DNA of 36,290 nucleotides. Origin: a virus. Its lineage: Duplodnaviria > Caudoviricetes. The notes under the pieces were generated by a model, which saw only the letters and a list, made by a program, of their open reading frames with translations, was not told the origin of the DNA and made no database searches. Position numbers and translations under genes: made by a program. The stretch spans positions 1 through 36,290 of IMG/VR virus record IMGVR_UViG_3300031836_000038; one strand, 5' to 3'. This document shows, piece after piece, positions 1-36,290 of the stretch; within the stretch, counting starts at the first letter, position 1, and each line of letters starts with the position of its first letter.

Positions 1-1
1 G

Positions 2-121
2 GGCGTATCCCGAGGGGCTATTTCGCAGTGGAAATCTGCAGGGATACCGGAAGGTCGCCAGTGGCAGATCGAAGCATTGACTAAAGGAAAGCTTAAGGCT
101 GACCAGCCAGAAGCAGCGTGA
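2..121 (+). CDS. cro: Cro-like repressor, 3' part (truncated by window edge)
   Basis: Frame 2 reads GVSRGAISQWKSAGIPEGRQWQIEALTKGKLKADQPEAA*. The GVSxxAISQW recognition helix and IPxxRxxQIExLTxGKLKA tail are typical of P22 Cro/DicC-type proteins. It heads the rightward early operon. Not in the ORF track. Confidence 0.85.
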   Translation, partial: GVSRGAISQWKSAGIPEGRQWQIEALTKGKLKADQPEAA

Positions 122-131
122 GGGAAATGAC

Positions 132-320
132 ATGTACGCAGATCCAAAACACATAAAGAAACACCCTTACAAGGTTTCTTTGAACGACGACGAGCAGCTC
201 TTGCTCGAAGTCACCGCCCAAGCCGCAGGGCTCCAGCCGAGTGCATGGATACGCATGTTGGCTATGGAGCGCCTGGACGAACTACTGGAGACAAAAGATA
301 GCGAACGCATCGCAAGTTAA
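132..320 (+). CDS. small putative DNA-binding protein (ribbon-helix-helix-like), cII position
   Basis: 62 aa. KVSLNDDE..L...A...G..PSAWIR fits a strand-helix-helix pattern. GAGGG RBS, directly after cro. Confidence 0.6.
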   Translation: MYADPKHIKKHPYKVSLNDDEQLLLEVTAQAAGLQPSAWIRMLAMERLDELLETKDSERIAS

Positions 321-343
321 ACACGCACTTTCGAGTCACTGAG

Positions 344-535
344 GTGGTCATGCCGGACAACACGCTGAATTTATCGCAGCGGGAAGACGAACGAATTAGA
401 GGCTATGCAACCCAGCACGGCATTACAGAAGAAGAGGCTATTGGGAAGTTGGCCATTGAGCAGATACACGCACGACTGAATGTGCGCCACAAGAGGGGGG
501 AGGTTAGGGCTTTTAAGTCACCCAAAAGTGACTGA
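344..535 (+). CDS. small hypothetical protein, possibly ribbon-helix-helix-like
   Basis: 63 aa (start could be ATG 350, after GAGGT). LNLSQREDERIRGYATQHGITEEEAI resembles the CopG/RHH pattern. Confidence 0.5.
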   Translation: MVMPDNTLNLSQREDERIRGYATQHGITEEEAIGKLAIEQIHARLNVRHKRGEVRAFKSPKSD

Positions 536-578
536 ATAGATTTCATAGGCACATGAACCAAAAAAACCGGAGAACGCA

Positions 579-824
579 ATGGATAACCAACACAAGAAAA
601 TCAACGGCTATCGGGATTTATCTCAGGCCGAAATCGACTTGATGAACAGGATTAAAGAGAAGGCTGCCGAAGTGGGCGAGCTGTGCGAGTCACTGAGAAA
701 GGCAGAGTTCGCAACAACTTCCGATGAGCAGCCCGATCCACGCTGGCTATCTATCGGTGTGACGGATCTGCAAAAGGGATTTATGGCGCTGACACGCTCA
801 ATTGCGAAGCCGGGATTCTTTTAG
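579..824 (+). CDS. acb2: Acb2-family anti-CBASS cyclic-oligonucleotide sponge
   Basis: MDNQHKKINGYRDLSQAEIDLMNRIK and PRWLSIGVTDLQKGFMALTRSIAKP closely match the Acb2 signature as I recall it (MDNQHKKIxGYRDL..MN..K; RW.AIG.TD.Q.G.MA..R.IA.P). GGAG RBS upstream. Confidence 0.9.
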   Translation: MDNQHKKINGYRDLSQAEIDLMNRIKEKAAEVGELCESLRKAEFATTSDEQPDPRWLSIGVTDLQKGFMALTRSIAKPGFF

Positions 825-831
825 TCTAAGC

Positions 832-887
832 CAAAAAAAAACCGCCATCACGGGTGTAGCAAGCACCTAGGCGGGTTAATCAGAACA
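832..887 (-). terminator. possible intrinsic terminator on the minus strand
   Basis: The minus strand reads CCGCC...GGTG-loop-CACC...GGCGG followed by a long T run (the A run at 833-841 on +). Confidence 0.5.
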
Positions 888-899
888 CTGGAGGAGAAG

Positions 900-1658
900 A
901 TGATGACACAGCTAACAGTAAATGGGAATAGCGGCGATTTGACGATGAGCAGCCGCGAGATTATGCAGCTCACTGGAAAGCGCCACACGGATGTTAAGAG
1001 GGATATTTGCGTGATGCTGGAAGCGCTCGACAGAGATGTGAGCAGTTTTGCGCACACCTATTTTGACTCAATAAATCGCAAGCAGGTGGAATACCGGCTT
1101 GACCGAGAGCTGACCGAAACTCTTGTTACCGGCTACAGCATCCCGCTCCGCCACAAAGTAATTAAGCGCCTGCATGAGCTTGAGCGCGAACTGGGCAAAG
1201 CGAAAGTGCCAGCCTGGATTTCCACCTTGACCCCGCAAGCCAAAATTGCAATTGAAGACCTAAACTCTCAGGTGGACCACTACAAATCTGAAACCACCCG
1301 CCTGAACACAGTCTGCAATGACCTGGCGCTAAACCTGCGCGAAGGCATGACCATACCCGCCTTCTGTCGCCCTCTGAATGGCATCAACGTAAACCGAGTG
1401 CAGTCCAGTCTTGTCAGTCGTAAGCGCCTGCTAAAGACGGCTCACGGCTACCGAAGCGCCTCAGCTTATCGGGACAGACTTTTTACCGAGCGCCGCGACT
1501 GGACGACCGAAGGAATCCTTACCGAGCAAGTCATTCTCACGCTGCAAGGCGCTAAGTGGCTGTACTCCGAATACGAGAAGGGCCGGCTGGAAATGAAGAA
1601 GGACTGGAACGGGCAGTTTAGCCACATCCTTTTTGAAAAGTCCGAGGTGGCCGCATGA
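900..1658 (+). CDS. rha: Rha-family phage regulator / antirepressor-like protein
   Basis: N-terminal TMSSREIMQLTGKRHTDVKRDI...Y.L......LVTGYSIPLRHKVIKRLHELE is the Rha motif, followed by a coiled coil and an antirepressor-like C-terminal domain. GGAGGAG RBS. Confidence 0.8.
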   Translation: MMTQLTVNGNSGDLTMSSREIMQLTGKRHTDVKRDICVMLEALDRDVSSFAHTYFDSINRKQVEYRLDRELTETLVTGYSIPLRHKVIKRLHELERELGKAKVPAWISTLTPQAKIAIEDLNSQVDHYKSETTRLNTVCNDLALNLREGMTIPAFCRPLNGINVNRVQSSLVSRKRLLKTAHGYRSASAYRDRLFTERRDWTTEGILTEQVILTLQGAKWLYSEYEKGRLEMKKDWNGQFSHILFEKSEVAA

Positions 1659-1933
1659 GCGCACTTAACGAATTAGCCGTTGAAACCATCGCTTACCTGG
1701 ACGCAAAGCAAGCGACCCAACACAAGCGCGACGAGTACCGCCGTGTACGAGACCACTACATTGCCACCAACGGCGCGGGCCGCGACTGGAAAGACCTGGT
1801 GTGTGACCCCTCATTTCAGATGTTCACCAATAAATCTTATCGCGAATGGCGCAACGCTCGCAGCCAGCAGTACAACGCTGAGCGTCGAATGATGACGCGC
1901 TACCGGAAGACAAAGATGCGGGAGGTGGCGTAA
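1655..1933 (+). CDS. hypothetical phage protein
   Basis: 92 aa. ATGA overlap with the upstream gene, TAATG overlap with the downstream gene, GAGG RBS. Confidence 0.75.
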   Translation: MSALNELAVETIAYLDAKQATQHKRDEYRRVRDHYIATNGAGRDWKDLVCDPSFQMFTNKSYREWRNARSQQYNAERRMMTRYRKTKMREVA

Positions 1934-2883
1934 TGAGCGTTGTCTCAATCACAACAGCAAGGCGGGAGCGTATGCCCGACGACAAGCCAGAACTCAATGA
2001 CGGTTACTCCAGAGTGGTGAATGTCCTGGCCGAAGGGTTGGCATCCACTGCACTGACCTCCCTGGAGCATCGTGTGGTGTGGGCCGTAATCCGCCTGACC
2101 TACGGGTGGCAAAAAGGTAAAGATCGGATTGCCGCCAGTCAGATAGCCAAGATCACCGGACTGACCCGTCAGAAATGCTCCAGTACGCTTTCAGGGCTGA
2201 TCGAAAGGGGCGTCATCATCCGTGAAGGCGGGAGCCAGTCAGCCATAAAATTGAACACCAAAACAGAGCAATGGGCTGCTCGCGAGAAGGCCACAAAAGC
2301 ACCTCAAAATACCAAAGTGAACCCAATTTCTAAAAACGGTTCACTGAACCCAATTACGGTTACGAATACGAACCCAATTACGGTTCACACCAAAGATAAA
2401 AGAAATAAAGATAAAAACACTACGTGTTTCATGGAGGAAGTTACCCCGTCTGAATTGCCCGCTACACCACTAAACCCCGACGCCGCTATCCAGAATAAAT
2501 CCGGCAAGAAATACGGCCACCAGATCGACCTCGAAATTGCCGAGCTAATGGCAAGGGCGATTGATTCCAATCTGGGCAAAGACGCTCCGGTTAATCGAGA
2601 CATGGCCGAGTGGGCAAACACCATTCGACTCACCCGCGAAAAAGACAACCGTGAGCCGGCAGCGATTCGCGCCCTGTTCGCTTGGGCCAATCAAGATTCA
2701 TTTTGGTCAGCGAACATCCAGAGCCCAAAGAAGCTCCGCGAAAAGTGGTTAGTCCTGGCAGCAAAACGAAACTCACAGCGCAATGGTGGCGACAATGGAA
2801 CTCATCGGGCAGGTAGTCAGCAATCTGACGAAAGACTCACACGGCAGCTCACCGACCTTGAATACGCAAGGGAGAACTTCTAA
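1933..2883 (+). CDS. lambda O-like replication initiator
   Basis: GYSRVVN.L.E.L....LTSLEHRVVWAVIRLTYGWQK..DRI..SQI...TG is the Phage_rep_O N-terminal motif. The C-terminus has WA..IRL..E.D.R.....LF.WA..D.FW..NI.SP.KLR.KW. Iterons lie inside the gene. Confidence 0.92.
   Translation: MSVVSITTARRERMPDDKPELNDGYSRVVNVLAEGLASTALTSLEHRVVWAVIRLTYGWQKGKDRIAASQIAKITGLTRQKCSSTLSGLIERGVIIREGGSQSAIKLNTKTEQWAAREKATKAPQNTKVNPISKNGSLNPITVTNTNPITVHTKDKRNKDKNTTCFMEEVTPSELPATPLNPDAAIQNKSGKKYGHQIDLEIAELMARAIDSNLGKDAPVNRDMAEWANTIRLTREKDNREPAAIRALFAWANQDSFWSANIQSPKKLREKWLVLAAKRNSQRNGGDNGTHRAGSQQSDERLTRQLTDLEYARENF
2317..2420. repeat. replication origin: iterons plus A-rich tract
   Basis: GAACCCAATTACGGTT at 2346-2361 and 2370-2385 (24 bp period), a longer variant GTGAACCCAATTTCTAAAAACGGTTCAC at 2317-2344, then A-rich AAAGATAAAAGAAATAAAGATAAAAAC. 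This is the lambda ori layout inside O. Confidence 0.85.
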
Positions 2884-3313
2884 TGCACCTCGATTCACTC
2901 CCGAGCAGATCAGCAAGACCAGCGCCTTCTTCGCTCGCATCGTCACCGTGTACGGCCGTGGCCGCGCCAAAACGCTCTGGGGCAACTCTGACGAGCAATT
3001 CCAGATTATGCGCCGCGAATGGGCCAAGACCATCGGCGGGTTATCCGTTGACCAGCTCGAAAACATCTTTGATCGACTCAAAGAAAAGCTGGCAGCCGGT
3101 GACGACAATTACCACTGGCCGGACATTGCGCGAATGCTCGCCCTGCTCAACGACGGAAAGCGCAGCGCGGCTCACCGAGTCTTTCGGCCAGGCTTGCCCG
3201 AGCCTGCATGGCGCAGAGAGCAGCGCCGCGAAGTGGGCCGCATTGCCAGCCAGACAGCCATGGCCGTCCTGCGCAACCGGGCCTGCTTCATCGAAGACCG
3301 ACCGGAAGGGTGA
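2783..3313 (+). CDS. lambda P-like helicase loader
   Basis: Overlaps the end of O. F.RI..VYG.....WG.......RREW...I..L...Q.............WP.I..ML and the SAAHR.F..LPEP tail match P-like proteins. The exact start is uncertain. Confidence 0.75.
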   Translation: MVATMELIGQVVSNLTKDSHGSSPTLNTQGRTSNAPRFTPEQISKTSAFFARIVTVYGRGRAKTLWGNSDEQFQIMRREWAKTIGGLSVDQLENIFDRLKEKLAAGDDNYHWPDIARMLALLNDGKRSAAHRVFRPGLPEPAWRREQRREVGRIASQTAMAVLRNRACFIEDRPEG

Positions 3314-3317
3314 CGCC

Positions 3318-3632
3318 ATGAGCCTGCGCCAAGCCGCCGAAGAAGTTATCCAAGGGCGTCAGGCCCGCAAAGAAATGAAGTACATCAGCAGTAACGCCAA
3401 GATCGCCAAAAAGTGCGAGGTGGGCCGCTCCGTCGTTGAGCGTGTGCTGCTGGGTCTACCAACACGCCTTGCCACCGACGAAGACAGGGGCAGGATTCTG
3501 GCGCTGAAAGCCGAGCACCACAGATTGCTGACGATCCAACGCTACAACGCCCTGCCCATTTCTGCCTACCGGCACGGATTCACGCCAAGCCAGATCAGAG
3601 CCGAACTTCAGCGCATGGGGGTGGAGCTATGA
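3318..3632 (+). CDS. hypothetical protein, possible HTH
   Basis: Likely start is MSLRQAAEEV at 3318 within track ORF 2883..3632. NAKIAKKCEVGRSVVERVL is HTH-like. ATGA overlap with the next gene. Confidence 0.65.
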   Translation: MSLRQAAEEVIQGRQARKEMKYISSNAKIAKKCEVGRSVVERVLLGLPTRLATDEDRGRILALKAEHHRLLTIQRYNALPISAYRHGFTPSQIRAELQRMGVEL

Positions 3633-4293
3633 GGGTCTTAATCGGCTGCGAATCCAGCGGCATCATCCGTGACGCCTTCCGGGCGCTGGGCCATGACGCC
3701 TATAGCTGCGACCTGCTGCCGTGCGAAGGCGATACAGCATTTCATTTTCAGTGTGACGTTCGGACGCTGCTCAAGCCCGGTATGTGGGATCTGTTCATTG
3801 CTCACCCGGACTGCACCTATCTCACAAACTCCGCTGCCTGGGCGTTTGGCGATGGCCCTTACCACCAGAAAGTAAAGCCCGGGACGCTGGTAGGCGCAGA
3901 GCGCAGAGGGAGGTCGCCTTGGCTTTCGTTGAGGAAATGCTAAACGCGCCGGTTCCGTTCATTGCACTGGAAAACCCAGTGGGCGTTATCAGCACCCGAA
4001 TACGCCCGGCCAGCCAGTACATCCAGCCCCACGAATACGGCGAAGACGCCAGCAAGAAAACCGGCCTGTGGCTCAAGAACCTTCCACTGCTTCAGCCGAC
4101 TGGGAGTGTTGCGCCGCGCTTCGTTGATGGGCGCCCTCGCTGGGCCAATCAGACTGACAGCGGGCAAAACCGGCTATCACCCGGCGCGAATCGCTGGATT
4201 GAGCGCTCCCGCACATACCGGGGCTGGGCTGACGCCATGGCTGCCCAGTGGGGTGACCACGTAACAGCACAACAACTGAGGGTTGCAGCATGA
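3629..4293 (+). pseudogene. C5 cytosine DNA methyltransferase-like gene, frameshifted at about 3894-3907
   Basis: The first frame has RVLIGCESSG..RDAF...GHDA.SCDL and IAHPDCTYL (motif I- and IV-like). The second frame has IALENPVG (motif VI), IQP.EYG....KKT.LWL and RSRTY.G.A.AMA.QW. The frame changes at a GCGCAGA x2 repeat. Confidence 0.8.
3894..3907 (+). repeat. tandem heptamer GCGCAGA x2 at the methyltransferase frameshift
   Basis: GCGCAGA at 3894-3900 and 3901-3907. Confidence 0.9.
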
Positions 4294-4481
4294 CCTGCCC
4301 ACACTGCCATCGCGGAACCCACCTGCAAAACGGCGTCCACCTTGCCGAACTGGAAATGCACAAATGCGAGCGCTCGGAACTGACGCTGGAGCCGATGACC
4401 GACACGCCAAAGATCCGGGAAGTGTGGCATCAGCCGGGCAAGCGCACGGACCTGCCTTTTACCTCGGAGGGCAAGGCATGA
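4290..4481 (+). CDS. small hypothetical protein with N-terminal CxxC
   Basis: 63 aa, MTCPHC. ATGA overlaps at both ends. Confidence 0.65.
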   Translation: MTCPHCHRGTHLQNGVHLAELEMHKCERSELTLEPMTDTPKIREVWHQPGKRTDLPFTSEGKA

Positions 4482-4738
4482 AACTCCCAAAACTTTATGC
4501 ACCAGTGTTAATTGAATTTTGGTCGCTCAGATGCGGGATCGGGTCAGGCTACGGCGTGGTTTTCGACATAGACACAAAGGTTTTCCGAAAGTGCATGAGG
4601 GTTCTAAGTGACGGCTCATGGTCCTGGCAGATCGTCGGGTACAACAATTTAAGAAAGCGGGATTATTTGGCAGAAGTCGATCAAGAAATTCTAACGGATT
4701 GTGGCGCAGATATTGAATTTTCAGTGGTGGCGAAATGA
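4478..4738 (+). CDS. hypothetical protein
   Basis: Start MKLPKLY at the ATGA overlap (4478) with GGAGG RBS; 86 aa. Confidence 0.65.
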   Translation: MKLPKLYAPVLIEFWSLRCGIGSGYGVVFDIDTKVFRKCMRVLSDGSWSWQIVGYNNLRKRDYLAEVDQEILTDCGADIEFSVVAK

Positions 4739-4932
4739 CACAGCAAGAAACGATTTTAGAAGCTCTAGGAAACAACCCGCTCAATCGCCGCCGAATCGGC
4801 CAGCTGCTGGACGCAAGCGAGATCCAGGTGATGCGACTGATTAACGAGATGTGCGCAGCAAGCCTGATTTATTTAAACAGCTATGGCGAGTATGCCAAGC
4901 GCCCGCAAACGCCAAGTCCGGAGGCAGCATGA
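4735..4932 (+). CDS. small winged-helix-like protein
   Basis: TQQETILEALG..PLNRRRIGQLL.......RLINEM....LIY....GEY fits a wHTH pattern. Coupled overlaps. Confidence 0.6.
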   Translation: MTQQETILEALGNNPLNRRRIGQLLDASEIQVMRLINEMCAASLIYLNSYGEYAKRPQTPSPEAA

Positions 4933-5516
4933 ACAAACCAACAGCAGCGCAATTGAAAGACCCGCAATGGTGGGGCGTATGGGCCTCTGAAGATGCCACG
5001 CATTACAGCGAGTATTACGGCGCTTTCGTGAAGCCCTTCGATGCAGAGCAGTGGGTGGTGTTGCGCCAAGGTCCAAAGCCGGTCGTTACTTTTATGGACA
5101 CCGGAATATTTATTGGTCGCCCAAATTCCAGCCCTGAAGACGTGCAGCCAGCCGCACCGGAGTGGGATGGCACTGGCCTGCCTCCGGTTGGGACTGAGTG
5201 TGTGTTTAGTCACCCCGGCGTTTGCGGATGGGTTAAGTGTGAGGTTCTTGCATATCACAATTCTAAAGTGGTTGTTTACACAGAAATTCCAATATTTTCT
5301 GACTTCAATGGATACCCAAACATTGAGGTTGATGAAGAGCTAACCTTCCGCAAAATCCGCAGCCAGGCAGAGCAGGAGCGGGAAAAAGTTGTTGATTCGG
5401 CCAAGGTGGTTTTTGACGAAGTTAGCGACCTGTTTACGCCAACTAACAACGCTTCACTGAACGCTCTTTTCAATGCCCTCTACGACGCCGGAATGCTGCG
5501 GAGGGCTGACAAGTGA
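4929..5516 (+). CDS. conserved hypothetical phage protein
   Basis: Start MNKPTAA at 4929 (GGAGG RBS). EWDGTGLPPVGTECVF and the ALYDAG tail are recurrent motifs in gammaproteobacterial phage nin regions. Confidence 0.75.
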   Translation: MNKPTAAQLKDPQWWGVWASEDATHYSEYYGAFVKPFDAEQWVVLRQGPKPVVTFMDTGIFIGRPNSSPEDVQPAAPEWDGTGLPPVGTECVFSHPGVCGWVKCEVLAYHNSKVVVYTEIPIFSDFNGYPNIEVDEELTFRKIRSQAEQEREKVVDSAKVVFDEVSDLFTPTNNASLNALFNALYDAGMLRRADK

Positions 5517-5647
5517 TCGCCTCTATCAGAATCTGGGCAGGCTGCAAGCTCATATCGGTCGCGCTCAAGCTCATGCCGCCCGCCTACCGCAATCAGCGCT
5601 TTGTTGGCAATGCCATGCGCACCGGGCATATCAAAGGAGGTGAGTGA
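5513..5647 (+). CDS. 44 aa hypothetical peptide
   Basis: An open frame from GTG to TGA (IASIRIWAGCKLISVALKLMPP...) exactly fills the gap, with GTGA overlaps on both sides. Below the ORF-track cutoff. Confidence 0.5.
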   Translation: MIASIRIWAGCKLISVALKLMPPAYRNQRFVGNAMRTGHIKGGE

Positions 5648-6132
5648 TGAGCAAGCCAGCCCGCAAAAAGACCAGCCGCGCCGTGATGTTCCGGGTAACG
5701 CCCGAAGGAACTTTGGCTCCAAATGATGACATTTCTCGGCAGACCCTGCGCAAGCGTGGCTTTCGTGTCGGGGATGTTCTTGCCGCTGACCCCAAGAAGC
5801 CGCGCAGCCTGCACAACTGGCGCCGCGCTCACAAGCTCGGGCAGATGCTGGTGGATAACATCGAAGGCTTCCAAAACATGGAGCCCCACGGCGTCCTCAA
5901 GCGGCTGCAATGGGAGGGCAATATTGGCTGCGAGGAAATGGGCGTCCAGGTTCCAGGCGTTGGCCTGGCCACCATACGGATGCCGCTCAGCTTGAACTTT
6001 GCCGATATGGACGATGGTGAGTTTCACGCGATCTATGGCCAGTTCTGTCAGCACGTTATCGACAACTACTGGACCAGCATGACGCCGGATCAAATCGAGC
6101 AAATGGCGAACTTAGTGGGGTTGGCAGCATGA
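5644..6132 (+). CDS. DUF1367-like nin-region protein
   Basis: VGDVL...KKPR....R..H and PLSLNFADMDDGEF..IY resemble the DUF1367 C-terminal SISF..MD..EF..LY motif. AGGAGGT RBS. Confidence 0.6.
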   Translation: MMSKPARKKTSRAVMFRVTPEGTLAPNDDISRQTLRKRGFRVGDVLAADPKKPRSLHNWRRAHKLGQMLVDNIEGFQNMEPHGVLKRLQWEGNIGCEEMGVQVPGVGLATIRMPLSLNFADMDDGEFHAIYGQFCQHVIDNYWTSMTPDQIEQMANLVGLAA

Positions 6133-6278
6133 GTAATAACGACAAAGCGATGATGGTTATGTACTTGCTGGCAATTCTTCTAATTGTTGGCGTCGTCATA
6201 TTTTGGACGGTCCTCCAGTGGTCCGAGTGCCGGGATGCAGGGATGTCCGTTTTCTACTGCATAAAGCACGTCAGTTGA
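6129..6278 (+). CDS. 49 aa single-pass membrane peptide
   Basis: MSNNDKAMMVMYLLAILLIVGVVIFWTVLQWSECRDAGMSVFYCIKHVS*. ATGA overlap. One TM helix, then two Cys. Not in the track. Confidence 0.65.
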   Translation: MSNNDKAMMVMYLLAILLIVGVVIFWTVLQWSECRDAGMSVFYCIKHVS

Positions 6279-6289
6279 CAGGAGGCAGC

Positions 6290-6490
6290 ATGATTATCCA
6301 CATGAGCTTTTCAATCCCTCACCGCCTGCGCACAGAAGATGGCGGTTATGTGTACATGACCTGGCACCGGTACTGCGGCCCAGAGTTTTACCAGGACCGC
6401 GAGTGCAACCGAGAAATTGTCGAATGGTGGAAGGCGCCGGCGCTGGATAGAGCGTTGAGCTGGTTTATTGGCAGAGGTGAAAAAGCATGA
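6290..6490 (+). CDS. hypothetical protein
   Basis: AGGAGG RBS then MIIHMSFS... (66 aa). ATGA overlap downstream. Confidence 0.7.
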   Translation: MIIHMSFSIPHRLRTEDGGYVYMTWHRYCGPEFYQDRECNREIVEWWKAPALDRALSWFIGRGEKA

Positions 6491-6711
6491 CCAAAAACGA
6501 ATTAAAGCGCAGATACCAGCCGGTGAATATCTCAATGCGCAGCAACTCAGCAAAGCGCGATCAGTCCGCAAAGATCGAAGCGCAGACGGCGGAATATCTG
6601 GCATCTGGCGGCAAGATCAAGTGTTCGGAAGTGGGCCGGAGCAAGGCGGTGGATCTGACTTTTCGGCATTACGCGCTTTCGGGCCTGGATGAAGTGGAGG
6701 GGGTGGAGTGA
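6487..6711 (+). CDS. SutA RNA-polymerase-binding-domain-like protein
   Basis: SNSAKRDQSAKIEAQTAEYLASGGKIKCSE aligns by eye with the SutA helix-GGK motif (SVEAKQKERDALAKAMEEFLSRGGKVQEIE, recalled). Confidence 0.6.
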   Translation: MTKNELKRRYQPVNISMRSNSAKRDQSAKIEAQTAEYLASGGKIKCSEVGRSKAVDLTFRHYALSGLDEVEGVE

Positions 6712-6803
6712 AAGACGACAACTTTGTGAAGTTCGTTATTAGCCTGGGCATTGCAGTTTGCCTGATAGCGCTGACGTCCATGATTCCGGCTGGAGGTGGT
6801 TGA
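6708..6803 (+). CDS. 31 aa hydrophobic peptide
   Basis: GTG start overlapping the previous stop; KDDNFVKFVISLGIAVCLIALTSMIPAGGG*. GGAGG upstream; its stop abuts ninG. Confidence 0.5.
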   Translation: MKDDNFVKFVISLGIAVCLIALTSMIPAGGG

Positions 6804-7400
6804 ATGAAAAAGTGCCGAATCTGCAAGTCTCCATACGAGCCCCACAACAGCCTGCAACGTGCCTGCGGGCCAACCTGTGCGTTGGCATTGGTCAAGCTCG
6901 ATAACGAGCGCAAAGCGGCCAAGGTGGTCAAGGAATCGCGGGTATGGGTGAAGCAACAGAAAGAGCGGCTGAAAACGCGCCGCGATTACGAGAAGGACTG
7001 CCAGCGCGACTTCAACAAGTTTATACGCAACCGCGATTTGCACTTGCCCTGTATTTGCTGCGGGCAGTGGGGAGATGACGAGTTCTGGAAAGTTGGCGGC
7101 CAATGGGATGCGGGGCATTACCTCTCAGTTGGCAGTCATCCTGAGTATAGGTTTGACGAGGCCAATTGCCACAAACAGCTCAAGTCATGTAACGCAGGCG
7201 AAGGAAAGTATGCCGGGAAAAGGCGCACGGTTAGCGAGGAATACAGGGTGAGGCTAATTGAGAAAATTGGGCAGGCAGAAGTTGACCGGCTTGAAGGTCC
7301 GAATGAGGCGAAGAAGTACGCAGCTGATGAGATGAAAGCGATGGCGGCGCATTACAGGGCAAGAACGCGGGAAATACAAAAAGTGAGGATGGCGGCATGA
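6804..7400 (+). CDS. ninG: NinG/Rap recombination endonuclease
   Basis: KKCRIC...Q..C.P.CA, Q..FN.FIR.RD..LPCI.CG, WDAGHY.SVG..PE.RFDE.N.HKQ...CN, EYR..LI.KIG...V..LEG. Confidence 0.95.
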   Translation: MKKCRICKSPYEPHNSLQRACGPTCALALVKLDNERKAAKVVKESRVWVKQQKERLKTRRDYEKDCQRDFNKFIRNRDLHLPCICCGQWGDDEFWKVGGQWDAGHYLSVGSHPEYRFDEANCHKQLKSCNAGEGKYAGKRRTVSEEYRVRLIEKIGQAEVDRLEGPNEAKKYAADEMKAMAAHYRARTREIQKVRMAA

Positions 7401-7672
7401 GATTCAAGCAAGTAGTCAGGGCAAAAAATCGAAGAGCCGGCCGTTTCTCGCTGGCTAGCTGGAGCATTGATAACTCTGATGTTGCAGTAAGTCGAATTAT
7501 GAGCCAGTGCATTATTGTTCGCGCCGAGATGGACTACATGAGAGGCACAATTGATTACCAGGCGATCAGCTGGCGATTCAGAGAAACGATTGAGGGCGAG
7601 ATTTTGCCGCTTTATGTGTGGCACTACAACGACGAAACCGGACAATTAACGGTAACTGAGGTGTCGGAATGA
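7397..7672 (+). CDS. hypothetical protein
   Basis: 91 aa, ATGA overlaps on both sides, GAGG RBS. Confidence 0.7.
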   Translation: MRFKQVVRAKNRRAGRFSLASWSIDNSDVAVSRIMSQCIIVRAEMDYMRGTIDYQAISWRFRETIEGEILPLYVWHYNDETGQLTVTEVSE

Positions 7673-8787
7673 TTAATCCAAACAAGCAGGAAGCGGCAGA
7701 TCTGGCGCATATCGCCGAGCATGTAGAAGCGTGGCCAAAGGGTGCCGATTTTATTTACCTGGGGCCGGGTGATGTTATTCACATCATTGAGGGCGGAGAT
7801 TCAGCCGTCTGCAAGTACATAAATCGAGAACAATGGGCGGCGGCCAGGACGTTGCTGGGGTATTGGTTCCCCGGAAAGGACGTGTGGCCGGACACTTCTT
7901 GCGCGGTTTGTGGGGAGGAACATTGCCAATACGATGCTTTCCCCGGCATTTGCGCCGAATACGAGAGCGGCACCGTTACCCTGGAGTTGGCGAGAGCGAT
8001 TTATAGCGTGGGCGTCGATGGGTCGCCAGTAGGCTTGCAGCCGGAAGATGAAAAGAGGCGAGCGGATTTCCTTAATTTTGCTGGGGGACTCGGCGCGCCG
8101 GGCATAGGCAACAGGCCAGTGTATTGCCAGAAGTGCTACACGTCACACAGCGAGCTACTGTCGTGCGATCCGCCGCCAGTAGGTCTGGTCTCAAAAATCC
8201 CAGACTGCACCATGACGCCTGAAGAAGAAAAGGCTGATGGCATGAACAAGGATCTGAAATGGCTGGCAGAAAACGTAACGCAGCGGCAAGGGGATGATAA
8301 ACACAAGTTCCTTTCCATCTCCGAAGTTGCTGGCGCGGTCTACTACGGCCCGCCGAAAGAAAAGAGCGAGTTTACGCGCGAAGAGTGGCTAGCGGCCCGC
8401 AATGAGCTTGGACTGGACAGCCCATTCACAACCCCAGAAGAAGATGAAGCCTGGGCAGATGCTGAGCTCCGCATAGATGCTATTGCGCGGGACGGTGAGA
8501 GGGCGGCAGATTATTCCACAGAGAGCATGCGCCGCACAGGCTCTATCGGGCAGAACGGAAACACGGCAGAGCACTATGGCAAGCAGCCCCGCTACCAGGA
8601 CACCCAAGGCGAAGATTGGATAGACGAGGCGGCCCGCACGTTCACGGCTGAAGAGTTTCGGGGTGCAATGCGCTTCACTATCGGCAAGTACAACCGGCGC
8701 ATGGGCAAGAAGGACGAGATGATTAAGGAAATCGATAAGATCCGCGATTATGCGTCGAGATGGCTGGAAGTGGAGAAAGGCCGATGA
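7669..8787 (+). CDS. multidomain protein with C-terminal DUF3310-like domain
   Basis: The C-terminal P.Y....DWID......EEFRG......KY..R.GKK....EI.K...Y...L fits DUF3310. The N-terminal part has a duplicated DL..AE.V...R.E.W.AAR..LG unit and CxxC motifs. Confidence 0.7.
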   Translation: MINPNKQEAADLAHIAEHVEAWPKGADFIYLGPGDVIHIIEGGDSAVCKYINREQWAAARTLLGYWFPGKDVWPDTSCAVCGEEHCQYDAFPGICAEYESGTVTLELARAIYSVGVDGSPVGLQPEDEKRRADFLNFAGGLGAPGIGNRPVYCQKCYTSHSELLSCDPPPVGLVSKIPDCTMTPEEEKADGMNKDLKWLAENVTQRQGDDKHKFLSISEVAGAVYYGPPKEKSEFTREEWLAARNELGLDSPFTTPEEDEAWADAELRIDAIARDGERAADYSTESMRRTGSIGQNGNTAEHYGKQPRYQDTQGEDWIDEAARTFTAEEFRGAMRFTIGKYNRRMGKKDEMIKEIDKIRDYASRWLEVEKGR

Positions 8788-9107
8788 AATTTAGAAAGAA
8801 GCCAGTAGTTATTGAGGCGACCCAGTGGTTTAAGAACGGCGATCACCCAGAAGATGCCGCGGTAGTAGTTGACAACCGAGATGCCGGGCAGCACCCATTT
8901 CAAACTGAAGGGAAGGTAGTTCGCCGATATTCCGGACTGGACGACTGCCGCCATTGCGGTCAGGTGATGAACGTCCACGGATGGATCGACACACTTGAGG
9001 GTGGGCATATCGTCTGCCCTGGCGACTGGATAATCACAGGCGTAAAAGGTGAGCGCTATCCGTGCAAAGCGGATATTTTCGAGGCCACATACGAGCCTGT
9101 GGGGTGA
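8784..9107 (+). CDS. widespread small phage protein (KKPVVIEA...TLEG...GDWII.G..GE.YPCK family)
   Basis: Start MKFRKKPVVIEA at the ATGA overlap 8784. The family motifs are intact, plus a CxxC-H insertion. Confidence 0.8.
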   Translation: MKFRKKPVVIEATQWFKNGDHPEDAAVVVDNRDAGQHPFQTEGKVVRRYSGLDDCRHCGQVMNVHGWIDTLEGGHIVCPGDWIITGVKGERYPCKADIFEATYEPVG

Positions 9108-9367
9108 TCCAGCTCACCGCCATAGTCTCCGGTCAGCCTGTCCCGATGCTCACCGGCAACCCGCTGGCCGAGGCTGCAAAGAGCTGCAAAGACAGGTTTG
9201 GTGCACGCTTTGAGGGTTTCGATATGCCGGACTGGCAGCGGGCGGCGCATGAAAAATGGGCAGCGTTTATGGCGAAAGAGATTGATCGAGGGGAGTTGAA
9301 CGACTGGTTAAGCGGGCAGGGCGAGGAAGTGGCGATACGTGGGATTTTTAACCGGCTGAGGGGCTGA
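9104..9367 (+). CDS. hypothetical protein
   Basis: GTGA overlap start at 9104, 87 aa, within track ORF 9062..9367. Confidence 0.6.
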   Translation: MIQLTAIVSGQPVPMLTGNPLAEAAKSCKDRFGARFEGFDMPDWQRAAHEKWAAFMAKEIDRGELNDWLSGQGEEVAIRGIFNRLRG

Positions 9368-9370
9368 TTT

Positions 9371-10126
9371 ATGACAGACGCAAACGACGAACTACAGCAG
9401 CGTAGACGCTCGGCTCGTGTTGCTTGGCACGACTCATTCTATATTCCAAAGGATGATGCGCTCTCTAGGATTAGGGGTGAGCAGAAGGTTAAGCCGAAAG
9501 CACCAAAAGAAGCCGGTCAAGTTTACTCAAGGGGTTGGTATCAGAATATCTATGAGGCTGACGAGCAGAACAAAGGCAAGAGATGGATTGTTTCTCAGAA
9601 GCCGCTAATAAACGCTACGGATTCTGGGCGCTCGCCTCGGGACTTTTTCGAAGGTTGGGACCCTATCTGGAGATCAAAGGTTCAGGGGGCCATTAAGAAG
9701 CTTCCGAAGGTGCTTAAGTCGTTTGGCGCAATCATGTACTCACCTACTACCGAGTTCGGCACAGATGATTGTGAAATGGTGCATGAGGCGCTTCAGCTTG
9801 AGTTCTTCAGGGATTTCGACAAAGAAGAACTTTCGAAGATGCAGGCCAAGCGCATAATACGGTTGAAACTTCTTATGTTTGCAGCCATGAGACACCACAG
9901 GGATGTGGCTTTCGGTGGTGGCACAACGCTTGGCGGGCCAAAGGCTATCGGCCAGTTCCTTTATCACATGTATGCAGAGCGTCTGCCTGACACGGATCAA
10001 TGGAGCAAGCGCTGGCAGCCCGACTGGGAGAAGATGCTCGGCATACTGGACAAGATGGAAAGAAAGACTCTTTCGCCGATTGCTCACACTTTGAATGAAA
10101 TGTACGGCGAAAGCCAAGCCGCGTAA
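9371..10126 (+). CDS. putative late antiterminator (Q-position protein)
   Basis: Last gene of the early operon, directly before a sigma70 promoter, tandem terminators and the lysis genes. The call rests mainly on position. Confidence 0.6.
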   Translation: MTDANDELQQRRRSARVAWHDSFYIPKDDALSRIRGEQKVKPKAPKEAGQVYSRGWYQNIYEADEQNKGKRWIVSQKPLINATDSGRSPRDFFEGWDPIWRSKVQGAIKKLPKVLKSFGAIMYSPTTEFGTDDCEMVHEALQLEFFRDFDKEELSKMQAKRIIRLKLLMFAAMRHHRDVAFGGGTTLGGPKAIGQFLYHMYAERLPDTDQWSKRWQPDWEKMLGILDKMERKTLSPIAHTLNEMYGESQAA

Positions 10127-10132
10127 TGGTTA

Positions 10133-10161
10133 TTGCGTTTGTCGGTCGATATTGGTATAAA
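10133..10161 (+). promoter_or_regulatory. late promoter, pR'-like
   Basis: TTGCGT (10133-10138), 17 bp spacer, TATAAA (10156-10161) with extended -10 TG at 10153-10154. The -10-like hexamers CATAGT and GATAAT just downstream could act as a sigma pause element. Confidence 0.8.
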
Positions 10162-10186
10162 TGTCCATAGTCGATAATTACCCCCG

Positions 10187-10220
10187 AAACCCGCACCCAT
10201 AACAGGATTGCGGGTTTTTT
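10187..10220 (+). terminator. intrinsic terminator, tR'-like
   Basis: AAACCCGCA...TGCGGGTTT stem running into a T tract. Confidence 0.85.
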
Positions 10221-10261
10221 ATGCCCCGAACATCTCCACGCGGTCTGCTACGCCGCACCTC

Positions 10262-10283
10262 GGCCCCTTGCGGGCCTTTTTTT
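10262..10283 (+). terminator. second intrinsic terminator before the lysis genes
   Basis: GGCCC-CTTGC-GGGCC followed by T7. Confidence 0.75.
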
Positions 10284-10298
10284 ATTCTGGAGGCGACC

Positions 10299-10736
10299 AT
10301 GCCCGTCATCATTCTTGAGCGCTTTGCATACGCGCCCGATGGCACGTTTGGCCGCCTCACCCTGCCCAGCGGTAAGCAATTCTTCACGGTTGAGCGTGCC
10401 TGGCTTGGCAATAAGCCCTTTGAGAGCTGCATCCCAGATGGTGTTTACGATCTGAAGCGCAGGCGCTCCGCCGTAGTCGAGCGCACCAGTGGCGGCGACT
10501 ATCTCGAAGGATGGGAAGTCACCGACGTACCTGGCCGCACATTCATCATGATTCACCCCGGAAACTGGCCCGCGAACTTTGAGGGATGCATTGGCGTGGG
10601 TCTGAATTATCAAGTGATGGATGGCCGCAACGGCGTTACTCAATCCCGTTCAGCCTTTGCTCAACTGATGGGCGCACTGGATGGCCGGCACGATTGGCAG
10701 CTTGATATTCGACCTTTTCTGATGGAGTACCCATGA
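10299..10736 (+). CDS. DUF5675-family putative endolysin (L,D-transpeptidase-like fold)
   Basis: Start MPVIILER after GGAGG. GTFG.L, TVE..W..N....SCIP.G.Y, DVPGRT.I.IHPGN......GCI.VG (His/Cys pair). First late gene, next to holins. Confidence 0.8.
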   Translation: MPVIILERFAYAPDGTFGRLTLPSGKQFFTVERAWLGNKPFESCIPDGVYDLKRRRSAVVERTSGGDYLEGWEVTDVPGRTFIMIHPGNWPANFEGCIGVGLNYQVMDGRNGVTQSRSAFAQLMGALDGRHDWQLDIRPFLMEYP

Positions 10737-11191
10737 GCTTCTTCGGCAAACTCTTCGGCACTGAAAAGGCGCTGGCTGGCATCGTTGACGGTGTGACCAA
10801 TGGCCTCGACGCTCTGATATACACCGACGAAGAAAAAGCCGGTGATGCTGCGCGTGATCGGTCTGAAGCGCGAAACATGGTTGTCCAGTGGATGGCCGCA
10901 ACGCAGGGTCAAAACCTGGCTCGCCGGCTGATCTCGCTGGCGATAACCGGCGTCTGGCTGGGCATGTACTTGTTATCAGTGCTGTGCGGGATGATTGCCG
11001 TGTTTGCTGACAGCGCAGGAACCGTCACCGCCGCCAAAATCAACGCCGTGGGCTCGATCTCACAATCTGCGGCCATGGATATGAACCCCGCCGTGATGTT
11101 GATTCTCGCTTTCTACTACGCCGCTCCACACATGGGCGACATAGCCAAGGCCGTCACCGGGAAATTCACTCAAAGCGTCAATAAAGGCTAG
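10733..11191 (+). CDS. holin-like membrane protein (3TM/GTA-holin-like)
   Basis: MSFFGKLFG...D.L.YTDEEKA, then hydrophobic helices (RLISLAITGVWLGMYLL; AVMLILAFYY). In the lysis cassette. Confidence 0.7.
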   Translation: MSFFGKLFGTEKALAGIVDGVTNGLDALIYTDEEKAGDAARDRSEARNMVVQWMAATQGQNLARRLISLAITGVWLGMYLLSVLCGMIAVFADSAGTVTAAKINAVGSISQSAAMDMNPAVMLILAFYYAAPHMGDIAKAVTGKFTQSVNKG

Positions 11192-11193
11192 AT

Positions 11194-11466
11194 GTGAGCA
11201 TACGCGACCTCATTCACAGCGCATCCACTGCGCCTCTAAAGATCGAAGCAGCCGCACCCTCACTGTCGTACATCGCTAACGGCTTTGTAATTACGTGGGG
11301 CGCTGTGACGTTCAATCAGATCATGATGCTGATCGGTACGTTGTTTGCCGTCGCCACTTATTTCACAAGCCTGTACTTTCAGCGCCGCCGCGACCGTCGC
11401 GAGCAAGAGTTTCACCAATACCGCTTGAGCGTTGAGCGCCGTATGGCCGAATCGGAGAACAGTTAA
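11194..11466 (+). CDS. small holin-like protein (HP1/class II-like)
   Basis: SY.A.G....G...NQI..LIG..FAVATY...LYFQRRRDRRE: hydrophobic segments with a charged tail. Confidence 0.7.
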   Translation: MSIRDLIHSASTAPLKIEAAAPSLSYIANGFVITWGAVTFNQIMMLIGTLFAVATYFTSLYFQRRRDRREQEFHQYRLSVERRMAESENS

Positions 11467-12623
11467 TGCCCGCAAACACCATCTTCAGCACACTGACAAC
11501 GCCGCCAATTCGACTGGCTAATGGCCGGCTGGACACGCGGCCCGATTATCGGGGTGGGGTTGCTCCTGGTGTTGGCGAAACTCCGGTTGACCCTGTTGGC
11601 GTGCTCTTTAGTGATAGTTTTGATGGGCAGGCGGACTGGAACAGCGGCGTGAACGGGGGGCTGTCAGAACAAGTTGCATCTGCTGGGTACACACTGCCGA
11701 CCGATTGGACTGCCGTAAGGCAGACTAAGCGGTGGTCCCCGAGCACGGGGGAAGTGGACCGGCATCACGTACTTGAGTTAAACGATGCGTCCACCACGGA
11801 GAACCCAAATCGAGCCTTTGGCGGAACTGGTAAATCCCTTGTCAAATGGCGGGAAAACTACGGTTCTGGCAATGGCGAATGGCATTCTGACGGGATTCTT
11901 CTCAAACACATCGGAGAGCGATCAGAGGTTTATGTAGAATTAATGTTGAACCTTTCTAACGAGTGTGTCTCCTCTTTTTATGCTGGGGATTTTGGCACGA
12001 CAAAAGTGCTTAGAATCCTGAGTCACGATGACCCGCTGAATGCCTCCTATAGCAATTACTGGACCTTTTTCAATACATATAACAAGCCCATTTGTATATT
12101 TGACATAGGCGGGAGTCCAACATATGGGATTCGCAACAAAATATCGTTTTATCGCTATGGCGATGGAACGCCGCTGCCCAACATCAGCGACACCATGGCT
12201 GGGTTCCCTTCAACCCGAAGATTTGCTAGCAACGGGGATTATGAGGGCAGCTTTAGTGAGGCCGGCAGGGATGGGCCGATGACAGATTACAAAAGCGGGG
12301 GGCTAATCACTAACAGTTACATCGACATAGACCAAGTGTACGGCGATGAGACCCAGTGGGTAAAAGTGGCGCTTTACGTCAAGATGAGTTCAGCTCCAGG
12401 CGTAAACGACGGCGAGTTTATGCAGTTCATTGACGACCGCCGGATATTGCATTTTAGAAATATTGGCTGGATTCCATCCCATGCGCCCATGAGGCAATGG
12501 AACATTATCTCTCTGGGCGGGAATGATTCTTTTGTCGGCAGGGATCTAGCGCTTCGTCACGAGGAATGGCTGGCTTTTGACAATGTAGTCGTTCGTGACT
12601 CCCTTCCGCAGAGGCTAATATAA
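11466..12623 (+). CDS. polysaccharide-lyase/concanavalin-like jelly-roll protein
   Basis: LFSDSFDGQADW start, SEVYVE, K.LRI, and W.KV..YVKM.SAPG.NDG....IDD...I.LGGN....FDNVVV are typical of this fold. No signal peptide. Confidence 0.6.
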   Translation: MPANTIFSTLTTPPIRLANGRLDTRPDYRGGVAPGVGETPVDPVGVLFSDSFDGQADWNSGVNGGLSEQVASAGYTLPTDWTAVRQTKRWSPSTGEVDRHHVLELNDASTTENPNRAFGGTGKSLVKWRENYGSGNGEWHSDGILLKHIGERSEVYVELMLNLSNECVSSFYAGDFGTTKVLRILSHDDPLNASYSNYWTFFNTYNKPICIFDIGGSPTYGIRNKISFYRYGDGTPLPNISDTMAGFPSTRRFASNGDYEGSFSEAGRDGPMTDYKSGGLITNSYIDIDQVYGDETQWVKVALYVKMSSAPGVNDGEFMQFIDDRRILHFRNIGWIPSHAPMRQWNIISLGGNDSFVGRDLALRHEEWLAFDNVVVRDSLPQRLI

Positions 12624-13447
12624 TGGCAATTGGCTATGTAAATTTTAAAGTAACGAAGAATCCCGATGATTTTACAAATATCAGCCCAACTACTACGTCG
12701 CAAGAGGCTATCCCTGATACATCGTGGACGGCAGGATATAGGACAGGTAATTTACCAAGCGCAGGCGAAAGTAATACGTCGGGGGGTTGGGTGCAAAGCA
12801 GCGGTGATGCTGCTTGGGCTATAGGAGACGTGTCGAGGGAGGGCCATTATGTAAGCTCTGGCGTTTCTCCTGCCCTTTTAGATATAAAGGGCTTCACGCC
12901 CGGTGAGTCTATAAGAGTGACGTGTTATTCCCGTTATGATACATCGCAAGGGCGAATTTCGCGCTGGATCGTGAACGGGAGTGCGCCGCAGGATCTGGCG
13001 TGTTACGACACCGCAGCGGGCACCCCAAACCTGAGCAGCGTCGTGGTTTTTGATGCGGTTGCGGACGGTTCGGGCGTTATTACGGTATCTCATAGTAACG
13101 CCCCGACTGGCTCATTAACGGGCCGCTCAACGGGTTTAAAAATTGAGCAAATTGCCGGAGCCCCTTCTCCAGCAATCACTCTCACCCAAACCGAAATCAC
13201 CCCAGGCGGCACCATCTCAGGCTCTTACGCCAATTGGGGCGGCACAGCACCCACCAAGCTTGAGGGCATCCGGGGCGCGAACGTCATAGACAGCGCGACG
13301 GCAGGCGGGATCACCGGGCTTGTTATCACAGGCGACGGCACCAGCGGGACTTTCACCGCCACGACTCCCGCCTATACGGCAGGTCAAAACTTACGTACCT
13401 CAAACATCGCTGCTGGAATCTCTGACGTTACCTGGAGGCTTAGCTAA
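12623..13447 (+). CDS. beta-rich, Gly/Ser/Thr-rich putative virion appendage protein
   Basis: 274 aa. YVNF start and V.FD.VADGSG.ITVS suggest a carbohydrate-binding jelly roll plus an Ig-like tail. TAATG coupled. Confidence 0.5.
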   Translation: MAIGYVNFKVTKNPDDFTNISPTTTSQEAIPDTSWTAGYRTGNLPSAGESNTSGGWVQSSGDAAWAIGDVSREGHYVSSGVSPALLDIKGFTPGESIRVTCYSRYDTSQGRISRWIVNGSAPQDLACYDTAAGTPNLSSVVVFDAVADGSGVITVSHSNAPTGSLTGRSTGLKIEQIAGAPSPAITLTQTEITPGGTISGSYANWGGTAPTKLEGIRGANVIDSATAGGITGLVITGDGTSGTFTATTPAYTAGQNLRTSNIAAGISDVTWRLS

Positions 13448-15105
13448 TGGCCGCCGAACAAGTACTGCCCTATGTCCCGGCTGCGGGTCGTAACGCTGTT
13501 ACGCTCACAAGCTGGGCGGGTGATGCGGTGTTCGGCGTCACTCCGGTTGCGGGCGGTCAAATTGAAGGGCCAGCCACTTGGACACTGAATCCTGATGGTA
13601 CTGTAAGCGGGCCTGACGGTACTGAAACGCTGCACTATATCGCGCCCGATGGGATGACCTACGCCGATAGCTACACGATCACCAATCCAGATGTTACCAA
13701 TCCCGTCATTGATACGCTGGCAGCTACTGGCACCGATCCCGACACGATTGATGTCTCATTCAACACCAACGAGAATAACGGCACTCGATACGTTTTTGCC
13801 TCGGCCAATCCTACCGAAATTGAGGCAGATATAATAACCGGTGCACAGGCCACAACTACGGTCACTGCTAGCAACGCACAAACTGACACGCTGACCCTTG
13901 CGGTAGGTAATTACTACGTTCACGTTTTACATGAGGACGCTGCGGGCAATCCGTCAAATATACTGGTTAGCGGGCTGATAACGCTTGCGGCTGCGGCAAC
14001 CTCGGCTGAGGTTGTACTTCCGTATGTGGCGGGGGCTGACGATATCGTTGCAACGCTTGAGCCTGATTTTCTAACCTACGCGTTTGAGCAATGGCCCGCA
14101 GATGAACCGGCTGCTTTATGGCAGCTAGTCACTCTTACCGCTGACGGCGCCTATTTCGACAGCCAAGGCAACTGGTACGATACAGGCCCAGGCGTTTATA
14201 ACATTCGGGTGATTGATCTTACCGGGATGGTTTACGAGCAGACAGTAGACACCCAGAACCTACAAACCACTACCCCGACCGAAGTCCCGCAAGGCACATG
14301 GACAATCGGCACGATCACCAAAGATCAGAACTCTGCGAGCTTTACGCCAACGTACAGCCTCACGGACGCCACAAGCTACGAATACTCGCTCAATGGCGGC
14401 GCTTATACCGCGTTCACTGGCACGATTTCACTGTCTGGCCTGAGTGCCGAGACTGCTTACAGCGGCAACGTGAAAGCCGTGAATGGTGCGGGTGATGGGG
14501 CTGCTCAGGCATTTTCGTTTACCACTGAGGCTGTGCCTGTGGGAGATCCTATAATTGAGCTACTCGGCGGCACCAGTGTTACCGCTGAAGCCGGAGAGGC
14601 GTGGCCAGATCCAGGCTACAACGCAACGGACGCAACAGGCGGCACACTGACTGCGGTTATTACTGGGTCAGCCAACACGTCAACTCTTGGCGAAGACGTG
14701 ATTCAGTACACGGTCACGGACTCTGAAGGCAGAACAACAACCGCAACCCGCACCGTCACCACCATCGACACAAAAGCACCCGTCCTCACGCTTGAAGGCG
14801 GTAACGTAACACTGGCAGTTGGCGAGGCTTATGTAGAGCCAGGATACGACGCGCTCGACAGCTTTGAAGGCGACCTAACCGGCGCCGTTTCGGTGGGGGG
14901 AAGCGTAAACACATCGACAGACTCCACCAACCTATTGGTTTACTCCGTCGCAGACAGTAGTGGCAACATCGCAACTCGTATTCGGCGCGTTGTTGTGGGG
15001 ACAGGGGGCGCTTTAACCAATCGCCGCGCTATCACTCAATCCATTGCAAGAAGCATATCCACATCCCAGGCACTACTGGCCGAACTTATCAGCGAGAGCG
15101 TTTAA
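13447..15105 (+). CDS. acidic multi-Ig-domain protein (FN3-like plus two DUF5011-like domains)
   Basis: P.I.L.GG......G..W.DPGY.A.D and DT.APV.TL.G......G..Y.EPGY.A.D...GDLT..V...GSV.T......Y.V.DSSGN.A...R.V.V are DUF5011-type repeats. SYEYSLNGG...LSGL.AET.Y...VKAVNG.G.G is FN3-like. Confidence 0.75.
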   Translation: MAAEQVLPYVPAAGRNAVTLTSWAGDAVFGVTPVAGGQIEGPATWTLNPDGTVSGPDGTETLHYIAPDGMTYADSYTITNPDVTNPVIDTLAATGTDPDTIDVSFNTNENNGTRYVFASANPTEIEADIITGAQATTTVTASNAQTDTLTLAVGNYYVHVLHEDAAGNPSNILVSGLITLAAAATSAEVVLPYVAGADDIVATLEPDFLTYAFEQWPADEPAALWQLVTLTADGAYFDSQGNWYDTGPGVYNIRVIDLTGMVYEQTVDTQNLQTTTPTEVPQGTWTIGTITKDQNSASFTPTYSLTDATSYEYSLNGGAYTAFTGTISLSGLSAETAYSGNVKAVNGAGDGAAQAFSFTTEAVPVGDPIIELLGGTSVTAEAGEAWPDPGYNATDATGGTLTAVITGSANTSTLGEDVIQYTVTDSEGRTTTATRTVTTIDTKAPVLTLEGGNVTLAVGEAYVEPGYDALDSFEGDLTGAVSVGGSVNTSTDSTNLLVYSVADSSGNIATRIRRVVVGTGGALTNRRAITQSIARSISTSQALLAELISESV

Positions 15106-15106
15106 C

Positions 15107-15412
15107 ATGACCGACATCCGATTGCTTACCAACGAAAGCGCCGACACCGTGACTGCACTGCCTGTTCAGGTGGGTGAGCGCGGAGGCGTAAATGTTTACG
15201 CATCGTTCACTTCCTTGGGAGGCGGCACTCTGAACATCTACGAATGCCCACGGCAGGATCTAAAACCCAACGTGCCGGTGTACAGCTCCGCATCCGGTGA
15301 GCCGCAGCACCTGAACGTGGCCATTGATTCGTGGCTGCTGGGCGAGCTTGTAGGCTCAACCGCGGCATCCGATGTCACGCTGGGCGTCGTAACGCTCGGC
15401 GAGGATGAGTGA
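15107..15412 (+). CDS. small beta-sandwich protein, possible head-spike base
   Basis: Start MTDIRLL at 15107; 101 aa with an all-beta pattern (VNVYA...GGGTLNI). Function inferred. Confidence 0.5.
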   Translation: MTDIRLLTNESADTVTALPVQVGERGGVNVYASFTSLGGGTLNIYECPRQDLKPNVPVYSSASGEPQHLNVAIDSWLLGELVGSTAASDVTLGVVTLGEDE

Positions 15413-15421
15413 GTAGAAGGC

Positions 15422-15844
15422 ATGAGTGAGCTAAGCCCGAAGCAGGCGCTTTTTGTGGACGAGTATCTGAATGACTTGAACGCAACGCAGGCGGCTATGC
15501 GGGCTGGATACAGTGAGAAAACAGCGGAAAGCCAGGGTTGCCGGCTGTTAAGAAATGTCAAGGTTCAAAGTGCCATTCAAAAAGCGCAAAAGGCAGCCCA
15601 GATTCGCAATCACCGCACCATGGACGACGTGATAGCCGACCTAAGAGCCATTGCAAAGGATGCCATGCAGACCATACCCGACAAAGACGGCAACCTATTG
15701 ATGGCCAACCATGGCGCAGCACTGAAAGCGGTAGAGCTGGAAGGTAAGCATCTGGGCGGGTTTGTGCAAAAGTCTGACATAACCGTAGAAACGAAAGGCC
15801 CGCTGTCAGTCCTGTTGAAACAGGCCAGAAATGACTCGCAGTGA
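15422..15844 (+). CDS. terS: terminase small subunit
   Basis: LSPKQ.LFVDEYL.DLNATQAA.RAGYS.KTA...G.RLL...KA.EL.GKHLG.F, the Terminase_2 signature. Confidence 0.97.
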   Translation: MSELSPKQALFVDEYLNDLNATQAAMRAGYSEKTAESQGCRLLRNVKVQSAIQKAQKAAQIRNHRTMDDVIADLRAIAKDAMQTIPDKDGNLLMANHGAALKAVELEGKHLGGFVQKSDITVETKGPLSVLLKQARNDSQ

Positions 15845-17420
15845 GGAAATCGTTCAGGCCGATCACTACGTCAAGCTGTTCGATGAGGGTAAGCTAGAAA
15901 CGCGCCTGGACTTGCTGGAAGCCTTAAACCTGAAGTGGTTCCGACTCAATACGCTGTACAAGATCAAAGTGAAGGAGCCGGTCACAGATAAGAATGGCCG
16001 CAAGTCGTTTGTCGTGCGATTCCGGCCCAACCGGGCTCAGCGCATACGGTATGCCAGCCGACACAACCGCGACCTGATCCTGAAGGCCCGACAGCTGGGC
16101 TTCACCACGTTCGAAATGATTGATGCGCTGGACGATTGCTTATTCACGGCAAACTTCAACGCGGGCTGTATCGCACACGCTCTGGACGACGCTAAAAGCA
16201 TCTATCGCAACAAGATCCGGTTCGCTTACGAGAACATCCCGGCCAGCTGGCTGGCAATCCTCGACACCCTTGGCTTTGTGATGCCGGTACCCACATCGGA
16301 CAAGAGTGAGGGTTACGTTTTCAGCAACGGCTCCAGCATCCACGTCAGCACCGGCTATCGGGGCGGCACACTGCAGCGGCTGCACGTATCAGAGTTCGGC
16401 AAGATCTGCCGCAAGTACCCTGAGAAAGCCGAAGAGATTATCTCCGGCGCCTTTGAGGCTGTCCCACTCGATGGCCAGATTACGATTGAATCCACTGCAG
16501 AGGGTCGTGAAGGGCGCTTTTATCAATACGCCACCGAAGCTCAACGGGCGCTGCAGCAAGGCGCAAAGCTTACATCCCTAGACTTCCGGTTTCACTTTTT
16601 CCCCTGGTGGGAAGAGGCGGATTACACCATGGACCCGGACGGCGTGGTGATTGACAGCAAGAAGGCCGACTACTTCGCATCGCTTGAGAAGGTCATCGGC
16701 CAGGCACTCACCCCGGGGCAGCGAGCGTGGTACGTGAAGAAAGAAAGCGTACTGAAAGACAAAATGAAGCGCGAATACCCCAGCACCCCAGAAGAATCGT
16801 TTGAGCAGGCGATTGAGGGCGCGTACTTCACCACACAAATGGCCCTGCTGCGCGAAAAGAAGCAGATTCGCCGCGTGCCCTACGACCACCGCCTGCCCGT
16901 TTACACGTTCTGGGATCTGGGGCGCAACGATTTTACCGCCATCTGGTTCATGCAGTATGCGTGGGGCGAATACCGGATGATCCGCTACTACGAGAACAAC
17001 GGCGAGAACATCCAGTTCTATTGCCGCAAGCTGCGCGAATTTGAATACCACTACAGCACCGTTTATCTGCCCCACGACGCCGCTGTGACCGACTACAGCA
17101 ACGCTGACAACATGAGCCGCCGCGACATAGTGGCCAGTATGGGTTATGGCGTAGAGGTGGTGACAAAGTGTCAGGACAAGCGCGAGGCCATACAGGCCGC
17201 GAGAGACATCCTGCCGGCCTGCTGGTTCGATGAAGAAAACTGCTCTGTGGGCATCGCACATCTGGATGCCCACCGCAAAGATTGGAACGACTCAACCGGC
17301 AACTGGAAAGACGAGCCATTCCGCGGCCCCGCCAAGCACGCAGCTGACGCTCTTGAGCAAATGGCCCGAGGCTTTTCCATGGTGGCAGGCGGCGAATCAT
17401 ACGAACCGGAGGTGTGCTGA
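15831..17420 (+). CDS. terL: terminase large subunit
   Basis: Walker A ILKARQLGFTT, Walker B LHVSEFG, coupling motif ESTAEG, nuclease WDLGRND and H.ADA. Confidence 0.97.
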   Translation: MTRSEEIVQADHYVKLFDEGKLETRLDLLEALNLKWFRLNTLYKIKVKEPVTDKNGRKSFVVRFRPNRAQRIRYASRHNRDLILKARQLGFTTFEMIDALDDCLFTANFNAGCIAHALDDAKSIYRNKIRFAYENIPASWLAILDTLGFVMPVPTSDKSEGYVFSNGSSIHVSTGYRGGTLQRLHVSEFGKICRKYPEKAEEIISGAFEAVPLDGQITIESTAEGREGRFYQYATEAQRALQQGAKLTSLDFRFHFFPWWEEADYTMDPDGVVIDSKKADYFASLEKVIGQALTPGQRAWYVKKESVLKDKMKREYPSTPEESFEQAIEGAYFTTQMALLREKKQIRRVPYDHRLPVYTFWDLGRNDFTAIWFMQYAWGEYRMIRYYENNGENIQFYCRKLREFEYHYSTVYLPHDAAVTDYSNADNMSRRDIVASMGYGVEVVTKCQDKREAIQAARDILPACWFDEENCSVGIAHLDAHRKDWNDSTGNWKDEPFRGPAKHAADALEQMARGFSMVAGGESYEPEVC

Positions 17421-17569
17421 TGGCAAAGACGATCACGGTTGACCAGCTGGTGTACGCACTGGAAGGCCCGAAGACGAAAGTTCCAACCTACCGATTTGGC
17501 AAGAAAGTGTTCATGGAATACGAAAAGCTCCCCGGCGAATCCAAGGTGAAGAATGACAAGCCAAAGTAA
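17420..17569 (+). CDS. 49 aa basic hypothetical protein
   Basis: TGATG overlap with terL and GGAGGT RBS; MAKTITVDQLVYALEGPKTKVPTYRFGKKVF... Not in the track. Confidence 0.6.
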   Translation: MAKTITVDQLVYALEGPKTKVPTYRFGKKVFMEYEKLPGESKVKNDKPK

Positions 17570-17915
17570 CATTGTGATCGGCAACGAGTTGCGCCCCGAA
17601 GACCACATCAAAGAGATGGACTGGGCCAGGCGCATTGCAGACTGCCTGGAAAAGCATTACCCGGGTTATTTGTGGGCCGTGAACGTGGATATGTACGGCG
17701 GCATGGCCACCATTCAATCACTGCAGCTGTCCGGAGAGTGGGGTTGTTACCTGAAAATGAGCAGCATTATCAACGACCCGTTCTTGGCCAAAGTAAAACA
17801 GTATGGCGGCGAAATCCTAGAACGCCATCGCGTGAGTCGCAGTGCCGCCAATGCGGATCAGATTGGAGCATTGCAGCGCGACCGACTCGGCAACATTCTG
17901 GCGGATCACACATAA
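17553..17915 (+). CDS. hypothetical head-region protein
   Basis: 120 aa, L.KHYPGY.WAV...GGEILER. TAATG coupled to the portal gene. Confidence 0.75.
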   Translation: MTSQSNIVIGNELRPEDHIKEMDWARRIADCLEKHYPGYLWAVNVDMYGGMATIQSLQLSGEWGCYLKMSSIINDPFLAKVKQYGGEILERHRVSRSAANADQIGALQRDRLGNILADHT

Positions 17916-20209
17916 TGGCTGATGAAATCGAAGTTCCAGAAGGCCTGTATGCTGATATTGTCAGCGAAATGGAGGCCGAGCAGAGTGGCCCGAACCCTGA
18001 CGAGTATTGGCTGGGCCTGGCGTCCACGGCCTTCACCACGTCTACCGACTATCTTGATGCCAACATTCGCAACCAGTGGGACGACTCGATAGCTCACCAG
18101 AACAACGAGCACGCCAGCGGCAGCAAATACCTGTCCGACACCTACCGCGCTCGCTCCAAGATGTTCCGGCCCAAGACCCGCACCAACAATCAGGCCGCAG
18201 AGGCATCGTTCGCTAAGGCCATGTTCAGCACCTCGGATCTGGTCAACGTCGAGCCCGAGAACGACAACGATCCCCTGCAGCGCGTCAGTGCCGACATTAA
18301 CGGCTTTCTGATGCAGTACCGGTTGGCCACGTCGATCAAGTGGTATCTGACCGCCATGGGCGCGTATCAGGACGCGCGGGTGTACGGCGTCTGCGCTTCC
18401 TACCAGTATTGGGACTTTGAGGAAGTCATCGAAGACGAGCCCGAGAAAGAACCGGACGGCCCGCTGTCTGGGCTAGAGCAAGGCAGCCCGGCGACGGATG
18501 AGCACCAGCAATACGGCCAGGTCATCAACCGACCTACCGGCAGCGCTGATACAGCCCCTGTGGGTGGTGGTGAGATCGAGGACTTTCTGCCTGAGCCAAC
18601 ACCGGTGTCAAAAGCCGTTCGTGTATTGCGCGATAAACCGGCCTGCGATCTGTTGCCGCCCGAGAATGTGCGCTTTGAGCCTAACGCCGACTGGCGCGAC
18701 CCCATCAACACCAGTCCCTACGTGGTCAGACTGGTGCCGAAGTACGCCGACGAAGCAATGCAGAAGATTGCCGCTAACGGTTGGCGTGAGCATGACATCA
18801 GTGCATTGATTCATGCAGGCAGCAATATGAATGAGCGCTCAGACCGCACCCGCGCAAAGCGTCAGGGTGAAGACCGGCAAGACCCGAGCGACCAGTCAGG
18901 CACCGAGCGCAACGAGTTCAGGATGGTTTGGCTGCACGAGAACTTTATTCGTGTGGGTGGTCAGGACTACGTGTTCTGGACCTGCGGCACGGACTTATTG
19001 CTCAGCGAGCCCACCCCCATAGAAGAGATCTACCCACACCTGCGCCACGGCGAACGTCCGATTACTCTGGGCGTGTGCGTAATTGAGAGTCACCGGAACT
19101 ACCCGATGAGCCCGACGCAGCTGATTGCACCGCTGCAGGAGCAAAGCAACGACATTTCCAACCAGCGCATGGATAACGTGCGGCTGGTACTGAACAAGCG
19201 CTACATTTTAAAGCGGACACAGGGCGGTGGCGGTATTGATATGGCAGCCCTTGCCCGCTCTACCCCGGGCAGCTCAGTGATGACCCAAGACCCGGAGAAA
19301 GACATTCGGGTACTGGAAACCAATGACGTGACCAGCTCCAGCTATCAAGAGCAGGACCGGCTAGACCTGGCTATTGATGAGTTGTCCGGCACCTTCAGCC
19401 AGCAGACCGTTCAGAACAATCGCAACCTGAACGAAACCGTCGGCGGCATGGAGATGATGAACGCGGGGGCGTCGGACATTACCGAGTACGCCATTCGCAC
19501 GTTTATTGAGACTTGGGTTGAGCCTACCCTCAGTCAGTTGGTCAGGCTTGAGCAGTATTACGAAACCAACGAAACCGTTCTGGCCATGGCGCAGGAATCC
19601 TCCAAGGGATACCAGCAGTTCGGACAGGGCGTGGCTATGGACGAGATGCTACGCCAAGAGCTGACCATTAATGTTAACGCCGGTTTTGGCAAGACCGACC
19701 CGCAGAAACGCCTGAACAGCCTGAACACAGCCATGCAGTCCGTGGCCCATCTGCCCAGCGCCATTGCCCGACTCGATGAAGATGAGGTTATCAAGGAGAT
19801 CTTTGGTAACGCCGGGTACCGCGATGGTAAACGCTTCTTTAAGCCGATGGACGAGTTCAAAAAAGAGATGAAGTCCCAGCAGCAAGGCCCGCAAGGCGAT
19901 CCGGTGAAGCTGCAGGAGCTGGAGTTAAAGGCTCAGGAAATGCAGTTCCGACAGCAGATGGAGCAGCAGAAGATGCAGCTGGATCAAGAACGCTGGCAGG
20001 CCGAGATCAGCATGAAGCGCGAATTCGATATGATGAAGCTGGCCCTGGATGAAAACAAAACCATGGCGCAGATTCAGGCTCAACTAGGTCTGAAAGAGAG
20101 CGACAACAAGACCAAGCGGGATATTGAGGCCGGCAAGCAAACGCTGGATCAAGCCCGATTGATTAACGAGCAGCGCAACCAGCAGATGGGGTATGACACG
20201 TATGGATGA
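17915..20209 (+). CDS. portal protein
   Basis: Likely start MADEIEV at 17915 (764 aa). RSK.FRPKTR, PLQ...N...NQR.DNV.LV.N, ETVGGM, and a Q-rich coiled-coil C-terminal barrel as in podoviral portals. Follows terL. Confidence 0.9.
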   Translation: MADEIEVPEGLYADIVSEMEAEQSGPNPDEYWLGLASTAFTTSTDYLDANIRNQWDDSIAHQNNEHASGSKYLSDTYRARSKMFRPKTRTNNQAAEASFAKAMFSTSDLVNVEPENDNDPLQRVSADINGFLMQYRLATSIKWYLTAMGAYQDARVYGVCASYQYWDFEEVIEDEPEKEPDGPLSGLEQGSPATDEHQQYGQVINRPTGSADTAPVGGGEIEDFLPEPTPVSKAVRVLRDKPACDLLPPENVRFEPNADWRDPINTSPYVVRLVPKYADEAMQKIAANGWREHDISALIHAGSNMNERSDRTRAKRQGEDRQDPSDQSGTERNEFRMVWLHENFIRVGGQDYVFWTCGTDLLLSEPTPIEEIYPHLRHGERPITLGVCVIESHRNYPMSPTQLIAPLQEQSNDISNQRMDNVRLVLNKRYILKRTQGGGGIDMAALARSTPGSSVMTQDPEKDIRVLETNDVTSSSYQEQDRLDLAIDELSGTFSQQTVQNNRNLNETVGGMEMMNAGASDITEYAIRTFIETWVEPTLSQLVRLEQYYETNETVLAMAQESSKGYQQFGQGVAMDEMLRQELTINVNAGFGKTDPQKRLNSLNTAMQSVAHLPSAIARLDEDEVIKEIFGNAGYRDGKRFFKPMDEFKKEMKSQQQGPQGDPVKLQELELKAQEMQFRQQMEQQKMQLDQERWQAEISMKREFDMMKLALDENKTMAQIQAQLGLKESDNKTKRDIEAGKQTLDQARLINEQRNQQMGYDTYG

Positions 20210-20528
20210 GCACCCGGAAGATCAGGTGGTTCGCAGTAAGTCTGAACAATTCCTGTTTGCGGGGTTTGCCGTCGGCGAAGGCGTATCCAACTTTCTGCGC
20301 ACCGACGCCGGCCGATACTTGCAGGGCGTGGCCGAACAGGAAATTGGCGAGGCGGTGCATGTATTTTTAGGCCAAGTGGATGCCCGGCGCAGCATTGAGC
20401 AGATTGCCGGAGCCCACGCACAAGCACAGAAGGCCCGCAAGGCCTTTATATGGATGCTTGAGGCCATACAGGCCGGTGAGGCTGCGGAGTACCAGCTGCG
20501 AGAACTGGACGATATGGAGCGACGCTAA
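20193..20528 (+). CDS. hypothetical helical protein between portal and scaffold
   Basis: 111 aa, FL..D.GRYL...A..E and W..EAI..G..A..QL. Confidence 0.75.
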   Translation: MTRMDEHPEDQVVRSKSEQFLFAGFAVGEGVSNFLRTDAGRYLQGVAEQEIGEAVHVFLGQVDARRSIEQIAGAHAQAQKARKAFIWMLEAIQAGEAAEYQLRELDDMERR

Positions 20529-20547
20529 ACCCAACAATCACCCACTG

Positions 20548-20571
20548 ACCCGCCACTGAGCGGGTTTTTTT
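20548..20571 (+). terminator. intrinsic terminator
   Basis: ACCCGC-CACTGA-GCGGGT followed by a T run. Confidence 0.8.
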
Positions 20572-20592
20572 ATACCTGAAATGAGGCACACC

Positions 20593-21699
20593 ATGACCGA
20601 CGAAGCTACCAACAATGGCGTTTCTGAGTCAGAAGATCACGGCTTTGGAGCCGACCGTCTGGCCAAAATCAACGCGATTCAGAGTGACCGCTCACAAGAG
20701 CGCAACCCGGATGGCGCAGATGACGAGGACGCCCTGGCGCTGTTGCAATCCCAAGCCGAAGCGCTGGACGACGAGCTGAAAGGCTACGACGACGGCGAAC
20801 CGGATGAAGAATTGGCTGACGATGCCGGCAGTGATGTTGACGCCAAGGCCGATGACGGCGACCCCATGCCTGACAGTGATTTGCCGCTGTACATGGAAGG
20901 CGGTCAGTGGATGGCCCGTATCAAAGTCGATGGCGAGATCAAAGAGATCCCGTTTGCCCGACTGCAGGCCGCCGCACAGAAACTGGAAGCAGGCGATAAA
21001 CGGCTGGAAGAAGCCAACCGTCTGCGCCAAGAGATTGATACCCGAGAACAACAGTTGTTGCAGCGTGAGCAACAACTCCAGAATCAGCCACCCGCCCAGG
21101 GCGCTGACAGTCCGAGCCAGACTGAAAACGGCCAACCGGACGACGTGCGAGCGATTGCCCGGAAGTACCACGAAGCCCTGTTGAACGGCGATGACGACGA
21201 CGTAACCGCCGACTTACTGACTCAGCTCACTACCGCGGGACGGCATCAGCCGCAAGTCGATGTGGCGCAGATTGCTCAGCAAGTCGAACGCCAAGTCGAG
21301 GCTCGCATTGCCGCAGGCAAGCGCGAATCGGACGACCGCCAACAGCAAGATGTGCGCAATACCGAGTTGCGCGATGCGTTTTCCACCTTCAAAGACGAGT
21401 TCAAGGATGTGTCTGGTGATAAAGAATTACTCCAGATGGCTGACCGACTGACCGTCGTTGTGGCCCAGGAATACCCTACCTATACCCCTATCCAAGTGAT
21501 GCGGGAGGCGGGTAAGCGAACACGTACCTGGCTGCAAGAGAAGACTGGAGGCGCTGTTCGCACCAACCGCAAGCGCAACCTAAAAACCGCGACTGGCACC
21601 GGAGCTATTCAGCCTGGCAAGCCGGAAGTGAAACCAAAAACCCGAACGGATCAACTAAACGAAATTCGTTCGGCGCGTGGGCAAGTGCCCATTGGCTAA
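20593..21699 (+). CDS. capsid scaffolding protein
   Basis: Acidic N-terminus, IKVDGEIKEIP..L...QK..A.D.RL.EA motif, coiled coil, basic C-terminus. Directly before the capsid gene. Start after GAGG at 20593. Confidence 0.85.
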   Translation: MTDEATNNGVSESEDHGFGADRLAKINAIQSDRSQERNPDGADDEDALALLQSQAEALDDELKGYDDGEPDEELADDAGSDVDAKADDGDPMPDSDLPLYMEGGQWMARIKVDGEIKEIPFARLQAAAQKLEAGDKRLEEANRLRQEIDTREQQLLQREQQLQNQPPAQGADSPSQTENGQPDDVRAIARKYHEALLNGDDDDVTADLLTQLTTAGRHQPQVDVAQIAQQVERQVEARIAAGKRESDDRQQQDVRNTELRDAFSTFKDEFKDVSGDKELLQMADRLTVVVAQEYPTYTPIQVMREAGKRTRTWLQEKTGGAVRTNRKRNLKTATGTGAIQPGKPEVKPKTRTDQLNEIRSARGQVPIG

Positions 21700-21717
21700 T
21701 CAAGAGGTAATACAGCC

Positions 21718-22573
21718 ATGAGTCAATTATGGAGCGTTGATACACTGGGCGGGTTTATGTATTCGGACCAGCTCTCATCCACCCTGCGGACTTCCCTGCA
21801 GCCCCTGACCCGCTTCCGCAACTTCTGCGACGTAGAAGACGCGAAAGAAAAGGGCACCGGCGACCTGTTCAACTGGAACGTCTATTCGGACGTGGCCACC
21901 CAAGGCGGAACACTCGCCGAAGGGTCCACGATGCCGGAAACCACGTTCAGCATCAGCCAGGAAACCTTGACCGTTACCGAAAAGGGTAACTCTGTCCCCT
22001 ACACGCGCAAGCTGGATATTCTGTCCAAGCATTCGTGCGAGCAGGTGATTCACAAGGTTCTGAAGAACGATGCCAGCAAAGCATTGGATACCGCCGCTTA
22101 CACTGAGTTTGCGAAGGCCCCTGTGCAAATGGCCCCGACCGGAGGCACCAGCGCTACCGCTGTGACCTTCACCGAAGGCGTGACTACCATCACCAACAAC
22201 GTGGGACTATCCAAAGAGCACGTCAAGGCCATTGCCGACGAGATGGCCGAGCGCAACGTGACGCCATACGACGGCGAGAACTACTGCGCACTGGGTCGCC
22301 CGACCACTTTCCGCCCCTTCAAAGACGATCTGGAAGAGCTTCACAAGTACGTGGATGCAGGCTATGCCCGCATTGCGGCTGGTGAAATTGGCCGCTACGA
22401 AGGCATTCGCTTCTTCCAGCAAACCAACATTGGCACCAAAGGCTGGACCAATAGCAAGTCTGATGAAGCGTTCTTCTTTGGCGCCGATACCGCCTGTGAG
22501 GCGATTGTCGAACCCGAGCAGATTCGTGCGAAGTTGCCGGGTGACTACGGTCGTTCGCGCGGCATGGCGTGGT
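21718..22573 (+). CDS. major capsid protein (N4-gp56-like), exon 1
   Basis: Q.W....GG..YSD.LS..LR...QP..RFR.FCD, E.GNSVPYT.KL..LS, GEIGRYEG.RF, DYGRS.G.AW. The exon ends at T22573. Confidence 0.92.
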
Positions 22574-22852
22574 TAAACTAAGGTATAGCCACGAACGTCT
22601 GGCAACAGGCGTTTAGAAACTCCGTGAACTGCTGGGAACCCCTTAGAGCCTGACCACCACAACGTAGCTGGAAACGGCAAGCGTGAAGGTTTAAAAACGG
22701 ACAGGATTGGGAAATCAGCAGCCAAGCCCCGCATAAAAGGGGAAGGTTCAACGACCATCATGTAGGGCTAAGTGGCCCGAAGTGCGGAGCCCCGGAAACG
22801 GGTGAAGATATGGTCTGGTCTGCATCGAAAGATGTAGCGGCGCGGCTTTATA

Positions 22853-22861
22853 TGGTATTAT
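22853..22861 (+). promoter_or_regulatory. possible extended -10 promoter for the HNH gene
   Basis: TG-g-TATTAT about 30 nt before the HNH ATG. No clear -35. Confidence 0.4.
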
Positions 22862-22889
22862 TGCGTGTACTCAAAACAGAGGGCGTGCA

Positions 22890-23384
22890 ATGAATATTAA
22901 TATAGAGCTCATCGAAAGGTTCCATGAAAAATGGACTCTGAGCCCCAGCGGTTGCTGGGAGTGGCAGGCAGCTAAGGCTGGTGCTGGGTACGGCGCAATG
23001 AAGCAGCCGGGAACCAGGATTATGCTTTACGCCCATAGGCTTTCTTATTTGCTTCATCATGGTGATCTGGCAGATAAAGAAGTTGTTTGTCACAGTTGCG
23101 ACAACCCATCTTGTGTTAAGCCGAGCCATCTATTTAAGGGTACAGCTAAAGACAACCTTCAGGACATGAAGGCAAAGTCCAGGCATTTATTCGGCGAGCG
23201 AAACGGTTCTTCAAAGCTGACTGACGACAAAGTGCGCCAGATTCACCGCTTGGAACTTGAAGGCTTATCGCAAGGGAAAATCGCAAAATCGTTCGGAGTT
23301 GCCCAAGGCACGGTTAACAAAATCCTGCACGGGCAAAGATGGAATCACATCTACCTAGAGATGAAAGGCGCGGGTCAGGATTAA
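22890..23384 (+). CDS. intron-encoded HNH homing endonuclease
   Basis: CWEW.....GYG........AHR.SY..H.G......VCHSCDNPSCV.P.HL..GT..DN..DM..K.R, then SKLT...V..I and a C-terminal HTH (SQGKIAKSFGVAQGTV..I..G..W). GAGGG RBS. Confidence 0.95.
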   Translation: MNINIELIERFHEKWTLSPSGCWEWQAAKAGAGYGAMKQPGTRIMLYAHRLSYLLHHGDLADKEVVCHSCDNPSCVKPSHLFKGTAKDNLQDMKAKSRHLFGERNGSSKLTDDKVRQIHRLELEGLSQGKIAKSFGVAQGTVNKILHGQRWNHIYLEMKGAGQD

Positions 23385-23406
23385 CGCCCCTGGCTGAACA
23401 TAAACG

Positions 23407-23483
23407 TATATATCGGCGGCTATGGCATTTCTCACACCGCCGCTGCAAACGCTCGCATCTTCAAGTGGTCGTCTGCCGCTTAA
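23407..23483 (+). CDS. major capsid protein, exon 2
   Basis: Ligation T+TA TAT ATC GGC GGC TAT GGC gives ...GMAW-L-YIGGYGISHTAAANARIFKWSSAA*. 856+77=933 nt, 310 aa, in frame. Confidence 0.92.
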
Positions 23484-23491
23484 ACCCCTGC

Positions 23492-23519
23492 AGGGCGGCA
23501 CACGTCGCCCTTTGCTTTT
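23492..23519 (+). terminator. hairpin/terminator after the capsid gene
   Basis: AGGGCGGC-ACAC-GTCGCCCT then TTGCTTTT. Confidence 0.6.
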
Positions 23520-23536
23520 GATATGAGGAAACACCC

Positions 23537-23692
23537 ATGAAAGATTCCAAGATGGGCGCGAAAGGCGCCAAGGGCAGCGAGAGCGCAATCAGCGAAGGTC
23601 TGCGCGATAAGTCAAACTTCAACTCGAAAGAGATGCACAAGCCTGGCAACGAGAAGTCTCAGCGCCCGGCCAAAGGTTCAGACCGCATCTAA
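23537..23692 (+). CDS. 51 aa basic, low-complexity peptide
   Basis: GAGGA RBS; MKDSKMGAKGAKGSESAISEGLRDKSNFNSKEMHKPGNEKSQRPAKGSDRI*. Not in the track. Confidence 0.6.
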   Translation: MKDSKMGAKGAKGSESAISEGLRDKSNFNSKEMHKPGNEKSQRPAKGSDRI

Positions 23693-23707
23693 ACGCGGTT
23701 CAATCAG

Positions 23708-23737
23708 AAAAGGGGCTGCTTCGGTGGCCCCTTTTTT
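23708..23737. terminator. bidirectional intrinsic terminator
   Basis: AAAAGGGGCTGC-TTCG-GTGGCCCCTTTTTT. Confidence 0.85.
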
Positions 23738-23749
23738 ATGGGAGGCACT

Positions 23750-23962
23750 ATGCCCGTTAAATACCCGTACCAAGGTTTGATGATGACCGATGAGCGCAAC
23801 AAAGTGATGCGCAATGTTGGTCGCGGCTCCGACTATCACATGGACGACTATAAGCCCGACCAAGGAATCAACGCCGAGCCGACCGATGGCCCGACCGAGG
23901 GGGTGGTCAGCGCAAAGCGACTCAACCCACACCATCACATCAAGAGCGGGAGTTGCGACTGA
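23750..23962 (+). CDS. hypothetical protein
   Basis: GGAGG RBS then MPVKYPYQG; 70 aa. TGATG coupling downstream. Confidence 0.65.
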   Translation: MPVKYPYQGLMMTDERNKVMRNVGRGSDYHMDDYKPDQGINAEPTDGPTEGVVSAKRLNPHHHIKSGSCD

Positions 23963-24180
23963 TGCTGGACACCGCCAAGCCCTTTGGCCGGGTTCGTGGC
24001 GCCCCGGGCATTGCGTATGAGCAGGCCGGCAACCTGTACAACGCCCAGAAAGAGCCGGTAGATGCGTCAGGCCAGCCGCTCAAGAAGTCAGCGCCCAAGA
24101 AGTCAGCCCCCAAGGCTAAGACAGAAGATCGCCCCGCGGGCGTCCGGCCCATGAGCGAGCAGGAAGAGGATAACGAATGA
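23962..24180 (+). CDS. hypothetical head-associated protein
   Basis: MLD..KPFG.V.G.....YEQ.G..Y followed by a K/A/P-rich tail. Coupled on both sides. Confidence 0.65.
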   Translation: MLDTAKPFGRVRGAPGIAYEQAGNLYNAQKEPVDASGQPLKKSAPKKSAPKAKTEDRPAGVRPMSEQEEDNE

Positions 24181-24839
24181 ATTACAGGGCTCTGTGCAGC
24201 ACATTTGTGCGAGAAGTCGGTATCGGCGGCGGCGGCGAGGTGCCAACAGTCGTTGGTCAGACCGGCGAGTTGGCGCGGGTGGTGGGCTGGATTGCTCAGG
24301 CCAACGCTGACATTCAGAGCCTGTACTTCGACTGGAAATTTCTCTGGTCAGCCAACACCTTTGACGCCCTGGCAGATATAAGCACCTACGCACGGCCTGA
24401 AAACTGCCACTTCTATGAGCGCGACAAGGCATCCATTGGCAATGTGCGCGGCGTTACCGTGGTGGAGCATGAACTGTGGGACGGCTACGACGACGGCGCC
24501 ACTGGCAGGCCCACCACGATTGTCTTGCTGCCCGATGGCCGGGTTCAGCTGTACCCAACACCCGACGCCGTGTATGCGGTCAGCCTGCCGTATTACCGCA
24601 CCCCGCAGATCCTGACTGACAACACCGACATCCCACTGATACCGGAGTCGTATCACGACCTGATCTGGATGCGAGCCGTGATTAAGTACGGCTACTACGA
24701 GTCTGCGCCTGAGATGCTGCAGCGGGTTCAGGCCGAATACCCCAGCCGCCTGGCGTCACTGGAAGCCAATCAATTACCCAATCGCTACCGGTACGGTCTG
24801 GCGCACGACGGCGATCCGCTGGTGGTGGTGCCGCAATGA
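24177..24839 (+). CDS. head-tail adaptor / tail tubular protein A-like
   Basis: MNY..LC....E.G, WI..A...IQ....W.FL, G.P......PD....LYP.PD..Y, D.P.IP..YH..I...A. Confidence 0.75.
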   Translation: MNYRALCSTFVREVGIGGGGEVPTVVGQTGELARVVGWIAQANADIQSLYFDWKFLWSANTFDALADISTYARPENCHFYERDKASIGNVRGVTVVEHELWDGYDDGATGRPTTIVLLPDGRVQLYPTPDAVYAVSLPYYRTPQILTDNTDIPLIPESYHDLIWMRAVIKYGYYESAPEMLQRVQAEYPSRLASLEANQLPNRYRYGLAHDGDPLVVVPQ

Positions 24840-26404
24840 GCCTGCCGCGATTCAAAACCAAGACCATTTCCTTCCGTGGCGGCCTCAATCTTGAAGCCGA
24901 TCCGCTGATGATTGCCCCGGGCGCGTTGATCCTGTGCAAAAACTTTGAGTGCAAGGTGGGTGGCGGGTATCGGCGCATTGGTGGTTATGAGCGCTTCGAT
25001 GGGCGTATAGCCCCGTCCATGGCCGAAACCCCTGAATTGGCCCGGGAGGACATACTCGCTGTGCCAGGCTCAGGCCCGATTCTGGGCCTATGGCTGTATC
25101 AGGGCACGGTGTACGCCTTTCGCAATAATGAGGCGGCGACTGAGGCCAAGATGTACCAGTCCAGCGGCGGAGGCTGGCAGGAGGTTATTACCGGCGCCAC
25201 GCTTGAGCCAGGCGGGCGATTTGAGTTCAAGAATTACAACTTCAGCGGCACATCGTTTGCAGAGAAGATGTACGGCGTTGATGGCAAGAACGATTTTTTC
25301 TCCTTCGACGGTATGACTTTCGTTCAGATGCCAGTTGCAGGCTTCACCACCAAGCCCTACCGGATGACCATTCACAAGAACCGTGCGGCACTGGCTTTCC
25401 CTTTGGGGCAAATGGTGCTGTCTGGCGTGGGCGATCCTGCCGATTACGACACAGCCACCAGTTCGGCTGCACTGATTGCCACTGGCGGCGAGATTATAGG
25501 GCTGCAGACCACCGTAGGCGGCGCCTTGGCTGTATTCATGCGCAATCGGGTGTCGATTCTGTACGGCTCGACCACTGCCGAGTTCCAGTCCCAGGATCTG
25601 CGCAACCAATCTGAAAAATCCGGCGCCATTGCCGACACCATTCAGGAAGTGGGTGACACGATTTATCTGGACGACCGCGGTCTGACATCCCTGGCCCAGA
25701 CCGACAAGTTCGGCAACTTCCAGAGCGCCACGCTGGATGAGGCGGTGAAGAACTACCTTGGCTCACGCAAGACTCAGGTGATCGACTCCACCGTATCCCG
25801 AGGCAATAACCAATATCGCCTGCTGCTGGAAAGCCCAAGCGGCACCGAGGTCTTGACGCTCACACTCAGCAATCAGGGCATGGAGGGTTTTGGGCTCAGC
25901 AATTACCCCGTTCGATTCTCCTGCGCCATTTCTGAAGAAGACAGCGAGGGCTTTGAGCGCATTTTCGTGGGCTCGATTGACGGCATGGTGTACGAACTGG
26001 ACCGAGGCGACAGCTTTGACGGTTTGGACATTGAATCCTATCTGAAGATTCCCTTTCACCACTACGGCTCACCGGATTACCGCAAGCGCTTCCGTCGCGC
26101 CATTGCCGCCATTGAAACACCGGACGCCATTAACGCCCGAATCAAACCCGAATTTGACTATGGCAGTGGTGGTGCAGCCCCGCACACAGCCAGGTCGCAA
26201 GACGTTCTGGCCCGGGGCGGTCAGTGGGGGCTGGACGACTGGAACGAGTTTACCTGGTCATCCCCCGTCACAGGCAGAGCTCAGGCCGACATAGGCGGAA
26301 CTGGCGAAAACATGGCCTTATTGTTTTACCACAAAGGCCAATCCGCACCGTTCATCATCCATAACGTCACCATCCACTACATGAACCGGAGGCTCACCCG
26401 ATGA
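24836..26404 (+). CDS. tail nozzle / tail tubular protein B-like
   Basis: F.GGLNL, N.E....GGYRRI.GYERFDG, beta-propeller-like body, G.P..RKRF. Follows the adaptor gene. Confidence 0.75.
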   Translation: MSLPRFKTKTISFRGGLNLEADPLMIAPGALILCKNFECKVGGGYRRIGGYERFDGRIAPSMAETPELAREDILAVPGSGPILGLWLYQGTVYAFRNNEAATEAKMYQSSGGGWQEVITGATLEPGGRFEFKNYNFSGTSFAEKMYGVDGKNDFFSFDGMTFVQMPVAGFTTKPYRMTIHKNRAALAFPLGQMVLSGVGDPADYDTATSSAALIATGGEIIGLQTTVGGALAVFMRNRVSILYGSTTAEFQSQDLRNQSEKSGAIADTIQEVGDTIYLDDRGLTSLAQTDKFGNFQSATLDEAVKNYLGSRKTQVIDSTVSRGNNQYRLLLESPSGTEVLTLTLSNQGMEGFGLSNYPVRFSCAISEEDSEGFERIFVGSIDGMVYELDRGDSFDGLDIESYLKIPFHHYGSPDYRKRFRRAIAAIETPDAINARIKPEFDYGSGGAAPHTARSQDVLARGGQWGLDDWNEFTWSSPVTGRAQADIGGTGENMALLFYHKGQSAPFIIHNVTIHYMNRRLTR

Positions 26405-27837
26405 GCAATGATTTCTACAACTACAGCGAGATCCTGCTCCCGGGTCAGGTGGCGCGGGCAGAAGACGTGGCTGCCGAGCTGAACGGCGTAACGTCCGGTT
26501 TTAATCTTCTGCCAAAGCCGCGCCCAGACGGCACCGGGTTTGCCGAGCCGTTTGTTGTGGCTCAGGCTGTGGATGACAATCAGGCGGCTACCTTTGGTCA
26601 ACTGAAAACGCTAGAGACATCGGCGCAGGACGCCAGCGACAGCGCAGCGCTCAGCGAAACCACTGCGGCCGAAAGTCGGGACCAAGCTGTGACGGCAAAG
26701 AACGCCGCCGAAGGTCACGAAACGGCTGCAGGAGTCAGCGCAGCCAGCGCACTGGACAGCAAAAACAAGGCGCTCAAGTGGGCTGAAGAAAACGAAGACA
26801 TCGAAGTTGAGACTGGCCTATATTCGGCCCGGCACTGGGCGGCCAAAGCGGCTCAGATCACGTCGGGCGCGCGAGCGTATCAAGGGGCGTTTGACGCCTC
26901 TGGCGGCGCATACCCAATCGCATCACCCATCGCGACGGACGAGGGCAAGTATTGGTTGATCTCAGTGGCCGGCACTTTACCGGCTGGCGCCGTGAGTGCG
27001 GGCGATGAACTGGCGATAAGCGCCTCCCAAACCTACGAAATTATCCGACTGTCTGCGCTCTACGCCCAGAAAACAAACAACCTGTCCGACCTTGCCAGTG
27101 CTACCACGGCGCGCAGCAATCTGGGCTTGGGCTCGGTTGCTGTCGAGGCTGTGGGCACTGGCGCTAATCAGGTGCCAAAGCGGGATGGTAGCGGAAACAT
27201 CCCCGGAAACGTCACCGGTAGGGCGCTGACCGTCACCAGCGCAACCTCTACTGCCCAGGGATCGGTTCGCCTTGCAACTACAGCAGAAACCATCACAGGT
27301 ACAAGCGCTGAAACCGCTATCACGCCAGCTGCGTTAAGGGCGCTCCTGCCGCGAGGCATTATTCTGGACTGGTCAGGAAGTGCTGCCAGCGTGCCGGCTG
27401 GATGGGCGCTGTGCAATGGCACCAACGGCACCCCGGATATAAGCGACAAGTTCGTGATTGCTGCGGGCTCTACATACGCTGTTGGCGCAACAGGCGGTTC
27501 AGCCGATGCGGTTGCTGTGTCTCATAATCACTCAGCTAGCTCTGGGTTTGGTGGCACTCACGACCACACTGGAAGCACCAATACAACAGGAAGTCACGCG
27601 CACGGGTTTGATCTTGGGGATAACAACGACGATCACGCTTCCCTCGCATCAGCCTCTAACGGTGTCAATGTCGGCGTTGATGGCGCAACAAAATCTGCCG
27701 GAAACCACAACCACTCCCTCAGCATTGCCCCTGCCGGAAACCACAACCACGGAATAACCGTGGATGCGTCCGGCGTATCTGGCACCAATAGAAATCTGCC
27801 CCCCTACTACGCTCTCGCCAAGATCATGCGACTCTAG
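26401..27837 (+). CDS. tail fibre protein
   Basis: Ala-rich coiled coil, NNLSDL....AR.NLGLG, AT....G.VRLAT repeat, collar motif PRGII..WSG...P.GWALCNG.NGTPD..DKFV, five HxH pairs, NLPPYYAL..IM end. Confidence 0.9.
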   Translation: MSNDFYNYSEILLPGQVARAEDVAAELNGVTSGFNLLPKPRPDGTGFAEPFVVAQAVDDNQAATFGQLKTLETSAQDASDSAALSETTAAESRDQAVTAKNAAEGHETAAGVSAASALDSKNKALKWAEENEDIEVETGLYSARHWAAKAAQITSGARAYQGAFDASGGAYPIASPIATDEGKYWLISVAGTLPAGAVSAGDELAISASQTYEIIRLSALYAQKTNNLSDLASATTARSNLGLGSVAVEAVGTGANQVPKRDGSGNIPGNVTGRALTVTSATSTAQGSVRLATTAETITGTSAETAITPAALRALLPRGIILDWSGSAASVPAGWALCNGTNGTPDISDKFVIAAGSTYAVGATGGSADAVAVSHNHSASSGFGGTHDHTGSTNTTGSHAHGFDLGDNNDDHASLASASNGVNVGVDGATKSAGNHNHSLSIAPAGNHNHGITVDASGVSGTNRNLPPYYALAKIMRL

Positions 27838-27847
27838 GACCAATCTC

Positions 27848-28471
27848 ATGCGCCAAATCGTACCCGCTCAAAATCTGGTCTTTCTCAGTGATAATGACAG
27901 CTACACCGTCAGCTGTATCGACCTGGTGAACCGCAACATCGCCTACGTGGGCGAGGACAATAACGGCTTGTGGGTGGAATACACGCCGTTCACCGGTCGC
28001 GTCAGAGTGTTTGATAGCACCATCATCGACCTGCTGTTCTTTCGTGCCCGCGCTCAGAGGGATGCTCTACCCGGGCCAGCCACCGTCGAAGAAGTCCGAG
28101 CCAGCCGCGGTGCTGAAATCAACACAATCCGCGACACCAAAATCGCAGAGGGTATGCCTTACACCTTCCCCGATGGCGCCGGCACAATCCAGCTGCGCAA
28201 TCAGGCCGACATCAGTAACATTCTCGGCGTATCCGCCGTGGGTCAGTCGCTGATAATGACCGGTGACACCACGACCACCGTGAGCTTTCGCGACTCCGAG
28301 GACACCACTCACACGCTCACAGGCCAAGAGGTGGTGGTGATGGGCCTGGCTGTCTCTCAGTTCATTGGCAGTCAGTACGCCGCAGCCTGGGCTCACAAGG
28401 ACGCGCTGGCCGAGATCTTTTCTGTGCCTGACATTAACGCCTACGACATTAACGCGGGCTGGCCGACTTAA
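27848..28471 (+). CDS. DUF4376-like tail fibre assembly protein
   Basis: Start MRQIVPA at 27848. EIN..RD..I..G......IQ.R...D..N, FRD..D..H.LT..E....G, I..GWP. Confidence 0.75.
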   Translation: MRQIVPAQNLVFLSDNDSYTVSCIDLVNRNIAYVGEDNNGLWVEYTPFTGRVRVFDSTIIDLLFFRARAQRDALPGPATVEEVRASRGAEINTIRDTKIAEGMPYTFPDGAGTIQLRNQADISNILGVSAVGQSLIMTGDTTTTVSFRDSEDTTHTLTGQEVVVMGLAVSQFIGSQYAAAWAHKDALAEIFSVPDINAYDINAGWPT

Positions 28472-28489
28472 TCACATACCGGAGTAGCT

Positions 28490-29302
28490 ATGGCAACGAC
28501 CAACGCAATCAAGCCCGTCACCCAGGAAGCCCAGTCCAGCACGTATGAGGCTGCACAGGGCGACTCCAGCAATTACCAGCCGACCACCAGCCAGGTCAGC
28601 AACGACGCCACCGTACAAGGCCGTCTTGAGGGGCTGCTCAGCCAGGGCTCCAAGTACATGAAGGTCGCGGAAAGCAAGGCGAACGAGCTGTCCAACAAGC
28701 GCGGAATTCTTAACAGCTCAATGGCAGTGGGGGCTGCTCAGAAGGCCAACATCGAATCGGCCTTGCCCATTGCTCAGCAGGACGCAGGTGCGTTTGATCT
28801 GCGCGAACGGGGCAATCAGGCGGCACAGAATCAGGCCGGGCAGTTCAACGCCGGCCAAGATCAGCAGATGACCCAGACGAACATGGCCAGCGATAACGCG
28901 GCCGGCCAGTTCAATTCGGGGCAGGATCAGCAGAACAGCCAGTTCAACGCGACCCAGCAGAACAGCATGGCGCAGGAACAATGGTCGCAAGAGTCGTCCA
29001 TGGCGCACGACGCCACCATGGCCAGCCTCAACAGCTCGCTGGAAAGCGGCATTATTGACCAGAAGGCGTTTGCCAATCTGCGGGGCCAGTTCCTTGACTC
29101 CATGACCGGCCTGGCCAGCGAAAGCCAAATCAACATCTCTGAAATTCAGGCGAACGCCAACATCCCCGCCACCGAAAAAACCAAGCTGATCGAAAACCAG
29201 ATCAAAATGCGCGATGCCGATATGAAAGCCATTAGCGAACTGTTCTCCAAGATGCCCATGTGGCAACAGAACTGGTCACAACCGCAAGGAGCCACACCAT
29301 GA
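28490..29302 (+). CDS. putative internal virion/ejection protein (Q/N-rich)
   Basis: TV..RL..LL...S.YM..A...A.....RG.LNSSMAVGA....A.PIAQQDA, with N.AGQFN.GQ repeats. GGAG RBS. Confidence 0.7.
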   Translation: MATTNAIKPVTQEAQSSTYEAAQGDSSNYQPTTSQVSNDATVQGRLEGLLSQGSKYMKVAESKANELSNKRGILNSSMAVGAAQKANIESALPIAQQDAGAFDLRERGNQAAQNQAGQFNAGQDQQMTQTNMASDNAAGQFNSGQDQQNSQFNATQQNSMAQEQWSQESSMAHDATMASLNSSLESGIIDQKAFANLRGQFLDSMTGLASESQINISEIQANANIPATEKTKLIENQIKMRDADMKAISELFSKMPMWQQNWSQPQGATP

Positions 29303-29595
29303 ATTGGTTGATGTCCGCAGGTAATGCGGTGGCCGGGTACGCCACCGATGCCTTTAGCTATGTGCAGAATAACGAATGGGCCGCCAACGCGGTGGCCGGT
29401 GCAGCCACGGCAGGTGCCGGCTATCTCATGCAGAAGGATCAGCAGGATTACGACACCCGCCGCGAGGATAAGGCCTGGAATCGAAAAATGGATCTCACCA
29501 AGGCGCCTACGATTGACGGCGGTGCTTACGATTGGTCAAACCTGTCTGACGGTGGCCTTGTCGGCAGCGGCCTGATAACTCAAGCCAACCAGTAA
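29299..29595 (+). CDS. small putative ejection protein
   Basis: AAGGAG RBS and ATGA overlap start MNWLMSAG; Ala/Gly-rich helix. Confidence 0.65.
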   Translation: MNWLMSAGNAVAGYATDAFSYVQNNEWAANAVAGAATAGAGYLMQKDQQDYDTRREDKAWNRKMDLTKAPTIDGGAYDWSNLSDGGLVGSGLITQANQ

Positions 29596-29605
29596 GGGTT
29601 TCATT

Positions 29606-30577
29606 ATGGGAATGGCAGACAGCGATAACGCAGGCGGCTCAGGCAACACAGGCGGCGGGTCTTCCAGTGGAGGATCATCAGGCGGATCTTCAGGCGGAGG
29701 CGGCGGAGGTTTTGGGCGCGACACCCCAGGCTCCCCGAATGCTGCAGACGGTAAGCGCGGGTCCACCATGGGCGCCGATGGCGGTACAGCCACAGGCGGC
29801 GGCACAGGCCGCGGCCAAAACACGCCAGGCGCACCCCAGAACGACGGGCGGCGAGGCACGAACGCAGACGGAACCACGTCGGCATCCCGCGCCAGAGGGG
29901 CTATGAGCCGCCATGCTGCCGAACGAACCCAGCGAGAGGCTTCGACCGGCATTGCCGGCACCGAGGCCGATCTTGGCGAAGGTGAAGGTTACAGCCACCA
30001 GGACGCCATTGCAGAACGCGCCAAAACCGGCATGGTCAGTCCGCGTGAAGCGGAGATGGCCAGAGGGTATGCGGCAGGCAGGGAAGGTGCGGTAGCTCAG
30101 CAAGCCCTTGGCGGCGTAGTGGGTCAAGTAGCATCCGCTGCAACCAGAGCCCCTGGCGTCGGCGATATTGCCAGCGCTGGCATTGGCGCAATGGCTGGCT
30201 CTATGAACAGCACCCCCGAGGCCAGTTACGGCACTGCCGTTGGCCGCAATCGTGCATCCAATTCTACAGTCCAGTCCGCCGCGGAAATGGCGGCGGGCAT
30301 GACCCTAGGGCCAATTGGCGGTATTGGCGTCGGGATGATAAACGCCGGAATTAACGCCAACAAAACCCAGGACTTTGCTCGAATGTCAGAGGCGATGGGC
30401 TTTAACGCTGCTAGCACCCCACCCTCTCAGGGCGTATCGGATGGAAGCGCCCAGCCCGTCACCACCACCGCACAAAAAGCCCGGCAGGCATTCGCCCCAC
30501 AACAGTCGTTTGAATCACCGACGATCAACTTCAACGATTACGCAGGCGGCTATCTGTCCCTTGCACAAAGTATATGA
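29606..30577 (+). CDS. Gly/Ala-rich putative ejection protein
   Basis: GGSS-repeat N-terminus and glycine-zipper-like LGPIGGIGVG segment. Lies in the ejection cluster. Confidence 0.65.
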   Translation: MGMADSDNAGGSGNTGGGSSSGGSSGGSSGGGGGGFGRDTPGSPNAADGKRGSTMGADGGTATGGGTGRGQNTPGAPQNDGRRGTNADGTTSASRARGAMSRHAAERTQREASTGIAGTEADLGEGEGYSHQDAIAERAKTGMVSPREAEMARGYAAGREGAVAQQALGGVVGQVASAATRAPGVGDIASAGIGAMAGSMNSTPEASYGTAVGRNRASNSTVQSAAEMAAGMTLGPIGGIGVGMINAGINANKTQDFARMSEAMGFNAASTPPSQGVSDGSAQPVTTTAQKARQAFAPQQSFESPTINFNDYAGGYLSLAQSI

Positions 30578-31200
30578 GGCAACCCATGGCTGGTATGATT
30601 TCGCAAGCGCAACAAGCACCCCAGGAAGCGCCGCAACCGCAGCAGAATATGGCTCAAACTGAACCCAATGCAGCGCAAGAGGCTCCAACCAATCCAGAAG
30701 AGGCGTATAATATTGCGTCAGGGCAGATGCTTAATTTCCTGTACGACGATGCTGGAAAGGAAGCGCTGACCACCATGATTCAAAGCGCCAGCGACCCCAG
30801 TCAGGGCATGGCGCGACTCATGGCAAGATTGCTGGTGACGGTTGAACAGAGTGCGCGACTGGCCGGGCAGAAGTTGCCCCCTGAAGTCATATTCACAGCG
30901 GGCATGGAGTTGGCAGCGGCCATGAGTGAGCTTGCGCAATCGGAAGGTTTACTGGACAAGGCCGGCGAAAAGGAGGCGACAGAAGACGCTTTCTTTGAAG
31001 CCATATCCCTGTTCGCCAATGAGGCCGGGGAAGAGGCGCTGACCGAAGGCGACCGGCAAGCCTACGTCGCCATGATTGACCAGATTGAAGAAATGGCCGC
31101 AAGCCAGCAGGGCCAAGCTCAGCAAGGACAAGCGCCACAAGCCGCGCAGCAGCCACAGGAGCCGCAGCCGCAGCAACCACCACAAGAGGCCATCGCATGA
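30574..31200 (+). CDS. hypothetical virion protein (Q/P-rich ends)
   Basis: 208 aa (start may be the MAGMI ATG after GAGG). Helical core; coupled to both neighbours. Confidence 0.7.
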   Translation: MRQPMAGMISQAQQAPQEAPQPQQNMAQTEPNAAQEAPTNPEEAYNIASGQMLNFLYDDAGKEALTTMIQSASDPSQGMARLMARLLVTVEQSARLAGQKLPPEVIFTAGMELAAAMSELAQSEGLLDKAGEKEATEDAFFEAISLFANEAGEEALTEGDRQAYVAMIDQIEEMAASQQGQAQQGQAPQAAQQPQEPQPQQPPQEAIA

Positions 31201-32363
31201 GTGGATTCATTGCACAAGCGTTGTTAGGCGCCACTGGAGGCGCGGCCACTGGTATGGGCAACAAGCTGCGCGAAGAGGCCAAGCTAAAGCGCCAGCAGAC
31301 CCTGGATGACAGCCGCACCCAAAACGAATTGACCGTTCAGGCCAAGGGCAGTGAGCTGCGGAAAGGCGAGGATGCCGGTAGAAGCGCCTTGAATATCGGC
31401 GAGCAGAATTTGCAGAACGAATACGCGTCTGGCGAGAGCGTTAAAAACCGCGAGCATGAACTGGCCCTTGCTGATAAGCGGCATGGCCAAGATAAAGATA
31501 TGGCCGATTACCGGCTGACCACCGAGCTAACCCTGGCGCGAGAAAATGCCAAGGCCAGCGGCAAACTCAGCGACTGGCAGAACGCCAACCTTGACCGCAT
31601 CAACGGCAGCGTGGACAACCTGCAGAAGATGGAACGCGACCTGATGACCGGCAAGACCGATGGGATGGAGATTTCCCTTGGCCTTGAAGCCGAGGACAGC
31701 GGCAGCATGGACAACGGCGAGAAGTTGGCCGTCATCCGGCAGCGCCTGAAAGCCGAAGAAATCAAGTTCAACCGCGTACTGGGCAACCAGAAGGGCGTGG
31801 ATTCCGGCATGGCCGTTTTGTCCGAGGCTGCCAACATCACCGGGGGAGAGGCCAAGACCGAGTTCCTGACCGCCTTCCGTGCCTCCAACAGCTACAGCGA
31901 AGATCTGGAGCGCCAGGTGGATCAAGTGTGGGGCAGTAAAGACACCCCGTCACAGCAAGTCACTGCGCCCGGGTCAGCACCAAGCCCAGCACCACAGGAA
32001 ACCCCTGGCGGCGGCATCATTGCCCAAGCCAGAGCGACCGAGACACCTACTCCAGCGCCCGCGAAGCCCGCGATGCCGGATACCGTGGATATGTCGCCCA
32101 GCAACAACAGCGCGCAAACCCTGCAGCAGAAGATCATCGAGCGCAGCCGGCAGCAAGGACAGGAGAATCAGGCCGCCGACGTAAAGCGGGGCGTCACCGA
32201 GGTACAAAACTTCCTGGTGTCCGACCGTTCCATGAAGATGGACAAGAACGACCGTGCCGCCTTCCTGATAAATTACGGCGAATACTTCAAGTCCATGACC
32301 GATGACGCCAAGGCGCAACTTAAAGCCGTGTTTGGCGACGACGCAATCAACCGATACCTTTAA
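31197..32363 (+). CDS. putative ejection protein
   Basis: N-terminal ALLGATGGAATGMG followed by coiled coil; 388 aa. GAGG RBS. Confidence 0.7.
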   Translation: MSGFIAQALLGATGGAATGMGNKLREEAKLKRQQTLDDSRTQNELTVQAKGSELRKGEDAGRSALNIGEQNLQNEYASGESVKNREHELALADKRHGQDKDMADYRLTTELTLARENAKASGKLSDWQNANLDRINGSVDNLQKMERDLMTGKTDGMEISLGLEAEDSGSMDNGEKLAVIRQRLKAEEIKFNRVLGNQKGVDSGMAVLSEAANITGGEAKTEFLTAFRASNSYSEDLERQVDQVWGSKDTPSQQVTAPGSAPSPAPQETPGGGIIAQARATETPTPAPAKPAMPDTVDMSPSNNSAQTLQQKIIERSRQQGQENQAADVKRGVTEVQNFLVSDRSMKMDKNDRAAFLINYGEYFKSMTDDAKAQLKAVFGDDAINRYL

Positions 32364-32377
32364 GGGGCGCCCGGTCC

Positions 32378-35300
32378 ATGAGTAAGTATTCCGAGTTTTT
32401 TTCCGCACTGGATCAGCAGGCCGAGCAGCCGGACACCTATCTGGAGTTTGATGCCCCCAGCCCAAGAGTGGCCACATCAAAGCCACAACCTGAGCCGGAG
32501 AGCGCCGAGGCGCCGGGCATGATCTCAAACGCAATGCGTTATGCGGGCGAGCGCGGCATGGACTTGATCGGTAACGCGATTCAGTTTGCTGGACGGCTGG
32601 CCGATGGGGGTGAACAGAAGATCACCGGCGCATTGGGCGGAATAAACCCGGGTGTACGGGCCGGCAACGCTCAGGATATGCGCGATAAGGGCTACGATCC
32701 TGACTTTGAGGTTGGCGGGTATGGCGTTGATTTCACGGCCAGATTAAACCCGGAAGAAACCGACCTTGGCCTACAGGGCCTGGGTCAGTCAGCCGAAGAC
32801 GTGACGCTTGGGTACCAGCCCAACTACACCATAGACCGGGCAATCGACGAGCCCTCCATAGAAACCATCATTGGCGCGGCGGCGGAGAATGGCCCCGCTG
32901 CACTGGCTGATATGGCTGCCATGATTCTTAGTCTGCCCGCCTATCTTGGCTCCCGCACGCAGGAAATTGCAGAAGCCCGCGTAGAAAACAACTTTGGCAA
33001 CATCAGCAAAGCCTCCCCCGAGCTGCAGTCTGCGCTGGTTAAAAACTTCACCGAAGACCAACCCATCCCCGAGCATCTGCAGAAAGAGGCGGATCAACTT
33101 GCGCTGCCAGGGTGGGACGATTACAAAGTAGCTGGCCCAACAGCGGCGGCCTCGGTTTTGATTGACCGTATCGCGCTTGGCAAGTTGCTACCTGGCGGCA
33201 AGGGTGCCATTAAGAGTTGGCGGCAACTGCCCGGCGCTGCTGGTCGAGCCTTTGTAACGGAGTCGGGCACTGAGGCTGTCCAAGAAGGCGGCATTGAATA
33301 CGCCGGTGAATCCATCGGCACACAGAAGGGTTATAGCTCAAACGAAGCTGTACGCAGGGCTATTGGCGGCGCAATTGTGGGCGGGCCTACAGGTGCGGCA
33401 GTACGAGGGGCGACGGCTTCCGTTGAAGTGCGCCGGGATCAGGCCGCACAGAAAATAGCCGAAGATGCCTTACGCGCCAGAGAAGCCTCAGCAGCCGCAG
33501 GCGGTGACGCACTGGATGCCGCCAACGCGGCCAGTGAATCCATTGCCGGCAATCTGAAAAACCCGATTGTTCGTGATGAACCCATGAGCGACATTCGTGG
33601 TCTGATGGCTCAGGCCCAGCAGCAGGGCGATATGCTGACCAGTGGCGCCAACGATGCCGATATTGCCAACGCTGCCCCGGATCTTTGGGCGCCCAGCACC
33701 GCACCACGGCCTTACGACATTGGCCGGATGGGGCGTAACCTCGCCAATCCGCCTGTTGATGCCCCCGCCGAAGCGCTTTCAGAACGAATCACGGACGTTG
33801 CGCAGGGACCAGAAATCCCCGCCGCACCCGGGCCAGCACAATCGGAAGCAGGCCCGCAGGTCACCGAATCCGGCACTGGCGTGTTCCGTGTGCCCGTCGA
33901 TCAGATCAACGTTGATGCCGAGCAATACCAGTTCCGCAGTCGCGTGAATGAACAGGGCGTGGATAAGCGCCTGGATGGCGTGAAGAAGTGGGATGATGGA
34001 CGCGCCAACAACATACTGGTGCATCGTCGCGTAGACGGCTCACTGTACGTTGCTGATGGCCACCACCGCCTTGACCTGGCTAAACGCTTAGGACAGACCG
34101 CTGTAAACGCCAAGATCATTGATGAGGCCGACGGCGTTACTGTTGAGGACGCTCGCTTTGATGCCGCTATGAATAACATAGCCAACGACAAAGCCGATGC
34201 GCTGGACGTGGCCAAGGTATTCAGAAATTCCAAGTTACCCGTCAGCGAAGTGCGGAAGGCGCAAGACCTGCCCAACAATCAAGCAGCCCGCGACGGCGAA
34301 GCTCTGGCAAAGTTGTCGGATAATGCCTTTGGCATGGTGGCAGCCGGCCAACTTAGTGAAAAGGACGGCGCCGCAATAGGCTCTGCTTTTTCCGAGACAG
34401 GTCAGCAAGAAGCCGCGGCGTCTGCCTTTCAGAAGATTGAGCCGCAGACCGACTATCAGCGCCAGCTTTTAATCAGCGAAATTCGCGCTGCAGAGTTTGC
34501 GCAATCCCAGGGCGATCAGAGCGGCTTGTTTGGGGATGACGCGCAAGAAGTGTCGTTGATGCAGGATCGACTGAAAGTGCTGGAGAAGCTGCGCCAGCAA
34601 CTGAACATGGACAAGCGCCTATTCAAAAGCCTGAACGACAACGCCGATAGAGCGATTGTTGCTGGAAATAAAATAGCGGTTGAGGCTAATGCTACAATCA
34701 CAGAGCGCAGCGCAAAAAGCCTTGATCTAATCGGGCGCGTAACCACGACCCCAGCGCTGAATGAGATGGTGAATCGTGCCGCTCGCCGCGTATTTGACGG
34801 CGGCCCTATCGCCACCGTTGCTAAAGAATTAAAACAGGAGTTGGCCAACTATGAATCGGGAACAACTACAGGCGTCGGCAGACCGAAGACAGCAGCACCA
34901 AGCGGCAGACCGACTGCTCAGCCAGGGAAAAACGCTGGATCAGATAAACCAGTATCTGGCCAAGACACCGCTGAAGCAGGTCAAAGCGGACAACCTGAAA
35001 TCGGACGGCCAGAAGCAGCCCCCGACCTCGACCTAACCGCCCAAACCGAAGCCGAACTGGCCAAGCAAGCTGCAGACCGCGATGCTGCCGAGAAGGCCGC
35101 CACCAAGGCCAAGCGTGACGCCGAGCAGAAAGACAAGGCCGATGCCCAAGCGGATGATTTCGTACTGTCTGGCAGCGACCGGCAGGCCGATGTAGCCGAG
35201 GCGCGTGGGCAGGGGAGTTTGCTGGATCAGCCCGAATCAACCACCCGTCAAGCACCAAAAGCCGCTGATGCCAAGCCTTCCGAGCAGGCAGATAGTGAGG

Positions 35301-36290
35301 CGCCGGCAGCCAGTCAAGCAAGTGGCGTGCCTAATCGGGACTCCATTATATCTGATTTTGGCCAGAAGCTAGAAGGCGCCCGAAAAGATTACGCAAGCCG
35401 CATGGCCGACGCGAAAGAGAAAGACGTTGCCGGCGTACCGCTGTCCGAATCATGGCCCCAGCCTGACTACCAGAAGATGATTGATTCTGGCGTTGACCCT
35501 GTGGCCGTTGGTTTTGCCCGCGCAGCCCGAGACGAAGTACCGTCAAAGCCGCGCAAAGGCTGGAAGCTGAAAGGTTGGGCCCGCGACGTTGAGGCGCTGC
35601 GCGACGTTGCCGAAAAGATTGTTAGCGGTGACATCACCATGGATCGAGTGCGTGAATCTGCCGACAAGCAAGAAAATCGCGCTGTGGCAGCTTACACCGT
35701 TGGCCTGGCAGAGCTTTATGCCGAAGTTGGCCACAGCAAGAGCCTGAAAGGGCTTCGGTTCCACAAGGCGCACTTCTCGCTCTGGAACGGCGAAAAAGAT
35801 GTTACCAAGTGGCTCATTGAGCGCACTGCAAGCACCGCCTCATTCGGCAACATGCCGCGACAGATCGTTGCAGCTGACACCAAAGAGCAGGCTATTAAGG
35901 AGTTCCGAAAAGTCCATGAATCCATGGGCGAAAAAGGGAAAGCGGAAAAGCAGACTCGTTTCGATATCTATTCCGACCGCCGCGATAAGAGCGACATTTT
36001 CATTGGTAAGAAAATTGGCAAGGATGTTGTTCGGATCAAGGAAGGGTTCAGTTCCGTCAAGGAGGCCCGCGAATACCTGTCCACCAAACAGGACGCGCTT
36101 GAAAGTATTCTGAGCAAAATGAAGAACATTCCAGATCATCGGAAGGCGATCAACTCACCCAGGGTAGGCGCGGATCACCGCAACGGCGGCGACGTGACAC
36201 CGGAGGCATTTGCTGAAGCTCTGGGATTTAGAGGCGTTCAGTTTGGAAATTATGTGGAGCAGGGCCGGCGCCAAGCCGACTTGAATCAAG
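32378..36290 (+). CDS. giant polyvalent virion protein with ParB-like and LPD-type domains (truncated by window edge)
   Basis: ATG 32378 (MSKYSEFFSALDQ). Segments I translated at the start, middle and end share one frame, and the track lists no closed ORF in that frame. Contains YVADGHHRL (ParB/Srx-like), DFGQKLEGARKD and GFRGVQFGNYV..RRQ.DLN (LPD1-type). Confidence 0.85.
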   Translation, partial: MSKYSEFFSALDQQAEQPDTYLEFDAPSPRVATSKPQPEPESAEAPGMISNAMRYAGERGMDLIGNAIQFAGRLADGGEQKITGALGGINPGVRAGNAQDMRDKGYDPDFEVGGYGVDFTARLNPEETDLGLQGLGQSAEDVTLGYQPNYTIDRAIDEPSIETIIGAAAENGPAALADMAAMILSLPAYLGSRTQEIAEARVENNFGNISKASPELQSALVKNFTEDQPIPEHLQKEADQLALPGWDDYKVAGPTAAASVLIDRIALGKLLPGGKGAIKSWRQLPGAAGRAFVTESGTEAVQEGGIEYAGESIGTQKGYSSNEAVRRAIGGAIVGGPTGAAVRGATASVEVRRDQAAQKIAEDALRAREASAAAGGDALDAANAASESIAGNLKNPIVRDEPMSDIRGLMAQAQQQGDMLTSGANDADIANAAPDLWAPSTAPRPYDIGRMGRNLANPPVDAPAEALSERITDVAQGPEIPAAPGPAQSEAGPQVTESGTGVFRVPVDQINVDAEQYQFRSRVNEQGVDKRLDGVKKWDDGRANNILVHRRVDGSLYVADGHHRLDLAKRLGQTAVNAKIIDEADGVTVEDARFDAAMNNIANDKADALDVAKVFRNSKLPVSEVRKAQDLPNNQAARDGEALAKLSDNAFGMVAAGQLSEKDGAAIGSAFSETGQQEAAASAFQKIEPQTDYQRQLLISEIRAAEFAQSQGDQSGLFGDDAQEVSLMQDRLKVLEKLRQQLNMDKRLFKSLNDNADRAIVAGNKIAVEANATITERSAKSLDLIGRVTTTPALNEMVNRAARRVFDGGPIATVAKELKQELANYESGTTTGVGRPKTAAPSGRPTAQPGKNAGSDKPVSGQDTAEAGQSGQPEIGRPEAAPDLDLTAQTEAELAKQAADRDAAEKAATKAKRDAEQKDKADAQADDFVLSGSDRQADVAEARGQGSLLDQPESTTRQAPKAADAKPSEQADSEAPAASQASGVPNRDSIISDFGQKLEGARKDYASRMADAKEKDVAGVPLSESWPQPDYQKMIDSGVDPVAVGFARAARDEVPSKPRKGWKLKGWARDVEALRDVAEKIVSGDITMDRVRESADKQENRAVAAYTVGLAELYAEVGHSKSLKGLRFHKAHFSLWNGEKDVTKWLIERTASTASFGNMPRQIVAADTKEQAIKEFRKVHESMGEKGKAEKQTRFDIYSDRRDKSDIFIGKKIGKDVVRIKEGFSSVKEAREYLSTKQDALESILSKMKNIPDHRKAINSPRVGADHRNGGDVTPEAFAEALGFRGVQFGNYVEQGRRQADLNQ

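What the first reader, a model, noticed from the sequence alone, without database searches (positions are those of the whole stretch)
21718..23483. Group I intron splits the major capsid gene 25 codons from its end
Seen: P1 with the U.G splice pair, P/Q/R/S core, P3, P7 (GACCA/TGGTC, a compensatory change from the usual GACTA/TAGTC), P8, P9, P10 and terminal G. Removing 22574-23406 restores ...DYGRSRGMAWLYIGGYGISH...KWSSAA. Unspliced mRNA stops at TAA 22579-22581. Known phage group I introns lie mostly in DNA-metabolism genes of lytic phages. Here the most abundant virion protein of a temperate phage would depend on guanosine-triggered self-splicing, which could tie head assembly to cell state. 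Annotation would show a truncated capsid plus a free HNH.
Basis: partly seen in the sequence, partly recalled or inferred. Interest (0 to 1): 0.9.

Follow-up and report, generated by a model that had tools for sequence, protein, structure and literature searches.

The report
Mobile intron inside phage capsid gene
A brine phage's capsid gene is cut 25 codons from its end by a real group I intron carrying a DNA-cutting gene; such introns are already known, but here that enzyme's relatives also sit free just behind intact capsid genes and likely target the same spot.

Summary
Observation confirmed. 22574-23406 is an 833-nt group I intron (Rfam RF00028, 75.6 bits). Removing it gives a 310-aa capsid protein, the length of intronless homologues 88-90% identical. 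Its core helices covary across 11 alleles. Splicing is inferred, not shown.

The novelty premise fails. A capsid intron in a temperate phage was shown experimentally in mycobacteriophage LittleE, others are reported in Tuc2009 and crAss-like phages, and this scan has 61 earlier notes of the kind on other DNA. Nothing supports a GTP-linked control of head assembly: the intron occupies roughly 1% of family alleles and 92%-identical relatives lack it. A temperate lifestyle is likely but not shown.

The HNH belongs to a clade found only inside or directly behind this capsid gene. In one phage group, sequence divergence linked to the free-standing form starts at the intron site. An intronless allele from the same sample has altered codons there. 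Best reading: a selfish homing intron, with a predicted T4-like promoter and RBS-hiding hairpin. New member of a known kind.

The parts
21718..22573 (+). Major capsid gene, exon 1 (codons 1-285 plus first base of codon 286); HK97-like fold, N4-gp56-like
   Evidence: PHROG 1357 major head E 3.4e-14; homologues; Foldseek top hits are phage capsids, E 7.7e-11, on a model of homologue P0002
22574..23406 (+). Group I intron, 833 nt, U.G 5' splice pair, terminal G
22568..22593 (+). P1 with internal guide sequence (22588-22593), P10 strand (22582-22587) and in-frame stop TAA 22579-22581
22620..22837 (+). Ribozyme core P3-P9, with extended P5 and a hairpin insertion (22765-22778) between P7 and P3'
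22853..22861 (+). Predicted extended -10 promoter (TG-N-TATTAT) for the HNH gene
   Evidence: same 9-mer in three other HNH introns (L037, L056, L276), related form in three free-standing relatives; found before 1 of 29 window genes; not found by the consensus scan, which needs a -35
22860..22892 (+). Predicted hairpin hiding the ribosome-binding site and start codon of the HNH gene
   Evidence: z -3.4 against shuffles; mean unpaired probability 0.14 in the long transcript, 0.49 if transcription starts at 22867-22870
22890..23384 (+). HNH endonuclease gene (164 aa; HNH_3 plus C-terminal HTH) in the P9 region; stop codon lies inside the 3' hairpin
   Evidence: PF13392 36.2 bits, cut-off 24.8; H68 and N89 invariant in 12 relatives and aligned with I-PpoI H98/N119
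23373..23406 (+). 3' hairpin (23373-23395), GAACA motif and terminal G
   Evidence: (GAACA and terminal G in 11 of 11 alleles)
23407..23483 (+). Major capsid gene, exon 2 (rest of codon 286 to stop); no ATG, GTG or TTG in its frame back to the stop at 23382
23492..23521 (+). Terminator-like hairpin after the capsid gene
   Evidence: 4 found, 2.7 expected by chance: weak

Best explanation
The capsid gene is interrupted by a group I intron that likely self-splices out of the late mRNA to restore a 310-residue capsid protein, and that likely spreads as a selfish element because its HNH nuclease is predicted to cut intronless capsid genes at or next to the insertion site. Steps: (1) ribosomes on unspliced RNA stop at TAA 22579-81 before the core (sequence shows the stop; benefit inferred). 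(2) Guanosine-initiated two-step splicing joins 22573 to 23407 (inferred from structure, covariation and homologues). (3) On the abundant late transcript a hairpin hides the HNH start; a short transcript from an internal extended -10 promoter would lack the hairpin's 5' arm and be translated (predicted; same logic as T4 I-TevI). (4) In co-infection the nuclease would nick or cut an intronless allele, and repair would copy the intron in (inferred). The nuclease belongs to a lineage specialised on the 3' end of this capsid gene, present either inside the intron or free-standing behind the gene.
For: Rfam hit and full anatomy. 95.8% of 449 cells paired and 25 of 41 pairs change on both sides in 11 alleles; 0 of 500 shuffles reach this, and slid controls give 29-43% paired. 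Exact-length intronless homologues. 15 intron types at this site in distantly related capsid genes (down to about 46-55% protein identity), with, without or with a decayed HNH. Mobility: introns of L056/L067/L090 are 98.6-98.7% identical while the 105 nt upstream are 90-94% identical and the downstream genes differ. Target: L175 (free HNH of the same clade) differs from L056 at 14 of 330 nt before the site and 23 of 75 after it (p 5e-10). Empty allele L084 has 11 mismatches in the 45 nt around the site and 0 in the next 60. Tree: a branch of 15 of 40 rows (support 94/97) holds only capsid-linked HNHs, 7 free and 8 intron-borne (L148 placed in a capsid intron); 0 of 71 other-context rows fell in it in the 88-row quick tree. 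An intronless allele in runs X7/X8 (about 6x against 330x) reads W-M-Y-I at the site.
Against: No RNA, splicing or cleavage data. The HNH carries K77 where I-PpoI and most relatives have N, though four intron alleles at 59-64% identity share it. Three HNH introns (L056, L072, L431) keep the canonical W-Y-Y-L exon and L037 has W-Y-A-I, so altered codons are not required. The promoter/hairpin cassette is weak or absent in L072 and L234. Two capsid-linked HNH groups (L034/L409; L284) lie outside the clade. The careful tree's bootstrap had not settled and used 22 of 71 outgroup rows. The HNH search was seeded with capsid-linked sequences and covered 7 of 64 parts of the collection. P8 is only 44-70% paired in the alignment.
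Confidence: 0.85

Rival explanations
1. Splicing is used as a control point that ties capsid output to GTP level or cell state.
For: Full-length capsid would depend on a guanosine-using reaction (inferred).
Against: Relatives at 88-92% identity lack the intron. 0 of 119 and 0 of 68 capsid loci in two samples not selected for the intron carry it at this site. At least nine positions in this gene family carry introns. Pope et al. presumed LittleE capsid splicing to be extremely efficient.
Confidence: 0.05
2. The intron splices, but its HNH is a dead or dying passenger and the element is now inherited vertically.
For: K77 substitution; a decayed HNH at the same site in L065; 7 of 15 types have no ORF; identical copies in L001/L002 say nothing about mobility.
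Against: Intact 164-aa frame, invariant H68, C70, C75, H80, N89, D92; K77 shared by four diverged alleles; promoter and hairpin conserved. dN/dS was not computed.
Confidence: 0.12
3. The nuclease is kept mainly as a weapon: it damages the capsid gene of co-infecting or superinfecting relatives that cannot be converted, as gp210 of PhiPA3 does to PhiKZ. This can be true alongside the best explanation.
For: Precedent (PMC11620839, abstract). Predicted host-type promoter independent of the late programme. 3 of the 5 closest intact homologues (88-92%) have a non-Tyr residue at 286, against 3 of the other 111. The co-occurring intronless allele is altered at the site.
Against: These alleles are related, so the counts are not independent; the same pattern follows from plain homing plus escape. 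No expression data.
Confidence: 0.2
4. The capsid gene is simply broken by an insertion (defective phage), or the 287-aa product is the working capsid.
For: Stop codon two codons into the insert.
Against: Five invariant residues lie in exon 2; exon 2 is intact; the phage is abundant and uniform in several runs; the core covaries.
Confidence: 0.02

Closest known systems
Major capsid gene intron of mycobacteriophage LittleE (Cluster J; Pope et al. 2013, PMC3706429; passages read)
   Same: Intron of about 820 nt with an endonuclease ORF in the major capsid gene of a temperate tailed phage; exon ends in U, intron in G; intronless relatives at about 90% identity.
   Different: LittleE's splicing was shown by RT-PCR and N-terminal sequencing, its ORF is on the opposite strand, the site is near the N-terminus of the mature protein and its class was only 'most likely' group I. 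Here the core is a clear RF00028 match, the HNH is sense in P9 and the site is in the C-terminal strand; the host is probably a proteobacterium (inferred).
Capsid introns of lactococcal phage Tuc2009 (cited in PMC3706429 and PMC2504315) and crAss-like phages (Yutin et al. 2021, PMC7886860; passages)
   Same: Group I introns in major capsid genes, several per gene in crAss Zeta phages.
   Different: Other capsid families and hosts; crAss cases are predicted from protein domains.
T4 td/nrdB/nrdD introns with I-TevI/II/III (Edgell et al. 2010, PMC2988022; passages)
   Same: Endonuclease RBS hidden by a hairpin on the host-gene transcript and freed on a transcript from an internal promoter; ORF end overlaps intron structure.
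   Different: In T4 the host genes are early/middle and the internal promoters middle or late; here the host gene is late and the predicted promoter is a sigma-70-type extended -10. Not tested here.
Collaborative homing and endonuclease capture (S-PM2 psbA with F-CphI; T3/T7-like pol introns; as reviewed in PMC3984707, PMC2988022, PMC10448857; passages)
   Same: ORF-less intron, free-standing endonuclease and composite intron converge on one conserved site.
   Different: The defining layout (ORF-less intron plus adjacent free nuclease in one genome) was not seen here; the states occur in different genomes. Direction (capture or escape) is unresolved.
HNH-3 endonucleases in the ICP1 tape-measure introns (PMC10448857) and PhiPA3 gp210 (PMC11620839, abstract)
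   Same: Intron-borne HNH nucleases in essential phage genes, with turnover of nuclease content at fixed splice sites.
   Different: Different host genes; sequence relationship to this HNH was not tested.

Membership tests
Group I intron (RF00028) | Covariance-model score above the curated threshold | tested here: met
   75.6 bits against 50
Group I intron (RF00028) | P1 with U.G pair at the 5' splice site | tested here: met
   U22573.G22588 with 5 further pairs; guide sequence follows exon codon changes in L072 and L087
Group I intron (RF00028) | P3-P4-P6-P7-P8 core with G-C guanosine-binding pair in P7 | tested here: met
   P3, P4, P6 100% paired, P7 98%, G-C pair in 11 of 11; P8 44-70% in the alignment
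Group I intron (RF00028) | Terminal G, with P9.0/P10 at the 3' splice site | tested here: met
   G23406; GAACA motif and terminal G in 11 of 11 alleles; P10 of 5-6 pairs
Group I intron (RF00028) | Self-splicing with exogenous guanosine | not testable with these tools
   needs RNA or bench work
Subgroup IA | P7.1/P7.2 insertion between P7 and P3' (feature list partly recalled; PMC3984707 names P7.1/P7.2 as class features) | tested here: inconclusive
   a covarying hairpin lies there, but no subgroup models were available
HNH homing endonuclease | HNH catalytic motif | tested here: met
   PF13392 36.2 bits, cut-off 24.8; H68/N89 align with I-PpoI H98/N119 at E 0.009-0.02 (their catalytic roles are recalled)
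HNH homing endonuclease | DNA-binding domain | tested here: inconclusive
   C-terminal HTH hits all below cut-off
HNH homing endonuclease | Cuts intronless allele near the insertion site and drives biased inheritance | not testable with these tools
   indirect support only
N4-gp56 family major capsid (TIGR04387) | Score above the curated cut-off | tested here: not met
   33-39 bits against 60; N4-gp56-like only. Intact homologue passes PF25209 (28.3 against 27)
HK97-fold major capsid protein | Fold matches solved phage capsids | tested here: met
   model of P0002 (pLDDT 76.9); best Foldseek hits are phage capsids, TM 0.56-0.63; the fold name is recalled
Temperate phage | Integrase and repressor | tested here: inconclusive
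   none among 59 window ORFs scanned; contig is partial. The Hahella prophage with a 70%-identical capsid and 60%-identical TerL has an integrase, two Peptidase_S24 (repressor-type) genes, an HTH gene and a flanking tRNA-Ser
Temperate phage | Lambdoid accessory genes (Rha/antirepressor, O-like initiator, NinB, NinG) | tested here: met
Collaborative homing unit | ORF-less intron and adjacent free-standing nuclease in the same genome | tested here: not met
   0 of 7 ORF-less alleles had a related HNH downstream within the 490-2505 nt held; the window's own intron is composite
Collaborative homing unit | Free-standing nuclease targets the intron insertion site | tested here: inconclusive
   divergence boundary at the site in L175 and L120; cleavage untested

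The most novel reading that the evidence does not exclude
The last 25 codons of this capsid gene are a battleground held by one nuclease lineage in two forms, free behind the gene or captured inside the intron. The family then shows every stage in the birth and decay of a mobile intron at one site. The host-type promoter lets the nuclease act outside the late programme against intronless competitors, which survive by rewriting the W-Y codons of their own capsid.
Probability: 0.35. Interest if true: 0.62.

Novelty: new member of a known kind. Interest (0 to 1): 0.36.

Why it matters
The intron itself is ordinary, but it makes gene callers truncate a marker gene: 4 of the top 120 protein hits (the window's own among them) end at this site. 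The family context is the useful part. Free, captured, decayed and absent forms of one HNH clade at one site, with near-isogenic alleles (L056/L175/L120/L084; window/L003), give a small, direct test of how nucleases enter ORF-less introns. In the passages read that model rests on two phage systems. They also allow a test of whether homing drives amino-acid change in a core capsid strand.

Tried and rejected
RNA evidence: no RNA holder listed; this says nothing about expression.

Alternative 3' splice sites: nine other G residues tested give early stops, another frame or deletions of conserved residues. Split-gene reading with exon 2 translated alone: no ATG, GTG or TTG in its frame back to the stop at 23382. 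The 60-aa ORF 23339-23521 has no family hit and is taken as a shadow.

Consensus promoter scan found none; the extended -10 rests on conservation. Self-immunity by altered exon-2 codons as a rule: rejected, since L056, L072 and L431 keep W-Y-Y-L. Collaborative layout in one genome: not found (0 of 7).

A guess that a minor genotype shares the whole intron block was dropped: one search shows the minor allele is intronless, and X7/X8 look like one data set (same longest record), so they count once.

Rows dropped: L074, L086 and L287 matched the peptide pattern but are not capsid introns. L067 and L090 were left out of the careful tree as near-duplicates. The automatic guide-sequence pick for L037 and L040 and the P7 3' pick for L072 and L078 were wrong; the core pairs were redone from the alignment. 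AU tests neither reject nor show the groupings (p 0.35). Sequence search of PDB gave no significant capsid relative. Closest isolated phages are Vibrio podoviruses at 56% with unannotated capsid genes.

Literature searches listed no paper whose title or abstract start concerns introns or free HNH genes in this capsid family; subscription journals are not covered, and supplements were not opened. No complex prediction was run.

Full report
1. Observation. The window is part of a podovirus-like genome: Rha/antirepressor, O-like initiator, NinB, NinG, holin, TerS, TerL, SU10-type portal, capsid, adaptor and tail fibre in order. Holders are brine metagenomes. The capsid ORF 21718-22581 stops after 287 aa. 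Rfam RF00028 covers 22564-22837 at 75.6 bits. Joining 22573 to 23407 gives 310 aa. Intronless homologues at 88-90% identity are 310 aa and carry the exon-2 sequence, and L003-L005 run through the site. Contigs from other runs reproduce the junctions without differences.

2. Structure beyond chance. Eleven distinct alleles of the intron at this site were aligned and 41 named pairs counted: 95.8% of 449 cells pair, 25 pairs change on both sides, 0 of 500 shuffles reach any measure, and slid controls give 29-43% paired. The pairs were read from the window's sequence, which favours it over slid versions, but the double-sided changes in P3, P4, P6a, P7 and P9 do not depend on that. P8 aligned poorly (44-70%). 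The subgroup was not determined; a covarying hairpin between P7 and P3' is IA-like (feature partly recalled).

3. Why splicing is needed. Exon 2 holds five invariant residues of a 44-sequence alignment. In a model of homologue P0002 (pLDDT 76.9) the site lies inside strand 283-293, followed by strand 303-306; the model matches solved phage capsids. A 287-aa product is therefore unlikely to assemble (inference). No RNA data exist, so splicing is inferred.

4. The site across the family. Pattern searches and extraction gave 15 distinct intron types after the same Trp codon. Six have an intact HNH (window, L037, L056 type, L072, L431, L451), one a remnant (L065), seven no ORF (L035, L036, L040, L061, L078, L087, L409), and one is cut off (L041). 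Rfam hits cover this site in 13 of the 15, the window included; L041 is truncated and L451 is split by an insert, and neither scored. The intron is rare: 8 stretches against about 1100 estimated for the general pattern, 0 of 119 and 0 of 68 in two samples not selected for it, and 3 of 119 other top protein hits. Rfam-positive introns also sit at about eight other positions of this gene (near codons 30, 50, 90, 185, 256, 271, 276, 289), including one on a 716-kb contig of an Aromatoleum isolate (L242). This is the pattern of parasites on a conserved gene.

5. The nuclease. The 164-aa ORF passes HNH_3. H68 and N89 are invariant in 12 relatives and align with I-PpoI H98 and N119 (weak E-values, roles recalled). 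Relatives also occur free-standing directly after intact capsid genes: L045, L046, L162, L175, L234, L240, L297 and, outside the clade, L284. In an 88-row quick tree a branch with SH-aLRT 99 held 14 rows, all capsid-linked, and none of 71 rows from other contexts. In a 40-row careful tree (22 of the 71 kept) the branch held 15 rows at 94/97, with the 8 intron-borne rows together at 87/94 and the free ones unresolved (bootstrap not settled). The direction of movement is open. The search was seeded with capsid-linked sequences and scanned 7 of 64 parts, but its top new hit, L297, was again capsid-adjacent.

6. Evidence for target and mobility. One phage group (89-96% DNA identity in the capsid gene) shows four alleles: intron with HNH (L056, L067, L090), free clade HNH (L175), another free nuclease gene (L120) and empty (L084). 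The three introns are 98.6-98.7% identical while upstream flanks are 90-94% and downstream genes differ. Against L056, L175 has 14 of 330 mismatches before the site and 23 of 75 after, L120 14 of 330 and 18 of 75. L084 has 11 mismatches in the 45 nt around the site and none in the next 60. This is what conversion tracts starting at the site would leave (inference). Near the window, 3 of the 5 closest intact proteins have M or L in place of Tyr286 against 3 of the other 111 (not independent). An intronless W-M-Y-I allele co-occurs at about 6x against 330x in X7/X8, probably one data set. Against a strict rule, three HNH introns keep W-Y-Y-L.

7. Control of the nuclease. TG-N-TATTAT at 22853-61 recurs in the L037, L056 and L276 introns, with related forms before L162, L175 and L240. 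It precedes 1 of 29 window genes, and the pattern occurs 3 times in both strands of the window. A hairpin covers the RBS and AUG (z -3.4); starting transcription at 22867-70 raises mean accessibility from 0.14 to 0.49. T4 I-TevI uses this logic, and removing its hairpin lowers td splicing (PMC2988022, passages). Here the HNH stop also lies in the intron's 3' hairpin. The cassette is weak or missing in L072 and L234. All of this is predicted.

8. Lifestyle. No integrase or repressor is in the window, which is partial. The nearest isolate relative, a Hahella prophage (capsid 70%, TerL 60%), has an integrase, repressor-type genes and a flanking tRNA-Ser; isolated Vibrio podoviruses share 56%. Temperate is likely, not shown.

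9. What is known. Pope et al. 2013 (PMC3706429, passages) showed splicing of an 819-nt endonuclease-bearing intron in the capsid gene of temperate phage LittleE and cite one in Tuc2009. Yutin et al. 2021 (PMC7886860, passages) report them in crAss-like capsid genes. Tourasse and Kolsto 2008 (PMC2504315, passages; author names recalled) list prophage tape-measure, terminase and tail-tube introns. PMC10448857 (passages) shows spliced ICP1 late genes with HNH-3 turnover, and PMC12880540 (passages) thousands of introns in Jug phages. Collaborative homing is described in PMC3984707 and PMC2988022 (passages); interference competition in PMC11620839 (abstract and outline). This scan holds 61 earlier notes with these key words and 8 on collaborative homing at capsid genes, on other DNA and unchecked; none on this protein or genome. 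Searches listed nothing on this capsid family.

10. Verdict. A real group I intron with an HNH gene in a capsid gene: new member of a known kind. The regulatory idea has no support. The added value is the family-level picture of one nuclease lineage, free and intron-borne, at one site. Interest 0.36.

Noticed in passing
window 3629-4293: A DNA methyltransferase gene (phrog_757) is split into two overlapping frames (profile 15-97 and 99-226) with the break near 3900-3915; frameshift, small deletion or assembly error not resolved.
   Followed up: no
window 32378-36289: A very large ORF (over 1304 aa, open at the contig end) with a weak ParB-like hit and similarity to giant phage proteins; possibly an ejected protein.
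   Followed up: no
L431 1505-2304: The intron at the same capsid site appears to end in A, not G, if W-Y-Y-L is to be restored; rare variant, decay or sequencing error.
   Followed up: partly
L451 about 1600-2330: Intron at the same site with a second, antisense ORF of over 200 aa in the P5 region that looks LAGLIDADG-like (motif recalled, not scanned), besides the HNH in P9.
   Followed up: partly
L409 530-1815: Two introns about 28 nt apart at the capsid 3' end: one with an HNH from outside the clade at codon 276, one ORF-less at codon 285; a possible trans-homing pair. L061 likewise has introns at 285 and about 289.
   Followed up: partly
L034 1475-2500: Capsid intron at codon 90 whose 5' loop holds about 700 nt that appears to carry an antisense ORF (not translated); the same site is used in L035, L065 and the Aromatoleum prophage L242.
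   Followed up: partly
L120, just after the capsid stop: A different nuclease-like gene with a similar C-terminal HTH occupies the slot behind the capsid gene, with the same TG-N-TACAAT motif and a hairpin.
   Followed up: partly
window 10180-10226: Strong predicted hairpin (z -4.3) before the DUF5675 gene that follows the Q-like gene; may be the late-promoter terminator.
   Followed up: no
window 22953-22993: A 41-nt stretch of the HNH gene matches unrelated, abundant contigs with 6 differences in several runs; treated as a chance match.
   Followed up: no
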